64,000 bases of DNA. It comes from a virus. The notes beneath the pieces are model-generated. The model was not told where the DNA came from, ran no database searches, and saw nothing but the letters and a program-made list of their open reading frames with translations. The stretch is from IMG/VR virus record IMGVR_UViG_3300037510_000387; one strand, written 5' to 3'. Shown here piece after piece: positions 1 to 64,000 of this stretch; positions within the stretch are counted from its first letter, which is position 1, and the number at the start of each line of letters is the position of its first letter. Both the position numbers and the translations under genes were made by a program.

Positions 1-14
1 ATCCCTCCAAAAGA

Positions 15-566
15 TCAAGCGACGGCGCCGTAATTGGTCGCATCGCCGGTTGCCGCGTTGCCGATTTCCAGCTTGGCCCCCCAGGCTAGTGGCATTGCTC
101 CGTCTCCCGTGTCCTTGATCGACACTTTGACGAAACCGCCCGCCACATCGAAACGGATCTGCACGGAAGGGGCCGCTGGATCACTGAGCCAAACCGAGTA
201 CGTGTACTGCTTGGTGCCGTCGATGATGCCGATCACCGAGAATCGCTTGGGTGCGGCGGCAAGGGAAGCCCCCGCCGATCCCGTGGCTATCGTGCAGGCT
301 ACGGTCGAGGTTTGTGAGATCTGTGCGCCGACGCCGAACGACATGTCGAGTAGATCGGCAGTCGATCCACCGAGAGGGTCTGTGCCGGCGTTGGAGGTGA
401 CCGGGCAGTTCGTCTTGACCCATGCGGCGTTATCGAACTGTTCAGTTTTGGTCAGCAGGTTTGGGTTGATGACCGGAGCGGTAAACGACGCGACGTGGGA
501 CAGGCCGCCGGACAACCCCAGCGGATCGCCCAGGCCACCGAGCCCACGGTGCCACGAGAGGCTCAC
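15..566 (-). CDS. putative virion structural (fibre/spike-type) protein
   Basis: GTG start overlaps the TGA of the upstream gene (GTGA). NLLTKTEQFDNAAWVKT resembles a motif common in phage fibre/spike proteins; the protein is beta-rich in G/T/S/A. The ORF-track start at 947 overlaps another gene. Confidence 0.55.
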   Translation of the reverse strand: MSLSWHRGLGGLGDPLGLSGGLSHVASFTAPVINPNLLTKTEQFDNAAWVKTNCPVTSNAGTDPLGGSTADLLDMSFGVGAQISQTSTVACTIATGSAGASLAAAPKRFSVIGIIDGTKQYTYSVWLSDPAAPSVQIRFDVAGGFVKVSIKDTGDGAMPLAWGAKLEIGNAATGDATNYGAVA

Positions 567-877
567 AGTCCCAGCCCATCCATGCCCAGGAACGCGCGGA
601 ACGGCCCGGCCGCCGTTGTTCCCGTGCTCATCAGATGTTTCGGCAGGCCCAACTCGATGACCTGCCCCTGCGCGAGGTACACGTCCATGAGAGTGCCGTC
701 GAGCCAGGTAATCATGACCATGCCGCCGGCCCCACAGTTCTGGAGCCACTTGAACGGGACGCCGTTGCGTTGGAGGTTCAGGTCGGTTACGGTGTCGGAC
801 GGCGTGATCGCGTAGGGCCGGGAATAGCGCCGCGCGGGCACTTTGGCGTTGATGATCGAGGGTCCAGTGAGTGCCAT
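563..877 (-). CDS. hypothetical protein, probably structural
   Basis: 104 aa ORF tightly packed in the operon, with a beta-rich composition. Confidence 0.65.
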   Translation of the reverse strand: MALTGPSIINAKVPARRYSRPYAITPSDTVTDLNLQRNGVPFKWLQNCGAGGMVMITWLDGTLMDVYLAQGQVIELGLPKHLMSTGTTAAGPFRAFLGMDGLGL

Positions 878-880
878 CGA

Positions 881-1189
881 CTAAACCCCCGTCCCGGCCG
901 TACGGTCGTGAAGAATGATCGGCGAGTTGGGTCCGTACCCAATCCAACCATTGTGTCGATTCATCAAAGGGGTTGACTGGGCCACGGCTCGTGACAGCTC
1001 GCGTGACCAGACGTCCACAGTCTCGGGATCGCTGAGGTCAAAGTAGCTCGGCACGACGATTTTGCCATATTCGACCACGTCGACGGCTTTTGCGGCAGGT
1101 TCGGTCAGTGAGAGCTTGGCCAGCGGTGCCAGTGCCCGAACGATCGGCAGCGTAAACAGCCCAGCGAGTAGCCCACGCCGAGTCAACAC
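881..1189 (-). CDS. twin-arginine (Tat)-signal protein carrying a paralog of the major capsid protein N-terminus
   Basis: GGAGG RBS and GTG start; MLTRRGLLAGLFTLPIVRALA signal; residues YFDL...GP are 22/39 identical, ungapped, to the start of the MCP at 55487. Confidence 0.8.
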   Translation of the reverse strand: MLTRRGLLAGLFTLPIVRALAPLAKLSLTEPAAKAVDVVEYGKIVVPSYFDLSDPETVDVWSRELSRAVAQSTPLMNRHNGWIGYGPNSPIILHDRTAGTGV

Positions 1190-1689
1190 GTCAAACCTCC
1201 GCTACGCAACTGCTTACGGATCTCCAGATAGGCCAGGTGTGCCTCTTCGGGAGTTTCATAGTAGCGGCTTGTCTTCGCGACGCCCTCGAAGCGAGCCCGC
1301 GCATAAAAGCGCTTTTTGCACTTGACGTAATCAGGGAGCCGGATCACTCCTAACGGAAGATTATTCACCGTGGGCTTTTTTTGCCTGCGCTTATCGATCA
1401 TATCCTGCATGTTGTCGCTCAAGGTTCCAAGTCGCAGATGATCGGGGTTGACGCAGCATGGCGTGTCACACTTGTGCAGTACGTTCATGCCATCGGGAAT
1501 AGGGCCAACGTAAAGCTCGTAGGACACACGATGCGCCAGCTTCATGCCGCCACCGGTTCCACCGCCGCCAATGAGCCCGTAGCCGTTTTTTGCGCAGTGG
1601 GCATCCCACAGCCAGCAACCGGAGTTGGGCTCTGGGTAGTATTTGGACTCGAACCTCTCTCGGATCGGGATGCGAGTATGGTTAGCCAT
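1183..1689 (-). CDS. HNH homing endonuclease (HNH_3 type) with C-terminal AP2-like DNA-binding domain
   Basis: CWLW...AHRVSYELYVGPIPDGMNVLHKCDTPCCVNPDHLRLGTLSDNMQDM motif; C-terminal RFYARARFEG...YETPEEAHLAY. Confidence 0.9.
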   Translation of the reverse strand: MANHTRIPIRERFESKYYPEPNSGCWLWDAHCAKNGYGLIGGGGTGGGMKLAHRVSYELYVGPIPDGMNVLHKCDTPCCVNPDHLRLGTLSDNMQDMIDKRRQKKPTVNNLPLGVIRLPDYVKCKKRFYARARFEGVAKTSRYYETPEEAHLAYLEIRKQLRSGGLTC

Positions 1690-1691
1690 TG

Positions 1692-2210
1692 CTAAATTTC
1701 CGCATCCTTCAAAAAGAGCCCGCGGTTCGGTGCCAGCCGGTTCGTCACGCCGAGCGCGAACGCACAGAACACCTTGAGCGTTCCAGCCGCCGCCGTCGCC
1801 GACGCCGTACCCACCTTGAACGCACACCACTGATTGCCCACGTACCGGCCCACAGTCGCGGCGATGATCGAGTCGGACCCCGCGGCGGCCTGGCCGTTCG
1901 TCGAAAGCGAAACGAGTGTGAGGTTGACGGTGTCCGCGTCGTCGGTCACCACGATCGAGTACGTAAGCGCCGGGCTCACGTTCGTGTCCATGTCACTCGG
2001 GGTGGAACGCCAATTGAGGATGTACGCTCCGGCCGGAAACTTCCACAGCCGCACGATATTGCCCGCTCCCAGGCTCGTGCTCGGGATCGTGAACTTCTGG
2101 GCGATCGGGTTGTACGCCGGGCGCTTCTGGTCGCGTCGGGCGACAATGGATGCCTCGACCCAGCGGGTATCGAGACTGGCGAGCATTTCGGCCGCGTTGA
2201 CGGTTGCCAT
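1692..2210 (-). CDS. putative capsid decoration/minor capsid protein, paralog of 53837-54298
   Basis: GGAGG RBS; shares RLxKxP, SDxDT, SxxVTD and STxGQA with the gene directly downstream of the MCP. Confidence 0.65.
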   Translation of the reverse strand: MATVNAAEMLASLDTRWVEASIVARRDQKRPAYNPIAQKFTIPSTSLGAGNIVRLWKFPAGAYILNWRSTPSDMDTNVSPALTYSIVVTDDADTVNLTLVSLSTNGQAAAGSDSIIAATVGRYVGNQWCAFKVGTASATAAAGTLKVFCAFALGVTNRLAPNRGLFLKDAEI

Positions 2211-2357
2211 GAACGGGGTCCTCCCTCCGTTGGGCCCCACAGAGGCAGCAGACCCAGGAGCCGGCGGACGAGGGAGGGCGGCAGATTGGGGCCCCGACGT
2301 GCTGGTGTACCAGCCTCAAGCCAGGGTTAATTGGGTGTACGGCACCGGCTAGGGAAC

Positions 2358-2386
2358 AGGGTACAAGGAAGGAAGGGTCGTGTCAA
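2358..2386 (-). promoter_or_regulatory. sigma70-like promoter for the left structural cluster
   Basis: TTGACA-17nt-TACCCT in an intergenic region. Confidence 0.55.
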
Positions 2387-2545
2387 TGGGTTCGCGACAC
2401 GACAGGCGCGAGAGAGGATTCAGGAAGTGGAATTCCGGTATTGGTCAGCGTGTACGCGGGTTGGTTGGGGGCCCGTTTCCATTCGTAGGGTCGGTTCGAC
2501 TCGGTGACAGGCACAATGCCAACCAGTCCGGGTCGGTTGGCTCGA

Positions 2546-2869
2546 TCACGACGCAGGCTCCCTCGATACAGGGGACGCCAGACTGGCTTTGAGTGCAGCC
2601 ATCAAGTCAATCACTTCTTGAGATCGGCCGAGCGGTACGGGATCAGCCAACAGCTCGGCACAGTCGCCGGTTCGCGGTGGCACGTCGGACATCTCGTCGA
2701 ACATAGCGCCCATGATCTTGTACTCATCCATCTCAGAGTCCGTATAGTCTCCCTGGTCGTCGTCGGACTGTGGTCTCATCGTGTTGACCTCTTCCAGCAC
2801 GAGGCTAATCACCGGATGCCCTAGTCGGTATTTGCGGACTGCCAGCTCTTCCAGCTCGTTCGGGGTCAT
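2546..2869 (-). CDS. acidic hypothetical protein with Ku-like C-terminal motif
   Basis: AAAGGAG RBS; C-terminal EVIDLMAALKASL. Confidence 0.7.
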   Translation of the reverse strand: MTPNELEELAVRKYRLGHPVISLVLEEVNTMRPQSDDDQGDYTDSEMDEYKIMGAMFDEMSDVPPRTGDCAELLADPVPLGRSQEVIDLMAALKASLASPVSREPAS

Positions 2870-3039
2870 GGATTCTCCTTTCCCTGTACCGCTCGCACGG
2901 CGCGCATTTGCCACCATTCGATTTCGATCTCACAAGCACGGAGCACGTCGGTCGGCGCATTGAGCCGCCGGCTCTCGGCCAGCAGAGCACGATTCAGCTC
3001 CAGCATGTATAGCGGGTCGAGCCGGTCGACGTCTTTCAT
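2866..3039 (-). CDS. hypothetical protein
   Basis: short ORF with a 4-nt stop/start overlap with the next gene. Confidence 0.5.
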   Translation of the reverse strand: MKDVDRLDPLYMLELNRALLAESRRLNAPTDVLRACEIEIEWWQMRAVRAVQGKENP

Positions 3040-3044
3040 CACCG

Positions 3045-3584
3045 CTACTTCCACTTGTCAGGCCAACCGTCCGGTGGACGAGTCTCGTTCTTCTGTGTTG
3101 CTGTGTTGTACCTGTAGCGGTCGTGGTCGTGATCGGCCTTTTTTTGCAGCTTTCTCAGCCTCTCCTCGATCCCTACCGGGTCCCACTCATCGAACAGCCT
3201 TGTCAGCCTTTGCCGACACGCCTCGGCCGCCAGCACTGCCCGTTGCGCGATCTCGAATGGGGCGAACGTCGTGCCACTCGCGAGAATGGAGCACGCAAAC
3301 CCGAACACCCTGCCCAGCTCGTGTTCGGGCAACAGCTCGCCCGTCGCCTGGTCCCGGGCCAGGCTGTCTATTTCGCGGAACGTGGCGATGGCAAGGTCGA
3401 CGGCTTGGGCGTGCCCGACGCCGGATTCGAGAGCTGAGGCGACCATGGTCGTGATGAGCTGGTCACAACGGTCCACGTAGTCGCGCAGGGCGTCGAGGGG
3501 TTCGCCGCCGACGTTGGCCTCGATGGCGCGCTGGAGGTAGCGGCCATAAGGGCGGTCGTGCAGGTCGCGAAGAGGACGGGCCAT
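3045..3584 (-). CDS. hypothetical protein
   Basis: 179 aa helical ORF within the operon. Confidence 0.7.
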   Translation of the reverse strand: MARPLRDLHDRPYGRYLQRAIEANVGGEPLDALRDYVDRCDQLITTMVASALESGVGHAQAVDLAIATFREIDSLARDQATGELLPEHELGRVFGFACSILASGTTFAPFEIAQRAVLAAEACRQRLTRLFDEWDPVGIEERLRKLQKKADHDHDRYRYNTATQKNETRPPDGWPDKWK

Positions 3585-3589
3585 TGAAA

Positions 3590-3799
3590 TCAGCCCCCTG
3601 GCCCATTCGGTTTCGCCGGAGGCTGGCGCTTTCGCATGTGGGATTCGACGGCGGACTTGGCGCCAGCGCCCCCGTGCTTGTGCTCGCCATGGAACCTGTT
3701 GACGGTGCGAGCGGCAATCTCACGGGCACGCGGCCCGCTATAGTTGGCCAGGACGTGGCGGTACATCTTTTCCTCTTTATCCGACCACCACTGGGGCAT
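3590..3799 (-). CDS. ChaB-like small protein
   Basis: GGAGG RBS; SDKEEKMYRHV...AREIAARTVNR resembles the ChaB-like RQYEHIK...EIAARTVNK pattern. Confidence 0.55.
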   Translation of the reverse strand: MPQWWSDKEEKMYRHVLANYSGPRAREIAARTVNRFHGEHKHGGAGAKSAVESHMRKRQPPAKPNGPGG

Positions 3800-3998
3800 C
3801 GACCGGCCCTCCAAACTTTCGGTAGCAGTCGTCACAGATCGCGCCGGCCTCACCGTTCCATAGTCCAAGCCGACTCCGAGTGAGGCCGTAGATCGGTGAC
3901 GTGCACACTACACAGTGATCCGGAAGGCCCATCCGACTGGCCATCGTGTCGGCCAGCTCCATTCGACGATGGGCCCGATAGGTCGCTTCGTCAAACAC
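3777..3998 (-). CDS. small CxxC...CxxC zinc-binding hypothetical protein
   Basis: CVVC and CDDC motifs. Confidence 0.55.
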   Translation of the reverse strand: MFDEATYRAHRRMELADTMASRMGLPDHCVVCTSPIYGLTRSRLGLWNGEAGAICDDCYRKFGGPVDAPVVVG

Positions 3999-4002
3999 GG
4001 GC

Positions 4003-4215
4003 CTACTTGCCCTTTCTGCCCATCGCAGTGGCCGATGCGATCTGCTCGTTGATCCACTTGGCCATTGCGGTTGTGGTTTCGCGCATGTCGGCCAATTCCT
4101 TTGCCTGGGCCTGGACGGTCGCGGCCAGACGGTTGGGGTCGACGGAGCCCTCGGCGATTCGCGCGTCTAGCTCGTCGAGCGTGAGGGGTTGGACACGATG
4201 GGTCGGTTCGCTCAT
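4003..4215 (-). CDS. hypothetical coiled-coil protein
   Basis: AGGGAG RBS; operon packing. Confidence 0.6.
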   Translation of the reverse strand: MSEPTHRVQPLTLDELDARIAEGSVDPNRLAATVQAQAKELADMRETTTAMAKWINEQIASATAMGRKGK

Positions 4216-4237
4216 TGTGGATCTCCCTCTTGAGTTG

Positions 4238-4696
4238 CTACGGTTTGACGATCAATGGACCGTTCGCTCCAGCGCGTTTCGGCCCACCATTTCCCGTGAT
4301 GCTGGCGATGTCCTGCGGCCCTGCCAGCACGATCCCGCTCTTGGCCTGCCGCTCGGCCTCATCATACGCCTCTCGTGCCACCAACACCAGGTACGCCACA
4401 TGTCGCTCGCTCGCCGGGCCGCGAAAATTCAGGGCTACGTCGCTCGGGATCGTGAGCAGCAGGCGCCCGACGTCGACGTGAGTCGGAAGATCGCGAGCCG
4501 GGGTGTTCTCGGGAACGAGCTGTCGCGCAATCTCGGGCGTGATCGGTTGCCGGCGCCGCTTGGCCGTGATGATGAGGGTCGAGGCCGGATCGTGCGGGAC
4601 GAACACGGGCAAGGCGACGACGGCCGAGGGGTTCATGGCGAGCATGCCCGGCAGTAGTTGCCAAGGATTGGTGATGTCGAGAGTGATGTTGCTCAC
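4238..4696 (-). CDS. hypothetical protein
   Basis: GTGA overlap with the upstream gene; 152 aa. Confidence 0.65.
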   Translation of the reverse strand: MSNITLDITNPWQLLPGMLAMNPSAVVALPVFVPHDPASTLIITAKRRRQPITPEIARQLVPENTPARDLPTHVDVGRLLLTIPSDVALNFRGPASERHVAYLVLVAREAYDEAERQAKSGIVLAGPQDIASITGNGGPKRAGANGPLIVKP

Positions 4697-4890
4697 CGGA
4701 GCATCCCCATCAATCGATCCTCTTTCCGCCAGCGTTCGACCGTGTCGTCACGCAGGATCTGCCCGTTACGGAGCTTTTGGTAGCCGTCGCTGACATGGCG
4801 TTCTCGGCCACGCAGGAACTTGCCCAGCGGACGCTCGTGCGGATTAAGCGGGTTGTAGCAGCCTCGATACTCATCAGTGGTGGTGCTCAT
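4693..4890 (-). CDS. hypothetical protein
   Basis: ATGA/GTGA overlaps at both ends. Confidence 0.6.
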   Translation of the reverse strand: MSTTTDEYRGCYNPLNPHERPLGKFLRGRERHVSDGYQKLRNGQILRDDTVERWRKEDRLMGMLR

Positions 4891-5105
4891 CCTTCCTTCT
4901 CCTTTGCACGTTCGCGACGCGCGATTTCCCGCTCAAGGTACCACTTCGCTTTCTGTAGATCCTCAATCCCATTCTTGAGATCAGCGCGCCAGATGTACTT
5001 GATCGCGTTGCCAAGGCGAAATCCCATGTGCTCGACGATCTCGATACACTCAATGCCCGAGGCGTGCGAGATATAGTGCGATGGGTGGTTGACGTTATCG
5101 GCCAT
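4887..5105 (-). CDS. DUF3310 (SaV-like) protein
   Basis: VNHPSHY...IECIE...GNAIKYIWRA..KNGIEDLQKAKWYL signature. Confidence 0.85.
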   Translation of the reverse strand: MADNVNHPSHYISHASGIECIEIVEHMGFRLGNAIKYIWRADLKNGIEDLQKAKWYLEREIARRERAKEKEG

Positions 5106-5805
5106 CGCTCATGCCCTCGACAAACAGCTCCCACGTTCTTGGGAACAGCTCCCGCACGAACCCGCCCACAGCCGTCGCATACAGCCGGATCTCCTCCTGT
5201 GCGGCCTTATCCATGCGCAGGGTCAAGAACGCCAGCCAGTTACGCAAGTTGGCCGAGGCCCGCATCCGGGAATAGCGCGAGACGGGCGTGTTAAGACGGG
5301 CGATCTCTTTCGACAGTCCATAGATGTTGATGAGCGCGTCGTATTCGGCATAGATTTCCCGTTGCGTGTCGGCCAGCCGTTTCTGGATGATCCGCGCCTC
5401 GTCATCCGACAGTACTACTCCAGCTCCGGCCGCTTGCTTGTTGCGGCTCGCTTCGGCCGATCTCTTGATGCGATCGATCGACGGGATGTAGTGCAGGTCC
5501 GGCATCTGGACGTAGCGGGCACTCATCTCGTTGTAGCTCTGGGTGCGGTGCCGGTGCCACTCTCGGAAAACGAAAATGGGGGCCTGCGCCTCGATCACCA
5601 TTCCGGCCATCTCGAAGGGGGTGGCATGCTTGTGCTCGTATAGATAGCGGAGAAGCTTCTCGTCTCCTGGTTCGTTGGACGTTCCCCACCCCAGGAATCC
5701 CTTGGCCGTGCTCATACGAGCAGCTTCGATGATCCGTTCGTCGCTGCCCCACGACTCTACAAGCTGCACGTAGCCGTGGTCGAGAACGGGTACTTGGTTG
5801 CTCAT
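5095..5805 (-). CDS. thyX: flavin-dependent thymidylate synthase ThyX
   Basis: H.TPFEM and RHRTQSYNEMSARY ThyX motif; NLRNWLAFLTLR...AQEEIR. Confidence 0.95.
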   Translation of the reverse strand: MSNQVPVLDHGYVQLVESWGSDERIIEAARMSTAKGFLGWGTSNEPGDEKLLRYLYEHKHATPFEMAGMVIEAQAPIFVFREWHRHRTQSYNEMSARYVQMPDLHYIPSIDRIKRSAEASRNKQAAGAGVVLSDDEARIIQKRLADTQREIYAEYDALINIYGLSKEIARLNTPVSRYSRMRASANLRNWLAFLTLRMDKAAQEEIRLYATAVGGFVRELFPRTWELFVEGMSDGR

Positions 5806-6341
5806 TCCAAATCTCCCTCATCACCCGTCGCTGCCTGGGCCGCGTCTTCGTCCGTCGCCATGAACTCGGCGAACAAGTCGTCGGCCACGCCATCGATCTC
5901 GATATCGAAATCGTCCACGGAGCCAGCGCCCACACCAACTCCTACTGTGCTCAGTGCCGGCTCCGGTCGCGGCGTCGGCTCGTCTAGCTCCTGGTACATC
6001 TCACGCACCTCGCGCACCAATGCACGCCCCGGGGCCTCGGCCTGTTTCGCCGGGAATCCGCCACGAGCAGCCAGCACGGCTAGGAGAGCACGCTCGCTCG
6101 TCACCGCCACATCTTTTTTTGGGTCCGGACGAAGTCGCTCAGCGTTCACTCCTTCCCAGTATCCCTGGATGCTCCAGATCTGCCTACGAATCTGATCGAG
6201 CATCTTGGTGCGCGATTCCTGTGCGTCGAGCCACACCTCGGCGATCAGGCGACACCCATGTACCCACGCCACTCCAGCGATCAGAGCAACGGCCGGCCAC
6301 GCCAGCACAGCCAGCAAGTGCATCCATTGGTCAAAGGTCAT
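5802..6341 (-). CDS. membrane-anchored hypothetical protein with acidic tail
   Basis: GGAGGAG RBS; N-terminal hydrophobic helix; D/E-rich C-terminus. Confidence 0.65.
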   Translation of the reverse strand: MTFDQWMHLLAVLAWPAVALIAGVAWVHGCRLIAEVWLDAQESRTKMLDQIRRQIWSIQGYWEGVNAERLRPDPKKDVAVTSERALLAVLAARGGFPAKQAEAPGRALVREVREMYQELDEPTPRPEPALSTVGVGVGAGSVDDFDIEIDGVADDLFAEFMATDEDAAQAATGDEGDLE

Positions 6342-6624
6342 AGCTCCTCCCTGTTCCCTCAAGCATCTGGTCGATCTTGTCGCGGAAATCTTTGGCCGGC
6401 CACGGGGCTGTCTCTAGCAGTCCGCGCTCTCGCAGCGCATTGGCCACTTTCGGCCCCTCCGAATCCTCCCCATGCAGCACTCGATCGTACCGTTCCTTCC
6501 GAAGCACTTGGGCCACGACGGCAGGGTCAGTCGCGTCAAACCACTCGAACCGACCCTGGTCGTCGGGCTGCCACGCGACAACTCGGAACCGGGTGCCAAC
6601 GACCTCAATCACTGGAACGGACAT
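6331..6624 (-). CDS. hypothetical protein
   Basis: AGAGGAG RBS before MSVPVIEV. Confidence 0.6.
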   Translation of the reverse strand: MSVPVIEVVGTRFRVVAWQPDDQGRFEWFDATDPAVVAQVLRKERYDRVLHGEDSEGPKVANALRERGLLETAPWPAKDFRDKIDQMLEGTGRSYDL

Positions 6625-6934
6625 CGACCAACTCCTCTTCCTTGTCGCAGAACGGGCACGGCACGCCGGCACGTTGCCCCCAATGCCACACGTTAAGCCG
6701 GCACAACCCCAGCCAGAACCAGTGCGACGGGTACATATGCCAGAGGTGGGCCACATACCGTGCGATCTCGGCTCGAATCAAGCGAATGGGCGAATTGTTG
6801 TGATGTGACAGGTAAACGAGCCGAGCTGATTCGGCGATCGTGTAGCGGGTGCCGTGATCGAGCATCCAACGCAACCGGCGCACGCGTTCGTCGAACAAGT
6901 CGGTGCGACGACGGCCACGTTCGGGGGTACTCAC
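6605..6934 (-). CDS. hypothetical protein
   Basis: GTGA overlap with the ligase stop; C-terminal CPFC. Confidence 0.5.
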   Translation of the reverse strand: MSTPERGRRRTDLFDERVRRLRWMLDHGTRYTIAESARLVYLSHHNNSPIRLIRAEIARYVAHLWHMYPSHWFWLGLCRLNVWHWGQRAGVPCPFCDKEEELVDVRSSD

Positions 6935-7470
6935 GACATACCACCCCTCGATTTGGGCTCTTCGTCCTTCTCCAGTGTCTTTTTGAACAGATACCCGCCA
7001 GCGACGTGGAACACAACGACACCCTCCGGTCGCATGAACCCAGGAGCCGCGGCACTGCCCTCCTTCCGCAACATTTCGATGTACAGGTCGACCACTCCAG
7101 TGGCGAATGGTCCCTCGTACAGAACGGGCACGACGTGGCAGCATGCCGGCCGATCAGCACCCCATCGCCGGACGTTGAATAGCGAGAACCTCTTCTCTTT
7201 CAGGTCATAGCGCCGACCAATGCCCGATCCCCACCACTCGCCGTAGTGCCGACCCACACCAAGCCCATCGCGCAACTCGGCCTCGTGCTCGGCAACCCAT
7301 CGGGCAAAGCCAAAGTTATCATCCTCTGGCGTGATGTAGCGATTCCGGCTTCCGGCCAGCACTTGTCCGTCATCGAGCACGACGACCTGGGCGTTGGTGC
7401 CATCGATCTTCTCGGTGACGATCATGTCTCTTGCGATACGTGCGATTTTAGGGAACGGCTCGAATTCCAT
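6931..7470 (-). CDS. RNA ligase family (Rnl2-like adenylyltransferase domain)
   Basis: motif I EKIDGTNA, GSRNR, YGEWWG, FSLFN, EGVVV and terminal KK; AGGAGGAG RBS. Confidence 0.85.
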   Translation of the reverse strand: MEFEPFPKIARIARDMIVTEKIDGTNAQVVVLDDGQVLAGSRNRYITPEDDNFGFARWVAEHEAELRDGLGVGRHYGEWWGSGIGRRYDLKEKRFSLFNVRRWGADRPACCHVVPVLYEGPFATGVVDLYIEMLRKEGSAAAPGFMRPEGVVVFHVAGGYLFKKTLEKDEEPKSRGGMS

Positions 7471-7486
7471 CGAACTCCTCCTTTGG

Positions 7487-7894
7487 CTATTTGGGTGTCT
7501 TGGTCTTGGTTCGCGGCTTGGGCCCCGGCTTTTTCCGGCCCGGCTTTCCCTTCCGTCGCTGCCTGGGGTCATCCTCGTCCACCACGATCCCCATCGACTC
7601 CGCCTTGTCCCGGATCAGGGCACGGAGCGCCGACGACATCGTCAACTGCGCCACCGCGTCCTTCAACGTCATGCCCGGCATCGAGCGTGCCACGTCCTCG
7701 GCCATGCGCTCAGCGATCTGCCGCAACCTCTCCTTGTCCGACCAGTGGAGCCGGAACGAGGTCTGTTCGAGACCGGGGTCGGCAAGCTGGAGCAGGACAG
7801 AGGTTGGAGGACGAGGGACGTCGATCGGGCGCGGGGCCGGTCGCGGAGAAGGGCTCGGGATGAACCCGCCGGAGTTGGGGCCGTAGGTGCTCAC
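7487..7894 (-). CDS. putative ribbon-helix-helix DNA-binding protein with basic tail
   Basis: QTSFRLHWSDKERLRQIAER...SSALRALIR; K/R/P-rich C-terminus. Confidence 0.55.
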   Translation of the reverse strand: MSTYGPNSGGFIPSPSPRPAPRPIDVPRPPTSVLLQLADPGLEQTSFRLHWSDKERLRQIAERMAEDVARSMPGMTLKDAVAQLTMSSALRALIRDKAESMGIVVDEDDPRQRRKGKPGRKKPGPKPRTKTKTPK

Positions 7895-8003
7895 CGGGCA
7901 GGGGCTCCGTCTGGGTCGATCGAGGTTGCGGGCATAGTGTTGGGTTCCTTTCCCTTCCTCTATATATAAGGCCGGGTGCTCGGGCCCTCGTACGCGAAAC
8001 ATC

Positions 8004-8081
8004 TGGTGGACCGGCCGGGATTTGAGCCCGGGACCCTCTGCTTGCAAGGCAGATGCTCTCCCGGACCGAGCTACGCGGCCC
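8004..8081 (-). tRNA. tRNA-Ala(UGC), non-canonical
   Basis: Cloverleaf GGGCCGCG TA GCTC GGTCCGGGA GAGC A TCTGC CT-TGC-AA GCAGA GGGTC CCGGG CTCAAAT CCCGG CCGGTCC A CCA. It has G3:U70 and an encoded CCA, plus an extra base in the acceptor stem, G14 and C54. Confidence 0.8.
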
Positions 8082-8086
8082 ACGAG

Positions 8087-16210: not shown

Positions 16211-16946
16211 AGACGCTGAGCTGGCGCATTCCTTGGCCGTCTCGCAAGGGATGTATGGGACGCCCCCGTTTGTGAAAGTCATGAATCCGGGAACGCTAGA
16301 GGGGCGCGTTTTCGTTAAAGCGGAGTGGGACGGTAAGCGCTTGTCCATAACTGGCGTAGATGGCCCCATGCATAACGGCGACGCACGCGGCGGGTGCGGT
16401 CAAATTAGCCTTAAAGATGCTCTCCCCGTGAAGCCCTGGACCGCCGAGATGATTGCGCGGCTCGCCGAGATCTGGCATCGTTGGCACTTAAACGATATGC
16501 GTGCCGGATGCGAGCACCAGCGTGCGGAATTCGACGCAGGGAGGATGCTGGAGCTGCAAGAGTTGACATGGGGTGACGCGTACAACAAGGCAAGGGGGCG
16601 CGCCGTTAGTGGCGAGATGACACCAGGCGAGTATCGGGAGCACCAGCGCCGTACCGTGATCGTCGAGCGCCTAACGATTGCCATGGATCGGCCAAAGCAT
16701 CCCGACCTGTGGGGCGAGGACGGCGAGGAAATGTTGCGGGCTGATATGGTGAAGCTCGGGAAAAGGGAAGTCAGGGCGGCCGGATGGGTGAGTTACAGGG
16801 AGCACCCAGAGGGCTTGCTGTCGCGCACCTGCCCAACCTGCGGATATCGCTATGGCACGGCGTGGCTCCATGAAGATGTGCCGCCGGAGGTGCTAGAAGA
16901 GATCAAAGCGTTCCCGGACGCGCGGATTACTCCGGCGTGGATTTAG
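16185..16946 (+). CDS. conserved phage hypothetical protein with C-terminal zinc finger
   Basis: WHRWHLNDMRAGC...CPTCGYRYGTAW. Confidence 0.75.
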   Translation: MENLPLTTKDAELAHSLAVSQGMYGTPPFVKVMNPGTLEGRVFVKAEWDGKRLSITGVDGPMHNGDARGGCGQISLKDALPVKPWTAEMIARLAEIWHRWHLNDMRAGCEHQRAEFDAGRMLELQELTWGDAYNKARGRAVSGEMTPGEYREHQRRTVIVERLTIAMDRPKHPDLWGEDGEEMLRADMVKLGKREVRAAGWVSYREHPEGLLSRTCPTCGYRYGTAWLHEDVPPEVLEEIKAFPDARITPAWI

Positions 16947-17036
16947 GCGGCCTTGACGGCGAGAGCATCGCGCCTGGCCCTCCGCTGGGCGCCTGAAGCT
17001 AACAGCGCCACAGAGCGCAGAAAGTGAGAACGTCAA

Positions 17037-17537
17037 ATGAACGTCACAAGCAAAACCGCCAGTACCTACGACCTCGCCGAAGCCGCGCGCATGGCCGCGC
17101 AAGAAGTGGGCGTCCGTCTCTACAACCTGCGCGACTCAGGCCGTGGGATCGCCTTCACCCTCAAAACGGGGGAGCCCAGCGAACAGCGCACGGACTGGCG
17201 CGGCAAGCTCCGGTGGGCGCCTAAGTACCAGCGCCAAAGCCAGCGCGAACGCGTGAGCACGGCCAGGGGGCACGAAGGGGAAATGTTTTACCCAACGATC
17301 CCGGGGGCGGTCTGCTGGCATGGACATCGCGATTTTTTACGCGCGCTCTATGCCAGGGTCCCCGACGCCAAGGTCCGCACGGCGTTTACGACGTACCAGA
17401 ACGCCGCGCATTTCGAGGCGACGTATCGCGACACCTACGACGGGCCGCAACGGGACGCCAGTCCCAAAAACCAGGGGTTTGCTAGTTACGCCCGGCCGTA
17501 TCAGGACGCATGCTCCTGCGATGAGGGGGGCGTCTAG
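17037..17537 (+). CDS. early hypothetical protein
   Basis: CWHGHRDF motif; 166 aa. Confidence 0.7.
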   Translation: MNVTSKTASTYDLAEAARMAAQEVGVRLYNLRDSGRGIAFTLKTGEPSEQRTDWRGKLRWAPKYQRQSQRERVSTARGHEGEMFYPTIPGAVCWHGHRDFLRALYARVPDAKVRTAFTTYQNAAHFEATYRDTYDGPQRDASPKNQGFASYARPYQDACSCDEGGV

Positions 17538-17846
17538 ATGCCTATCACGAAGAAGCAAGCGGAGAAGGAGGTCAACTTTGCGCTGGCCCAGTTTGACATG
17601 CGAATTCAAGCGATTGCCAACCGAGTTCGCGAGGAGCGCGTGATTTCAGCATGCCGCAGGATCGGAGGGAGCTTTTCGTCCGGCATGGGCACGTTTGGAT
17701 TCTACGACCACAGCGGGAGTCCCATCATGGAATGGGAGGCCGGCCCGTTTCGCCTGGAATCGGTGCTCGAAGTGCTAAACCTGGAGATCACGCACGGTCG
17801 TTACCTGGGAGACTGGGTGCTCGACGTGCCGCGCGTAGACCGTTGA
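17538..17846 (+). CDS. early hypothetical protein
   Basis: abuts the previous stop (TAGATG); GAGGGG RBS. Confidence 0.65.
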   Translation: MPITKKQAEKEVNFALAQFDMRIQAIANRVREERVISACRRIGGSFSSGMGTFGFYDHSGSPIMEWEAGPFRLESVLEVLNLEITHGRYLGDWVLDVPRVDR

Positions 17847-17927
17847 AGCCAGGTCCGGACCCACACGCCGCACGGGTCCGGGCTCCGCTTGAGCGGCCCG
17901 CGCAAAGGGCCAGAAAGGGAAGGCACT

Positions 17928-18092
17928 ATGTCTGCACAGTCGCGCCGCAAGTCGTGGCGGAAAAGAGTCGAGCGCCGCTATCCGTGGATGACTGGGGGGC
18001 TTCGATGGGTCAACGGGTTTTTGTGTGACCGGAACGGGGCCCCGCTGGTGCTGGTGCGCAACCAGCCGCCGCGCATTCTCAAGAGGGGGTGA
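17928..18092 (+). CDS. small basic hypothetical protein
   Basis: AAGGGAAGG RBS. Confidence 0.5.
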   Translation: MSAQSRRKSWRKRVERRYPWMTGGLRWVNGFLCDRNGAPLVLVRNQPPRILKRG

Positions 18093-18095
18093 GCC

Positions 18096-18860
18096 GTGCT
18101 AGAAGCCTATCCATTATGTGCGTGCGGACATCGACACGACCACCACAGGCACCACGAGCCAAAAGGGTGCTACCAGTGCGAAAAGTGCCAAGGGTACGAG
18201 CCGTGCGGGGGTGCAATGCGAGATACGCTGTACGGGGAGCTTCCTGCACTGGGACCTAATCTAAACTCGCCGATCATGGAAGCAGCACAGGAAGCCGACT
18301 GGCAACAAGTGGCATTGAACGGCGGTCCTCCGTGTTTTCACCTGGAGGGGAACGTGGTGCCGCGGCTCTGCCTGCGAGCCAGAAGATGGGCAGGGCACGA
18401 CACGGACCACACGTATGTGTCGTTGGGTGACTTGCTGAGCCGTGCGCTGGGACCTAATCTAAACTCGCACGACCCTGGCCTCGACGAGCGCCTGGCGGGA
18501 TTCGCCGACGCTGAGGGCTTGGTGCTCGCGATGTTGGACGACATGGCCGAGAAAGAACGAGCGAAACCGCCGGAGCTTTTTGCTGTTCGCAACCCGACAC
18601 GGGCCCAGGTGCTCGATGAGCTGTCGCTGGCACTGCGTATGGGGCAGCACCGTGCCGCCGAGTACGGGGACCCCGACCTCGCGCGCCGGCTCGAACGGGC
18701 GCACCAGCAAATGGCGAACAGCGCGGATCGAGGGCGCCGTGGTGGGAAAAAGGCGAGCGCTGGCATGACGAAAGCCGAGAGGGTACGAAAGGCTAAACTG
18801 GCGGCTGAGGCCCGATGGGGCAAGCGCCGCGACACAACCACGAAGGAGGGCTCACTGTGA
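18096..18860 (+). CDS. mosaic protein with C-terminal basic DNA-binding-type motif
   Basis: N-terminal Cys/His cluster; two GPNLNS repeats; C-terminal GGKKASAGMTKAERVRKAKLAAEARW. Confidence 0.65.
   Translation: MLEAYPLCACGHRHDHHRHHEPKGCYQCEKCQGYEPCGGAMRDTLYGELPALGPNLNSPIMEAAQEADWQQVALNGGPPCFHLEGNVVPRLCLRARRWAGHDTDHTYVSLGDLLSRALGPNLNSHDPGLDERLAGFADAEGLVLAMLDDMAEKERAKPPELFAVRNPTRAQVLDELSLALRMGQHRAAEYGDPDLARRLERAHQQMANSADRGRRGGKKASAGMTKAERVRKAKLAAEARWGKRRDTTTKEGSL
18249..18468 (+). repeat. 22-bp exact direct repeat CTGGGACCTAATCTAAACTCGC (third partial copy at 19507-19527)
   Basis: copies at 18249-18270 and 18447-18468; CACTGGGACCTAATCCAAAAC at 19507. Confidence 0.9.
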
Positions 18861-19222
18861 GTCAGCACAAATGGATGTTGGACAACTGGACCTATACGAT
18901 CTCCGAAAACAGCCCAACCACCGTAGTGGTTTCGGCCAATGACGGATCGGGCATGGGAAGGCTGTACGTGCCGAGCGAGGTTGGTCGAGAGATGCTCCGT
19001 CTGGCCCAAGAGCACGAAATGCAAAACGCCGAGGAGGAGTCCCGGCAGGCGTGGCGTAAGCGTGCTAAGAAATGGGAGGCCATGCTGGTCGCTGTAGCCC
19101 AAAAACTGGAACGATGGGCAGCAGAATCGAAGGTTGGGGGCTGGTCCACCCATCAAGTCAAGCCACAGCAAGATCTGGCCGCTGAAATCTTCATCGAATT
19201 GGGCCGTGCGAGGTTCCAATGA
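18857..19222 (+). CDS. hypothetical protein
   Basis: AAGGAGG RBS; GTGA overlap. Confidence 0.7.
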   Translation: MSQHKWMLDNWTYTISENSPTTVVVSANDGSGMGRLYVPSEVGREMLRLAQEHEMQNAEEESRQAWRKRAKKWEAMLVAVAQKLERWAAESKVGGWSTHQVKPQQDLAAEIFIELGRARFQ

Positions 19223-19494
19223 GCGCCTTCAACCACGACATTATCCAACAAATTGCTGCTTTGCACGCGCATAACGTATGCTCGTACCTGCGCGGGCGGC
19301 TCAACGCGCGCGTCGTAGAACGTCTGGCACCAGCGAACGACGGGCACGGGCTGACACGATACCGGCTCGTGTTCCGGGCTCGTGGGGCAAGCGCAAACGA
19401 CAAAACTGGGCACCGCGAATGGACGGGGACGCTGCCCGAGATCTGCCGGGAGTACGGGCTCGATATCGGGCGGGTCGTGGAGCAATGCCGATGA
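19219..19494 (+). CDS. hypothetical protein
   Basis: ATGA overlap. Confidence 0.6.
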   Translation: MSAFNHDIIQQIAALHAHNVCSYLRGRLNARVVERLAPANDGHGLTRYRLVFRARGASANDKTGHREWTGTLPEICREYGLDIGRVVEQCR

Positions 19495-19542
19495 GCACCG
19501 GCTAAACACTGGGACCTAATCCAAAACACGAAAGGGGACAAG

Positions 19543-19893
19543 ATGAAAATTCACCTGCTCAAGGAAGGCGCAACCTCAAAGCTCGATCTCTTTATTGATG
19601 GGATCTCATCGGTCGAAGAGCTGCGAGAGGCTGTGGGGGCTTTGGGGCTCACGGACCAACTCGACGACGAGGGAAAGATCATCGAATCAGATTTTGGATC
19701 GGCGGAGCCGTCACCTTCGACCTTCACTCGAATCAACGACCTGGCCCAGGGAATGATCGTTCGGCATCGGGGGCTCGGAACCCGCTACGCGATCATGGGT
19801 GTCTATGGGGATCATGCAACGGGAATTTGGACCTGTGACATCTCAAACCCCACCGAGTGGGAGATCGTCTACAGGCCCGGGCACTCAGCCTGA
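19543..19893 (+). CDS. hypothetical protein
   Basis: AAAGGGG RBS; C-terminal KOW/SH3-like segment. Confidence 0.7.
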   Translation: MKIHLLKEGATSKLDLFIDGISSVEELREAVGALGLTDQLDDEGKIIESDFGSAEPSPSTFTRINDLAQGMIVRHRGLGTRYAIMGVYGDHATGIWTCDISNPTEWEIVYRPGHSA

Positions 19894-19897
19894 TTGC

Positions 19898-20662
19898 CTA
19901 GCGCCAAACGCCGGCTTCGACAGCTCGCAGGAGCGCTCTTAGTCGGCGTTCTCTTTCCTCTAGCCGTGCATCTAATTCCGCCACGACCCCCCGCATGGCC
20001 CGCGCGTGCTCGCCCAACACTCCCTCCTGCCCCTCCAGCGCGGCCATCACAGCGACGACGCCCAACGTGCTCGACCCGATCCCCAACCGTCCAGCCAGGT
20101 CGTGCAGCTCGGTGTGGACGTACTCCGGAGCCTTCCAACGCCGTTTCTCGCCGCCCATCGCGTACGTGGGGTCTGAGATCGTGAACTTAAAACCCCGGCG
20201 CCAGGTCTCGATCGTTTCGGCGGCAATGACATTGAGCTGGTCGTCGTTGTCCAGGTCCGCGAGCACGTTGCACAGGCTCTGAGCGGCCGGCAACCCCGCG
20301 TATCGCGCGAGCCCAGCGAACAGCAGGCACGACAACGCCGCGGCCCAATCGGCCCGGTGGGTGCGGTTCCGGGCCAGGACCCGGCGCAGGTTGAGCGAGA
20401 GGTAGGTGGGGAAGCCGTGCAGCGTGACCAGCTCTTTGGGTGAGGTGGCGTGGGCGTGCGAGGCCTGGCGCAGGTCGTCGAGCAGGGAGTAGTTGGCGAG
20501 GGGGTCCGAGGCCGCGTGGTCCGGGTGGAACGAGGGGATCAGGGGAGGGGGGAGGGGCTGGGGCGGGAAAGCGAGCACAGGGGCCAGGGACGAGGCAGTG
20601 GGCGGGGAGGCAATGAGCATTGACGATTGGACTGTTTCGACGGCGGCCTGGGCTTTGGGCAT
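19898..20662 (-). CDS. putative transcriptional regulator (possibly tandem RHH-like), divergent from 20837
   Basis: two strand-helix-helix-like segments (TLHGFPTYLSLNLRRV...; RWKAPEYVHTELHDLAGRLGI...); C-terminal coiled coil. Confidence 0.55.
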   Translation of the reverse strand: MPKAQAAVETVQSSMLIASPPTASSLAPVLAFPPQPLPPPLIPSFHPDHAASDPLANYSLLDDLRQASHAHATSPKELVTLHGFPTYLSLNLRRVLARNRTHRADWAAALSCLLFAGLARYAGLPAAQSLCNVLADLDNDDQLNVIAAETIETWRRGFKFTISDPTYAMGGEKRRWKAPEYVHTELHDLAGRLGIGSSTLGVVAVMAALEGQEGVLGEHARAMRGVVAELDARLEERERRLRALLRAVEAGVWR

Positions 20663-20740
20663 GGCGAAGACCCTCAAGATAGAACAGGGCGTACAGGTTA
20701 CAGGGCGAACACGGGCGCTGCTTGGGTGCTGCAAAGCCTT

Positions 20741-20771
20741 ATTGTAGCAGGGTTTCGGGCTGGGGATACCC
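20741..20771 (-). promoter_or_regulatory. leftward extended -10 promoter with GGGGATACCC box at the -35 position
   Basis: TGC-TACAAT on the minus strand; box at 20762-20771. Confidence 0.5.
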
Positions 20772-20799
20772 GACAATGATTTCCGGAACGAGATGGGTG

Positions 20800-20828
20800 T
20801 TGACGGGGTGGGGATGCCCTGCTAGGCT
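20800..20828 (+). promoter_or_regulatory. rightward promoter with GGGGATGCCC box; leaderless transcript likely
   Basis: TTGACG-17nt-TAGGCT; ATG lies 9 nt downstream. Confidence 0.7.
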
Positions 20829-20836
20829 CGGGTCCA

Positions 20837-21031
20837 ATGAGTGACTCCAGCCCATCGCACGTCAACCGCGTCAAGGTCCAGTTCTGGGTCCCGGCGGAAG
20901 CTGCCGGCGACATCGAACGGTGGCGTGAGGTCGCGCAGGCACAAGGGATGGAGCTGGGGCCCTGGTTGCGGGAAACAGCCAACTTCGCGGTCGATCAGGT
21001 CGCACGGAAACGGAGGGCTTCAAATGCTTAA
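20837..21031 (+). CDS. ribbon-helix-helix (CopG/Arc-like) regulator
   Basis: RVKVQFWVPAEAAGDIERWREVAQAQGMELGPWLRETAN. Confidence 0.7.
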   Translation: MSDSSPSHVNRVKVQFWVPAEAAGDIERWREVAQAQGMELGPWLRETANFAVDQVARKRRASNA

Positions 21032-21257
21032 CATACGAACGCTGTTGCGGCTTGAGAAACGCACGGCGCAGCTCCGCGATCTTTATTCTCTGGCTTCAGC
21101 GCCAGTGCATCGAGCGCAAAGACGCCACCCGAAGTGCAATCTTTGCGATCTTCCCATTGAACCTCGCCAGAGCTTCTACGACCGAGGAACACGTAAGGGG
21201 CACGAGGACTGTGTAGATAGGGCGGTTGAGGCTCTTTTAGTCGGAGGCGTGTTGTGA
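21024..21257 (+). CDS. small zinc-binding hypothetical protein
   Basis: CNLC...HEDC; GGAGGG RBS. Confidence 0.6.
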   Translation: MLNIRTLLRLEKRTAQLRDLYSLASAPVHRAQRRHPKCNLCDLPIEPRQSFYDRGTRKGHEDCVDRAVEALLVGGVL

Positions 21258-21694
21258 CCCCCGACGAGGTGCAAACCGTCCGGTTCGTGTGCCAGTCCCT
21301 CGTATGGGGTGTGGCGATCGTGCTGGGCGTCGTGCTCCCGTGGGCGGCGTCGGCCCGGGCGCTCAGGATTCCGCGCGCGGAAGTGGGCGCGTGGGCGCCG
21401 CGCAAAGGGTGGGGCGGGGAAACAAAGGCGCCGGGCGGACGGCGGAAATCGAAAACCGCACGAGCCAAGAAGACGAGGTGCAAGGCGCCCGTGCTCGTCC
21501 CGACTGCGGTGGCGCCCGCTGCACCGGCGTTCGTGTGGGACCAGGACGCGCTCGATGCTGTCGCCGCGTGCCGGAGCCTGGGGTTCAAGGACAAGGAAGC
21601 GCGGGCGGTGGTCGAGGAGTTGCGAGGGAAAGAGCCTGGCGCTGATTGTGGGAGACTGGCGAAGATGGCAATTGGCCGACTTGGAAGGAGCTAA
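21254..21694 (+). CDS. membrane-anchored protein with RuvA C-terminal-like domain
   Basis: N-terminal hydrophobic helix, basic linker, then DALDAVAACRSLGFKDKEARAVVEEL...CGRLAKMAIGRL. Confidence 0.6.
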   Translation: MTPDEVQTVRFVCQSLVWGVAIVLGVVLPWAASARALRIPRAEVGAWAPRKGWGGETKAPGGRRKSKTARAKKTRCKAPVLVPTAVAPAAPAFVWDQDALDAVAACRSLGFKDKEARAVVEELRGKEPGADCGRLAKMAIGRLGRS

Positions 21695-21698
21695 CTCC

Positions 21699-21944
21699 AT
21701 GGCACAGCTGGAGCCTCGCGCGATCAAAAACGAGCTACTCGAATGGAGTCTTGGCCTTTGGGCCCATTCGATCAAAAAGGAGGGCGAGCTTTTCCGATGG
21801 ACAGGCGCTTTTCACCAGCCGAGCAGAAACGGAGGAAAAGTGCAGGTTGTTGATTTTGGGCTCATTTCTCAGGGGGCTTTCACTGCCATTTATGATCTGC
21901 TCCGAGGAATCCGCACGATTCTTGAGAAGAGGAGCGAAAAGTGA
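21699..21944 (+). CDS. hypothetical protein
   Basis: AAGGAG RBS. Confidence 0.6.
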   Translation: MAQLEPRAIKNELLEWSLGLWAHSIKKEGELFRWTGAFHQPSRNGGKVQVVDFGLISQGAFTAIYDLLRGIRTILEKRSEK

Positions 21945-22102
21945 AAGTACTCTATTTTTTGCAGGTCCGGCAGTCGATCATCCGACAGATCGAGGGCTTC
22001 AAGGTTCTCGACAGGCTGGCACCGTGCGGATGCCTCGATCGCCGCGCTCAGATACTCGCTGCGGACGCTAGGCTTGAGAAAATCGAGGCCCGGCTCAAGT
22101 GA
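21941..22102 (+). CDS. small hypothetical protein (53 aa, not in ORF track)
   Basis: AGGAG RBS; GTGA overlaps at both ends. Confidence 0.5.
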   Translation: MKVLYFLQVRQSIIRQIEGFKVLDRLAPCGCLDRRAQILAADARLEKIEARLK

Positions 22103-23871
22103 ATCCCGTTGACCTCGGTCTCCCGTCGCGTTTTCCCTCGTTCCGGACGTATGCCGGATTCGATCAACTGGCCGTGGCCCAAGAGCTGGCGGACAACTTC
22201 GCGGACACGGGTCTCGTTGGCGGGGTGTTCCACCGATTCCAGATGCTGCAAGCAGCGACTGGCAGTGGGAAAAGTTTAACAAGCGCGACCGTGGCCGCAC
22301 TGCTTGCTCGCGAAAAGGCCCAACATACACCGGACGAACCGTTCCGTTGGCTCGTGCTCACCGGCACGAAAGGGCTCCAGGCGCAGTACCTCGACGATGG
22401 TCTCGCCCAGTGCTCCGTCGTCGGCCATCGCAACTACCCCTGCATGCCCGCCTTCCGCCCGGGAATGGTATCGGCCGAGGACCCGGACGATCCCGAGTTC
22501 CGGTGCGCGGCGTTCCCCCGGGACACCTGTGGATATCTCAAGGACACAACCGCGGCAAGGGAATCGTCGGGCGTGGCTGGTGTCGTCGGAAACTACGCCC
22601 ACTGGCTGAGCCTCGGTCGGTACAGCGATCCGCGGCTGCTCGGGGATTTTGACCTTCTGGTGTGTGATGAGAGTCACTCGGCGGGCGAGTGGTTGACCCG
22701 CTCTATGCAGATCTACTTGAGCCCCTTCGCGATTGGCAAGCTTTTCGGCACCAACATCCCGTACCGGATGCCGGGTCACGCGAAGATCGAGGACTGGAAC
22801 GAGTGGTTCACCGAGCTGGCTGAGAAGGTCGAGGAACGCTACCAGTACCTCGCGATGGCGAAGGATGCACAGGGGGCACGACGTGCCGAACGCCTGAGCC
22901 GTGAGCTGGCACTGTTGCGAATCGCCGCGAGCCCCGAAGACCGTGACTATCAACAATGGGCCGAGCCTTGGGTCGTGATCCCACAAGACCAGCGGCCGGG
23001 CTGTGTGTTCTCGCCACGATGGGGCAGCGACTTCGCCGAGCGCTACTTGTTCCGCAGCATCCCACGGGTGTTGTTGACGAGCGCCACGGTCACGCCGCAA
23101 CACGCCAAGCAATTGGGAATCCCGGCCGACGAGATGCGTTTCCGTGAAGTGCCGAGCCCGTTCGACCCACGCCGGCGCCCTGTTGTGTACATCCCTACGA
23201 CTCGGGTCGATTACCGGATGACCGATGGACAACGTTGGCTCCTGATGCGTCGCATCGACCAGGTCATCGAAGCCGCGATTGAGCTGGGTGCAGGCAACGG
23301 GCTGATCCATTCGGTGAGCTATGAGTGGGCCGAACAGATCAAACGGGATTCGGCGTACTCGGCGGCCATCCTCACCCACGCGAGGGACTCAGCCGACTAT
23401 CAGCGCGTGCTCGAACAGTTCAAGGCCATGGGCCGGGCTGGACAGTTCGCCGTGATCTGTTCGCCCAGGATGGTCGAGGGTGTGGACCTGCCGGATGTGC
23501 TCTGTGCCTGGCAGGTGATTGTGAAGTGCCCAACGCCGAATTCGCAGGAACCGCTCGAAGCCGCACGGAACAAGGACCAAGGCTACCGGAACCTCGTCGT
23601 GGCGATGAAGGTCACGCAGATGTTGGGCCGGCCGGTGCGTGGGCTTGGGGACTATGCGACGACGTTTGTGTTCGACGACCACTGGGGCCAGCACGTCAGC
23701 CGAGAGTGTCCGTTCGCCCAGTGGGTGCGGGCGGCGTTCAAGACGGTGCGGCCCGATGACGTCGGAAGGGTGGATATCGGGAGAGAGCTGTTGACTCGGG
23801 ATAAAGTTGAGAAGTTGGGGCAGGCGCCGGTCGTGGCTGTCCCGCAAATTGTCCAGTTCATTCTGCCATAA
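22099..23871 (+). CDS. DinG/XPD-family SF2 helicase
   Basis: AATGSGKSL Walker A, RNYPC...C...C putative Fe-S cysteines, DESH Walker B, LLTSAT, EGVDLP, Q..GRPVR...DYATTFVFD. Confidence 0.9.
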   Translation: MNPVDLGLPSRFPSFRTYAGFDQLAVAQELADNFADTGLVGGVFHRFQMLQAATGSGKSLTSATVAALLAREKAQHTPDEPFRWLVLTGTKGLQAQYLDDGLAQCSVVGHRNYPCMPAFRPGMVSAEDPDDPEFRCAAFPRDTCGYLKDTTAARESSGVAGVVGNYAHWLSLGRYSDPRLLGDFDLLVCDESHSAGEWLTRSMQIYLSPFAIGKLFGTNIPYRMPGHAKIEDWNEWFTELAEKVEERYQYLAMAKDAQGARRAERLSRELALLRIAASPEDRDYQQWAEPWVVIPQDQRPGCVFSPRWGSDFAERYLFRSIPRVLLTSATVTPQHAKQLGIPADEMRFREVPSPFDPRRRPVVYIPTTRVDYRMTDGQRWLLMRRIDQVIEAAIELGAGNGLIHSVSYEWAEQIKRDSAYSAAILTHARDSADYQRVLEQFKAMGRAGQFAVICSPRMVEGVDLPDVLCAWQVIVKCPTPNSQEPLEAARNKDQGYRNLVVAMKVTQMLGRPVRGLGDYATTFVFDDHWGQHVSRECPFAQWVRAAFKTVRPDDVGRVDIGRELLTRDKVEKLGQAPVVAVPQIVQFILP

Positions 23872-23883
23872 AAAGGAGAGGAA

Positions 23884-24120
23884 ATGTCGACTAAATTCAA
23901 CTGGCGAACGCCGTTCGAGAGTGATCGAGTGCCGTTTCGTGACACCAACAACGCCCATTTAGAGGAGGCGCTCAACTCCGCACGAAACCAGAACGAGATC
24001 CTTGGCAACATGCTGGCCGAGGCTTTTGGCCGAATCAAACGACTCGAAAAACTCGCAAGACATGGCCGGCAGGGAGTTCCTCTCGGCCCTGTTACGGATA
24101 ACCCTCATGTCGAGGACTAG
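23884..24120 (+). CDS. hypothetical coiled-coil protein
   Basis: AAAGGAGAGG RBS. Confidence 0.6.
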   Translation: MSTKFNWRTPFESDRVPFRDTNNAHLEEALNSARNQNEILGNMLAEAFGRIKRLEKLARHGRQGVPLGPVTDNPHVED

Positions 24121-24130
24121 GGAGAATTCA

Positions 24131-24499
24131 ATGGAGCTGTTTACCGCAGAAGAAGCGTTTATTGAAGCCCGGTGGAAGCGTCGAGATTTTGGCGCAACGG
24201 ACGCCGACAACGTTGGGGCCGTTGGCCCTTTGCGTGGTGAGCTGCTTGGCCTGCTGGACGTCATCAAACAAACCGCCAGCGAGGGCCGGACCTTCATCGA
24301 CCTGGAAAAGCCCAAACCTGCGATCTGGCGTGCTCTTGAGCATCTCGGCTACAATTTCCAGGCCTTCAAGGAAAGCGATAGCTATGTTCGGTTGCACTGG
24401 GGCCCGTGCGTGGCTACGGATACCTACGACAAGGAAATGCGAGAGCGCCGAGAGATCGGTTACTATACCGGCATTGGCCGGCCGTTCGATCCCGTGTAA
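24131..24499 (+). CDS. hypothetical protein
   Basis: GGGAG RBS. Confidence 0.65.
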   Translation: MELFTAEEAFIEARWKRRDFGATDADNVGAVGPLRGELLGLLDVIKQTASEGRTFIDLEKPKPAIWRALEHLGYNFQAFKESDSYVRLHWGPCVATDTYDKEMRERREIGYYTGIGRPFDPV

Positions 24500-24527
24500 A
24501 ACCAACGTCCGCGAAAGGAGATCTATC

Positions 24528-25784
24528 TTGCCAAAGGCAAAAACGTCCACTGCACAAGCACCAACGCCAACCGCCGGAGCCGTCACATCCGGCGCCGCCG
24601 CTTCTGCACCCATCACACCGATGGGATTCGCCGGAGCCCCTCCCGGCGCACCCCCGCCCGTGATCCCGTCGTTCGATCCCGATCAGGCCGTGAGCGTGGG
24701 TCGTGCCAACAACTTCAACGGGCGCGTGATCTCACTCCTCGCGACCCCCTGGCTCGTCGAAAAGGACATCAAGGGCAAAGGCAAGATCAAGCTCTACGAG
24801 CTGTCAGCCGAGCTGAAGATCCTCGCCGACGATCACTCGCTGGGTCAGGACGGGATCGTGACCGAGTACCTCAAGATGGACCAGTTGTCGCAGTTCGTGC
24901 CCAGCCGGGTCGACCCGTACTGGAACCCTCAAACCAACCAGTGGGTGTACACGCCGGCCGGCACCGTGGGCGGGCAACCGGCAACTCTCGAAACCTATCT
25001 CGCGCTCGCCAACGGCCAGAACGGGTTCCCGAGCAGTGAGATGGACCCGGCGACGGGCCAGCCCAAGTGGGCGCACACTCCGCCCGAAGACTGGAAAGGT
25101 TTCTTCGTGATCCCGGGTCCGGCCTGCGCGCGCACCGGGCTCATGAAAGGCACGAAGTTCCAGCACTTCACGAGTGAGTTGAAGCGGTTGGGGTATCGCA
25201 CGATGGCGCCGCACATCAACTGGGCCGACTTCCGGCAGTTCCTCGTCGGCGTGTATGGGACGTGGGTGCGGCTGCCGTTCACGTTCACGGGGGGCACGGC
25301 TCCGGCGGGAAGCGAGAAAGGTGGATCAATCGAGACCCTGTGCCTCACGCAGGTGCTGGATCTGGGGCCGATTTCGGGGGCTGGCGGGCCGCAGCAGCCC
25401 CAGGCAGGGAATCCGGTGTCGGTCGCGGCAGTGCCCGTGACCCCGGCGCCCGTCGTTGCCACACCCGCTCCTATTCCTGCTGCTGTTCCGGCGGCTCAAC
25501 CCATCGTGGCAGGGGGTGTGACGACCGGCCTTACTCTCGAAGCCGAAAACCCCGAAGTCTCCCAAGCGGCCAACGAAATCCTTACGGCTCTGGTCGCCGC
25601 CAAAGGGCAGGTTGGAATCCAAGAGGCCGGCAACCATCTTTACGAGACGCTCAACCAGCGTGGGCTCAATGGTGGCAAGGGCCTGATCCTCATCAACAGT
25701 CGTGACGATGCCGGGTGGATGGTGGGGGACAACCGCACGTTCGCGTTCGATCAGGCAAAGGCGATACTGCTCCCTTTGAGCTAG
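24528..25784 (+). CDS. hypothetical replication-module protein (possible ssDNA-binding protein)
   Basis: AAAGGAG RBS with TTG start; beta-rich core, Pro/Ala linkers, small C-terminal helical domain; function inferred from context only. Confidence 0.7.
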   Translation: MPKAKTSTAQAPTPTAGAVTSGAAASAPITPMGFAGAPPGAPPPVIPSFDPDQAVSVGRANNFNGRVISLLATPWLVEKDIKGKGKIKLYELSAELKILADDHSLGQDGIVTEYLKMDQLSQFVPSRVDPYWNPQTNQWVYTPAGTVGGQPATLETYLALANGQNGFPSSEMDPATGQPKWAHTPPEDWKGFFVIPGPACARTGLMKGTKFQHFTSELKRLGYRTMAPHINWADFRQFLVGVYGTWVRLPFTFTGGTAPAGSEKGGSIETLCLTQVLDLGPISGAGGPQQPQAGNPVSVAAVPVTPAPVVATPAPIPAAVPAAQPIVAGGVTTGLTLEAENPEVSQAANEILTALVAAKGQVGIQEAGNHLYETLNQRGLNGGKGLILINSRDDAGWMVGDNRTFAFDQAKAILLPLS

Positions 25785-25886
25785 ACGGGGCCGAAAAGCG
25801 CGGGGTTCCGGGGCCGCCAGCGGGACGTGAAGGAATGGGTGGGCTTGGGCAACTGGCGGCGTTCGATCAACAAAAGGAGGATCACC

Positions 25887-26033
25887 ATGAAGCGCAAAGA
25901 GAAGTCGAACGCTCAAGAGATCAAAGCCTCGCGGAAGCGGGGGTTTCGCGGCGTCTCGGTTCCGTGTTGTGGGGGCCGGGCGCTGATAAACTCGCACAGC
26001 GCGATCGTCAATGCCCAGCGGAGGTCGGTGTAG
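25887..26033 (+). CDS. small basic hypothetical protein
   Basis: AAAAGGAGG RBS. Confidence 0.5.
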   Translation: MKRKEKSNAQEIKASRKRGFRGVSVPCCGGRALINSHSAIVNAQRRSV

Positions 26034-26084
26034 GACCAACGTTGGCGGTGTATCAATCAACATATGAACCGGAAGGAGCACCCG

Positions 26085-26252
26085 ATGACCGCAGCGGAAC
26101 ACATCATGGCGATCCAGAGGGATTGCAATCCGGGCAAAATGGACAGCCACACAGCGCTGGAGTTCTTGGGGGATATCGTGTCAGCACTGGAGGCGTCGAT
26201 CGAAGCGCTGGAGGACGAGATGAGCGAGCAGGACGAGGAGGATGGGGCGTGA
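26085..26252 (+). CDS. small acidic hypothetical protein
   Basis: AAGGAG RBS. Confidence 0.6.
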   Translation: MTAAEHIMAIQRDCNPGKMDSHTALEFLGDIVSALEASIEALEDEMSEQDEEDGA

Positions 26253-26536
26253 GCAGAGCCAACGCACTGGGCGAGCAGGGCCTGCACATCGTCAAACGTG
26301 CTGGTGAACAGTCCCGCGAGATCGATCGTGCAGCGCGACGTGCCCGAGTCGAGGAGCTGAGCACACGGCCGACGCCGGGCACCTCGAACCTGCTCACCGA
26401 AAACCGGCCGCTCGACGAGGAGCATCACGGTGTCAATCGCGAAGGAAAGCCCGGGACGATCCGGGTTTACGATCTGGTCGGGGCCGCGCCGATCCATTGG
26501 TTTCGGCCTCGGGCAGGGGACAGAAAGGACAAGTAG
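26249..26536 (+). CDS. hypothetical protein
   Basis: GTGA overlap; GAGGAGG RBS. Confidence 0.55.
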   Translation: MSRANALGEQGLHIVKRAGEQSREIDRAARRARVEELSTRPTPGTSNLLTENRPLDEEHHGVNREGKPGTIRVYDLVGAAPIHWFRPRAGDRKDK

Positions 26537-26540
26537 CATC

Positions 26541-27368
26541 ATGGCTCAACACACGTTCACGTCGGGTCCGCCCGACGACCAATTCACAATCCCTCTCACG
26601 CCGCCAGCCGGCGCCACCGCTCTTGTGATCCGCGCCGTGCTGCACCGGCCGGCCAACGACACCACGAACGCCACGTATCGCCTGCTCCACCTGCGCCGCA
26701 AGGGAGTCGCGCGCATCCCCATGGCCGAGATCTGCGAGCTGCTCCTCAACAACTCGACGGGCGTGTTCACCGTGGCGTTCTCGGGGTTCGGGCAGAAAAA
26801 AGCGCACACGCAGCCGCAGCACCTGGGCAAGGTCCAGGGCCAGGACATCCCGGTTGTGGTGACGGTGCCTCTGCCGGGCGCGCCGACGATGACGGCCTCG
26901 ATCGCGGTCGGGGGGCTCTCGGGTTCGGCGATTCCTGACGTCGCCACCATGCAGAAGCAAGACAACTCGGGTCCGGTGTGGGCGCATGGCGACGAGCTGG
27001 AGCTGGTATCGGGATTCGAGGGTGAGGGCGATCTCAAGCCCCCGGCCGGATGGACGATGACCTGGGCCGATGATGGGAGCGCCGTGCAGTGGGTAGGGGC
27101 AGCCGGAACGAGCACGGCACCCACGCCAACGCCGACGCCTACGCCTACACAACCGGCGCCAGCTCCGTCACCAACTCCAGCCCCAGTTCCCACGCCCGCT
27201 TCCGCGACGCCGCCGCCGCCGTCGCCCACGGCCGATCTCAAGTCCCAGCTCGTCACCGATCTCAAGGCCCTGGCTCTCAAATACGGCACGGCCGAAGCCC
27301 AGGCCGCGGGCATCGACCCGTTGTGGGTGTTCTTCATCGAGGCCCTTCTGACGAAGGTGAAGGTGTAG
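26541..27368 (+). CDS. beta-rich domain + Pro/Thr linker + C-terminal amphipathic helix protein
   Basis: AAAGGA RBS; (PT)n linker; ends LWVFFIEALLTKVKV. Confidence 0.75.
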   Translation: MAQHTFTSGPPDDQFTIPLTPPAGATALVIRAVLHRPANDTTNATYRLLHLRRKGVARIPMAEICELLLNNSTGVFTVAFSGFGQKKAHTQPQHLGKVQGQDIPVVVTVPLPGAPTMTASIAVGGLSGSAIPDVATMQKQDNSGPVWAHGDELELVSGFEGEGDLKPPAGWTMTWADDGSAVQWVGAAGTSTAPTPTPTPTPTQPAPAPSPTPAPVPTPASATPPPPSPTADLKSQLVTDLKALALKYGTAEAQAAGIDPLWVFFIEALLTKVKV

Positions 27369-27372
27369 GGCC

Positions 27373-27975
27373 ATGGGTGATCTCGGGCGAGCATTATATG
27401 ATCGCGGATTCGTGCAGGTTCGGTACATGGACACGAGCGCTGGACACCCAGGAACGCTCATAGCGAGACCTTTCCTGCCGGGCGGCGAGACGCCAAAGAT
27501 GCGCTACGGCACTGATCTTAAGATGATCGAATACCTGCCCAACCAGTACACGGGGAGCCACAGCACGGCGAGCCCAGGCAGGCCGGGCAACTTCATGGCG
27601 ACGTCGCTCGTGTACCAGGTGTTCGCGAAGATGGGTCAGACGGTGACGCCGGACGTGTGGGACCTGTTGGACCTGGATATGGTGTGCCGGCCGGACGGGT
27701 ACTCGGCGACCTGGTGGGTGCTCGATCAGGCGATGGCGTTGGGGTTGGCCGCGCCGCCAGTGGCAGTGCCCGTGGTCGATCCGCCGGCTCCAGTCGTACC
27801 TCCCGTGCTTCCGGCGCCTCCTCCGGTGGCGGTGCCGTCTACGCCGACCACAGGACTCAGCACGCCCGAACAGCGCGTTGACGAACTGTGGGCATGGATT
27901 GGGCAGCAGTGGCCGATCGTGCGACCGGTCGCGATACAGGCACTCAAGATGTTTCGGAAGGCGGTTGGCAAGTGA
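27373..27975 (+). CDS. domain + Pro/Val linker + C-terminal amphipathic helix protein
   Basis: ends LWAWIGQQWPIVRPVAIQALKMFRKAVGK. Confidence 0.75.
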   Translation: MGDLGRALYDRGFVQVRYMDTSAGHPGTLIARPFLPGGETPKMRYGTDLKMIEYLPNQYTGSHSTASPGRPGNFMATSLVYQVFAKMGQTVTPDVWDLLDLDMVCRPDGYSATWWVLDQAMALGLAAPPVAVPVVDPPAPVVPPVLPAPPPVAVPSTPTTGLSTPEQRVDELWAWIGQQWPIVRPVAIQALKMFRKAVGK

Positions 27976-28157
27976 GAGTTGCCGGCGCTGTTCTTTGTCT
28001 GCTGCTCGCACTGGTCTGTCTTGGGTCGTTCGGGGCGCAGGTACTGGTCTCCGTGGAGCCTGTCGTCGGCCGAGTGATCTTCGCGGTCATCGACCTTGCC
28101 GGCGCTATAGCCTGGAGTGGGCTCGGAATCCGACACTGGAGGAAGGGCCGCTCGTGA
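27972..28157 (+). CDS. small two-TM membrane protein
   Basis: two hydrophobic segments and a basic C-terminus; GTGA overlaps at both ends. Confidence 0.65.
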   Translation: MRVAGAVLCLLLALVCLGSFGAQVLVSVEPVVGRVIFAVIDLAGAIAWSGLGIRHWRKGRS

Positions 28158-28804
28158 CTGCTCCCGCTCGCCTGATCCGCGAAGGCTTCCCGGCGCTCTT
28201 GCCGCAAGACAGAGCGCCGGGACGCCACCTTTCCGACATCACGCGCGACATCTGCGCCGGGCTCGGCGACTTCGACCCGGACGGTGACCCGCCAATCCAG
28301 CTCATGCGGCTCGGGCTGACGATGGAATGGGGCCTCTCGTTTCAACTCATGCACCACTATCCCGGCCGATACTTCCGGACTTGGAATCCAAAATGGGAGT
28401 GTTGGCAGTGCGGGCTTCAGGTCCAAAAAGACGGGATCTGGATGAACCTCGATCTTCTTAACCTGGGCGAAGAGCCCGGTGTTGCGATTGTCGAGGACGC
28501 CAAGATGACCCGTAAGAGCAAGAAACATCCGCACGACGAACAGTTGGCTGGCGGTGGGCTTGCATGGGGCCCGAAGTGGAGAGAGGCGTGGATGAGAGTG
28601 GCCGGGTACTGCTGGGCTATCAACGCCAGAGTCGGACGGTTGTGGATCGCAAATGTTTTCGATTACTCGGAACGGTTCGGGGGAGATGTGACGGCCGGCT
28701 GTTGGGAGAGACGGTGGGATACGCCGGAAGGGGAAAAAGAGCTTGAGCAAAATTGGGGCGTGATTGTGCGGCACGAAAGGACCATGGCGCCATGCCAACG
28801 CTAG
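28154..28804 (+). CDS. PD-(D/E)XK-family exonuclease (RecB/Cas4-like)
   Basis: RHLSDI...EWG...LDLL...IVEDAKMT...VAGYC pattern. Confidence 0.7.
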   Translation: MTAPARLIREGFPALLPQDRAPGRHLSDITRDICAGLGDFDPDGDPPIQLMRLGLTMEWGLSFQLMHHYPGRYFRTWNPKWECWQCGLQVQKDGIWMNLDLLNLGEEPGVAIVEDAKMTRKSKKHPHDEQLAGGGLAWGPKWREAWMRVAGYCWAINARVGRLWIANVFDYSERFGGDVTAGCWERRWDTPEGEKELEQNWGVIVRHERTMAPCQR

Positions 28805-28998
28805 CCAATAAAAAATCATTCCAGGCCAAAGTTGTTGAGAGAGTCGAGGACTGTCTAAATGGGCGGTCTGGGCTCGGATGGGACAACCTTGACGAGGAGA
28901 CACTACAGTCTGTCCGTGACGAGGTTGGGTACGAGATCTGTCGGACCATTCGCGAAGAGTTGGACGATAGGATTATTGACTTGCTGGAACTTCCATAA
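28792..28998 (+). CDS. hypothetical protein
   Basis: AAAGGA RBS. Confidence 0.55.
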   Translation: MPTLANKKSFQAKVVERVEDCLNGRSGLGWDNLDEETLQSVRDEVGYEICRTIREELDDRIIDLLELP

Positions 28999-29025
28999 AC
29001 AGCACTTACCAAGAGGAGGTCTCCC

Positions 29026-29337
29026 GTGTTGAGAGAGTTTTCTGTTCGACTCTGCACCAGCACACCAACCAACGACGGATACCAGTTCATCGTGCCCGTG
29101 CGCGCCGGGACGCCAGAGATGGCCGAACGGTACGCCAAGAAGTTTATCGAGGAGTTCTATGGGGTGACGGTCAAGCACACGATCGTTCGGTACAAAGGGA
29201 GAGCGCTGCCGACCTGGTGCAGCGGCCAGCGGGTCAAGCGGACGGCGCCGATCAAGGCTCCGCAGAAGCCGACTGTTGCACAGGTCCAGCGAATTAACCT
29301 GCGAGAAACAGCGAGCAGGGCACAGGTGGCGGCGTGA
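29026..29337 (+). CDS. hypothetical protein
   Basis: GAGGAGG RBS. Confidence 0.6.
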   Translation: MLREFSVRLCTSTPTNDGYQFIVPVRAGTPEMAERYAKKFIEEFYGVTVKHTIVRYKGRALPTWCSGQRVKRTAPIKAPQKPTVAQVQRINLRETASRAQVAA

Positions 29338-29642
29338 TAACCTCAATCACAACCATGGACCCAACAACCGGCATTCGGCGCACGGTGTCGCTCGCGGGCT
29401 CTGGCCTCAACGGCACGCACCGGCATCTGGCCGTAACCGCTAAGCACCGACGTACCGAGCCGTTGATGGAGGACGGCGTGCAGATAGGCTGGCACACGGA
29501 GCACGAGCACTGGTGCTTGCAGTGGGCCGAGCGCGTTGGGTGCGGGACGAGCTACGAGCCGCCGATCGAGGAGGGGTTTCGCACGAAGCGCGAGGCCACG
29601 GAACGCAAACGGGAGATCTATAAGGAGCTTGGCTGGCAATGA
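29334..29642 (+). CDS. hypothetical protein
   Basis: GTGA/ATGA overlaps. Confidence 0.6.
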   Translation: MITSITTMDPTTGIRRTVSLAGSGLNGTHRHLAVTAKHRRTEPLMEDGVQIGWHTEHEHWCLQWAERVGCGTSYEPPIEEGFRTKREATERKREIYKELGWQ

Positions 29643-29947
29643 TCCCTCTGATAAGAGCAACTAATCACAACGCTTATCATTCGGGCGAGTGGGCTCGAAT
29701 CCGTGGTCTGGTGGTCGTGAATCCGCTTGCCGAACCTGCTGGCAAGCCAAGCCAGCTTGGCTCTCGAATCTGCTATGAAGTCGAATTCATCAACGGCGAT
29801 ATCGACACTTGGCCAATCGAAGATCTTTCCGCAGGGTACGAATTTCAGCCGACCATTCACGACGGAAAGGGGTGCGCCTATATGATCCGAGTGAACCAGC
29901 CCCATAGCGGGCAATCCGATCCGGGGGCTGCCGATGCCCAAGGCTAG
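29639..29947 (+). CDS. hypothetical protein
   Basis: AYHSGEWARI...CYEVEF..GDID.W motif; ATGA overlap. Confidence 0.65.
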   Translation: MIPLIRATNHNAYHSGEWARIRGLVVVNPLAEPAGKPSQLGSRICYEVEFINGDIDTWPIEDLSAGYEFQPTIHDGKGCAYMIRVNQPHSGQSDPGAADAQG

Positions 29948-30983
29948 CGCGCCCTCGATGCCCGTGTCCGTGCCCGTTACCGCTGGAGGACTCGTTGGTC
30001 CTTCCCCTGGCGGCCTTGTCCCTGCCGCTGCTCGTCCGTCGTCACTGGCCGTGCCCTCGTCGCCCGGACTGCGTGCGGCCCCCAACGGCCAGCAAACTCC
30101 GGAAACGGCCGGATCCGATTTCGTGGTGCTCACTGCCCCAGCTCGCACCACAGTGGGCATGGTGTTCGCCAAAGACGGGGACGGGAAAACTTTTTTCTGT
30201 GTCAACTACTGCCCGCAGCCCGTGGTCGTGATCGGACTCGATGGTCGAGGCGAGCCCCCCATTCTCAACGCGATCCGTAGCGGTCGCAAGGTTTTCTACC
30301 TGGACGCCAGCACTCCGTTCAACGTGATGGAAATGGAGCACGAGCAGGCACAGGCCGCTGCCCAGGAATCTCTCCACCTCATCACCCGCAACTATGAGTG
30401 GGCCGTCGAGAAGAGCATCAAGGAATGGGGCAAGGGAACGCTGGTCATCGACACGACGTCGGAGTTTCGAGACATCGCCCGGACAGCGGTGCGCGGACGA
30501 GTTGACCGTCCCAACCCCAGGACCGGCGAGCGCGGGGACTTCGGCAAGTCAGACGCGCTCATCAACCGCACCATGAAGTACGTGATGGATCGGGCTCGGC
30601 AGTCTAACCTCAATCTGATCTTGTTGGCGCGGTCCAAGCCGGTGTACGAGGGGCGCGAGGACACGGGCCGGATCACGTTTGACACCGACAAGGTGTTTAC
30701 GCAGGGTGTCGACTGGATTGTCGAGTACCGGAAAGTGGTGGGAATGGGAATGTTGGGCGGGTTGAGTGGGCCGATGGTTGGCGGTGGACTGGTGGGGAAC
30801 GTGGGAGGTCCGGTGGCACCAAGCACAATCAGCTACGAGATCGCCGTGACGAGCCCGAAGCTGGTGCATGCTGAGACGGGCGCCGTGTACCGGCAGACCG
30901 AGTGGGAAGCAGCCGGCGTGGGTCCATTTGCCTACCTGTGCGAGAAGGTTGTGCCGGGATCAACCGTGGAGGACTGGAAATGA
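29934..30983 (+). CDS. AAA-family P-loop ATPase (AAA_24/Sak4-like)
   Basis: variant Walker A AKDGDGKT; Walker B TLVIDTTSE; NLILLAR. Confidence 0.75.
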   Translation: MPKASAPSMPVSVPVTAGGLVGPSPGGLVPAAARPSSLAVPSSPGLRAAPNGQQTPETAGSDFVVLTAPARTTVGMVFAKDGDGKTFFCVNYCPQPVVVIGLDGRGEPPILNAIRSGRKVFYLDASTPFNVMEMEHEQAQAAAQESLHLITRNYEWAVEKSIKEWGKGTLVIDTTSEFRDIARTAVRGRVDRPNPRTGERGDFGKSDALINRTMKYVMDRARQSNLNLILLARSKPVYEGREDTGRITFDTDKVFTQGVDWIVEYRKVVGMGMLGGLSGPMVGGGLVGNVGGPVAPSTISYEIAVTSPKLVHAETGAVYRQTEWEAAGVGPFAYLCEKVVPGSTVEDWK

Positions 30984-31153
30984 GCAGCGAGCTGAAACGC
31001 AAACCGCTGTGGTTACGTCTACGCCAGCGCTACCACAACTGGCGGCAGCGCGCGCTGATACGAATCGGTATCTGCCAGAATTGTGGTTGGCGGTGGGCTG
31101 GCGGCGAGCACTGCTGCAACCGTTGCTATTGGGAGTTATTGGGGGGATATTGA
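30980..31153 (+). CDS. small zinc-finger protein
   Basis: CQNC...CCNRC; ATGA overlap. Confidence 0.6.
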   Translation: MSSELKRKPLWLRLRQRYHNWRQRALIRIGICQNCGWRWAGGEHCCNRCYWELLGGY

Positions 31154-31154
31154 C

Positions 31155-31340
31155 GTGACTGACGAACAGTTCCTACTTCTTTGCACACTTTTCATGGTAT
31201 CCGACCCGTGGCCGCTGTCGTCCGAAGAGCACAGAGCAGCCGAGCAGTTTCTCGACGAGGAGGCTCAGCGCCGTGGCTGGAAAGACTGGCTGGGCGCATA
31301 CCACAAGGAGCCCAAAGAGGAACATGTCGAGCCATGCTGA
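31155..31340 (+). CDS. hypothetical protein
   Basis: GTG start directly after the previous stop. Confidence 0.55.
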   Translation: MTDEQFLLLCTLFMVSDPWPLSSEEHRAAEQFLDEEAQRRGWKDWLGAYHKEPKEEHVEPC

Positions 31341-32218
31341 TGCTCGACAAGCGCGACGGCTCGTACCCGTTCGCCAAGCTGGAGCCCGTGCGTTCGCTCC
31401 TCGCCCCGTGCTCGACATGCGGCGGAGTCGGCTCGATCGCCAACCAGACGTGCGGGTCTTGCCGCGGTACCGGCCGTCGCCTATCCCGCATCACCACGAC
31501 CGACTCCGAAGGCGGCCCCGACGTCCTGATCGTGGGCAACGGGCCCGCCAATCGCTCCCTGCTCATCGCTGTTGAGCTGAAAGACATCAGGGACCTTCTC
31601 TCTTCCGCTCGCACCGGCCGCCTCCAGTCCGCCACCGAGGGCCAGCTCCCGGCCATGCTCGCCGACTACGACCAGTCGTGGCTGTGCTGGTACGGGGCCG
31701 TGCGCTGGGGTGAGGATGGCAACCTCGAAACCCCGGTCGGCAAGGGGCCGGGTGGACAGTGCTTGTGGGGCCCGTTCACACACAATGGCTCGCGAGACGG
31801 GAAGGCCGTGACGAACGACTACCTCGACGGGCTGCTGTTAGCGGTGGCGGCCATGGGGGTCCTCGTGCACAGGGTCCACAACGAACGCCAGGCGGCCCGG
31901 TGGTTGGGTGCCCTGCACAGGTACTGGACCAAGGGCTATGAGGAGCACGGGTTCACACGGACGTTCAACCAGGCGCCGAGGTTCCCCCAAACGGTGCAGA
32001 TCGAGGGGCTGACGAACGGCGAGGCCCAAAAGGTGCTGGCCAGGGCGCGTCGTGTGTTCGACCGTTATCCAGGGTTGGGGATGGAACGGGCGTTGGCCGC
32101 GGCCCGGCATTTCGCGAGTGTGCGGGAGATGGCCAACGCCGACGAGAAGGAATGGATGAAGGTGCCGGGGATCGGCAAGGTGCTGGCCCCGCAGATCGTC
32201 AAGGGATTTAACGAATAG
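31334..32218 (+). CDS. ERCC4 (XPF/Mus81)-family structure-specific nuclease with HhH and inserted DnaJ-type zinc finger
   Basis: LDKRD, PDVLI, VELKDIRDLLSS..GRL..Q; CSTCGGVG/CGSCRGTG; C-terminal VPGIGKVLA HhH. Confidence 0.8.
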   Translation: MLMLDKRDGSYPFAKLEPVRSLLAPCSTCGGVGSIANQTCGSCRGTGRRLSRITTTDSEGGPDVLIVGNGPANRSLLIAVELKDIRDLLSSARTGRLQSATEGQLPAMLADYDQSWLCWYGAVRWGEDGNLETPVGKGPGGQCLWGPFTHNGSRDGKAVTNDYLDGLLLAVAAMGVLVHRVHNERQAARWLGALHRYWTKGYEEHGFTRTFNQAPRFPQTVQIEGLTNGEAQKVLARARRVFDRYPGLGMERALAAARHFASVREMANADEKEWMKVPGIGKVLAPQIVKGFNE

Positions 32219-32245
32219 CCACAACGACAAAGGAAGGAGACCGCC

Positions 32246-32618
32246 ATGGGATTCGGATTTATCGTCGCAATGCCGCAGGGACAGGCGGAAAGAGCCTGCC
32301 GAGCAGTGGGACCTGACCAAATACGACCAGCTCAGCTCGATGGCCGCCAAGTTCAAGGAGATGGGTGATACGATCGGCATCCACCTCTGCGCGATCGTCG
32401 AGGAAGAGATGCGGGCCGTCGATCGTGGCGAGCGCAAGTGCCGGTGCCTCGGGGGCTTCTACCTGGCCCTGGCCTACAACCGCATGTGCGACGGCGCCGA
32501 CCACGAGCTGGCCCATCTGCTGCTGCCCCAGATCCAGGACCTGATGCGCGAAGCAGGCCACAAGGCACAGATGGAACGGCTCAAGGCGGAAGTGGCTGAC
32601 GTCGAGTTGGGCACCTAA
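32246..32618 (+). pseudogene. hypothetical gene with apparent +1 frameshift near 32289-32291
   Basis: Strong RBS at 32246, but that frame stops after 40 aa. Removing one A in GCG GAA A GAG joins it to the 32340-32618 frame (MGFGFIVAMPQGQAEEPAEQWDLTKYDQLSSMAAKF...). Confidence 0.45.
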
Positions 32619-32659
32619 CACCCAGCACGCGATAAATCGGCAGTTTGATGGCTGGGTGC

Positions 32660-32688
32660 TTGACGTTCGCGTTGGACCGTGCTACGGT
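32660..32688 (+). promoter_or_regulatory. sigma70-like promoter
   Basis: TTGACG-17nt-TACGGT with TG extension. Confidence 0.6.
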
Positions 32689-32783
32689 GGCAGCAGATTG
32701 GCCAACCAGCCCGAGCCCAACGCACAACGCGATCGGCAACGGGCGCCACACCGACCACACGATTCGCGAAAAGGAGATCTCCC

Positions 32784-33347
32784 ATGGCAAAGGCGAAGAC
32801 CCCGACGACCAACGGCGGCACCAACACGGCGGGCGATGGCACGACCACGGCCACGTCCAAGAAGACTCGCGGCCCCAGTGACCCCGCGACCACGGTTTAC
32901 TGGAACGACGAGCGCAAAACCGCCCTTCTGGCCCTGCTCTACAGCCGGCCGGGCCAGCTCACCGGTTCTCAGGTCGCGCAGTCCCTCGCCAACCACCCGG
33001 CGTTCGTCGACCAACAGCAGGTCATGTTGAGCGATCTGCGCAAGGTGGGCGAGAAGATCCGGCAGCAGGTCAACAAGCTGGCCACCGTGGCCAAGGAGAA
33101 GGGGCACCCTGAGCCGCAGCTCCGGCGCGCGCAGACGGGTCATGGAAACATCGACAACGTGTTCGCCCAGGCGTTGGCGCAGGTGGGCATCGGGCAGACC
33201 CAGCCTCAGACCCAGCCGATGGCGGGCACGGCGGCCACGAATCAGGGCACGGGCCTCGTCGGTGGCGGCGTTCCGCTGGTTCCGGTCGGCACGGGCAACC
33301 TGGCGGTCGGTGGTAGTGGCCTGATCCCGGTGCCGCCGGGCTCGTAA
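32784..33347 (+). CDS. putative HTH (GcrA-N/Myb-like) DNA-binding protein
   Basis: AAAAGGAG RBS; YWNDERKTALLALL...LTGSQVAQSL; own promoter and terminator. Confidence 0.6.
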   Translation: MAKAKTPTTNGGTNTAGDGTTTATSKKTRGPSDPATTVYWNDERKTALLALLYSRPGQLTGSQVAQSLANHPAFVDQQQVMLSDLRKVGEKIRQQVNKLATVAKEKGHPEPQLRRAQTGHGNIDNVFAQALAQVGIGQTQPQTQPMAGTAATNQGTGLVGGGVPLVPVGTGNLAVGGSGLIPVPPGS

Positions 33348-33395
33348 GGCGCAAGGCACAAAGCAGCAAGGTCTCAACGCGGACCCCTCTCCCAA

Positions 33396-33428
33396 AGGCC
33401 CCGGCCAGTAACCGGGGCCTCTTTTTTT
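33396..33428 (+). terminator. intrinsic terminator
   Basis: AGGCCCCGG-CCAGTAA-CCGGGGCCT followed by CTTTTTTT. Confidence 0.9.
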
Positions 33429-33449
33429 GCCCCAAGCGTGGATTCGAGC

Positions 33450-33478
33450 TTGACTTCCGTGGAGTCGCGGCGTATGAT
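33450..33478 (+). promoter_or_regulatory. sigma70-like promoter; leaderless transcript likely
   Basis: TTGACT-17nt-TATGAT; ATG lies 9 nt downstream with no RBS. Confidence 0.75.
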
Positions 33479-33486
33479 CCCTCTCC

Positions 33487-33690
33487 ATGGAAGCCCCAAT
33501 ACCCAAACCCGCAGTCCAGAATCTTCGTACGAAGGAAGAGATCGCCGACTATCTGTTGGCACGCACCGACGAGCTGTTTGCTCAGCGGGACGGTTTTGCT
33601 AGACAGTCGTTGATTAAGGCCCTGGCGCTCGCGACGGCTGAGGTTTTGGCTGGGATGAGCAGCCGGATCGAGGGGAAACGTCCGTGGTAG
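33487..33690 (+). CDS. hypothetical protein
   Basis: leaderless ATG after the promoter. Confidence 0.6.
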   Translation: MEAPIPKPAVQNLRTKEEIADYLLARTDELFAQRDGFARQSLIKALALATAEVLAGMSSRIEGKRPW

Positions 33691-33878
33691 AACGGAAATC
33701 CTCAACTGTCAGGCTATTGACCACGACTGAGGTCGCCAATCGGCTTCGGTTGGAGCCCGGCACCATCGAGAACTGGCGCTACCAAGGCAAGGGCCCACGG
33801 TTCGTGCGAATCGGTCGTGTAGTGCGATACCCCGAGGACTGGCTGGTACAGTGGGTGGAGGAGGTACGTCATGGCTAA
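33684..33878 (+). CDS. HTH_17/AlpA/excisionase-like DNA-binding protein
   Basis: LLTTTEVANRLRLEPGTIENWRYQGKGPRFVRIGRVVRY. Confidence 0.85.
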   Translation: MVERKSSTVRLLTTTEVANRLRLEPGTIENWRYQGKGPRFVRIGRVVRYPEDWLVQWVEEVRHG

Positions 33879-34806
33879 ACGTGCAGCATCAATCGCGACC
33901 TTGCAGCATGCCCACACGATTGCCTCGGAATACGACGGCAATCTAACCGTCCGTCAACTCTACTACCAGCTCGTGGCCCGGGGGTATATCGAGAACAGTC
34001 AAGAGAGCTACAAACGGCTCGTTACAATCTTGACCGATGGACGGCTGTCGGGCGAATTCCCGTTCGAGTGGCTGCTCGATCGGACCCGCGAGGCCCGTCC
34101 CGGCCACTTCAGCGGCGATCAGACGTTCGTTGACAGCGCCCTAGCCAACGCCGCCCGCGAGCTGCGGCAGGCTCCCGAGTCGTGGCTCTGGCGCGACCGC
34201 TGGCTTGGACAGCCCTACCACGTTTCGGTGTGGGTCGAGAAGGAGGCACTGGCTGGAGTGTTCGAGGACCCATGCGAAGATCTCGGCGTTGCATGGTTCG
34301 TGCTCCGTGGGTATTCGTCGCTTTCGGCCCTGTCCCAGTGGGTCGACAACGTTGCCAATGCCTACAAGGACGGAGACTCGTCGATCACCGAGGCCGTCGT
34401 GCTGTACTTTGGGGATCACGACCCCGATGGATGGGAGATCCCGAGGAGTGCCGAGCGCAACGTCCAGGCTATCGCCGAGGTTCGTGGGATTGAGCTGCCC
34501 GAGGTAACGTTCGAGCGAGTTGCCCTCGTTCACAGCCAGATCGACCAATACAATCCTCCGCCGTTCCCCGCCAAAGAGACCAGTTCCAGGTACGACTCGT
34601 ACATTCGCGAGCATGGGTTGAGGGATGCGTGGGAGCTTGACGCGTTACGGCCGGACGTGCTCGATCGACTGATCCGGAATCGGGTCGAATCGTACTTTGA
34701 CAATGAGATCCATGAGCACAACAACGAAGAAGTCGCGACGGCACGGGACGAGATGCGGTCTCGGATGCGTGCCCCTGGTTGGGTTGCGGGAGCGCTCGGC
34801 AAGTGA
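33871..34806 (+). CDS. topoisomerase VI-A/Spo11-like TOPRIM protein
   Basis: WHD RQLYYQL with putative catalytic Tyr; VEKEA and GDHDPDG TOPRIM acidic motifs; WELDAL. Confidence 0.75.
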   Translation: MAKRAASIATLQHAHTIASEYDGNLTVRQLYYQLVARGYIENSQESYKRLVTILTDGRLSGEFPFEWLLDRTREARPGHFSGDQTFVDSALANAARELRQAPESWLWRDRWLGQPYHVSVWVEKEALAGVFEDPCEDLGVAWFVLRGYSSLSALSQWVDNVANAYKDGDSSITEAVVLYFGDHDPDGWEIPRSAERNVQAIAEVRGIELPEVTFERVALVHSQIDQYNPPPFPAKETSSRYDSYIREHGLRDAWELDALRPDVLDRLIRNRVESYFDNEIHEHNNEEVATARDEMRSRMRAPGWVAGALGK

Positions 34807-37664
34807 TCGTCGTTCCCGGCTCCGGCCCCGAAAACTCTGGCCTGATGGCGATCGGCGAGGCCCCGGGCGCCGTCGAATCCCAACTCCTCAGACCCCTCGT
34901 GGGCCCGTCCGGTGCCGCCTTCAACTGGTATCTCAACCGCCACGGGTTCGCGATCGGACAGTTCTACCTCGACAACGTGGTCCGTGAGTACCGACAAGGG
35001 AACCCCGACCCCACGCCAGAGCAAATCGCCGAATGGACACCTGTGCTCGAAGCCACGATCGCCCGCGTCAAGCCTCGCGTCATCATCACGCTAGGTCGAT
35101 TTGCGGCGCGGTGGTTTTTGGGTGAGGATGCCGATATGGATTCCTGCCACGGCATCCCGCACGAGGGCGGGGAATTCGCGGCGCCGCACGAGCAGGTGAT
35201 GTACCGTGCTCGGGCTCAGGGCGCCGTGATCGTGCCATCATTCCATCCGGCGTTCGGGTTGAGACAGGTCGACGCACGCACGTTGATCGACCACGATATC
35301 GAGAAGGCTGCCGACGTGATCCGCCTCGTGCGTGGTGGCCGGCGCGATCTCGTGCGATTCCGACGTGACGCCTATGCCGGACGTGAGCAGTACACCGACG
35401 TCACCGGGGCCGAGCTGCACGAGAACCTTCGTCGGTATCGCCGCATGGGGCTCACGCGAATTGGGTTCGACACGGAGGGCACACCCGAGGAGCCGTTCTC
35501 GTTGCAGGTTTCGCCGGAGCCGGGTGTCGCCTGGATGCTCAGGCCCACACAATCAGACTTCGCGATCGGCGTTGAGGCGTTGCAGGAGCTGGCCGACGCC
35601 GGGGTCGTGTTCGTGGTGCATGATGCTGGGACTCCCCGCGGCACCGGCTACGACACGCAGGTATCGCGGACGTGCGGCCTGCGCCTATCCCATGCCAAGT
35701 TTCACAACACGATGTACTCGGCTTTCGCCCTGCGCATTGAGCCCAAGGGCTTGAAGCCACTGCTGTGGCGTTGGTGCGGAATGCGGCAGCACGACTACTG
35801 GGGCATGGTCGAGGAGATTGGCCGGCAGAAGCAGATCGGGTATCTCAAGAGGGTGGCGTGGCGCGGGGACATGGACGCTATTCAGAGATTGTCGCTCGCG
35901 TTGGCTCGGCAGGCGGCAACCGATCTTGGGTTGGCGACCTCGATGTCGAACCCTGTCGCGCAACTGATCGAATCCTTGCGGCCGTGGCCTCGTGTACCGT
36001 CCCGCGTCGAGCGCCAGAACGACGGAACCTTGGCACTTGTCAATTTTGGCAAGCTGGAGTCGCGGGCAAAGGGCATTCTCACCGACATCATGGCTGGCGA
36101 GCTAGGCAAAGACGGCAAGCCAACCGATCCGCTCAAACGCTGGAAACAGATCGAGCCCGAGTTGCGTGTGCTGGCCGAACGTGAGCTGGGCAAGATTCCC
36201 ATGGGCACGATGTTCGACGTGCCGTTCGATCAGGCCGTGTTCTACGGATGTCGTGATGCCGATGGTGAAATTCGCTTGGACCCTGAGCTTGGTGCCGAGT
36301 GCCGTCGCATGGGTGTCGATGGTGTGTGCTGGACCGGGAACGAAGTGCTGCCAATCTTCGAGGAGATGCAGCACGATGGAATGCCGGCCAGTCGCCGTGC
36401 GTTCATCGACCTGGCCGAAACCTGCCAGCACGAGATGGACCAGCTCCAGAGCCAGATCTCGGTCGAGCACTGGGGCGGCAAACCGTTCAACCCAGCCCCG
36501 AACACGAAAGACGTCGAAGCACTGGTTGTGCGGTTGGGGATCACCGGCCTCAAGACGACGGCAAAATCGAAAAAACCCTCCACGAGCATGAAGTCGCTGG
36601 AGTACCTGGGCAACCGCTACCCGGCAATCTCGCTGATCGGGGAATGGCGTCGCCGCTACAAGGTGCTCTCCACCTACTGCCTGCCGTTGATCGAGGTTGC
36701 CGACGAGCAGCTTGGGATTGAGACCCGACAACTGGCCGAGTCCGACATGTTCCTGGTACGAGGCAACATCAAGCCGGCCACGGTCGAAACCCGACGATTG
36801 GCGATGGAAGAGCCCTCGCTGCTCAATGTGCCGGTCAGAACGGAGATCGGACGCCGGGTGCGTGGGTGCTACATGACGACCAACGCTGCGCACGATGACG
36901 ACCCAGACAATCCCGACACCGAGGTCTTCCTGGAGCTTGATTATTCGAGTCAGGAAGTGCGAATCACGGCGCACGTCACGGGGGATCGCCTGCTGTGCGA
37001 TATCTGCCGTGACCCGAAGCGCAAGATCCACATGGAGACCGCGAGCCGAGTGTTCGGCAAGCCTATCGACCAGATCGACGAGATCAGCGAGAAGATCCCT
37101 GCCAAGACAGCGTTCTTCGGGATGCTGTATGGAATGCAGGGGCCGGGGCTGTTGGACCTGTTTCGGAGCTTCGGGCTGGAGAACTGGCCGATCGAGGAGT
37201 GCGAGCGGTTGATTGCCGAGATCTTCAAGATCTACCCAGGGCTCAAGGAGACGATCTGGCGGATCGAACAAGAGACCAAGCGCACGGGCATGGTGCGGGA
37301 CCTGTACGGGCACATCCGATACCTGCCTGGGATCTGGTCGGCGAGAAGAGGGGAGGCGAACGAGGCGGCGCGACAGGCGTTCAGCCACGCCATTCAAGCG
37401 ACCGCCCAGGGGCAGATCCAGAACGCGATGGCCCAGCTTCGCAAGCCCATCCGGGAAATGCAACTGGGTGGGCTGTTCGTTAGGTGGGCGCTACAAGTTC
37501 ATGATTCTGTTTTGGTGAGGACGCGGCGATGGCTGGTGCCGATCGTTGCTCGGTTGATTGAGGAAGCGATGACGCAGAAGTATGGTGGTCCGCGAGGGCT
37601 CAAGTTGAGCGTGCCAGTGTTGGTCGAGTGGCACGCGAGCACACAGTGGTCGAAACTCAAGTGA
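34803..37664 (+). CDS. polA: family A DNA polymerase with N-terminal family-4 uracil-DNA glycosylase domain and 3'-5' exonuclease
   Basis: UDG GEAPG...FHPA; exo FDTEG, YD, YGCRD; polymerase motifs LDYSSQEVR, AKTAFFGMLYG, QVHDS. Confidence 0.92.
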   Translation: MIVVPGSGPENSGLMAIGEAPGAVESQLLRPLVGPSGAAFNWYLNRHGFAIGQFYLDNVVREYRQGNPDPTPEQIAEWTPVLEATIARVKPRVIITLGRFAARWFLGEDADMDSCHGIPHEGGEFAAPHEQVMYRARAQGAVIVPSFHPAFGLRQVDARTLIDHDIEKAADVIRLVRGGRRDLVRFRRDAYAGREQYTDVTGAELHENLRRYRRMGLTRIGFDTEGTPEEPFSLQVSPEPGVAWMLRPTQSDFAIGVEALQELADAGVVFVVHDAGTPRGTGYDTQVSRTCGLRLSHAKFHNTMYSAFALRIEPKGLKPLLWRWCGMRQHDYWGMVEEIGRQKQIGYLKRVAWRGDMDAIQRLSLALARQAATDLGLATSMSNPVAQLIESLRPWPRVPSRVERQNDGTLALVNFGKLESRAKGILTDIMAGELGKDGKPTDPLKRWKQIEPELRVLAERELGKIPMGTMFDVPFDQAVFYGCRDADGEIRLDPELGAECRRMGVDGVCWTGNEVLPIFEEMQHDGMPASRRAFIDLAETCQHEMDQLQSQISVEHWGGKPFNPAPNTKDVEALVVRLGITGLKTTAKSKKPSTSMKSLEYLGNRYPAISLIGEWRRRYKVLSTYCLPLIEVADEQLGIETRQLAESDMFLVRGNIKPATVETRRLAMEEPSLLNVPVRTEIGRRVRGCYMTTNAAHDDDPDNPDTEVFLELDYSSQEVRITAHVTGDRLLCDICRDPKRKIHMETASRVFGKPIDQIDEISEKIPAKTAFFGMLYGMQGPGLLDLFRSFGLENWPIEECERLIAEIFKIYPGLKETIWRIEQETKRTGMVRDLYGHIRYLPGIWSARRGEANEAARQAFSHAIQATAQGQIQNAMAQLRKPIREMQLGGLFVRWALQVHDSVLVRTRRWLVPIVARLIEEAMTQKYGGPRGLKLSVPVLVEWHASTQWSKLK

Positions 37665-37673
37665 GGAGAAGAT

Positions 37674-38099
37674 ATGAAGGTTGAAAGCTCAGAAGTTGCA
37701 GCGGCCGGCTCGGACCGTGACTCGGTAGATTACGGCGATATCGGTAGCGACATTGTGATCTCCGCAGCCGAGGCTATGGACTGCGAAGTGTTCTACCCAG
37801 ATGAGGTGACCTTGACCCTCGACATCGACACCGACAAAGACTTCCGATTCTTCATAGACCAGTTCTTTCGTCTTCGGGCCGTATTTGGTCTGATCGAGTA
37901 CCAAGTCCTCAAGTCCCGGCACGGGAACCGTCACGTCCTGGTGACAATGAAGGAGCCACGTAGTATGTCGGATCGTCTGCTGTTGCAAGCCGTATTGGGC
38001 AGTGATCGGATTCGTGAGGCGCTTTCCTTACTGAGGCTGCAACGTGAAGACCCGCATTCGTCGATCCTTCTTCGTCCAAGGGAGGTTTCCAATGGCTAA
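37674..38099 (+). CDS. hypothetical protein
   Basis: GAGGAG RBS; KSRHGNRH...LLQAVLGSDRIRE. Confidence 0.75.
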   Translation: MKVESSEVAAAGSDRDSVDYGDIGSDIVISAAEAMDCEVFYPDEVTLTLDIDTDKDFRFFIDQFFRLRAVFGLIEYQVLKSRHGNRHVLVTMKEPRSMSDRLLLQAVLGSDRIREALSLLRLQREDPHSSILLRPREVSNG

Positions 38100-38679
38100 G
38101 TCTGCCAAGAAGTCGATCGACGTGGAGGTCCCTGAGCTTGGCGACCTGGCCCTCGACCCGGCCATCGCCAAAGAGCTGGACCGCCTGTGTGCCGAATCCC
38201 GTGCCCTCAGTGCCCAGATCAAACGCCTGGAGGACGGCGACCCCGAGCACGGCGTCATCGGCAAAGTCGAAGTGTCCAAGCAGCTCAAGGCGATGGTCGA
38301 GGGGCTAGAGATCCCCGAGCGAGTACTGGGTGAAGGGTGGGACCTGCGGCGGCAGGTGCGGGTCAACGAGAAAATCGACCCGGCCAAGCTCAAGTTGGCG
38401 CTGTTGCACGCTGGTCTGCGGATCGACTGTCCGAAAGTCGTACCAGATGATCGCGGAACATTGATGGTGTGTCCCGATTGCCAGGGAACAGGCGTGCTAG
38501 AGGGATTGCGTGCGGCACAGGTGCTTGTTGATCGATGCACCGATCGCACGGAAACGGTGTCGGTGTCGGTTTACGCTCGCACTGACCAAAAGGAAAAGGT
38601 TCAAAACTGTCCCGATTGCGGCATGCCTCTTCTGCCTTGTCCCGGTGGAGTGGCCTGTATCAACGGGCACGGGTTCTAG
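38092..38679 (+). CDS. coiled-coil protein with zinc-binding motifs (possibly Gam/Gp157-like)
   Basis: GGAGG RBS; N-terminal coiled coil, CPDCQGTG, C-terminal CPDC..C..C.NGH ribbon; family call uncertain. Confidence 0.65.
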   Translation: MAKSAKKSIDVEVPELGDLALDPAIAKELDRLCAESRALSAQIKRLEDGDPEHGVIGKVEVSKQLKAMVEGLEIPERVLGEGWDLRRQVRVNEKIDPAKLKLALLHAGLRIDCPKVVPDDRGTLMVCPDCQGTGVLEGLRAAQVLVDRCTDRTETVSVSVYARTDQKEKVQNCPDCGMPLLPCPGGVACINGHGF

Positions 38680-38681
38680 CC

Positions 38682-39122
38682 ATGCGACTCGCGGCCCGCG
38701 CCACGATCCTGGCCATCCTGGTCCTACTCGGCCGGGCCTGTGCCTCTCCCGTCCACACGCAGGATCTCACGTCGGCCCAGCCCTACAACCCCGGCCCTCG
38801 CTTCATCCCTTCCCTGTGGTATCCCGTCGACCTGCACACCCGGCGCCTCTCGTCCACGACCGACGCCGGCACCCTTGTCCGGTTCTGGTCACTGGGCTCA
38901 TCCGTGCAAGGCGCCGAGAATGTCTTGGGTCCCCTGCTCGGGGTCCGCACGCTGGGCATCGGATGGGTCTGGAGGCTCAAGGATTCGAGTCTGCTGGCGG
39001 GCGTGGCCGTTGTTGTCAACACAGAGAGCCTGTTCGATCGGCAACGGCCTTTGAGGGTAATGCCCGCGGTGACGTTGAGCTATCGGTTGCCCAAGCCAGC
39101 GCCGGCCCCTGTGCCGAAATAG
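38682..39122 (+). CDS. secreted/outer-membrane beta-strand protein
   Basis: Sec-type signal MRLAARATILAILVLLGRACA; alternating beta strands ending VTLSYRL. Confidence 0.6.
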   Translation: MRLAARATILAILVLLGRACASPVHTQDLTSAQPYNPGPRFIPSLWYPVDLHTRRLSSTTDAGTLVRFWSLGSSVQGAENVLGPLLGVRTLGIGWVWRLKDSSLLAGVAVVVNTESLFDRQRPLRVMPAVTLSYRLPKPAPAPVPK

Positions 39123-39334
39123 CGATCGACGCGTTCTAGAAAGCACGTCCACCACGACCGCTCAACGCTGGGATCGGGCGCCATATCACGAAGCTCCCGT
39201 GCCTTGTCCCGGAATCGTTCGACGAGAGCCTGGTCGTCAAGGCCATCGAGGCCGTCTGGCTCAGCCTCGTCGCCCAAAACGAGCCGGTAATACACACGCT
39301 CGAAGTCCGACAGTTTCTCGATTTGATCGCTCAC
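39080..39334 (-). CDS. hypothetical protein, last gene of the late operon
   Basis: GTGA overlap; convergent overlap with 38682-39122. Confidence 0.55.
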   Translation of the reverse strand: MSDQIEKLSDFERVYYRLVLGDEAEPDGLDGLDDQALVERFRDKARELRDMAPDPSVERSWWTCFLERVDRYFGTGAGAGLGNR

Positions 39335-39537
39335 TGCCCACCGGTCCGACAGTAGCGTTCGATTTTCGTGGCCACTGCTGCCAGGGCATTGGCCGCATCT
39401 CGGAACTCGTCTTCCATCTGTTCGGTTGGCTGCGTTGTTGCCGAGTTGAGCATGATTGTGTTTCCCATGCAGCTCAGCTTTTGGGTCAGTGCTGCTCCCT
39501 GATCGAGGATCGCCTTCGCACAAGGAAGTCCGGACAT
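39331..39537 (-). CDS. hypothetical protein
   Basis: AGGAGGG RBS before MSGLPCAK. Confidence 0.55.
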   Translation of the reverse strand: MSGLPCAKAILDQGAALTQKLSCMGNTIMLNSATTQPTEQMEDEFRDAANALAAVATKIERYCRTGGQ

Positions 39538-39550
39538 TTCTTGTTCCCTC

Positions 39551-39922
39551 CTACCTTTCTTTGCCGCGTTCAACGCGGACATAGTCAGCATCCTGCATTG
39601 CGTCCCGAACGGCTGCGTGAACGATCTTGTCTAGCTGGGCCAACTCAAGGTCGTGGGTCTCGACTTTCTGCCACAGCTTCAGGTTTTCTTGTTGAAGGTA
39701 GCGAACGTCCGACTGCATTGTCGCTGCCCACCAAATCGAGCCCACCAGTTGGCCAATTAAATAAAGGACGAGAGGCAGTAGCCATGGCGGTAGCGATGGC
39801 TTTTTGGTGACGGCGTCCGCGATCTCATCAAGCCTGCGATGCAGAGTTGAATCAAGGGGATCGTCATTGGTGCCCATACGCAAAGGCAGGTCGTGCGTCA
39901 TTGCTAGATCAGCTACCGCCAT
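39551..39922 (-). CDS. single-TM coiled-coil membrane protein (holin/spanin-like candidate)
   Basis: PWLLPLVLYLIGQLVGSIWWAA TM followed by a coiled coil; start could be 39901. Confidence 0.6.
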   Translation of the reverse strand: MAVADLAMTHDLPLRMGTNDDPLDSTLHRRLDEIADAVTKKPSLPPWLLPLVLYLIGQLVGSIWWAATMQSDVRYLQQENLKLWQKVETHDLELAQLDKIVHAAVRDAMQDADYVRVERGKER

Positions 39923-40562
39923 TGAATTGATCTCCGGGAGTGGGTGGTTCGGATGGTGACGTCTGTGGCTGGGCGGCCTGCGCTTGCTGTTGCTGGCCCT
40001 GTTGCGGATCGAGCGCATGCGCCGGCAACGCCAACCACAACAACACCCCGGCCGCGACCTGTTCCATCGCCGCATCCGCCTGGGTCGCTTGGATCTCGTA
40101 GATCGAGGCCCGGGCGTTGTTGCCGGACGACCGCGCTTTCTGGGCTTCGAGCCCCAGCCGCCGCCTCTCGCCCGCCAGCCCATCCAGCTCCCGGCGCGCG
40201 GCCAGCAGCTCCCCCGCATACCGCACCTCGGGGGCTTGGGACAGGATCGCGTGATACCCGCGGGCGTCGAGCTGGGAGCCGGCCGCCTGAAGCTGGGTCT
40301 TGGCGCGGGCGGCCGAAGCGGCGACCTTGTACACCTGGCGGATGGCCTCGGGGCCCGGCATGGACATGACGGCGGCGATCACCGCGGCGATGGGATCAAC
40401 CGGCGGGGCGGGCGCGGGAGACGGTCCCTGGGGCTCCTGGCCCTGTGCGGCCTGTGTGGGATCCTGGGGCTGGCCTTGGGCGGCCTGGGCGTCGGAAGCT
40501 GGCGTTGGCGCGCCCTGTGGCCCCTGCGGCCCTTGCTGCTGCTGCTGCTGAATCGGTTCCAT
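39909..40562 (-). CDS. Q/P/A-rich putative internal virion protein
   Basis: low-complexity termini with a helical core; follows the large ejection protein. Confidence 0.65.
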   Translation of the reverse strand: MEPIQQQQQQGPQGPQGAPTPASDAQAAQGQPQDPTQAAQGQEPQGPSPAPAPPVDPIAAVIAAVMSMPGPEAIRQVYKVAASAARAKTQLQAAGSQLDARGYHAILSQAPEVRYAGELLAARRELDGLAGERRRLGLEAQKARSSGNNARASIYEIQATQADAAMEQVAAGVLLWLALPAHALDPQQGQQQQAQAAQPQTSPSEPPTPGDQFNGGS

Positions 40563-40577
40563 TGCGTGCGCCCTCGT

Positions 40578-43500
40578 CTACCTTCCCGGCCCCGAGCCTT
40601 GCCCCGTCCCGGTCTCGTTGACCCAGTTGACGACGCCCAGGCTGGGGTTGAGCCCTGGATAATTTTCGGCTCCGTTATGATACCGCAAGACGACGATGCG
40701 GGCGAACTTTCGGGCGGCGCCAATCGCCTTGGTGGCCTCGTCTCGCTGCTGCTCGGTGTCGAGGTCCCCATAGCCCTCCCTGGCGAACAATTCCTGGAGC
40801 AGGAGCTTGGACGCCCGCCCGGCCATTTGCTGGTAGAGAAAGTGCTCGTCGTCCGTGAGCTTGACCTTTTTCTTGTGATCGGTGACGTTGTTGCCCACGT
40901 AGCCCAGGGGCATGCCCAGGCGATCCAGCTCCTGGTCCAGAGGGTTCGTGTGCTCCTGGGTGGGCAGCAAGGCCGTGCCCGAGGCCAGCACCGTCCGCAG
41001 GCGTCCACCGGCCGGCACCACCTCCTCGCCCCAGGGATCGAGCTTGCCATTGAGGCCCAAAGACGCCACGGGCATGTTCTGGGTGAGGCGATCCGAGAAC
41101 GATCGGGCGTCAACGACCCGTGGATCAACGGCTTTGGCGATCGTGCGCACCAGCCCGGAATAGGGCACAAGGCCCCAGGTCGTGCTCGCGGCCAGGTCAG
41201 AGCCGGCACGCCCCGCACGCCCCTGCTCGCCCCCATGCAGCACGTCCATCAGCTTTGACAAGGCCAGCAGGTAGCTCTGGTCAGTGATGTGGGTGCCGAC
41301 TTGCACAGCCCCATCCGTGATTTTGCCCATGAGGTCGTCGTCGGGGTTTTCCTTCCAGCCCTCGTAAAAAGCCGCGGTCAGGGCAAGCGGCATGGCGATC
41401 GGCTGCATGTGGCCGTACGGAACCCAGCGCCCATCGTCGGTGCGAATCGACCACGGCTGCTTGTTGGCGCCGTAGAACGCGGCACGCTCGCCCTCGTCTT
41501 TGGGTGCGGCCCCCGTGATCCGGCCCTCCATTGCCATCGAAGCGGCGTAGGCCATGACCATGGAGCCGATTGACGCGCGAGCGGCTTGGGCGGCGGATTC
41601 GGCGTAATTGCCCGCCATGCGTTGGCCCGCGGCGTTGGCGAAATTGAACGGGGTGTATTCGAAACCGCGCACCATCAAACGGTCGGCGATGTGGACGAAC
41701 GGCAGCATGAATCCGGAGGCGGCGCGGTAAGTTTCGAGCGCGGCATTGCCCACAGGGTTCGAGCTGGTGACGCCAGGTAGGTCGCGCAGGCGGGTGATGC
41801 CCTGGCCAATCGCCGACGTCTGGTCGGTGAATGTGGCACGCCCAGCGAACCGGTCGGCGGCCTGGAGCATCTCGTCTGTGGGGTTCTTGATGAGCGTGGC
41901 AATACGGCCCGAGACGTCGAACGCGCCGGTTGCCCCGGCCCTGAGCGCCGCCAGCTCTTCCTTCGACGCGATTCGTGCGGCTTGGGCGTACAGCTCGGCC
42001 GTGAAATTCATCGTGCGAGCGATCGTCGTGGCCGCCGAGATGACGCGCGTGGGCATGGTCACGATGGGCCCGACGACGTTGCGCACGAATGGGCTTTGGG
42101 CACGAGCGAACGCCGATCGCGGAATAAACAGTGGGGTTCCCTCGGCGAGTCTGGGGTCGTAGCCACGCTGGATCACCTGGAGCCCACGACGGAAACCCTC
42201 GCGGATGCCACGGCCGAGCCCAGTGAAAGCCGCTGGGGTTTCGCGCAGGAACACCTCGCGCTCGGCGTTGGCTGCCGCCCCACCGCCCATCGTCCGTGCT
42301 GCATCCCACACTGCCGATAGTGGCCGCACGAATCCGTTCTCGCCCAGCATCATGAGCGTGTCGCCGATCACCTTGCGCTCGAACGGAATCGGAGTCGCCA
42401 GGATCGAATTGACCCAGTACTCGTGGACGAACTCACGGAACTTGGGCTTGTTGACCGAACGCAAAAAGGCTTGCAACTCCTCGGGATCGCCAGGGTTGAG
42501 CCGCGCCAAGCTATCCATCAACGGCTTTTGCTTGTCGAGCTGGTCGGCGTACATGCGGTACAGGCGCTGTTTGAGGAGTTGGTCGTCGCCCAACGCCAAT
42601 CGGGCCTCGATCTTGAGCGTGTTGAGCGCACGGCCATAGTCGGACCCGGCCTTAGCACCGATCTTGATGAGGTCCGACGCGGTGTCGATTCGGCGCAACA
42701 GCTCGGCCTGTTCCTCGGGCGTCGCGGTCCCTGCCACGAGCTTGCTTTGGAGGTCACCGATCGCCCGCTCGTTGCCTTTGATGACGTAGGTGAGGCGCAG
42801 GCGCTCCTCGGGCGGAAGGGTGTTCCAGCGCGGGTTGTCGTGCAGGAATTGCTCGGGCGTGGTGCCCGAACGCGCGGCCATGTCCTCGACCGTGTCCCAC
42901 GATTGCGGTGGGCCGATTTTGCGGAACACGTCGTCTGAGTTGTCGACGATGTATTGGGCAGCACGATCGGACTCCGGGCCACCGCCAAGCTGGGCCGCGA
43001 GGTTGGTTTGGAAATTGGCCGTGCGGATCGGGTCGGAGATCGCGCGTGGCGAGCCTGGAGGAACGTCCCAACCCATGGCTTTGGCGATTTCGGGCTCGGT
43101 CAGCGGAGGCAGCACAGGAGCTGGTGGCGGACCCGATGCGTAGAGCCGACGCGGGCCAGGCGACACTGGCGGGACATTGCTGTTCGCGGCCTCGGGGCCC
43201 GTTTCGCGCACGATGCCGTCCGGTCCCATCTGCACCTGATCCATCGCCCCTCGACCGTAATTAGCAACCGGCACCGAATCCGGATCGAGATAGTTCGGCG
43301 GATGCCAAGTGGGCCCCTCACCAATCCCGTCAGCCTCGAACAGAAAATCAGATTCGCGACGTGAAAGCGGTGCAGTCAGCTCCTCCATACGGGACAGAGC
43401 GCGTTCTTTGGCAGCGGCGATTGAGGCGTCTTCGGGAGATCCACCACGGCGAGGGAACCCCGCAAGCTGCCGGTTCAAGGCGTTGAATTCGGCCCCCTGC

Positions 43501-45584
43501 TCAGGACCCAAAACAGCAATAGCGCGATCGGAGGTCAGGGGCCCAGATGCATGATCGCCAGCACCAAGAGCACCGGGAATGCCCTCAATGCCCTCTGCTG
43601 TTACTGGGAATGGGCGACCGATCGCACCGATTCGCGCTAGCTCGTACTGCGGCACGGGCGGCTCCGGCCCAATGTCCGGATTGTGTAGGTCAAAAAACTT
43701 CTGTTCCAGCTCTGGTGATACCCCGAATCGCTCGACATGCTCGGGGTCCATGCCGTTCTTTTCGAGCCATGCCGTGTAGGCTCGGGCCTCGCCGTCACTC
43801 CTGATCCCACCAGTGGGCACGATCGATTCGTCGTTGAAGGCGTTGGCGTATTCGCGCTTCGACAGCGGGACCAACGCACCATCGACAGCCCCACCACTAA
43901 TCTCAGGCGCTGGGCGTGACACCCCTCGCGGCACCGGCTGCGCTGCTCTGCCGTACACGTCCCCAGCGCGAACCGCGTATCGCTCGGCCTCGGCAGTTCC
44001 CAGCTCCTGTCCACGAGCCCCTTGCGCGACGTGAACAATCTCGTGCATCATCGTGCCCAGATCCGAGCCGGGGGGCAATGACAGCGTTCCTGTCTCCGGC
44101 TCAAAGTACGCCGGTTCCGGCCCGACCTTGATCCTCGTGACGCCGGACGAAATCGAAGGGTAGCGAGTCGATGCGGCATTCCACAACGCCTCGGTTTGGG
44201 CCAGATCGGCATCGGTTGCACCGTGCCCGAGCACAGTCGGCGGCATCGGCAACGGGTCGCGCTCAAGGGTGCGAGGACGTGGAGAGGGTGTCGTGGGCTC
44301 GTCAAGAGCGATCGATGAGCCACCATCTTCCCCGGGGTATTGGCGCCACGGCCGACCCGTGAGGCTGCGCAGGGTGTCGGGGATCGTGCCTTTCCAGGTC
44401 GGTTCGGCCACGTTGATCGGGTTGGCGTCGCGGTAGATCAGAGGCTTGCGCGGAACAGCAAGGTCACGGGCCAGCTTGCCCTGGGCAATTTCGGACGGGG
44501 CTGATCCACGGCCGAACTCCCGCGTCACGAAGCCCGAACCATCCTCGATCACACGGGCCCCACCTTGGGCCTCCAGCTCAGCCACGCGTTGGGCTGCCGG
44601 CGACAATGCCTTAGCGCCACGCAAGCCCTCGACCAGCTCGGCCGGCCCTACCCAATTGACCGGATTGCCCACCTCGCCCAGCGCGGCTTGTCCGGTTTCG
44701 GTTCCGGCGGCGGCAAGCGGCGAGTCCCCGGCGCGAATCGAGGCATCGAGCAGGCGCTCACGGGCCGGGTCCACAACATCGCGCTGGATCAGGTCGGTGC
44801 CTTGGCCTGTTGGATCAGCCGCCCAATCCCGCAAAAATTCGCCACGGAACCCCTCGCCCGCTGGGCGCCCACTCCCGATATTTTGGGCTTCGGCAACGAG
44901 CGCCGGGACTGCGCCATGAGCCGTTCTTGAGGCAAGTCCCACAGCACTGCCCACTGAGCCCGCAACACGCGCGGGAATGCCGCGAAGGAACTCACGCGAG
45001 GCGTCGACCTGGGCATCGAGATCAGCGTAGGGATCGGGTGGTGCCGCGGCGGACATGTCGCCTGACTTGTGATGCTTGAGGTAGCGTTCGCCGGTTTGGG
45101 GGTTTTCGTAGTACATGCCCCGGTCGGCGAATCCGGCCTGGGACATGGCGTCGGCGCCACCAGCCTCGACCTCGCCGAGTTGGGCGTTGCGGGCGTATTT
45201 CGACCAGTCCTCCGGGTTGTCTGAGCCCGTGACCGATCGCCAATAGTCCTCGGAACGGTGCAGGGGCGGCGGCTGAGGACCCGCATTCGGTGGCATGGAA
45301 ACGACGGCCGGATGGCGAGCAGCGGCACCGGATAGGTCAATGGTGCTAGGGTAAGCAGCAGCGCGGTCGGTCTCGCGCTGCAAATGAGAAAGGTCGAACG
45401 ACGATGGAACCTGGCGCGCGGTCGAGTCAACGCCACCCTCGACATCCGAGAAATCAGGGCCCACAGCGTGCTCGTGATGCGTGCCCGCGCGAGCCCGAGC
45501 AATCGCAGCGCGGATCACGTCCTCGGCCGTCCCATCCGGGAACTGCAACAGCTGTCCGGTTTCGTCGTCGGTGATCGAGATCAC
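40578..45584 (-). CDS. large polyvalent/DNA-ejection virion protein with zincin-like HExxH domain and LPD38-like C-terminus
   Basis: 1668 aa; GTMMHEIVH; C-terminal GRITGAAPKD..ERAAF...QPWSIR...WVPY...QP; position after the smaller ejection genes. Confidence 0.75.
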   Translation of the reverse strand: MISITDDETGQLLQFPDGTAEDVIRAAIARARAGTHHEHAVGPDFSDVEGGVDSTARQVPSSFDLSHLQRETDRAAAYPSTIDLSGAAARHPAVVSMPPNAGPQPPPLHRSEDYWRSVTGSDNPEDWSKYARNAQLGEVEAGGADAMSQAGFADRGMYYENPQTGERYLKHHKSGDMSAAAPPDPYADLDAQVDASREFLRGIPARVAGSVGSAVGLASRTAHGAVPALVAEAQNIGSGRPAGEGFRGEFLRDWAADPTGQGTDLIQRDVVDPARERLLDASIRAGDSPLAAAGTETGQAALGEVGNPVNWVGPAELVEGLRGAKALSPAAQRVAELEAQGGARVIEDGSGFVTREFGRGSAPSEIAQGKLARDLAVPRKPLIYRDANPINVAEPTWKGTIPDTLRSLTGRPWRQYPGEDGGSSIALDEPTTPSPRPRTLERDPLPMPPTVLGHGATDADLAQTEALWNAASTRYPSISSGVTRIKVGPEPAYFEPETGTLSLPPGSDLGTMMHEIVHVAQGARGQELGTAEAERYAVRAGDVYGRAAQPVPRGVSRPAPEISGGAVDGALVPLSKREYANAFNDESIVPTGGIRSDGEARAYTAWLEKNGMDPEHVERFGVSPELEQKFFDLHNPDIGPEPPVPQYELARIGAIGRPFPVTAEGIEGIPGALGAGDHASGPLTSDRAIAVLGPEQGAEFNALNRQLAGFPRRGGSPEDASIAAAKERALSRMEELTAPLSRRESDFLFEADGIGEGPTWHPPNYLDPDSVPVANYGRGAMDQVQMGPDGIVRETGPEAANSNVPPVSPGPRRLYASGPPPAPVLPPLTEPEIAKAMGWDVPPGSPRAISDPIRTANFQTNLAAQLGGGPESDRAAQYIVDNSDDVFRKIGPPQSWDTVEDMAARSGTTPEQFLHDNPRWNTLPPEERLRLTYVIKGNERAIGDLQSKLVAGTATPEEQAELLRRIDTASDLIKIGAKAGSDYGRALNTLKIEARLALGDDQLLKQRLYRMYADQLDKQKPLMDSLARLNPGDPEELQAFLRSVNKPKFREFVHEYWVNSILATPIPFERKVIGDTLMMLGENGFVRPLSAVWDAARTMGGGAAANAEREVFLRETPAAFTGLGRGIREGFRRGLQVIQRGYDPRLAEGTPLFIPRSAFARAQSPFVRNVVGPIVTMPTRVISAATTIARTMNFTAELYAQAARIASKEELAALRAGATGAFDVSGRIATLIKNPTDEMLQAADRFAGRATFTDQTSAIGQGITRLRDLPGVTSSNPVGNAALETYRAASGFMLPFVHIADRLMVRGFEYTPFNFANAAGQRMAGNYAESAAQAARASIGSMVMAYAASMAMEGRITGAAPKDEGERAAFYGANKQPWSIRTDDGRWVPYGHMQPIAMPLALTAAFYEGWKENPDDDLMGKITDGAVQVGTHITDQSYLLALSKLMDVLHGGEQGRAGRAGSDLAASTTWGLVPYSGLVRTIAKAVDPRVVDARSFSDRLTQNMPVASLGLNGKLDPWGEEVVPAGGRLRTVLASGTALLPTQEHTNPLDQELDRLGMPLGYVGNNVTDHKKKVKLTDDEHFLYQQMAGRASKLLLQELFAREGYGDLDTEQQRDEATKAIGAARKFARIVVLRYHNGAENYPGLNPSLGVVNWVNETGTGQGSGPGR

Positions 45585-46714
45585 GGCTGATCGTCCTCAC
45601 CATCGTCGGCGGGCTGGGGAATGAACCGGCCATCTTTCGTGAAGCGCAGGGCGGTTTGGGCTTGGCCCTGGACCTCATCCGTTGCCTCTTTCATGGCCTG
45701 TTGGCGCCACTGCTCTTTGAGCGCCGGGGTCGGTGGACGGAACGACTTTTGGCGATAGGCTTGTTCCGCCGCCCTCATTTTGGCGTCGACCTTTTTCTGG
45801 ATCGAGGCGTAGATTTTGCTCGGTGGGATGTTGGTGACACCACGACCGACCGCCGCACGCTGTTGGGCGATGGTCAGACGTTGCTGCTCGATGTCAAGCT
45901 GGCGCTTGCGGAACCCGGCTTCATCGGCAGGGTTCGTGACCACCCCAGCTTGGATTTCGGCCTTTTTGCCCGCAATCAGGTCGTCCGTTTGCTGCTTGGC
46001 GTCCTGGGCATGGAACGCCTGCCCAAGCAGCTGCTGGTGCAAAGCGGCCAGTTTGTTGAGATCACTCGAATCCCCCAGGTCATAGGCATCCACCTCACTC
46101 GCCATTGCCTGGAGCCTTGGGTCTGCCGGATTCGCTTGTGCCACGGCCTTGATGTTCGACACCATTTTGTGGGCAGCGGCAGTGGTGGCAGCGGCAGTCG
46201 CGGCGTCGTCCTCGGCTTTTTGCTGTGCGCTCGTCATTTTGGCCTGGTTCATCGTGTACTCTTGGTCCGAGGCACGGTGGCGATCGCGGGCTTCGTCGGC
46301 AGCACGCTCATCGGCCGTCTGCTGGTGCTGGATCTGCCAGTTTTGGACGGCCTCCTGCCGGGCCTTGTCCATTTCGCCGCCGAACGCCTGCGAGAACCCT
46401 TCGGCGCCCTCGCCAAGACCTGCCGCCAATCCCCCACGATCGGCAGCGTGCTTGAGCATTGCGGCTCCGAATGCCGTGAGCCCGGCACCGAGCGCATGGC
46501 GGCGTGCGTTAGGGTCAATAGCGATTGGCGATCCGGAACCGGTGCCATGAAGCGTCGTTGGCGCGTTGCCCAAGTCCCACGGTTCGGTGGCGTAGTTGCT
46601 GGCGCCATCGGCGTTGACGTCTGGCTGCATGCTGTCCCACGGCGAACGCATCGTGACGCCCGGCGCCTTGTTGAGGCCCAGCATGTACATGTAGCCGCTC
46701 ATGTAGGGAAACAT
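45581..46714 (-). CDS. putative DNA-ejection (internal virion) protein
   Basis: Gly/Ala-rich N-terminus, long A/Q/D coiled coil; podovirus gene order. Confidence 0.7.
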   Translation of the reverse strand: MFPYMSGYMYMLGLNKAPGVTMRSPWDSMQPDVNADGASNYATEPWDLGNAPTTLHGTGSGSPIAIDPNARRHALGAGLTAFGAAMLKHAADRGGLAAGLGEGAEGFSQAFGGEMDKARQEAVQNWQIQHQQTADERAADEARDRHRASDQEYTMNQAKMTSAQQKAEDDAATAAATTAAAHKMVSNIKAVAQANPADPRLQAMASEVDAYDLGDSSDLNKLAALHQQLLGQAFHAQDAKQQTDDLIAGKKAEIQAGVVTNPADEAGFRKRQLDIEQQRLTIAQQRAAVGRGVTNIPPSKIYASIQKKVDAKMRAAEQAYRQKSFRPPTPALKEQWRQQAMKEATDEVQGQAQTALRFTKDGRFIPQPADDGEDDQP

Positions 46715-46720
46715 TACGAA

Positions 46721-48625
46721 TTACCCTCCGGCGTTCCGGTACTGGTTGTAGAGTCCATACCCCGTAGCCGCACCACCGATCGCGCCTTGAACAGCCGCGC
46801 CAGTTGGCGAAATCCCAAGCCCAGGCTGGACGTTCACGCCCGCAGTGTGTGACGTTCCGCCCATTCCGCCGATCCCCAGGATCGTTTGCAGGTACGAGTT
46901 GACTGCGCCCTGCTGCTGAGTTGCGTTGAAAATACCTGCCTGCTGGTTCAACGCCGCACGCTGTGCTCCAGCCCCAATCTGCGCCTCCCTCAACCCCAGA
47001 TCCTGACCACGCATTGTAACATCGTTGCCAGCCGCGCCCAACGCCGTGTTGAGCCCCGACAAGCCGATCCCCTCCAACCCAGGCACCATGCCCAACGACC
47101 CCAGTCGATCCGACGAGAGCTGTTGGCCCAATCCTCCCAACTGCCCAACGCCAAACTGCTCGTTTTGCATTAGGGACTGGATGGCGTTGAGATCCTGACT
47201 GCGCTGGGCAAGAGCGAGCTGGGCAGCAGTTCCGGCCCCGGCGGCCGATGCAGCGGTCGCCGCGTTAGCCCGTGAGGTGTTTGCGTCGAGCAGGCCAAGA
47301 TCGCGCTGGTTGACAAGCCCCAAGGCCTGGAGCTTGGCGGCGGTGCGCTGAGACCGATCGGCGAGCCGCACGTTGGCCGAGTTCGCAAGCATAGCCTGGT
47401 CCGCGGTGCGCCGAGCGTCGTTCCCCACGGATTTCCAGGTGTCACCCCCGAGTCTGCCCGATCCTTGGCTGGCCGCGTCGAGCTGGTTCAAGTCAGCGTA
47501 CATGCCCCGTTTGGCGTCCTCGTTCATCGAGTCGATCACGGTTTGCAGATCGGCCGCGTTGGTCGGATCGTCGAACAGCTTTCGGGTCTGATCGCCGAAA
47601 AAAGACGACGGGACCATCGTGTCGGGGACACCCCCATAGCCCCCTTGGCCGCCAGAGCCAGAGCCATATCCGCCTGCCGAGGCCGCTGCTGCTCCGTAAC
47701 CCGGTTGGCCATAGGCGACGTTGGGAGACCAGGTCGCGGGTTGCCCGTTGCCCTGCCCAACGCCCGAGCCGGCCGAGCGTCCGTCCTCGCCCAGGAAATT
47801 GAGTAAGAGGTCGCGGGCCTCGCCGTTCGAGGTGTCGACGTTGCCCTCCAGGGTACCCGTCAGCCGGTCGAGAATGGGGTTGTAGCCCTCGTAGCCGGTC
47901 TGCTCGGTCGAGCCGGTGCCGGAAGAGCCTCCGGGGGTGCCCGCCGCGCCCCAGATGTTGGCCATCAGGTTGCGGGCACCGGTCTGGGTTGTGGTGTTCC
48001 CCGCGGCGAGGCCCCGCTGGGCGACCGCGGCCGAGATCGAGCGCGGATCGTTGAAGTCCGTCGCGGGAGCCCCCCCTGAGCCGGTACCGGTACCACCGCC
48101 AGGGCCTGTGCCCTGCCCGCCACCTTGGCCCGTGTAGGGGACGACCTTGCCGCCGGCCCCCAGGGTCATCGTCTGGCCCTTGGCATTGACCCAGGTTGCG
48201 GGGCCTTTGCCGCCTCGCGAAGGAGCAGGAGCGCCGCCCCCGCCGCGAGCCGTGCTGGGAGTGTACAGGTTGAGCGAGCTGGTCGGGTTGGTAGAGGAAT
48301 CGGCCGTGGGCAACGGCGCGTAGTAGAGGTTGCCGTGCGAGTCGATCTGGGGAGCGCCCTGGAGCGCCATGCCGCGTTGATAGGCAAGTACCGACCCGAT
48401 GTCCGGGAACAGAGTCGAATCGAGATAGGGAGTTTGCTGGGTGGTCTGGTCCGTGGAGCCCGCGCGAGGCTTGTTGGCGGCATTGGCCTGCTGATGGGCG
48501 GAATAGGCCCCGACGATCGCGGTGCCGGCACCGACAGCGATAGCGGCCCACGTCGAGCGCGAGTGGACGTTATCGGAGAGGGCCGCCGAACGACGCCACT
48601 GCCGGGCGATGTGGGTCTTTTTCAC
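46721..48625 (-). CDS. putative DNA-ejection/pilot protein
   Basis: N-proximal hydrophobic WAAIAVGAGTAIVGAYSA; Gly/Gln-rich; C-terminal GAAVQGAIGGAATGYGLY. Confidence 0.7.
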   Translation of the reverse strand: MKKTHIARQWRRSAALSDNVHSRSTWAAIAVGAGTAIVGAYSAHQQANAANKPRAGSTDQTTQQTPYLDSTLFPDIGSVLAYQRGMALQGAPQIDSHGNLYYAPLPTADSSTNPTSSLNLYTPSTARGGGGAPAPSRGGKGPATWVNAKGQTMTLGAGGKVVPYTGQGGGQGTGPGGGTGTGSGGAPATDFNDPRSISAAVAQRGLAAGNTTTQTGARNLMANIWGAAGTPGGSSGTGSTEQTGYEGYNPILDRLTGTLEGNVDTSNGEARDLLLNFLGEDGRSAGSGVGQGNGQPATWSPNVAYGQPGYGAAAASAGGYGSGSGGQGGYGGVPDTMVPSSFFGDQTRKLFDDPTNAADLQTVIDSMNEDAKRGMYADLNQLDAASQGSGRLGGDTWKSVGNDARRTADQAMLANSANVRLADRSQRTAAKLQALGLVNQRDLGLLDANTSRANAATAASAAGAGTAAQLALAQRSQDLNAIQSLMQNEQFGVGQLGGLGQQLSSDRLGSLGMVPGLEGIGLSGLNTALGAAGNDVTMRGQDLGLREAQIGAGAQRAALNQQAGIFNATQQQGAVNSYLQTILGIGGMGGTSHTAGVNVQPGLGISPTGAAVQGAIGGAATGYGLYNQYRNAGG

Positions 48626-49200
48626 TTGGCCGTCTCCTTGGGACCATTGGAATCTTGTGGGCCAGGTGTGCTGAGCAACCCGGCCGACTTGGCCTCTTCC
48701 AACTGTGCGAGGTACAAGTCGCGCATTGTCATGCCGCCAGGCAACTCACGCCGTTCGATGATTCGCTCGCCGATGGCCGCGACACGATCGGCTGGATCAT
48801 CAATGGCGTCCTCTTCTGGCGTCGTCGGATGGTACGTAGCCCATACGCAGTCTTCGTGAACGTACAGGACGCGACGGGTCCCGGGCTTCGTGATCCCAAA
48901 GTACGGCGCGCGAATGTGTTCGACTCCTACGCCCGGGATGTATACGGATACGGACCCGGCCACGATAACGTACTGATGCTCGGTGTTGTGGATCAGAGAC
49001 GTGGCGAGGGTGCCGGCTGGCATGAGAATGGTGCGGCGATACACGCCGGGCGTGAACGTGTGCGCGAGGGGCAGATCGATGGCCTGACCCGACTCCAGCA
49101 TTCGCGATTCGAGATCGTCGATACGAGCGTGCTCGTGTGGCGTGATCTCTTGGGCAGCAGAAGTGTCGATGGGGTCAGTGTGTGTGTTGTGTGTGTCCAT
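48622..49200 (-). CDS. cupin-fold protein
   Basis: HTFTPGVYRRTILMPAGT...IHNTEHQYVIVAG...PGTRRVLYVHEDCVWATYH. Confidence 0.7.
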   Translation of the reverse strand: MDTHNTHTDPIDTSAAQEITPHEHARIDDLESRMLESGQAIDLPLAHTFTPGVYRRTILMPAGTLATSLIHNTEHQYVIVAGSVSVYIPGVGVEHIRAPYFGITKPGTRRVLYVHEDCVWATYHPTTPEEDAIDDPADRVAAIGERIIERRELPGGMTMRDLYLAQLEEAKSAGLLSTPGPQDSNGPKETAK

Positions 49201-49202
49201 GC

Positions 49203-49781
49203 CTAGTGCCCCGCAGCCGGAATGTAGATCAGTCGATAGGCGAATATGTAAACGTCGCCCGCATAGGTATCCGTGCCCAGGTCTTTGCGCCGACCGATGT
49301 TGATGCCGATCTCAACGATGCTGCTGTCGACGGCCCAAGGCTGCGAAAAGGTTGTCTGCACAGGACCGTTGACGACGGCAGGACCAGGGGTCACGAGGGC
49401 GAACGTTGACTGGACAGGCGCAGCACCCAATGTGGCGGTTGATATCGTGATGTTCCATTGGACGTTGGTGATCGTGCTGGCTGCCGTGCCGGTCCACGAA
49501 ACCAGAACCTGGAGCTGGCCCTTGACCCAAAAGTCGGCTGGCGGCATGAACGCACCGCGAGCGGACTGGTTGGTGGCAGAGGCTGCCGGAAGCACGACGC
49601 CCCCCTTGGGGCCGATGCTGCCGACCACGGCGCCGCCTCCAGGCTGGAGCCCAGCAGCCGAGAACCGCGGGCGATACAGGAGGTCGTCGAGAGCGTTCTC
49701 GATGATTCCCTGGTTGAGCTGGACCGAGCGTGGGTCTGTCTGCTCTCGTCTCATGCCTTGCACGACGACACCTCCCGACAC
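49203..49781 (-). CDS. putative tail protein
   Basis: GGGGTG RBS; short helix then a beta-sandwich-like domain; located in the tail module. Confidence 0.6.
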   Translation of the reverse strand: MSGGVVVQGMRREQTDPRSVQLNQGIIENALDDLLYRPRFSAAGLQPGGGAVVGSIGPKGGVVLPAASATNQSARGAFMPPADFWVKGQLQVLVSWTGTAASTITNVQWNITISTATLGAAPVQSTFALVTPGPAVVNGPVQTTFSQPWAVDSSIVEIGINIGRRKDLGTDTYAGDVYIFAYRLIYIPAAGH

Positions 49782-49876
49782 CCCTTTTCGCGCGCCACGG
49801 TGTCCGATAGAATCAGCGAGATGGCGCGGCCCGGCAATGAAGCTAGGAACGCTTGCTGTACGATAGGAGATATCTT

Positions 49877-50377
49877 ATGCGATTCACCCTGCAACGTACG
49901 AAGTTGGTTTCGTGTTTGATGGTTCTGGTTTTTGGATTCTTGCTCTCTCGTCCCGGGGCTGCTCAGCAGCAGGCCCCACGACACCGGCCCGTATTCGCCA
50001 GTCGCGAGGCGGTCGAGATGGACGCGGCTCGACGACTTTCTCGTCAACCCTCCTACCTCAAGGCCCAAGGCCCGACCAGCTCCAACACGGTCACCTATGA
50101 AGGCAACGTCGCCCAAAACTTCCTCTCGGGAACCTATGGTGCAGTGCTGGTGGATCTCGGGCTGTTCCGGTTCGAGTGTGACAACGGGGCGTATACGCTC
50201 GGATGTGCCTACGTTAGCCCCGGGGATCACGTTCTGATCTACGGCCACCTGCGCACCTACTTGAGCTGCCGACACGACGCCACGGATGACGAGGTCGTGG
50301 TCAACCTGATCTACAAACGAGTCACAGTACCGTGCGGAGATCTTATTTGCACAACCTGGACCCTGCTGACCCAGTAG
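49877..50377 (+). CDS. secreted cysteine-containing protein (antisense moron)
   Basis: AGGAG RBS; Sec signal ending PGAA; five Cys; fills the gap between two tail genes on the opposite strand. Confidence 0.7.
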   Translation: MRFTLQRTKLVSCLMVLVFGFLLSRPGAAQQQAPRHRPVFASREAVEMDAARRLSRQPSYLKAQGPTSSNTVTYEGNVAQNFLSGTYGAVLVDLGLFRFECDNGAYTLGCAYVSPGDHVLIYGHLRTYLSCRHDATDDEVVVNLIYKRVTVPCGDLICTTWTLLTQ

Positions 50378-50414
50378 CACGCCGACCAGTCCAACCAGTG
50401 CCCAGGCCCACAAC

Positions 50415-51995
50415 TCACGCCGCATAAGCACCTCCCGTAGCAATCTCAACCTCCAGACCGGCGATCTCGGCTATACGGCTCGGGATCGCCAGCAAGGTCA
50501 GCTTGATACGATGAAAGTCCGCGAACAGCGTATCGGGCGTTGAGATCCAACCGTGAGTGTCTAGCGGTGCCATGTAGGTCTGGACTGCTGGCGTCTCGAA
50601 CGGCTTGTTCTTCGAGCGAATCTCGATTGTGGCAGTAGGTAGGATCGAATTGTCTACCATTGAGTAAATTGGCCGCACACGGGTAACTCGCGTTGTTACA
50701 TCTTCGTCGAACTGCATATAGCCTTTTTCAAGCACGCACGAGACCGATGAGGCCGAACGATACGGCACCCCCAAATAGTAAACATTACCGGTGCTAAAAT
50801 CACCGCATAGGGCCACAAGGTCACGCCCCGGGCACCAGCCACTGGTCTGCTCTGGCCGAGTTTGCAGAAACAGGGCGCCGAACGCCTTGTCGAGAGCACC
50901 GTCAAACCTGGGGGTCTCGAACGAGAACCTGTCAGTGTCCACGTCATAGATCAGGATTGGAGTTTCAGTGGCGGCCGGGTACGACCACCAGATATGACGG
51001 TTGAGGTGGTCCGCAGCGACAGAAATATTGAAAGTGTCGGCTCCGGAGTACACGCCCGCGGCAAATGCTGAATCGAACGAGAAGTCGGTCAGGGTGTGGG
51101 CCAATTTGCCCTTCGTGATCGGAATCGCAGGACCTTCTCCGCCGCGGAACACCATTGGACCCGAGGGTCCCCAGAAGTAGACGTCATCATCGAACCGTAC
51201 GATACCATTCGGGCAAAGGTTGCCGACTCCCTGGGAAATCGGTCGGAAAGTGTAAGGTGGCCCATCGATCCGGGCCCAGCCACGTTGCATTGAGACCAGT
51301 CCGTACTGGCCACCGATTCCGCCCGTAATCGCTCCCAAGTCGTAAAGCAGGGGCTGGTAGCCAGTGCCCGTGAGCTGCGGCGTCACGTTGAACGAGCCGT
51401 ACTGTCGGATGTTGTCGGTTTGTGACCAACAAACAGTGGTTGGATTAGCACCAGAGGACAACCCATCGAACCCGGAGGCCAGGTTGAGATAGGCGAGGAA
51501 CATGTTGTTACGGACAGGGAAGGCGAACTTGGCTTTCGGGTCCATGCCGGGGTTACCGGAGCCCGACTGCGCCAACTTGACAAAATTGGCCGCGGCGGGT
51601 GACGTCAGAAGCTGAGGATCGTCCGCATAATTCGTCATCAGCACAGCACCGCCGAATGAGGCCCCTACCCACTGATCGAGCGTGTAGGGGCCGCCGGCCG
51701 CACGAGTTTTGGCCGCGACCGTCCAGGCAGCGATGTTCGTGTTCGAGGCTTCATAGAGATCGGTGGTGTTGCCCCAATAACCATACCAAGTGTTGCCCGA
51801 CGTGCTTGCATGGGCATGGAGTCCACGGGGAAGATTGACAAGAGCAGTGGTGTGCGCGAGCCATGTCTGCGACGGAATGTAGGTATCACCGATCGGCGCC
51901 ACGTTCACGGCCTGGGAAAGACCATCATTGTTGAACTCCCGTGCATCTGGCGAAAGCTCACCGAACGGGATGAAGATGCGTTTAGTGCTGGGCAT
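50415..51995 (-). CDS. tail hub/stabilisation protein (P22 gp10 / T7 tubular-B-like)
   Basis: 526 aa with beta-propeller-like repeats (VCWSQTDN, GIVRFDDDVYFWGPSG, IWWSYP, LIYDV). Confidence 0.75.
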   Translation of the reverse strand: MPSTKRIFIPFGELSPDAREFNNDGLSQAVNVAPIGDTYIPSQTWLAHTTALVNLPRGLHAHASTSGNTWYGYWGNTTDLYEASNTNIAAWTVAAKTRAAGGPYTLDQWVGASFGGAVLMTNYADDPQLLTSPAAANFVKLAQSGSGNPGMDPKAKFAFPVRNNMFLAYLNLASGFDGLSSGANPTTVCWSQTDNIRQYGSFNVTPQLTGTGYQPLLYDLGAITGGIGGQYGLVSMQRGWARIDGPPYTFRPISQGVGNLCPNGIVRFDDDVYFWGPSGPMVFRGGEGPAIPITKGKLAHTLTDFSFDSAFAAGVYSGADTFNISVAADHLNRHIWWSYPAATETPILIYDVDTDRFSFETPRFDGALDKAFGALFLQTRPEQTSGWCPGRDLVALCGDFSTGNVYYLGVPYRSASSVSCVLEKGYMQFDEDVTTRVTRVRPIYSMVDNSILPTATIEIRSKNKPFETPAVQTYMAPLDTHGWISTPDTLFADFHRIKLTLLAIPSRIAEIAGLEVEIATGGAYAA

Positions 51996-52001
51996 GATTG
52001 C

Positions 52002-52259
52002 TCACTTCCCGTGCGTCAGCCACCAGATCAAAGCTGCTAGTGCGGACGGCACCAGGCCAGCGATTGCGCCCCAGATCCCCGCTTTTTGTTTGAGCAGGGC
52101 GATCTCTACCTTCACATTAGCGATGTCGTCGGCCCGAAACGCATCCATCTTCCGCTCCAGATCCTGCACCTGCGTGCATACCCTCGTGAGTTGATCGAGC
52201 ACGAGCAGCTTGTACTCGTTCCACCCCGGCGTCGGAGGCCCTCCCAGGTCAGTGCTCAC
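52002..52259 (-). CDS. holin-like / XhlA-like coiled-coil + C-terminal TM protein
   Basis: coiled coil then GIWGAIAGLVPSALAALIWWL; GTGA overlap with the PAS gene. Confidence 0.6.
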   Translation of the reverse strand: MSTDLGGPPTPGWNEYKLLVLDQLTRVCTQVQDLERKMDAFRADDIANVKVEIALLKQKAGIWGAIAGLVPSALAALIWWLTHGK

Positions 52260-52684
52260 TGTGGCGTGTCCCTCTTGCGCCAAACGACCGCTGACGTAAT
52301 AAGCCCGGCCGTGGTCATGCGCGGCGACAGGGTAATTTCGACAGGGACCTCCTTGCCGTTCTTTTGCCTCGCGGTTAAGGACATGCCAATGCCCATCGGA
52401 CGCTTTCGCGGGTCGTCGGCATAGCGAGCCCGGTGCCCGGCGTGAGCCGCACGAGCCGATTCAGGAACGAGCATCTCGACCGGCTGGCCGATTACCTCGG
52501 ATCGCGGATAGCCAAACAACAGCTCGGACGCGGCGTTGAAATATACGACGTGTCCGGCCTCGTCTACGGCCAGAAACGGCACCGGTAGATCCTCAAGCCA
52601 ACCAGCAACGATCTCAGGCCCGATCAGGTCTTGAGTCAGCTCGCGAAGGCGCTCCAGGCCGGCAGGGGTAGATTCGTCAGTCAA
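52256..52684 (-). CDS. stand-alone PAS-domain protein
   Basis: GGAGG RBS and TTG start; PFLAVDEAGHVVYFNAASELLFGY..SEVIGQPVEMLVP...H..HR..Y...P..RPMGIG..L.A..KNG.EVPVEITLS. Confidence 0.9.
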   Translation of the reverse strand: MTDESTPAGLERLRELTQDLIGPEIVAGWLEDLPVPFLAVDEAGHVVYFNAASELLFGYPRSEVIGQPVEMLVPESARAAHAGHRARYADDPRKRPMGIGMSLTARQKNGKEVPVEITLSPRMTTAGLITSAVVWRKRDTPQ

Positions 52685-53429
52685 GGATTGAGCCCTCCAG
52701 ATACTGCACGCCTGATGTTTTGCTTTCGGTTTCGTCCTCCAACTGACCAACGGCTTCGAGCCACCCAGCCAACGTCTCCTGCGCCGCATCCACATTATTC
52801 AGGTAGCGCTTCTGAACCTCGTACATCGCTCGCAGGCGAATTGCCGCGGCACCCGCCTCCTGCATGGTCCAGTCGTTCGACCAGGCATCCACTTCCGCCG
52901 TGCTCAACACACGTCCCTCTGTGGGGTGGAAGAACGCGAATCCGCCGGCCGTAGGGTCCCACGACACCCGCGGGATGCCAACGTTCGTGAGGTAGCGCAG
53001 CTCGGCGATGTCGGCTGATGACGACGGCGTGGGCGAAAACCGCAAGGTGCCGTTGCGCCAATCCCACTCGGATGGCTGCGACGTCGAGTTGCCCCAGCCC
53101 AGGATTGACTCCTCCCACATCGAGGTTGAGACGCGCACGCACGCCATGCGCGAGTTTTGGTTGCCCGACAAGATGATCCAAATGATGCGCGAGGCGACTT
53201 CCACGAGATCGGGAGGCAAGCCGAAACCGTCACCCGGGCGATAATCGCGCTTGCCAGCCGTGAGATTGAACTGGAGGGTTTGGTCGCTGAAAAAATAGCG
53301 CTTGTTACGATGGAACAGCATGGCGTCGACGATGTACCGGCGCAGGATCGGCTCGATGCCCGAAACATGCAGGTCGGCCATTGCCCACTGCAAAATTGTG
53401 CCTAGCGTTCCGTCGCCCTTGATCGGCAT
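52677..53429 (-). CDS. head-to-tail adaptor (tail tubular A / gp4-like)
   Basis: L.AGKRDY...LP.D....I; SQPSEWDWRNGTLRFSPTP; helical C-terminus; position after the capsid genes. Confidence 0.7.
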   Translation of the reverse strand: MPIKGDGTLGTILQWAMADLHVSGIEPILRRYIVDAMLFHRNKRYFFSDQTLQFNLTAGKRDYRPGDGFGLPPDLVEVASRIIWIILSGNQNSRMACVRVSTSMWEESILGWGNSTSQPSEWDWRNGTLRFSPTPSSSADIAELRYLTNVGIPRVSWDPTAGGFAFFHPTEGRVLSTAEVDAWSNDWTMQEAGAAAIRLRAMYEVQKRYLNNVDAAQETLAGWLEAVGQLEDETESKTSGVQYLEGSILD

Positions 53430-53435
53430 CGTTTT

Positions 53436-53651
53436 CTAGCTCGTCGCGTACTGGCCAAAGGTTAGGTAGTGCTGAATACCGACACTGTCGTCAGCGCCGA
53501 ATGTGTCCGGGCAGCACCAACAGTCGGGACCGCCAACATGATCGCCAGGGATGTCTCGGCAGATCGTAATTAGCACTATGTCATCGTCACTGCCGGCCAA
53601 ACGTTCCGTATCTGGGCACTCAACTTCGGGACACTCTCGATCGTGCTTCAC
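53436..53651 (-). CDS. small Cys/His/Asp-rich protein
   Basis: AAAGGAG RBS and GTG; HDREC..C...C..H...CWCCP. Confidence 0.55.
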   Translation of the reverse strand: MKHDRECPEVECPDTERLAGSDDDIVLITICRDIPGDHVGGPDCWCCPDTFGADDSVGIQHYLTFGQYATS

Positions 53652-53836
53652 TGCCGGTCTCCTTTGCGCCGTGCGAGGGCAAAAAGCCGAACCAGGCCGA
53701 ACGACGGCGGGCGCCGCCAACCACAGCAACCCGCCGTGCCCGGGGGGAGGAGAGATTCCCCGTTACTGTTGCTCGACCTGGTCCGTAGCACCAACACCTT
53801 GATCTCCAGTGTGCGTGTCGTATGTTGCGTGCTGGC

Positions 53837-54298
53837 CTAGTGCTTCATGCCGGTCGCGCTGTACCCAGTCATACCGATTCCGTACACCCAAGTCCCCGGC
53901 GCCGCCGTTGCCGCCTGGGTATCGATCAAGATCTCCACCCAGTAGTTGACGTTGTCGGTACACCAGCCGATGGCGTTCTCGGTCGCCGGGGCCTTGGTCG
54001 GCCGCGCCAACCCTCCCGCCTGGCCCGCCGTCGACTGGTAGATGATGTACTTCGTCGTGGTGCCGTCCGTCACTCGCAGGCTGAAAACGATCGCCGCCGT
54101 GCCCGTGTCCACATCCGACACCTGGACGAACGAATCCGCGGTGAAGACGATGTTGATGGGCACCTTGAGCAAACGCCGGGTGTCGTTTGTTGAGCCCGGC
54201 GTGAAGGTCTCGGTGAAGATCGGAATGTCGAGCCGAGCCGAGCCCTGCGGCGCGGGCGGAATGAAGTAGTTGTAGTACGTGCCATTCACAGCAGCCAT
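53837..54298 (-). CDS. putative capsid decoration/minor capsid protein
   Basis: AAAGGAGG RBS; directly downstream of the MCP; beta-sandwich composition. Confidence 0.7.
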   Translation of the reverse strand: MAAVNGTYYNYFIPPAPQGSARLDIPIFTETFTPGSTNDTRRLLKVPINIVFTADSFVQVSDVDTGTAAIVFSLRVTDGTTTKYIIYQSTAGQAGGLARPTKAPATENAIGWCTDNVNYWVEILIDTQAATAAPGTWVYGIGMTGYSATGMKH

Positions 54299-54329
54299 TT
54301 GGTTGCCTCCTTTCGTGGTTCGCCCAGCA

Positions 54330-55487
54330 CTAGGCCGAGGTCACCAGCTCCTGTGCGTAGGACACGACAACGATGCGCCCGTAGTCGTCGGTCGTCCCTT
54401 GTTCCTTGACCGAGAAATTGGGGCACGCGAGACCGAGGAACGACGTGGCCGCGATGGCCTTGTTGTTCCCGAAGTCCCAGTTCTCTTCGTCGTTCTGGAA
54501 CAGGTTCTGGCCGTCGTACTCCTTGGCGACGCCGAACACGAGGCTCTGGGCGCCACAGAAGGCGTTGCGACGGGCGTTGGCGACGCGAGTGTTGGTCGAG
54601 CTGAGGCCCGGCGGCACGTAGTTGTTCTCGACGATGAGCACGTCGTCCCAGATGCCGAGGGCGCCAGTCCACCACGGATGGTTTTCGACTTCGCCACCGA
54701 TCATGGCCGCACGCATCACCTCCATCCACTGCGAGTTGGCCTTCATGTGGCGCAGGGCGTAGCTGTGGGCGAACAACACGTACAGCTCCCGGCCGTTGAT
54801 CGACGCCGGCCTGATCGGGATCGGCATGTTCTTGGCGTAAGCCTTGAGCGTGCTGATCGTGTCCAGGTCGATGATCGCGCTGGGGTCGTTGCCCGTGTTC
54901 GTGTCGTCGGTGTCGGTGTTGTTGCCGATCCGGTAGATGTGCTTGGAGTCGGGAGCGTGAGGAGCGTTCGAGAGCGTGTACCCCAGGCTCGCCCCGTTGT
55001 GATACCACTCGGCCTGGGTGCGGACATCATAAGCGACGCCGCCAAGGTGCAGCATCGCCCCGGCTTCGAGCACCTTCGCCCAGTAGATCCCGAGCGAGTC
55101 CTTGCTCTCCTTCCACACGTTCCAGGTGACACGCTTGGCGGTGACACGGCCCACGACCTTCGTGGCGTGGCGGACCTGGTTGATCTGCCACTTGAAGGTC
55201 GCGGTATCGAACGTTTCCTCGCGATCACGGAGCGGGGTATTGCCGAACGTGGGCTCGCCGCGCAGCTCGCGCTTGAGGGTAACGGTTGCCTGGGTGCCCG
55301 AGCCGCCGCCGTTTTCCGAGTCCCACACCTGCTTGCGCTTCTGGCACAGGGCGTCGGGGCCGTCACCGATGAACCCGTACCGCTTCGACATGAGAGGAGT
55401 GCGAAGGGCAATCTGCACCATCAGCTCCTTCTCCCATTTCTGGACGGTTTCCGGGTCGGTCAGGTCGAAATATTGGGAATTGGCCAT
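54330..55487 (-). CDS. major capsid protein (N4-gp56/DUF4043-like)
   Basis: GGAGG RBS; DPETV..W..EL, TLK.ELRGEP..G...L...EE, YVLFAH...G.W..V.I.E; follows portal and scaffold. Confidence 0.88.
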   Translation of the reverse strand: MANSQYFDLTDPETVQKWEKELMVQIALRTPLMSKRYGFIGDGPDALCQKRKQVWDSENGGGSGTQATVTLKRELRGEPTFGNTPLRDREETFDTATFKWQINQVRHATKVVGRVTAKRVTWNVWKESKDSLGIYWAKVLEAGAMLHLGGVAYDVRTQAEWYHNGASLGYTLSNAPHAPDSKHIYRIGNNTDTDDTNTGNDPSAIIDLDTISTLKAYAKNMPIPIRPASINGRELYVLFAHSYALRHMKANSQWMEVMRAAMIGGEVENHPWWTGALGIWDDVLIVENNYVPPGLSSTNTRVANARRNAFCGAQSLVFGVAKEYDGQNLFQNDEENWDFGNNKAIAATSFLGLACPNFSVKEQGTTDDYGRIVVVSYAQELVTSA

Positions 55488-55763
55488 GTTGGGCCAAACC
55501 TCCTGCAAGGTCTGCAAGTCCGGTCAGTTGGTGTCTGCCCCCGGGCGACGAGCGATAAGATCAGTCCGATGCCTGGGGACAAGCCGTCGTGACAATGCGT
55601 TGTGCTGCCGGAGGTTTATGCAGGAGGTCCGGTGACCTGCGGCCCGGATTCGTGCGGGTGTCCGGGTCCCGCGGCCTGGGCTTGGGGAACGCCGCCCAGG
55701 AAGGCGCGAGCCGGGAAGAGAAGGGGAGATGGGGGGCTCCCGGCGGCCCTTGGAGATGAAGCT
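55488..55763 (-). promoter_or_regulatory. ~275-nt structured 5' leader of MCP with two anti-SD elements
   Basis: four hairpins; ACCTCCTGCA (55619-55628) and AAACCTCC (55610-55617) are complementary to the MCP SD region TGCAGGAGGTTT. Confidence 0.6.
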
Positions 55764-55769
55764 GAGAAG

Positions 55770-55799
55770 AGTTTACACCCGGAGCCTGGAGAGTGTCTA
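55770..55799 (-). promoter_or_regulatory. putative MCP promoter
   Basis: TAGACA-18nt-TAAACT. Confidence 0.5.
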
Positions 55800-56222
55800 G
55801 TGCCTGTGCTCGATCACGGCCTCGCACTCTGGCCGAGCCCTGCTCCACTTGAGCCCGTCGACGCTGTAGGCCGTCTCGCCGCCACGAAGGCGCCGCCGCA
55901 GCACCCGGCAAAATCTACAACCCTCTGGCGTGCTCGTTCCTCGCCGTGACGGCCAACGGTGCCGGCCGACCGTTCGAGGCCCGGTGTCCCGGAGCCCCGT
56001 GGCGGGCAGCTCGTACAGGTAGGCGCTCGGGCCACGTCTTCCGGTTACTGCCGTCCGGTGCGTCAGCCCTGTACGCCGTACCTTGCGTGCCCGCCACAGG
56101 ACGCCCAGGATCGCCGCGCAGTGCTTCGATGGCAACCCGGTCTCGTCCGCGATCTCAACAGCGGTTGCGGGCCCTTCGGCGAGGACTGCCAGGACCCGGG
56201 AGCGTTGGGAAGCGCGCCGCAC
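55797..56222 (-). CDS. winged-helix DNA-binding protein
   Basis: RVLAVLAEGPATAVEIADETGLPSKHCAAILGVL...GRRGPSAYLYEL. Confidence 0.6.
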   Translation of the reverse strand: MRRASQRSRVLAVLAEGPATAVEIADETGLPSKHCAAILGVLWRARKVRRTGLTHRTAVTGRRGPSAYLYELPATGLRDTGPRTVGRHRWPSRRGTSTPEGCRFCRVLRRRLRGGETAYSVDGLKWSRARPECEAVIEHRH

Positions 56223-56231
56223 CGGCTTTGC

Positions 56232-57404
56232 TCAACGTGCCTTCCGGTGCTTGGCCGCCCGCTGCTCCTCGTTCCCCAGGAGCCCAGCCAGCACCGCCTC
56301 GACGTAATCGTCCGCGTCCTCGAAGGCGTCGGCGTCCGGCATCTGCCCCGGAAGGCTCGACGGGCGGCCAGAGGAGGCCACGGCCACGGGACCGCGGCGT
56401 TGGGCGGCCTGGGCGTCGGCAGACACCCTCTGCATGGTCGAGGGGGTGGCGCCAGGACGAGCACCGGGGTTGGGCTGCTGGCCACCACCCTGCCCGTTGC
56501 CATTCGTGGGCGCCGGCTGTGCGGCCTGCCCGTTCTTGCCCACGCGCTGCACGAGCCCCATCTGCTCCAACGCCGAAATCATCCCGTTCAACCGCCCCTT
56601 GAGCACATCGCGGTAGTCGACGCCGTTCATCTCCGCGCGCCGGATGTCGAGCTGCTGGGACAGGGCAACGAACTCATGGATCTGTGCAGGCTCGGCGTCA
56701 GGGAAATAGCTCGTGGCCGCGTCGTAGGCCATGTTCGAGTAGACGTCGTACGCGTGTGCGAACTCCTGGTCGGCCTCGCCCTCGAACCCCGGCAGCCCCA
56801 GACCCCGCGCGATCTTGTCGTAGCCTTGGGCGTCGATCTGGGCCAGCTCACCCTGAGCCTGTTGCTCGATTTCGGCACGTTGGCGGGCTTGCGCGGCTTC
56901 CCAGTCCTCACGGCGCCGGGCCTCATCGCGCCGCAAGCCCTCCTCCAGCAACCATTCCTGGTACTCGGGAGTGCCCTTCTCGGGAATTTGAGCGGCTTGC
57001 AGCTCCAGGGCCTCCTGGCGCTGGCGGTTCCAGTGGTCCAAGAGCATTGGCTTGAGGGATTCGCGCAAGGCGGCCAGCTCTTGGGCGTTGCGCTCGCGTT
57101 CCCTGGCCAGATCCTTCTTGTACGACCCGTTCTTGCGGTTGAGGTGGAGGGTCATCCGAGCGTAGGCTTGCTCGGTTGTTTCGCCAGGCACAACGCGCAG
57201 GTTTTCCTCGCGCATTGCCTGCCACAGCTCGGCAGGAAGGCCAGATGCGGCGGCCGGGTCCTGGGTTTGGGCCGGTTGGGCCGGAGCGTTCGGGTCCTGT
57301 GCCGGGGGACCGCCCTCGTCGGGGCTTGACGTGCGGGTCAGCGGAAGGTCGAAGTCGTCCATGCCAGAATCGGCCTGGGTCGGGTTGGTGCCTTCATCGG
57401 CCAT
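56232..57404 (-). CDS. capsid scaffolding protein
   Basis: acidic N-terminus, long coiled coil, C-terminal helix plus basic tail; between portal and MCP. Confidence 0.8.
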   Translation of the reverse strand: MADEGTNPTQADSGMDDFDLPLTRTSSPDEGGPPAQDPNAPAQPAQTQDPAAASGLPAELWQAMREENLRVVPGETTEQAYARMTLHLNRKNGSYKKDLARERERNAQELAALRESLKPMLLDHWNRQRQEALELQAAQIPEKGTPEYQEWLLEEGLRRDEARRREDWEAAQARQRAEIEQQAQGELAQIDAQGYDKIARGLGLPGFEGEADQEFAHAYDVYSNMAYDAATSYFPDAEPAQIHEFVALSQQLDIRRAEMNGVDYRDVLKGRLNGMISALEQMGLVQRVGKNGQAAQPAPTNGNGQGGGQQPNPGARPGATPSTMQRVSADAQAAQRRGPVAVASSGRPSSLPGQMPDADAFEDADDYVEAVLAGLLGNEEQRAAKHRKAR

Positions 57405-57440
57405 TATAAATCTCCTTTTGGCGAACCATGAACACTAGCA

Positions 57441-59663
57441 TTATTGCTGCTGGCCAGGAGTCGGTTGGCCCTGGCCTTGTCCATTTCCCTGTGCCGCGCC
57501 CTGTGCCTGCGACTGGTCCTGCCGAAGCCCCGCGAGCACCAGCGCTTGGTCCGCGGCATCCGGCGCTACCGCAGCCAGGTCCTTATAGTTGATCGACACT
57601 GCCTCTTTGGCGTGTTCCTTGTCCGCCTGCTCCTGCTGTTGCTGCTGAGCCTGGGCCTTTTGCTGCTGGAACTGCCGCTGCTGCATCTTGATCCGGGCCA
57701 GCATCTTCTGGCGCAATGCGGCCGGCATTTTCGGGAACATTTTGATCCAGTCCTCAGCCTGGAACAGGGGCTGTCCCGTGTCCGGCATCGGAGCTTGGAG
57801 CAGTTGGACCTGGGTCTGCACAACGCTCCAAAAAGTTTCGAGGTCGGAATCGCTCGGCGCCACTTCCTCGATAGCGATTTCTTTCCACGAGTCCTCGTGC
57901 CACATTTCCTTGGGCGGAATCGTGAACGTGCGTTGGCCGGTCGGTTCGCCGGTTGTCGGATCGAGCACGTCGTCGTAGGCATCGGATTCGCCAATGAACT
58001 GCACGAGGTCTTCGGGCTCCCACAACGTGCGGGCAAAGGCCAAAAAGATCCGGCCACCGTCGCGACGATACAGCCTGAGCGAGTCGATCCGTTCCGCATT
58101 GCTCGTCATGGTGGCATCGGCCAACTGCTTGATGACCTCGCCCGACACACGGCGGATATCCGAGCCCAACTGTCCAAGCGCCGCCGGATTGAACCCCGCC
58201 AAGCGCGGAATCGCTTCTCGATAGAACTCAAGCATCGTTTGGAGCTTGTCACCGTATTGCCCGGACGGCGCAGGGATCAGCTCATAGGGCCTGTTGCCCC
58301 CCGTGCCTGCCAACCGCCCACGCTGTACCTCGATCACACCACCAGGAGCCGTCCACGCCGTCAAAGCCTCGTTTTTGTCGCGGAACAACCCCTGCTCGAC
58401 CATGATGCCGCCTTTGGGGTTGATCTGAATGTCCCGGATCAGGGCGCTCATCATGTAATTGACCATTTTTTGGGCGTCTTCGAGGTCCTTGAGCAGCGAG
58501 ATGTAGAGCGTGCGGTCCTCCAGCTCGATCACCTCAGCGGCCATGGCTTGGAATGTGAACAAGCCCTGCTCGATCTCGCCTTCTTCGAGGATCTCGTCGC
58601 CGCACCCATAGATGTACTTGTACACCATGCGCTGCTTGCGGGCCGCGGCATCGTCGGGCACATCCTCGTCGAAGGCAGCCAAGCGCTCACGACGGAAATC
58701 CTTGAGCTGGTCGACGGTCATCTCAACGGTCTCGAACGGATCGGGAGGACCGTTCTCCGGTGAACCCTGCCCACTGCTCTCGGACCCCTGGAGCGCGAGA
58801 ATCCGCTGCTTGTCCAGCTCCAACGCCTGCTCGTACGACATTGACGGATCAACCGGCCGCGCGACCTCCCAGTACGTCTCCATTTCGCGCAGCTCTTCGC
58901 GCTCGATCCAGAAGCAGCGGGTTTTGGGGTCGTACACGTCCTGCATGGACAGGGGTCGGTTGCCGATGTCGCCCGACCACGGGATGCGCGACGATTGGCC
59001 CGTTTGCTGTTGGAGCGCGGACCACTGGCGCTGGCCAAGTTGGAGCCGAATCTTGTCGTAGGCATTGGACCAACGAGCGCGCACCGTCGACTGTGGCCAC
59101 CACGAGCCCCAACGATGCCAGGCACGATCGCTGAGGTTGATCTGCCGCGTGCTCGGCCACATCATCTGCCAAATTGGGACCGTTTCGTACCGGAGCTGGG
59201 GTGTTGAGCGCGACCAGTCGTCGACAAACCACCGGACCCATGAGATTCCTTGGATGCCGGGCCCGTCCCGGAACGCCGCCGAGTCGACCTGCTCGCCGTC
59301 ACATGCCTGACACACCGCCTTGTCGACGCGCGAGAGGGTTTCGGCGAACCGTGCGGTGTCCTGGTTGCGCGGGATATACTCGCGCTCGACACGCTGCATG
59401 ATCTGTTTGCCGGAGAAGGCAGCGAGGACACGGGAGGTCTCGGGCACCGTGAGGCGAGCGGAACGTTTGTTGGGGTCGTTCGCGAGGTTGCCGGGCGATT
59501 TGGGATCGGGCCACTGTTTGCGCGCGGCAAACTTCTTGAGGCGCGAGGCTTCGGCCCAGAAGTCGCGGCAGTTGGCAATACCCTCCGCGCGGTGCTCACG
59601 CCAGAGCGTCAAGGTCGACGTGTCGGTCGAAAGGCGATCGCTGTATGAGACGGTGTCAGCCAC
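57441..59663 (-). CDS. portal protein (P22-like)
   Basis: 740 aa; GISWV, WQMMWP, LLKDLEDAQKMVNYMMS, Q-rich C-terminal helical barrel; follows TerL. Confidence 0.88.
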   Translation of the reverse strand: MADTVSYSDRLSTDTSTLTLWREHRAEGIANCRDFWAEASRLKKFAARKQWPDPKSPGNLANDPNKRSARLTVPETSRVLAAFSGKQIMQRVEREYIPRNQDTARFAETLSRVDKAVCQACDGEQVDSAAFRDGPGIQGISWVRWFVDDWSRSTPQLRYETVPIWQMMWPSTRQINLSDRAWHRWGSWWPQSTVRARWSNAYDKIRLQLGQRQWSALQQQTGQSSRIPWSGDIGNRPLSMQDVYDPKTRCFWIEREELREMETYWEVARPVDPSMSYEQALELDKQRILALQGSESSGQGSPENGPPDPFETVEMTVDQLKDFRRERLAAFDEDVPDDAAARKQRMVYKYIYGCGDEILEEGEIEQGLFTFQAMAAEVIELEDRTLYISLLKDLEDAQKMVNYMMSALIRDIQINPKGGIMVEQGLFRDKNEALTAWTAPGGVIEVQRGRLAGTGGNRPYELIPAPSGQYGDKLQTMLEFYREAIPRLAGFNPAALGQLGSDIRRVSGEVIKQLADATMTSNAERIDSLRLYRRDGGRIFLAFARTLWEPEDLVQFIGESDAYDDVLDPTTGEPTGQRTFTIPPKEMWHEDSWKEIAIEEVAPSDSDLETFWSVVQTQVQLLQAPMPDTGQPLFQAEDWIKMFPKMPAALRQKMLARIKMQQRQFQQQKAQAQQQQQEQADKEHAKEAVSINYKDLAAVAPDAADQALVLAGLRQDQSQAQGAAQGNGQGQGQPTPGQQQ

Positions 59664-59838
59664 CGACAGCCATCCTTACCGATGAAAGAGTCGTCACGAT
59701 ATAATCGTTGCCGTAGGTCTCGCCAATACCGGCCAGCAGCTCCTCCTCTGTGTTAAATCCACGAGGATGCCAACCGTCATATCCGAGATCGACCCAAAGG
59801 ATGAATCGAAACTTGCCAAGATCTTCTGACTCTTTCAT
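59656..59838 (-). CDS. small hypothetical protein
   Basis: GAGGG RBS; between TerL and portal. Confidence 0.6.
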   Translation of the reverse strand: MKESEDLGKFRFILWVDLGYDGWHPRGFNTEEELLAGIGETYGNDYIVTTLSSVRMAVGG

Positions 59839-59841
59839 GTC

Positions 59842-61716
59842 CTAGAGTCCCTCATGCATCCAGCCGTCGTCCCCGCCACCATCCCGCTCAGCGTAGGCCC
59901 GTCGCCCATGCCGCATCGCCACTCTCTCCCGCATGTCCGCTTCCTGATCCGTCTCCGGGAACTCCAGCGCGAACACCCCGCGCTTCACATCGTTTGGCGC
60001 CATCAGCAACGCATCACTGTCCAGCCCGTCGTCGGTGAACGGCATCGGGAACGGCGCGTATTCCTCGTCCCGGTACATCTTCATCAGGTCGAACCGGCGG
60101 CCGTTCTCGTCCTCCGTCATCAACAGGCCCTCGGCCGGCCACAACCTTTTCCCGTTCCTGTACATCGGCTCCAACCTGAGCCACTCACGCATCCGCTTTT
60201 GCCCAGGCCCACCGCCCCAGTTGATCGCCCGGCCCCCGATTTCCTTGACGTTCGCCGGGCCGATGTTGCCTGGCCAGTGGTGCCGCGCCTCACAATAGGC
60301 GATGAAGTGGGCGGACCAGGTGCTTTGCGCCACCTCTTCGAACCGGTACTCCTTGATGATACCGATCCCTTCCCACAGGCACCCCAACAGCCACATTTCC
60401 TTGCCAAAGTCACTCGGCGCGATCTTTTTGCGCAGGCCGCCCACCCAAGCGATTTCGCCCGTCGACAAGCACGCTTCCACGCGCGCGAACGTTGGGTCAC
60501 CGATTCCCTTCGACGGATCGACGCAAATATACAGGAACGCGCCCTCGGCCATCATCTCAGGCCGCACGGTGTAGTACCTGAGCCAGTCCGTCTTGAGGCG
60601 TTTTTCGCTTCCGACGATATCGCCCAACATCTGGCGGCGGTAGTCGTCGAGTCCGCCAGGCGTGTCCAACGCGTCGAGCCGCATCATGGCCAACTCAAGC
60701 GGATGGTGAAACACGGGCGGGCCTTCGAGCCGGACTTGGCGCAGAGCGATGGGCAGCTCGCGGATTTCGCCGGTTTCGCGGTTCACCAACTTGCCGTCGC
60801 ACTCGTCGTACAGGGCGGCGATGTCGGGCGCGTCGTCCGGTCGGTCCAAGTCCTCTGCCGGATGGAAGATATGGCCGTACGTGGGCGATTTGAGCAGGTT
60901 GGCAACGAGCCCGTTGGGGTGGTGCGCGGTCGCATCGATGTACACGGACACGCCACGCCCGGCCGTTTTCTTGAACGACGAGAACCGGGCGAGCAGCTTT
61001 TCGCGCTGTGTGTCGCTGCCGATCGTGTCTTCTGTTTCGAGGTCATCGAAGAAGAAATCCCCGATGCGCGATCCCGTGGGGACGTGCTCGATGGCCCACC
61101 AGGACAACGTAGGCAGCACGGCCGGGATCTTGCGCCGCACGGTGCAGCCGGTTTCTTGATTCCACAGCGAGCACGCCGGGTCCTTTTTGGGATTTTGGAA
61201 GAACACGTCAGGCCAAGCAGCTTTCAGCTCAACGTTGTTCTCCCACTCCAACATGACCCGGATGCCGTGTTTGGCCGCCGCGTCTTTCTGGTGTGCAGCG
61301 ATGGCCATCACTCGATCTGGGTTGACAACAACTTTGCACGTGGCGCCCACGTAAATGGTCCAGTGAGATTTCCACATCCCACGTCCAGAGGTGTTGACCT
61401 TGCCTTCGCCCTCGTGCTGGATCTCGTGTGCATGGTGCCACTGGAAATCGCAATCAGCCTCGATGCGCCCGGTGTACGGGTCGATACGCTGGCCACCGGA
61501 CAGGAACAAGTTGGTCATGTAGAACGAGGTTGCGGAATATTGCCTGACTAGAGCCTGCCACTGCGCGAGATTGGTTTGTGCCAGGCGATCGATCGTCGCT
61601 ATGAGGTCGAAAGCGTCCGAACGTGTCTGGGGCTGCTCGACCTCGATGAGCGTAGGTTGGCCCTGGGCATCGAGCGCGAGTCTTTCAAAATAATCTATAT
61701 AGCGAGGCCAGTTCAT
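59842..61716 (-). CDS. terminase large subunit
   Basis: GRGMWKS Walker A variant, DFFFDDLE Walker B, YICVDPS and DDGLD RNase H-like nuclease acids; ATGA overlap start. Confidence 0.9.
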   Translation of the reverse strand: MNWPRYIDYFERLALDAQGQPTLIEVEQPQTRSDAFDLIATIDRLAQTNLAQWQALVRQYSATSFYMTNLFLSGGQRIDPYTGRIEADCDFQWHHAHEIQHEGEGKVNTSGRGMWKSHWTIYVGATCKVVVNPDRVMAIAAHQKDAAAKHGIRVMLEWENNVELKAAWPDVFFQNPKKDPACSLWNQETGCTVRRKIPAVLPTLSWWAIEHVPTGSRIGDFFFDDLETEDTIGSDTQREKLLARFSSFKKTAGRGVSVYIDATAHHPNGLVANLLKSPTYGHIFHPAEDLDRPDDAPDIAALYDECDGKLVNRETGEIRELPIALRQVRLEGPPVFHHPLELAMMRLDALDTPGGLDDYRRQMLGDIVGSEKRLKTDWLRYYTVRPEMMAEGAFLYICVDPSKGIGDPTFARVEACLSTGEIAWVGGLRKKIAPSDFGKEMWLLGCLWEGIGIIKEYRFEEVAQSTWSAHFIAYCEARHHWPGNIGPANVKEIGGRAINWGGGPGQKRMREWLRLEPMYRNGKRLWPAEGLLMTEDENGRRFDLMKMYRDEEYAPFPMPFTDDGLDSDALLMAPNDVKRGVFALEFPETDQEADMRERVAMRHGRRAYAERDGGGDDGWMHEGL

Positions 61717-61913
61717 TTCGTGCGTCCGGCCGTTCCCGGCACGATCGGCTTGAGCTTGAACGGCGGCTTGTGCCGAACGAGCTGAGTCGACAACGTCCCG
61801 TGAGTGAACTTTTGGGTCGCGGGCACCATCGATTCCGACGACGAGCCCAACATGCCAAGCTGGCTCTTGAGGTGCCCGATCGCGGCGTCGATACCCATGC
61901 CCGAACGAGCCAT
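61713..61913 (-). CDS. small hypothetical protein
   Basis: overlaps TerS stop and TerL start. Confidence 0.6.
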   Translation of the reverse strand: MARSGMGIDAAIGHLKSQLGMLGSSSESMVPATQKFTHGTLSTQLVRHKPPFKLKPIVPGTAGRTK

Positions 61914-62749
61914 CAGTCGGACCCTCCATCGACCACGAACACGCCAACTTTCTCACGTTCCGGTGCTAGGTCGATCGTCACGCTAGGGCGGCTGTCAGCA
62001 GCCAAGGCTCTAGGTGCAGGTGAAGGTTCCGGGTCCGAGCGCCCCGCGTTGATCCGTCGCACACGGCTCTGGCTGGCCAACACAATTTCCCTTGCTGCTT
62101 CCGGAGCCATCATGTGCAGGTGCGCGTGCTGATGGTCGTGTCGATGCTCAATCTCTCCCGTGACCTTAACCTCTTGCTGCTTGGGCACCACATGCAGGTT
62201 CGGAAGCGTGGCCTCAAGAATCTGCTGCCGGACCCCAGCGGCCATTTTCCCGTCCCCCTCAGCCGTCTGCATCTGCAACTCTCTCAACTTCGCGACCCGG
62301 GCCATTTCCGCTGCCCGGAACCGCCACACGAACTCGGGGTCGAAGTGCTTCCCGCGTGCGTCCATCACGTTGAGCACCACCCCATATCCCACGCCGGCCA
62401 TCTGTGCCGCGCGCTCGGCGTTCCCCTCGCAGATCTCCATCGCGCTCAGGAAATCGTCGTGCCAATCCTTGCTCAGCACTAGCTCGTCCTGCCCGTTCCG
62501 CTTCTGCCATAACCCGAGCGCGGCCTTGAGCTGCTCGCCCCACGAAGACGTCTCAGCCCATTTCGAGATCTCGGCGCGCAGCTTTTGAACGCTAAGGTTG
62601 ATGCCAGCCCCTTGCATGTCATCGACGGCGGCCTGGCACACGGCCATCACGAACTCGCCCTCTTGTAGACGAGTGAGCACGCCCTCGGGGGTCCACCACG
62701 AGGGGCGTTTGCGACGGATCGCGGCAGCTGAGCGCTTGGCGTAGGACAC
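61913..62749 (-). CDS. terminase small subunit
   Basis: HTH FLSAMEICEGNAERAAQMAGVGYGVV, oligomerisation helices, EVKVTGEIEHRHDH tail; upstream of TerL. Confidence 0.7.
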   Translation of the reverse strand: MSYAKRSAAAIRRKRPSWWTPEGVLTRLQEGEFVMAVCQAAVDDMQGAGINLSVQKLRAEISKWAETSSWGEQLKAALGLWQKRNGQDELVLSKDWHDDFLSAMEICEGNAERAAQMAGVGYGVVLNVMDARGKHFDPEFVWRFRAAEMARVAKLRELQMQTAEGDGKMAAGVRQQILEATLPNLHVVPKQQEVKVTGEIEHRHDHQHAHLHMMAPEAAREIVLASQSRVRRINAGRSDPEPSPAPRALAADSRPSVTIDLAPEREKVGVFVVDGGSD

Positions 62750-62756
62750 AGGGCAC

Positions 62757-63746
62757 CTAATAACCGCGAAGGCCACCCATCGCAGCCCCAGCAGCCGTAC
62801 GGGCCGCAGCCCCTGTTCCCGGTCCCAGTCCTCCACCACCAAAGCTTGCGAGACGCTGACGCAGCAGGTTGGCGTATGGGCTCGCACCGGGTTGCTGCTG
62901 TTGCTGCTGGGCGATTCCGGCTGCGCCACCGTTGGGCAAGGGCTTGCCCCCAGGCGCCCCCCCCGCCTGCTGAGCTGCATAACTCATGAGATCGCCAAAA
63001 TTCCGAACGCCCGGTGGCACGGGGTATTTCATGCCCCCCGTCATGGCCTCCATTTCGCCACGAGCCCACCGACTACCAGCCCCCTGGCCCGAGGGATTGG
63101 CCATGTTGAATCCGCCGTCCACGTTGGTCGGCCCATAGTTCGTCACGGGGCCCATGCTGGGGCCGCCAGCGCCGCCCGAGCCGCCCGGACCCGTCATCCC
63201 GAGCTGCGACCGCAGACTGCTGATCGCGTTGTCGATGTTGCCCGCGGCGCTCGGGTCCTGGACACCGAGCTGTTGGCCGGCACGCCCGAACATGCCCGCG
63301 GGTCCGGCTTGACCATTCTGCATGCCGTCCATCGAGGCGATTCCAGGAGCGCCACCGGGGAACGCGCCAGGACGTCCATCCATGGTCATCATGTCGCCGA
63401 TCGGCAACGGCAGACGGCCAGCACCAAACGGGCCGCCAGCACCGGGAACACCACCAGCGCCGCCCGGAGGAACCGCCGTTCCGGGCGCTCCTGGCATGAT
63501 CGCGATGCCTCCGGTCGAGGGATCCCCGCGGCCGGCCCCGGGCTTGAGGGTCGCGGGGTCGAAAGGCGGCGGGGTTCGAGCCCCGGGCGGTGGCTGTGCA
63601 GGAGGTTGCGTGGGCTGCGCACCCGGCTGCCCGGTCTGGAGCCGTCGCTGGGCCGCGGCGCCGAGCTGCTGGACACCGCCATGAGCGCCCGTGAGCGTGG
63701 TGCCCTGGGCGCCAGTGAGGTTTTGACGGTACGGCTTTGTGGCCAT
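62757..63746 (-). CDS. Gly/Pro/Ala/Gln/Met-rich low-complexity protein
   Basis: AAAGGAG RBS; 329 aa, almost all low complexity. Confidence 0.75.
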   Translation of the reverse strand: MATKPYRQNLTGAQGTTLTGAHGGVQQLGAAAQRRLQTGQPGAQPTQPPAQPPPGARTPPPFDPATLKPGAGRGDPSTGGIAIMPGAPGTAVPPGGAGGVPGAGGPFGAGRLPLPIGDMMTMDGRPGAFPGGAPGIASMDGMQNGQAGPAGMFGRAGQQLGVQDPSAAGNIDNAISSLRSQLGMTGPGGSGGAGGPSMGPVTNYGPTNVDGGFNMANPSGQGAGSRWARGEMEAMTGGMKYPVPPGVRNFGDLMSYAAQQAGGAPGGKPLPNGGAAGIAQQQQQQPGASPYANLLRQRLASFGGGGLGPGTGAAARTAAGAAMGGLRGY

Positions 63747-63787
63747 CGGAACGGGCTCCTTTCACGGGGCCAGCGGCAAAGTTACGG

Positions 63788-63955
63788 TTAGGGTTCCTTG
63801 TCCGGGGTCGTGGGCATCGAGGCCGGAGTCGAATCCGGCATGCCGTGCCAGTCGCCGTCCGGTCGAATCGACATGCCGTCACCCTCCTTGTCGGGAGTCG
63901 TGGGCATCGCATCGGGAGTTGAATCATCGATCCCGCGCCAGTCCATTTTGCTCAT
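63788..63955 (-). CDS. 55-aa peptide with internal 20-aa duplication (not in ORF track)
   Basis: AGGAG RBS; DWRGIDDSTPDAMPTTPDKE / DWHGMPDSTPASMPTTPDKE. Confidence 0.75.
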   Translation of the reverse strand: MSKMDWRGIDDSTPDAMPTTPDKEGDGMSIRPDGDWHGMPDSTPASMPTTPDKEP

Positions 63956-64000
63956 TAGTCAGTTCTCCTGCTAGGTTTGGATAAGCACCACGCGAATGTC

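Follow-up and report, generated by a model that had tools for sequence, protein, structure and literature searches.

An ancient copy of the capsid N-arm behind a twin-arginine segment in a dispensable late gene of a soil phage

Small phage proteins imitating one face of an assembly interface have been known chiefly from satellites, which hijack the capsids of their helpers. In SaPI1, for instance, the satellite protein CpmB has a C-terminus that mimics the C-terminus of the helper-phage scaffold, and it binds the capsid protein. The protein considered here is likewise small and accessory and reproduces part of a capsid-assembly interface, but it copies the capsid arm rather than the scaffold, is encoded by a phage instead of a satellite, and carries an export-like signal that CpmB lacks. 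The phage has copied the arm of its own shell protein and added what resembles an export or anchor signal, a combination selected in some lineages and lost in close relatives. Literature searches turned up no account of an export signal joined to a copied capsid arm.

In the capsid of phage GP4, whose major capsid protein (MCP; 8h89_A) is the solved structure nearest to the MCP examined here, the N-arm spans residues 2-47, and its tip (residues 2-15) forms, together with the E-loop, the pedestal for trimers of the cement protein (PMC9698820). In RcGTA, the Leu/Gly-rich N-terminus of the head-spike fibre anchors the fibre, through a five-leucine star, in a pentameric base (PMC7296036). Tat hitch-hiking offers a further comparison: carriers such as the small subunit of periplasmic [FeFe] hydrogenase (PF02256) are, like the protein described here (hereafter the mimic), small, and join a Tat-like signal to an extended, non-globular segment, which in the carriers wraps a folded partner lacking a signal of its own; any such cargo of the mimic is hypothetical. 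The PF02256 small subunit is the best named Atlas feature neighbour of the mimic (0.86, a lead only), whereas sequence homology between the two is absent and the mimic has no PF02256 match.

The window, meaning the whole stretch of 64,000 nucleotides that was analysed, is nearly all of a 64,727-bp IMG/VR virus record (IMGVR_UViG_3300037510_000387) of a soil phage. Its given classification is linear, with 80% completeness. Synteny with a relative leaves the window at ~60 and resumes at ~63,940, which makes the genome a circle or circularly permuted; since the gene order of the relative genomes L001 and L004 bridges the two ends of the record with no gene missing, the genome is probably complete and circularly permuted. 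The phage is an uncultured podophage, probably lytic, and its capsid is of the GP4/N4-gp56 type; among the genes scanned were those for DNA polymerase A, a helicase and ThyX, but none for an integrase. Its closest cultured MCPs, less than 32% identical, come from phages of Paracoccus, Ralstonia, Burkholderia and Rhizobiales, which makes a diderm proteobacterial host likely.

Table 1. Window coordinates of the mimic gene, its parts, its neighbours and the capsid genes
Feature	Coordinates	Strand	Details
p178, head-spike fibre	15..566	-	NF048003 41.9 bits, above cutoff 36; GTG start overlaps p104 stop
p104, head-spike base, RcGTA Rcc01079 type	563..877	-	NF048002 E 3.2e-5, 24.1 bits, cutoff of 28 not reached
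Arm-mimic gene	881..1189	-	102 codons plus TAG stop at 881-883; GTG start at 1189-1187
Arm copy, codons 48-89	923..1048	-	diverged whole MCP N-arm; tblastn at 1048-923; BLASTP E 3e-13
Linker, codons 25-47	1049..1117	-	Pro/Ala/Val-rich; length and sequence vary in the family alignment
Putative Tat-type signal or anchor, codons 1-24	1118..1189	-	T-R-R-G-L-L-A, 12-residue uncharged hydrophobic run, R-A-L-A, Pro-Leu
HNH homing endonuclease, free-standing	1183..1689	-	between p182 and mimic; PF13392 E 4e-14, PHROG endonuclease families
GGAGG ribosome-binding site	1196..1200	-	6 nt upstream of mimic GTG, within last codons of HNH gene
p182, second cement (decoration) protein paralog	1692..2210	-	conserved in every relative examined
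p153, cement protein directly after MCP	53837..54298	-	family profile's sole PDB match 8h89_J, E 0.013
MCP	54330..55487	-	385 aa, N4-gp56/PF13252 type; PF13252 E 3.5e-33, phrog_334

The arm copy and the major capsid protein

A first reading of the sequence alone had aligned the C-terminal half of the mimic, without gaps, to the beginning of the MCP, and this alignment not only holds but extends: residues 48-89 of the mimic and residues 15-56 of the MCP, in the numbering of the TTG-started ORF (54330-55517, minus strand), are identical at 22 of 42 positions with no gap. The MCPs of relatives are 385 aa long and start MANSQYFDL, which puts the true start of the MCP at the ATG at 55487; in that numbering the copied stretch becomes MCP residues 5-46 (window 55475-55350), and the stretch originally named, 55356-55472, lies correctly within it. 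Set against the GP4 N-arm at residues 2-47, these limits indicate that the mimic copies the whole arm and nothing beyond it. A six-frame search of the whole 64.7-kb genome returned the mimic gene itself and the MCP arm (E 2.5e-11) as its sole matches. Compared with MCPs of the N4-gp56/GP4 type (PF13252; 8h89), the mimic is homologous to the entire arm over residues 48-89 and keeps the conserved positions, but it has no E-loop, P-domain or A-domain, and its arm sits in the C-terminal half behind the signal-like segment. No Pfam family, PF13252 included, matches it, and only the 42-residue arm aligns to the MCP; it is a fragment-derived protein and not a capsid protein.

The likeness is real and of long standing. 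In the stretch YFDLSDPETV, eight of the nine identical residues are indeed encoded by different codons, as had been observed at the outset, and across the alignment a codon is shared at 8 of the 22 identical residues, compared with 11.0 expected under independent draws from the genome codon usage. Because synonymous sites are saturated, the arm duplication is ancient and the likeness is kept at the protein level. Within the alignment of mimics, W61 and L65 are invariant even when the MCP arm is included, while R63 is invariant in the five mimics and K or R in MCPs; these three residues and the FDL, DPE and TPL motifs coincide with the conserved residues of the MCP arm. A notion that conservation within the MCP peaks in the arm proved false, identity being 69% over the arm and 70% overall.

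In another reading the mimic would be a cytoplasmic factor, dominant-negative or assembly-directing, whose arm copy binds scaffold or MCP and either tethers procapsid assembly to the membrane face or poisons the assembly of co-infecting relatives, the arms of which are ~70% identical. The acidic arm tip is a scaffold contact in other phages such as P22, and the tip (FDLxDPE) is included in the copy of the whole arm. In keeping with an action on relatives, the window mimic scores slightly better against the MCP arms of three relatives than against its own MCP arm. Tracking of the cognate MCP by the mimic was therefore not apparent in the window, the one contig recovered with both a mimic and an MCP. 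As to the cytoplasmic factor, however, twin arginines at the extreme N-terminus predict an N-in/C-out topology, which would place the arm on the wrong side of the membrane, and a poison of this kind would also act on the phage's own assembly, so that the cytoplasmic reading is quite unlikely.

An AF2 model of the mimic, with a pLDDT of 52.6 that is too low for a fold search, has no globular fold; it places helices at residues 5-27 and 55-71 with a disordered linker between them (pLDDT below 50 at residues 23-45). Around the end of the linker, residues 40-49 (EYGKIVVPSY; window 1040-1069, minus strand) bear a weak likeness to the conserved C-terminal strand of the MCP, DYGRIVVVSY (7/10, E 0.034), and this likeness is confined to the subclade of the window and the family member P0002. 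If it is real, the gene may have arisen from the junction between MCP C-terminus and MCP N-terminus in a tandem duplication.

Distribution, insertion site and selection

An exhaustive phmmer search of 1.84 billion representatives found four further clusters of mimics (87-101 aa), and the family now holds at least five diverged lineages of 87-102 aa that are ~35-60% identical. Its locus is conserved: the homologs in L001, L004, L006 and L007 share the start position and are invariably flanked by homologs of one pair of genes, p182 and p104, with the mimic starting 1-14 nt past the p182 stop. All members begin x-T/N-R-R-G-[LF]-[LI], and all but one have the arm motif FDLxD...W.REL. The exception, P0003, retains DP...W.REL only; its arm-likeness is largely lost and its N-terminus kept, in a setting of neighbours 81-93% identical to those of the window (p182, 81%). 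Searches elsewhere returned little: the mimic has no Pfam, PHROG or PADLOC match, the family has no NCBIfam match except to the Tat signal, tblastn against 50,697 phage records found nothing, and neither the mimic, sought in viral, metagenome and genome collections, nor the spike base, sought in the viral one, gave a match.

The gene is tightly packed with, or overlaps, its neighbours, and it is part of one long leftward block that runs into terminase, portal, scaffold and MCP; on the circular map it lies ~10 kb upstream of the MCP gene on the same strand. Within window positions 1-3200, neither a sigma-70-like promoter nor a minus-strand terminator, the signals by which a moron would be recognized, was found. 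In the window, the start of the mimic gene is overlapped by the stop of an inserted HNH gene. No HNH gene occupies this junction in L001, L004, L006 or L007, and in L016 an HNH gene (4458-4967) whose product is 48% identical stands at the same place, so the p182/p104 junction is an insertion hot spot. The HNH gene as the carrier of the mimic fragment was rejected, given that L001, L004, L006 and L007 have the mimic without it. A further HNH gene was seen at the terminase/portal junction of L009 (5688-6212). An early observation was that the mimic and MCP genes share a Shine-Dalgarno context: GGAGGTTTG does precede the start codons of both genes, but at the mimic it falls within the 3' end of the inserted HNH gene and is not shared by the relatives, and the sharing is therefore coincidental. 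On the downstream side, at window 877-884 (minus strand), the mimic and the spike-base gene stand in one frame, separated by the TAG and one codon, and the same is true of L001; a fusion of the two proteins by stop-codon read-through was considered and dismissed, as the frames differ in L004, L006 and L007 and the arrangement is hence not conserved.

The mimic gene was absent from all five relative genomes (L010, L012, L013/L014, L015 and L016) that were reached through their terminase or MCP, and hence independently of the mimic. In these genomes the p182 homolog is followed directly by the p104 homolog, with the HNH gene in between in L016, and they include L013/L014, whose MCP is 98.7% identical to that of the window. 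Absence from every independently reached relative means that the gene is optional and dispensable. Where it is present, it is under selection while evolving several-fold faster than its surroundings: against L001, its nearest relative, its dN/dS is 0.18 (neighbouring genes, 0.05-0.19), well away from the value near 1 that the sequence-only reading had held to speak against a conserved protein, and against L004 its dN is 0.76, compared with 0.05-0.17 for the flanking genes. Saturated synonymous sites, this dN/dS and five diverged members together uphold the original view of a conserved protein as opposed to a fresh duplication.

The mimic gene is a real, selected and dispensable late gene. A functionless remnant, decaying after recombination at an insertion hot spot, might be expected at a junction that also takes HNH insertions, in a gene that most relatives lack. 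Such a relic is nevertheless highly improbable, as the frame is open, length and start are conserved in five lineages only ~35-60% identical, the dN/dS is low, and strong purifying selection acts on the N-terminus even though synonymous sites are saturated.

The N-terminal twin-arginine segment

The mimic begins MLTRRGLLAGLFTLPIVRALA, and the next residue is Pro. The twin-arginine, hydrophobic and ALA layout that had been noticed from the sequence alone is present, and the Pro that follows ALA had been overlooked. At residues 3-9, T-R-R-G-L-L-A fits the Tat consensus S/T-R-R-x-F-L-K, and R4, R5, G6, L11 and L23 are invariant across the five mimics. The original proposal of a Tat signal stands in part. 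In its favour are the invariant RR-G, the scores of P0004 and P0005 against TIGR01409 (19.1 and 19.8 bits; cutoff 16.7), and the exported bacterial proteins that share the start MLTRRG[LF]LAGL: in bacterial MAGs, a decapeptide identical to the beginning of the mimic opens a sulfatase, a small Tat-signal protein and a lipoprotein-like FKBP of periplasmic type. On the other side, the window's own copy has no TIGR01409 match (nor do P0002, P0003 or the N-termini of the neighbouring fibres), PF10518 matches one of the five family members (E 0.038), and the uncharged run after the twin arginine is 12 residues long in the window, P0002 and P0003, as against 17 and 19 in P0004 and P0005. The TATFIND rule calls for an uncharged hydrophobic stretch of at least 13 residues after RR. 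Mean KD hydropathy of the run is 1.6-2.4 across members.

Relative to Tat signals and uncleaved anchors such as those of bacterial Rieske proteins, the mimic has in common T-R-R-G-[LF]-[LI], a Gly/Ala/Leu-rich run and a basic residue after it, but its n-region is very short, its exact residues are unusually conserved, and the window copy combines its short run and its missing HMM match with a Pro after the only AxA-like site. ALA, VLA or ALT is followed by Pro in three of the five members and P0005 has Thr-Pro, and P0004 and P0005 are without AxA. A Pro at +1 blocks signal peptidase I. Since Pro follows the ALA-type site and two members lack AxA altogether, cleavage seems unlikely, and if the mimic is targeted at all, the signal probably stays on. 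Over residues 1-24, the window, L001 and L004 are identical at 19-21 of 24 positions, with about half of the identical residues encoded by different codons; this is tighter than a generic signal peptide would need and hints at a specific contact. No other credible ORF in the genome has such an N-terminus. The Atlas feature neighbours, again as leads only, include TAT_signal, the Rieske Tat domain and the small subunit of Fe-hydrogenase.

An origin of this segment in in-frame translation of the MCP leader, suggested by a gapped tblastn extension (ALSRRLVLAAL in L013/L014), was rejected; by itself the match scores below dozens of chance hits, and it is missing in more distant relatives. Homology to the spike-base anchor of the fibre was likewise set aside, as the N-terminal profiles of mimic and fibre miss each other in both directions, leaving scattered pairwise alignments with z of 3.2-3.9.

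The signal-like N-terminus could mean that the mimic is simply a small exported or inner-membrane protein with a job unrelated to the capsid, e.g. superinfection exclusion at DNA entry or the timing of lysis, its arm-likeness being a mere vestige of descent from the MCP gene's 5' end. A sporadic distribution and fast divergence are typical of host-interaction genes, and P0003 has kept the N-terminus while mostly losing the arm motif. Yet mimics and MCP arms keep the same positions, although the arms do not fold autonomously, and the gene belongs to a late structural operon without a promoter of its own, in a genome whose scanned genes lack an integrase; a role wholly apart from the capsid is, on balance, unlikely.

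The capsid-exterior module and candidate partners

The mimic gene stands in the order cement paralog p182, HNH insertion, mimic, spike base p104 and spike fibre p178. The p182 and p153 families are paralogs by profile comparison (hhalign probability 95.4, E 1.7e-8), and their joint profile finds the cement proteins of GP4 (8h89_J, E 2.1e-7) and Pam1 (7eel_H, E 3.8e-7), both solved in capsids with related MCPs; profiles of the single families give weaker matches. The phage and all examined relatives have two such paralogs, one after the MCP gene and one before the head-spike genes. The nearest Atlas cluster to p104 is named spike base protein (score 0.93). The fibre p178 is hypervariable, being 30-39% identical to the fibres of L004 and L001, with the exception of its first ~24 residues, which are conserved and Leu/Gly-rich (GLGGLGDPLGLSGGL; 20 of 24 identical to those of L001) and resemble the five-leucine star anchor of RcGTA. 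For the annotation of this uncultured clade, it is useful to have two cement paralogs together with RcGTA-type head spikes in a podophage.

This setting lends itself to a reading in which the mimic is a virion-bound decoration adaptor, its hydrophobic N-terminus serving not for export but as a peptide that docks into a protein, perhaps a cement trimer or the spike-base pentamer, and its arm copy slotting into vacant arm grooves of the capsid lattice. Within one operon the gene has a cement paralog on one side and spike base and fibre on the other, the partners of the arm are all on the capsid, and a conserved N-terminus of ~24 residues before a fast-evolving remainder is the pattern of the neighbouring fibre, with which some of the pairwise N-terminal alignments mentioned above also agree. 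Like the Rcc01080 anchor (PMC7296036), then, the mimic has a Leu/Gly-rich N-terminus, a spike base for a neighbour and a conserved anchor followed by a variable rest. The likeness does not reach the profile level in either direction, however, and the fibre N-termini have neither a twin arginine nor a Tat match, whereas two mimics exceed the Tat cutoff. Docking on the virion leaves the invariant twin arginine unexplained, and the gene is dispensable, so that this role too is rather improbable.

The same setting told against the first idea raised by the sequence-only reading, that of a soluble decoy soaking up a host defence sensor of the MCP N-arm. Capsid-sensing defences exist, and the gene is accessory and fast-evolving; the genomic context adds nothing further to the proposal. 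There is no PADLOC match or anti-defence signal, and the gene belongs to a capsid-decoration module, not an anti-defence island, and to a structural operon, hence with late expression; moreover, its best-conserved part is the hydrophobic, RR-bearing N-terminus, which a cytoplasmic decoy would not need. A decoy is therefore very unlikely.

The reading preferred here, tentatively and at less than even confidence, is that of a bipartite adaptor, a Tat-targeted or membrane-tethered arm mimic that would grip one of the proteins partnering the MCP arm, the neighbouring cement paralog being the likeliest. Since the N-arm has no fold of its own, its copy would most likely act by mimicry, capturing in trans a protein whose normal hold is on the MCP arm. 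The most obvious partner would be p182, because the arm tip and E-loop of GP4 carry cement trimers and p182, a cement-type protein, is encoded immediately upstream; MCP and scaffold are the alternatives. The twin-arginine segment, probably uncleaved and serving as an anchor, would direct the complex of arm and partner to the Tat machinery or the inner membrane, following the logic of a Tat hitch-hiker small subunit such as the belt-like one of periplasmic [FeFe] hydrogenase. As the partners of the arm are all cytoplasmic or on the virion, an exported arm makes sense only with a co-exported partner; the stricter version of the adaptor, in which it carries folded p182 to or across the inner membrane by way of the arm interface, is doubtful. 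Any benefit to the phage would be conditional and accessory, since most relatives lack the gene and its evolution outpaces that of its neighbours several-fold.

Several observations argue against the adaptor. All five independently reached relatives have p182 without the mimic, and P0003 has mostly lost its arm-likeness beside a p182 that remains close to that of the window. The window copy combines the lack of a Tat HMM match with a run of 12 uncharged residues after RR, and conservation of the first 24 residues at the level of single residues is unusual for a mere signal peptide. Should the arm copy bind a cement or capsid protein, it would represent a compact, natural case of interface mimicry linked to membrane targeting, as well as a handle on the recognition between N-arm and decoration protein in T=9 capsids of the GP4 type; carriage of p182, if true, would be the first phage case of a capsid-assembly interface re-used as a secretion adaptor.

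Some further features of the clade were seen along the way. The terminases P0041 and P0098 exceed the norm of ~620 residues by ~400-560 and contain LAGLIDADG domains (PF14528), with a Hint domain in P0041 as well, which suggests inteins. The virion operon of L013, the closest relative, includes at 18919-19356 a gene for a stand-alone PAS-domain protein (PF00989, PF08448, PF13426), in synteny with window ~52002-52684, and in L012 a Pesticin-like, lysozyme-type gene (16676-17338) lies between scaffold and MCP. Lysis genes differ in position and type across the clade, with a T4-type lysozyme in L001 and L013 and a GH19 enzyme in L007.

Follow-up and report, generated by a model that had tools for sequence, protein, structure and literature searches.

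Apart from inhibition of the T4 type, the timing of phage lysis is thought to be set by the accumulation of holin and the energisation of the membrane, and we know of no phage that senses the oxygen or redox state of its cell through a cofactor-bearing sensor of its own. In T4, superinfection is the signal for lysis inhibition, on which the antiholins RI and RIII, small soluble proteins, bind the soluble domain of the one-transmembrane holin T and delay its triggering. Two proteins of ~80 aa with a C-terminal transmembrane helix, XhlA of PBSX and gp24.1 of SPP1 (PMC6316719), are harmless when alone and are required together with a holin of two transmembrane helices (PMC6316719, PMC5589764). 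The XhlA gene of Bacillus phages follows the tail genes and is itself followed by the genes for the holin and an amidase. To our knowledge, XhlA has no PAS partner.

The sensors closest to the one described here regulate a domain to which they are fused. The PAS domains of EcDOS/DosP and FixL act on a phosphodiesterase or histidine kinase in the same polypeptide; DosP has His/Met heme ligation, by residues that we take to be His77 and Met95, and the FixL ligands are presumably His200 and Arg220. FG214, a heme-PAS domain of Fimbriimonas ginsengisoli that is joined in one protein to a DNA-binding HTH domain (PDB 10jx/10jy; bioRxiv 10.64898/2026.03.15.711900 = PMC13060918), uses His156 as proximal and His175 as distal ligand, a place that Met172 can take instead, and His159 lies close by; ligation is His/Met in the reduced protein, and the redox or ligand state of the heme shifts FG214 between monomer and dimer and releases a partner domain (PMC13060918). 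In phages, VqmA_Phage of vibriophage VP882, a transcription factor of PAS-HTH build, governs the choice between lysis and lysogeny and has a quorum-sensing molecule as its ligand (PMC8284805). Our literature searches found VqmA_Phage as the sole characterised phage PAS sensor, nothing on heme-PAS domains in lysis, and no published characterisation of the gene pair described below, in agreement with the initial annotation of this DNA, which knew of no characterised example.

The window, by which we mean the whole stretch of 64,000 nucleotides that was analysed, is nearly the whole of a linear IMG/VR virus record of 64,727 bp (CheckV 80% complete; GC ~62%). Its major capsid protein is distant from those of cultured phages (at most 32% identity). 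On the minus strand, the late operon runs from the capsid gene through genes for proteins of 153 and 250 aa to a PAS gene, a gene of 85 codons and a gene for a 526-aa protein. The genes and signals in this region are as follows.

57441-59663: P22-like portal (Pfam/PHROG searches)
55770..55799, minus strand: sigma-70-like promoter match, the sole one upstream of the capsid-to-PAS string of genes
54330-55517: major capsid protein, Phage_capsid_3 (Pfam/PHROG searches)
52677..53429, minus strand: 250-aa gene directly upstream of the PAS gene, in the position of a head-tail adaptor and called adaptor by position alone
52677..52684, minus strand: TTGACTGA, in which the TTG start of the PAS gene overlaps the stop of the 250-aa gene
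52256..52684, minus strand: stand-alone PAS protein of the predicted heme type, 142 aa long, with TTG as start codon and without an output domain
52256..52259, minus strand: GTGA overlap of the PAS stop with the GTG start of the 85-aa gene, predicted to couple their translation
52002..52259, minus strand: 85-aa protein, predicted to be tail-anchored and a single helix, with a coiled-coil-like N-terminal helix and a C-terminal transmembrane segment
50415..51995, minus strand: 526-aa virion structural gene downstream of the 85-aa gene (phrog_3287, E=1e-24)

The PAS gene is tied at both ends to its neighbours. Its TTG start (52684-52682) sits in CTTGACTGA and overlaps the TGA stop (52677-52679) of the 250-aa gene, a Shine-Dalgarno sequence GGAGGG lies 8-13 nt upstream, and the choice of start agrees with the N-termini of ~30 homologues. 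At the other end the PAS stop and the next start share the GTGA at 52256-52259, just as the initial annotation had read it, and AGAGGGA precedes the GTG. That annotation had also called the upstream gene an adaptor; the overlap of start and stop is there in the sequence, but the adaptor label has position as its basis, since Pfam and PHROG searches with the 250-aa protein gave no match. The 250-aa gene does have syntenic homologues in two related loci (L001 and L194). The 526-aa gene begins 6 nt past the stop of the 85-aa gene; a query of IMG/VR with this single protein returned no relatives, and its counterpart in L001 is 66% identical, with a distant homologue of 517 aa in L004 (E=2e-10). 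A terminator scan of the minus strand from the capsid gene to the 526-aa gene gave no convincing candidate. With a single promoter-like site, ahead of the capsid gene, and no convincing terminator further along, the simplest reading is that the genes from capsid to PAS are co-transcribed late in infection.

The 142-aa protein is a complete PAS domain and nothing else, as had been claimed. Pfam PAS (PF00989) matches residues 30-134 with E=1.7e-16, the PAS, PAS_9 and PAS_4 models all score above cut-off, and Pfam detects no other domain, specifically no covalently linked kinase, PDE/GGDEF or HTH output domain. Some 30 homologues of 64-86% identity are all of similar length (137-148 aa). Among solved structures, the profile of this family matches FG214 best (10jx, E=1.4e-27), followed by DosP (E=9e-22) and FixL (E=2.5e-20 to 3e-14), while matches to non-heme PAS structures are at 3e-7 or weaker. 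The AlphaFold2 model (pLDDT 87) has the canonical order of helices and strands, and ranks 1-32 of a Foldseek search of the PDB are all heme-PAS structures, of FG214, EcDOS or FixL. FG214 is thus the best match in both sequence and fold, and EcDOS/DosP and FixL fall in the same PAS subclass by both measures (TM 0.7-0.9 by target), with the proximal His on the same helix. By these profile and fold comparisons the 142-aa protein belongs to the heme class of FG214, DosP and FixL, and it is predicted to bind heme. It differs from FG214, DosP and FixL in that it lacks an output domain, and its gene is coupled to one for a separate membrane protein. VqmA_Phage, with which it would share the reading of a cellular or chemical cue by a phage PAS, is not of the heme type and has no membrane partner.

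The candidate ligand residues could be placed by alignment. The following codons correspond to them.

52442..52444, minus strand: His81, candidate for the proximal heme ligand, which aligns with His156 of FG214 (10jx) and with the proximal His of DosP
52394..52396, minus strand: Met97, aligned with Met172 of FG214, which can serve there as distal ligand
52385..52387, minus strand: Gly100, at the position of the FG214 distal ligand His175, with Met101 next to it

His81, in the motif AAHAGH, is kept in 61 of 62 phage PAS sequences, and we take DosP His77 to be its equivalent. The initial annotation had aligned this region with the FixL heme pocket and had pointed to a candidate proximal His; the profile match to FixL and the near-invariance of His81 bear this out. 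The position of the FixL distal Arg is occupied by Met in the window PAS. The FG214 spacing of H, H+3, M+16 and H+19 recurs in the phage proteins as H81, H84, M97 and position 100. A Met is found at position 97 in 53 of the 62 sequences; position 100 is Gly in the window and Asn in the two closest homologues, yet is His, as in FG214, in 29 of the 62. Ligation in the window PAS is therefore likely to be His/Met rather than bis-His, as predicted from these alignments.

The second gene of the pair encodes a protein that AlphaFold2 models as one unbroken helix (residues 13-83, pLDDT 91). A hydropathy scan places the membrane segment as follows.

52017..52079, minus strand: predicted transmembrane segment of the 85-aa protein, residues ~61-81

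The description of this protein as a coiled coil with a C-terminal transmembrane segment is in accord with both results. Only the residues THGK follow the helix, so that the protein is most simply read as tail-anchored, with a predicted topology that leaves the N-terminal helix in the cytoplasm. Just within the membrane segment, A60, G64 and G68 are conserved, the two glycines in at least 90% of 97 relatives; a glycine-zipper-like pattern of this kind is typical of membrane helices that self-associate. The family is large, with 1153 representatives at E<=1e-3, mostly of 75-95 aa. For the label holin-like we found no support: the window protein has no Pfam (E<=0.1) or PHROG match, holin families included, and its tie to XhlA is one of architecture and position only.

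That tie consists, first, of a common build, since XhlA and the 85-aa protein are both of ~80 aa with an N-terminal coiled coil and a single C-terminal transmembrane helix. Second, the relatives of the 85-aa protein generally share the XhlA slot after the tail genes, although in the window itself the neighbours are structural genes and we found neither a two-transmembrane holin nor an endolysin. Profile matches among the 97 relatives give weak and indirect signs of kinship: 8 match phrog_1193, which matches SPP1 gp24.1 at 9e-11; 34 match phrog_1103, which touches gp24.1 at 7.6e-4; and 2 match Pfam XhlA (PF10779). The holin family phrog_689 is matched by 2 of the 97. The nearest protein-language-model clusters to the 85-aa protein include XhlA clusters (0.93-0.94). 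Pfam XhlA has no match in the 85-aa protein, nor in a six-frame search of the genome. Direct profile-profile comparison gave no support for membership of the XhlA family: when the alignment of 97 sequences was compared by hhalign, the probability was 1% for SPP1 gp24.1 and 14.5%, over the transmembrane segment only, for a 5-sequence XhlA alignment. The 85-aa protein thus resembles XhlA in build and gene slot, with homology unproven.

The initial annotation had made its reading depend on conservation of the pairing, and the pairing is indeed conserved. In all 17 pairs examined of a PAS gene with a gene of the 85-aa family the two overlap or abut: nine share a 4-nt NTGA, seven overlap by 8-32 nt and one has a single-base gap. 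On 37 occasions a close homologue of the 85-aa protein shares its contig with a PAS homologue. Both genes are under strong purifying selection; pN is far below pS in each, and dN/dS is about 0.1-0.4 across the two genes, with values against relatives of 0.10-0.24 for PAS and 0.15-0.29 for the 85-aa gene. We then considered a wider set of 80 IMG/VR loci with a relative of the 85-aa gene, which represent 52 unique loci. A first count found a heme-type PAS directly upstream of the relative in 11 loci. Ten upstream ORFs were apparently without PAS, and a Pfam check identified five of these as divergent PAS domains. After an iterated profile, a stand-alone PAS lies directly upstream in at least 18 of the 52 unique loci, in phages with GC from 0.36 to 0.69. 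In cultured phages, tblastn of the PAS and 85-aa proteins against 50,697 GenBank phage records gave no match, so that these phages offer no ready system for experiments.

The divergent PAS partners are not of the heme type and lack the proximal His. Since different PAS types are found upstream of the same small protein, the module appears to consist of a stand-alone PAS and a tail-anchored helix, with a sensor type that is interchangeable; and since a PAS without the proximal His can take this place, heme would not be essential to the module. These same partners lend something to the idea that the PAS of the window lineage has ceased to be a heme sensor and now accompanies the 85-aa protein in the cytoplasm as a fixed chaperone or stoichiometric partner, as does the loss of the FG214 distal His, whose position is Gly in the window and Asn in the two homologues nearest to it. 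We consider this unlikely given the strict conservation of the proximal His together with His84, Arg85 and Met97 (at the frequencies given above for His81 and Met97), and given that His/Met ligation is a known state of heme-PAS domains, found in reduced FG214 and in DosP.

PAS domains like that of the window are also common in cells. A scan of cellular contigs returned more than 550 PAS matches at 40-54% identity, spread over many soil phyla; they are uninformative on the host, but relatives so numerous make a host sensor the probable origin of the phage gene. With such an origin, and with dimerisation a common property of PAS domains, the phage protein might act as a decoy, forming heterodimers with the heme-PAS sensor kinases or regulators of its host and thereby changing the host response to oxygen; the membrane protein would then do no more than keep it close to those kinases. 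Host takeover is hard to square with expression from the late operon and with the strict coupling of the PAS gene to one for a phage membrane protein; the tandem PAS genes found inside lysis cassettes (see below) and the capacity of non-heme PAS types to substitute also speak against it, and we hold a decoy to be very unlikely.

In the phage group of the window (the window, L001, L194, L195 and L196), the pair is found in a single variable slot, flanked by the adaptor-position gene and the structural gene of ~520 aa. The same slot is used in L004, where it also holds a Peptidase_M15_4 endolysin; L004 is the only member of the close group with an endolysin there. The slot sometimes contains beta-rich ORFs of 114-172 aa, and Pfam searches with the extra small genes in the slots of L195, L196 and L004 gave no match. 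An opposite-strand gene for a secreted Cys-rich protein, typical of accessory cargo, is also present in the slot. We had considered the pair as a freely mobile cassette and rejected this, as the close family is nearly always in the one slot, with L003 as the exception.

Across loci of the 85-aa family at large, the gene usually follows large tail genes. The ORFs downstream of these loci are poorly annotated, with only 13 Pfam families among 96 ORFs and most without recognisable function, and a two-transmembrane ORF lies next to the relative in L112 and L115. Where function could be assigned close to a PAS gene, lysis genes recur. An endolysin lies within 2 kb downstream in L110 (Peptidase_M15_4, 7e-11), in L009/L111 (Amidase_2, 9.5e-15) and in L152 (PG_binding_1 with Phage_lysozyme2, ~1e-12), and in L005 a GH19 gene (a precomputed weak match) follows small membrane ORFs that resemble holins and spanins. 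L006-L008 and L010 are GTA- or prophage-like clusters on bacterial contigs, each with two tandem PAS genes; these are flanked on one side by a gene for an N-terminal-transmembrane coiled-coil protein, which is i-spanin-like, and on the other by the gene for a GH25 endolysin, after which comes that for a lipoprotein; multi-transmembrane holin-like genes lie just upstream. In total, a confident endolysin is found no further than 2 kb downstream in 6 of ~20 distinct PAS loci, and five endolysin families are represented. Relative to an estimated chance of ~4%, the binomial probability is ~1e-4, a rough figure without phylogenetic correction, which supports the view that relatives of the module adjoin endolysins far more often than chance would predict if phylogeny is ignored.

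These contexts bear on two further explanations. The pair might serve a late membrane function outside lysis, such as superinfection exclusion, control of membrane energisation or respiration, or virion maturation at the membrane, with the PAS only reporting on the state of the cell. In its own group the pair does stand inside the head-tail operon, surrounded by structural and decoration-like genes; five of the six contexts lack a neighbouring lysis gene, and the Cys-rich gene in the slot is of the accessory type. We nonetheless regard a role outside lysis as somewhat unlikely, because distant relatives adjoin five families of endolysin and, in one arrangement, a complete holin/spanin/endolysin cassette, and because the relatives of the 85-aa gene are generally in the XhlA slot. 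Alternatively, both proteins could be packaged as virion or ejection components, which would account for the place of the pair, with the adaptor-position gene on one side and a virion structural gene on the other, and for its tight coupling to both. Known virion components do not resemble a heme-type sensor or a tail-anchored helix of the inner membrane, though, and the same pair occurs in other contexts (L003, L005, L009, L110 and L152); packaging seems to us highly improbable.

We give an even chance to the reading that lysis timing is gated by a heme redox or gas sensor acting on an XhlA-like membrane protein. In such a mechanism, the PAS and 85-aa proteins would be made late in infection alongside the virion proteins. 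The PAS would be a cytoplasmic heme-b sensor, with His81 as proximal and Met97 or Met101 as the likely sixth ligand. Its partner would self-associate in the inner membrane through the glycine-zipper-like transmembrane segment and would present a cytoplasmic helix of ~45 residues. A change in heme redox state or gas ligand would alter the conformation and oligomeric state of the PAS, as it does in FG214, and from the behaviour of FG214 we infer that the PAS would hold or release the cytoplasmic helix of its partner. That control would determine when the partner, whether a holin helper like XhlA and gp24.1, a holin or an antiholin, allows a breach of the membrane, and lysis timing would track the respiratory state of the host. 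The concept is shared with T4 RI and RIII, but there is no relation in sequence or fold, and the T4 signal is not a redox or gas signal borne by a cofactor.

The initial annotation had proposed a two-gene sensor and membrane effector that ties lysis timing or virion maturation to host oxygen or redox state. The coupled module, the heme class of the PAS and the adjacency to endolysins speak for that proposal; no match marks the effector as a holin, and in its own group the pair stands among structural genes. A broader form of it, in which many uncultured phages carry a plug-in lysis timer, with interchangeable PAS domains gating an XhlA-like protein so that bursting is set by oxygen, redox or other cues, is a more tentative proposal that we would call possible rather than probable. 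It would amount to a lysis clock set by signals, for which no phage has a described counterpart. If the module does gate lysis, this would explain how phages of soil and sediment adjust burst timing to oxic-anoxic shifts, and it would offer synthetic biology a compact membrane switch that responds to redox state or gas. If lysis is not gated in this way, the two genes are still an unexplained and strongly conserved pair of late genes. As the module is conserved, widespread and composed of two small proteins, the question is directly testable.

The lysis genes of the window itself were sought in several ways. The initial annotation had seen no endolysin, and we likewise found none with Pfam on ~30 ORFs, PHROGs on ~70 ORFs, or tblastn with four endolysins taken from related loci; Pfam, PHROGs and transmembrane scans gave no convincing canonical or multi-transmembrane holin in this 80% complete record (CheckV). 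This absence may reflect an incomplete record or lysis genes that have diverged beyond recognition. The transmembrane scans did pick out a weak ORF of 89 aa with two to three transmembrane segments (27888-28157) in the early region of the window.

The small gene, which encodes the tail-anchored single-helix partner of the PAS protein, is directly preceded at several loci (L118, L121, L123, L125, L142, L172 and L176) by a gene for a divergent stand-alone PAS of the PAS_3, PAS_9 or PAS_4 type. The heme-ligating His is missing from these divergent partners; this suggests that the sensor specificity paired with the small protein is interchangeable.

At two other loci, the small partner is preceded by two consecutive heme-type PAS genes (L112:2632-3499 and L115:1540-2411), and this array is followed by a 2-TM ORF of 63-73 aa, which matches a class II holin in size.

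Tandem PAS genes are also found in a full lysis cassette on a bacterial contig (L006:2976-6511), located at the end of a GTA- or prophage-like tail cluster. The cassette encodes, in order, a 4-TM ETR1_N-like protein, a multi-TM protein, an N-TM coiled-coil protein, the two tandem PAS proteins (both stand-alone and heme-type), a GH25 endolysin and a lipoprotein. The same layout is present in L007, L008 and L010; the tail clusters of such loci are marked by Phage-tail_3 and Rcc01698_C, and the small tail-anchored partner is absent from all four cassettes.

The window itself carries these further genes:

5095-5805, minus strand, ThyX thymidylate synthase (E=1e-39)
11563-12285, minus strand, protein carrying a domain of the YAcAr/SLOG type (E=5e-7)
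27888-28157, plus strand, 89-aa ORF in the early or middle region, its product having two to three hydrophobic stretches
34779-37664, plus strand, 961-aa fusion of an N-terminal uracil-DNA-glycosylase-superfamily domain (E=7e-20) and a DNA polymerase domain of family A (E=5e-58)
40578-45584, minus strand, 1668-aa late protein
49853-50377, plus strand, signal-peptide-bearing Cys-rich protein, opposite-strand inside the tail module

The 89-aa ORF is the only small multi-TM ORF found in the window; it overlaps a longer ORF and has a weak coding signal (GC3 0.63). The 1668-aa late protein has no Pfam match. In a related phage (L003), the PAS pair has upstream of it a gene for a 1457-aa protein that contains the polyvalent-protein domain LPD38.

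The Cys-rich protein likewise has no Pfam match. Its gene has opposite-strand counterparts in the tail modules of related phages (L001:7332-7826, L195:7056-7466 and L196:7098-7679), with products of 136-193 aa across the four. Because this placement is conserved, the protein is a candidate secreted factor with an accessory or exclusion role.

Follow-up and report, generated by a model that had tools for sequence, protein, structure and literature searches.

The capsid protein (MCP) gene of the virus record IMGVR_UViG_3300037510_000387 is preceded by a conserved, cis-acting leader that, in the reading we consider probable, locks the capsid ribosome-binding site (RBS) in a long-range helix and thereby limits translation initiation. 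Capsid protein synthesis is probably controlled at the translation start and, judged by comparison of related loci, the leader is an undescribed, conserved family of predicted Shine-Dalgarno (SD)-sequestering RNAs located before a phage capsid gene. The stretch of DNA analysed, referred to here as the window, comprises 64,000 nt and represents the reverse strand of the 64.7-kb record; it has a genome GC of 62% and carries its late genes on the minus strand:

61956-59842, minus strand: large terminase gene
59663-57441, minus strand: P22-type portal gene
57404-56232, minus strand: scaffold-like gene of 390 aa
55797-56222, minus strand: ORF of 141 aa ('wHTH') in the scaffold/MCP promoter slot, uncertain as a real gene
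54330-55487, minus strand: MCP gene of the N4-gp56 / Phage_capsid_3 family, ATG at 55487-55485

The family assignment of the MCP is based on matches to Pfam PF13252 (E = 3.5e-33) and PHROG 334 (E = 3.9e-50). The last base of the leader is 55488, directly before the ATG, which is a small correction to the preliminary description of this DNA. Cultured phages gave no match to the window by blastn and the nearest cultured MCP by protein is only 31.6% identical, so that no studied relative exists. MCP homologs numbered 33 (42-95% identity), and 17 loci with MCP identities of 51-98%, given below by their L numbers, were fetched for comparison. In all 17 the MCP gene is preceded by a stretch free of called genes that measures ~200 nt or more (roughly 200-720 nt). 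Analyses of the anti-SD used the 13 leaders with MCP identities of 69% or more, which represent 8-10 independent lineages; a homologous anti-SD was not identifiable in the five most distant leaders (MCP identity 51-70%).

Two further observations concern the MCP and its surroundings. At 53436-53840 (minus strand), past the MCP gene and a conserved 153-aa gene, lies a gap of ~180 nt with a GC-rich hairpin (ACGGCGGG...CCCGCCGT) and a distant T-run, after which comes a small Cys-rich ORF with a good SD. Relatives likewise have a gap of 110-300 nt after the 153-aa gene, and that of the window may mark where the MCP transcription unit ends. At the other extreme of the genome, a short ORF running from ~1190 to 881 (minus strand), directly downstream of an HNH-like ORF, contains 42 residues (923-1048) that follow a hydrophobic N-terminus and share 52% identity with the N-terminal arm of the MCP (YFDL.DPE..W...). 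Possible interpretations of this ORF are a decoy, a remnant or a mimic of the arm with a role related to assembly.

Transcription of the MCP gene is predicted to start between the scaffold-like gene and the ATG, and two features define the transcript there:

55770-55799, minus strand: putative MCP promoter, sigma-70-like, TAGACA, 18-nt spacer, TAAACT
55488-55763, minus strand: predicted C-rich 5' leader of the MCP mRNA, ~275 nt, with no conserved ORF on either strand

A promoter overlapping the stop codon of the wHTH gene had been claimed, and its motifs are present. TAGACA (55799-55794) overlaps the TAG stop (55799-55797) of the 141-aa ORF, TAAACT lies at 55775-55770, and the combination is the sole sigma-70-like site in 54200-57500 (3.3 kb; 0.3 expected). 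Both hexamers are unchanged in L005, whose MCP is 98% identical, while the spacer and everything upstream differ; homology between L005 and the window starts at GCACTAGACA. L010 has TTGACC-18-TACACT in the same relative place and further relatives show, by eye, TTGACA-like and TAnnnT hexamers at this position. In L008 and L014 strong terminators follow the scaffold gene, which implies that a separate MCP promoter is needed there. From these sequences we infer that the promoter is used and that the leader is part of the mRNA, which would start at about 55761-55763.

The slot upstream of this promoter is variable, relatives having other ORFs or none. The 141-aa ORF of the window is without relatives among 5.8 billion proteins, its HTH matches are all sub-threshold and its coding signal is weak (codon-position GC 0.70/0.63/0.78). 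L005 carries a Cys-rich 71-aa ORF in the slot, L013 and L016 divergent XRE-type HTH genes, L014, L001 and L002 nothing, and the remaining relatives other small ORFs on either strand. The suggestion that the wHTH protein activates the capsid leader is therefore not borne out: the same leader occurs in relatives whose slot holds a different ORF or is empty, so the protein cannot be a general activator, and since the promoter-leader-MCP unit is kept while the slot varies, the ORF stands outside the conserved unit. As an observation in its own right, the slot (55797-56222 and its equivalents in L005 and L008-L019) is a hot spot for unrelated small genes, and the stop of the inserted ORF is a TAG within the -35 hexamer in both the window and L005.

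The leader itself has a C content of 40% and an ordinary whole-leader folding energy (z = -1.27), and is separated from that of L005 by indels of 1, 2, 5 and 10 nt. Conserved uORFs are absent, 12 of the 18 leaders having none and the others sharing neither place nor sequence except in the near-identical L012 and L013; coupling to a leader peptide was rejected, as no short ORF with its own SD over the anti-SD is conserved. Two longer reading frames were likewise discarded. An antisense ORF (55632-55949, plus strand), with GGAGG and GTG arising from the complement of the anti-SD, has a non-coding codon-position GC and is broken in frame by the L005 indels, and a sense ORF (55561-55911) is non-coding in composition. 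Divergent genes called in relatives end ~295 nt or more upstream of the MCP ATG. The only intrinsic terminator candidate within the leader is a weak 5-bp site in P1 (55741-55724), with no U-run after P2 or P3; the scanned region has four terminator-like sites versus 2.5 expected. The leader thus differs from a terminator/antiterminator attenuator or a lambda Q-type late leader in having no intrinsic terminator.

All motifs listed in the preliminary description are present on the minus strand. From 5' to 3' in the RNA, the elements of the leader are:

55710-55744, minus strand: P1 hairpin, GCCGGGAG/CUUCCCGGC, with a CU-rich loop
55675-55700, minus strand: P2 hairpin, CCUGGGC/GCCCAGG, with a GGGCG(C/G)C motif and a C-rich loop
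55641-55669, minus strand: hairpin 3, GGACCCGGA/UCCGGGCC, a lineage-specific insertion
55634-55640, minus strand: GCAGGUC, candidate anti-anti-SD or local competitor for the anti-SD
55608-55632, minus strand: P3 hairpin, CCGGA/UCCGG, with the anti-SD in its loop
55619-55628, minus strand: principal anti-SD, ACCUCCUGCA, its helix reaching 55632 via G-U pairs
55519-55536, minus strand: A/C-rich tract AGACACCAAC, then CUGACCGGA (element B), which pairs with the P3 3' strand
55501-55518, minus strand: 10-nt tandem duplication, CUUGCAGAC and CUUGCAGGA, directly 5' of the SD, adding UGCA to the helix
55496-55507, minus strand: SD region, UGCAGGAGGUUU, with GGAGG at 55503-55499
55480-55497, minus strand: start-codon hairpin, UUGGCC-CAACAU-GGCCAA around the AUG, found by eye

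The three hairpins claimed for the upstream part of the leader all exist in the window, of which P2 covaries and the third has a narrow distribution. P1 pairs GCCGGGAG (55744-55737) with CTTCCCGGC (55718-55710), and equivalents of the form GCCGGGG...CCCCGGC were seen by eye in L008, L010, L011 and L014. P2 pairs CCTGGGC (55700-55694) with GCCCAGG (55681-55675) around a C-rich loop that begins with a conserved GCGCC-like motif, and five of its six pairs change on both sides (RNAalifold, pair counts). Its covariation score of 0.289 compares with 0.171 in shuffles, is reached by none of 500 and lies above those of all slid registers. Hairpin 3 pairs GGACCCGGA (55669-55661) with TCCGGGCC (55648-55641) with one bulge, and is restricted to the window and L005, being missing from all other leaders. 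A covariance model (R1) built on P2-P3 gave one match per locus, always before the MCP gene, the leader being its sole match in the window; the model recovered its own seed sequences only, missed L009 and L006 and found no extra copies.

A conserved multi-helix leader, with a covarying P2 and a conserved loop motif, before an SD-sequestering platform has the layout of a true riboswitch, in which P1-P3 would form a metabolite or ion aptamer whose ligand decides anti-SD:SD pairing. An SD-sequestering expression platform of the riboswitch type is indeed found in the predicted folds, and as in platforms of the E. coli thiM TPP riboswitch type an upstream anti-SD pairs with the SD and a candidate competitor lies beside the anti-SD. 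The leader differs from those platforms in having no recognisable aptamer, Rfam match or ligand, in an anti-SD ~100 nt from the SD and within a hairpin loop, and in preceding a capsid gene, for which there is no metabolic logic. A cmscan of 54000-58000 (E up to 10) returned no Rfam family in the leader and four weak irrelevant matches elsewhere, and the alignments have no conserved junction, pocket-like core or other sign of a ligand pocket. P1 and the sequences between the helices vary freely, and tolerate a whole inserted hairpin. The metabolite-sensing option named in the preliminary description accordingly finds no support, and a true riboswitch is very improbable.

The evidence for an SD lock begins with the complementarity itself. 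As had been described, ACCTCCTGCA (55628-55619) is an exact 10-nt complement of TGCAGGAGGT (55507-55498) over the MCP SD, and relatives preserve this pairing with covarying changes, the pairing also prevailing in their predicted ensembles. A perfect leader-RBS helix of 10 nt or longer has a probability of 0.007 in 3000 dinucleotide shuffles, whereas two CCUCC in the leader are not unusual (P = 0.42, shuffled mean 1.4), which places the first anti-SD beyond chance and the second not. The proposed second anti-SD (AAACCUCC), in which AAACCTCC (55617-55610) complements GGAGGTTT (55503-55496), is the P3 3' strand, expected by chance as well, and it is lost in L005 (AAACATCC), where AAACAUCC in that strand keeps the stem and loses the complement to the SD. 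A third copy of ACCTCCTGCA, at 63597-63606 (minus strand), lies inside a proline-rich coding frame (QPPAQ) and was set aside as chance. Separately, L015 carries, besides the anti-SD in the loop, another perfect one of 9 nt, CCUCCAAAG, that lies upstream of P2 (L015:2290-2310, ~-203 from the MCP ATG). Both anti-SDs of L015 match its lineage-specific SD flank; redundant anti-SDs do occur, at a place other than that proposed.

The position of the anti-SD is conserved. A CCUCC-type element is found 84-148 nt upstream of the SD in the 13 leaders, in most of them as the loop of a CCGGAC/GUCCGG hairpin. CCGGAC...GUCCGG with an 11-19-nt CCUCC loop occurs in L008-L016, the stem being altered in L017 and L006, and a P3-type hairpin is the local minimum-energy fold in L009, L011, L014 and L015, with a variant in L017. 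Because the P3 stem hardly varies, there is little covariation support for P3.

Support of that kind comes from the anti-SD:SD helix, so that the covariation in related MCP leaders that the preliminary description had proposed as a check is found both there and in P2. When the leaders are aligned on the SD core, pairing at the six central positions of the helix is found in 12-13 of the 13, and 3-4 pair types occur at the two positions next to the core on its 5' side: the pair directly 5' of the core is U-A, A-U or G-C across leaders, and that one position further out G-C, G-U, U-A or A-U. Examples of matching flanks are CCUCCUGCA with UGCAGGAGG in the window, CUCCUUCA with UGAAGGAG in L012, GCCUCCAA with UUGGAGGC in L015 and CCUCGGU with ACCGAGG in L006. 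Cognate anti-SD/SD helices are longer than non-cognate ones (8.65 versus 6.46) in a free-register permutation, with p = 1.4e-4 for 10 representatives and 7.7e-4 for 8 lineages; the fixed-register values are 6e-5 and 5e-4, and duplex energies give p = 0.008. Anchored and free-register tests were used because RNAalifold on MAFFT alignments from anti-SD to ATG returned zero pairs, the SD region being misaligned. The anti-SD is thus complementary to the SD, conserved in position and accompanied by compensatory changes (the two free-register p values above), as in a translational operator.

These results bear on two readings in which a cis-acting RNA lock is absent or secondary. In one, the complementarity is a product of chance or a feature of the DNA, arising from GC-rich composition or from inverted repeats bound by a DNA-binding regulator. 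C-rich composition does favour CCUCC, CCGGAC/GTCCGG is also a DNA inverted repeat, and HTH-type genes occupy the neighbouring slot of some relatives. The permutation tests, however, control for composition, and the helix partners lie 84-148 nt apart and downstream of the promoter. The G-U pairs of the helix are strand-specific, being A-C mismatches on the other strand, which indicates that the selected molecule is the sense RNA. This reading is already disfavoured and we regard it as most unlikely. In the other, a CUCC-bearing leader or processed fragment acts in trans on other phage or host RBSs and its match to the MCP SD in cis is secondary. Like the loops of antisense RNAs, the CCUCC loop is presented by a hairpin, the leaders contain several CU-rich CUCC segments, and short 5'UTR-derived RNAs before phage head genes have been reported (YuA, PMC10914365). 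Against a trans-acting RNA, the anti-SD flanks vary from lineage to lineage in step with those of the cognate MCP SD, a pattern that points to pairing in cis, and no terminator or processing site delimits a small RNA; its probability is very low.

Predicted folding is consistent with a cis lock on the capsid RBS. By partition-function folding the SD core has an unpaired probability of 0.011 or less in 13 of 13 leaders; the value is 0.001 in the window, where SD core and anti-SD pair with a probability of 0.99. Pairing of the SD core with the homologous anti-SD has P = 0.56-1.0 in 12 of the 13, the exception being L015, in which the upstream second CCUCCAAAG competes. Shuffled leaders have a mean SD unpaired probability of 0.11-0.28; with a leader this rich in GC and in C, shuffles too are expected to show some SD pairing, and CCUCC to arise about once by chance. 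For all 13 leaders the RBS has an opening cost of 15-21 kcal/mol. With 18.4 kcal/mol the MCP RBS of the window ranks first among 32 roughly called genes, as the upper end of the range (4.7-18.4) and not as an outlier.

In most relatives the helix is predicted to extend beyond the anti-SD. A helix between the P3 3' strand and element B (A':B) is part of the MFE fold in the window, L005, L010, L011, L014 and L017, and was seen by eye as a perfect 9 bp in L008; its segment reads CCGGA(C) in the window, L005, L008 and L010 and has other sequences in L011, L014 and L017. With this extension the interrupted SD-locking helix reaches ~16-21 bp in MFE folds, and since A':B competes with the P3 stem it offers one possible switch. 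In the window, the duplication directly 5' of the SD lengthens the helix, which has 14 pairs versus 12 in L005, G-U pairs included; as a side observation, the duplicated units (CTTGCAGAC and CTTGCAGGA, 55501-55518) are missing from L005 as a 10-nt gap.

A second candidate for switching is the anti-anti-SD of the preliminary description, which stands as a possible local fold. GCAGGTC (55640-55634) can pair with GACCT..TGC, and GCAGG is kept within the subclade of the window (L005, L008 and L010), the other subclade having AGGC facing GCCU. These candidate competitor strands are only 4-5 nt long and show no covariation.

At the start codon, the hairpin of the window has the form UUGCCC...GGGCAA in other relatives, a G-C pair in the window, L005 and L010 being C-G there. 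The stem includes codon 2, and this swap coincides with Ala2 versus Gly2 in the MCP. On this sequence pattern, the hairpin would be an RNA-structure constraint extending into the coding sequence.

A constitutive structural leader without a switch is the alternative to which we give most room, although we think it rather unlikely: the leader would shield an abundant late mRNA from 5'-end-dependent decay, ribosomes would gain access by standby, and the helix would tune a steady rate. In its favour, a GACAC-AA-C motif is conserved 15-35 nt upstream of the SD. Standby binding is associated with an unpaired tract of ~16 nt or more beside a stable RBS structure; in predicted MFE folds the SD helix is bordered by the GACAC-AA-C tract, itself predicted to be unpaired, and by 11 further unpaired nt. 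At the MS2 coat gene, 30S subunits bind in standby and CA-rich single-stranded tails override a stable RBS structure (PMC5934652). The analysis likewise revealed neither a trigger nor a uORF or conserved partner gene. Such a leader would leave unexplained the candidate competitor upstream of the anti-SD and the display of the anti-SD in a conserved hairpin, and standby alone would have to cope with a large opening cost, 15-21 kcal/mol.

We therefore return to the SD lock as the preferred reading. The MCP gene would be transcribed from its own sigma-70-type promoter with a structured leader of ~275 nt, in which P1, P2, P3, a variable domain, the A/C-rich tract, the SD and the start-codon hairpin follow one another. 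The P3 loop would display the CCUCC anti-SD, which would pair with the MCP SD region 84-148 nt downstream; in most relatives the helix would be lengthened by the P3 3' strand together with the segment just upstream of the SD, and the resulting interrupted helix of ~16-21 bp may lock the RBS so that capsid initiation is limited by RNA structure. From these models we infer that the helix represses translation and that a release step exists. Capsid protein, the most abundant protein of the virion, is needed in bulk, so the lock must be overcome, and an RBS that stayed closed for good would fit poorly with such a demand. Three release routes may be envisaged, in decreasing order of likelihood: a phage or host factor acting in trans, or cleavage by an endonuclease, that parts the anti-SD from the SD; standby binding of 30S subunits to the conserved A/C-rich tract, following the example of the MS2 coat gene; and, least likely, a small-molecule ligand. 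No trigger, release factor or conserved partner gene was found near the leader among the related loci.

A more elaborate version of regulated release, which we consider unlikely, is that the leader represents a new class of sensory RNA encoded by phages, in which P1-P2 bind a signal and thereby choose between competitor:anti-SD pairing and the anti-SD:SD lock. The signal would be a metabolite or a protein reporting the assembly state (free scaffold, portal or capsid protein), and if this were true capsid synthesis would depend on the condition of the infected cell or on how head assembly stands.

The predicted lock resembles several known systems in part. In T4 genes e, soc and 49 the SD of a late gene is also sequestered by an upstream complementary segment, and a late promoter between the two arms yields late transcripts without the anti-SD. 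Unlike in T4, a sigma-70 consensus scan found no internal promoter between anti-SD and SD in the window or in four relatives (L008, L010, L011 and L014). In phage Mu the translation start of the late-gene mRNA mom is closed by RNA structure, as is predicted for the MCP leader, and the translation-inhibition structure is opened by Com, a small zinc-finger phage protein (PMC6483171). The Cys-rich 71-aa ORF just upstream in L005 is a possible parallel to Com, but the upstream ORFs have no Pfam match or homology to Com, and the slot ORF differs in every relative, leaving no conserved activator. The coat RBS of MS2 and Qbeta, with its standby site (de Smit and van Duin; PMC5934652, PMC2978339), is a buried capsid RBS flanked by an A/C-rich tract as here; it is a local hairpin in an RNA phage genome, whereas the helix described here is long-range and belongs to the mRNA leader of a dsDNA phage, in which the standby role is putative by analogy. 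The RNA in the 5'UTR of the major head gene of YuA (PMC10914365) is similar in being an unannotated leader before a capsid gene and is not homologous.

SD sequestration is a classical mechanism, so no concept is overturned by these findings. They illustrate that comparative metagenomic loci can validate or prune RNA-switch predictions made from a single sequence, and they identify a compact promoter-leader-RBS module as a candidate translational gate. No other phage protein is made as heavily as that of the capsid, whose control is usually presented as a matter of transcription alone. For this uncultured, high-GC phage clade (soil-type), the leader suggests that capsid output is also set at translation initiation, through an RNA structure maintained by selection. 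Post-transcriptional controls of virion genes are few so far, and the leader enlarges their number by an RNA family that had not been described.
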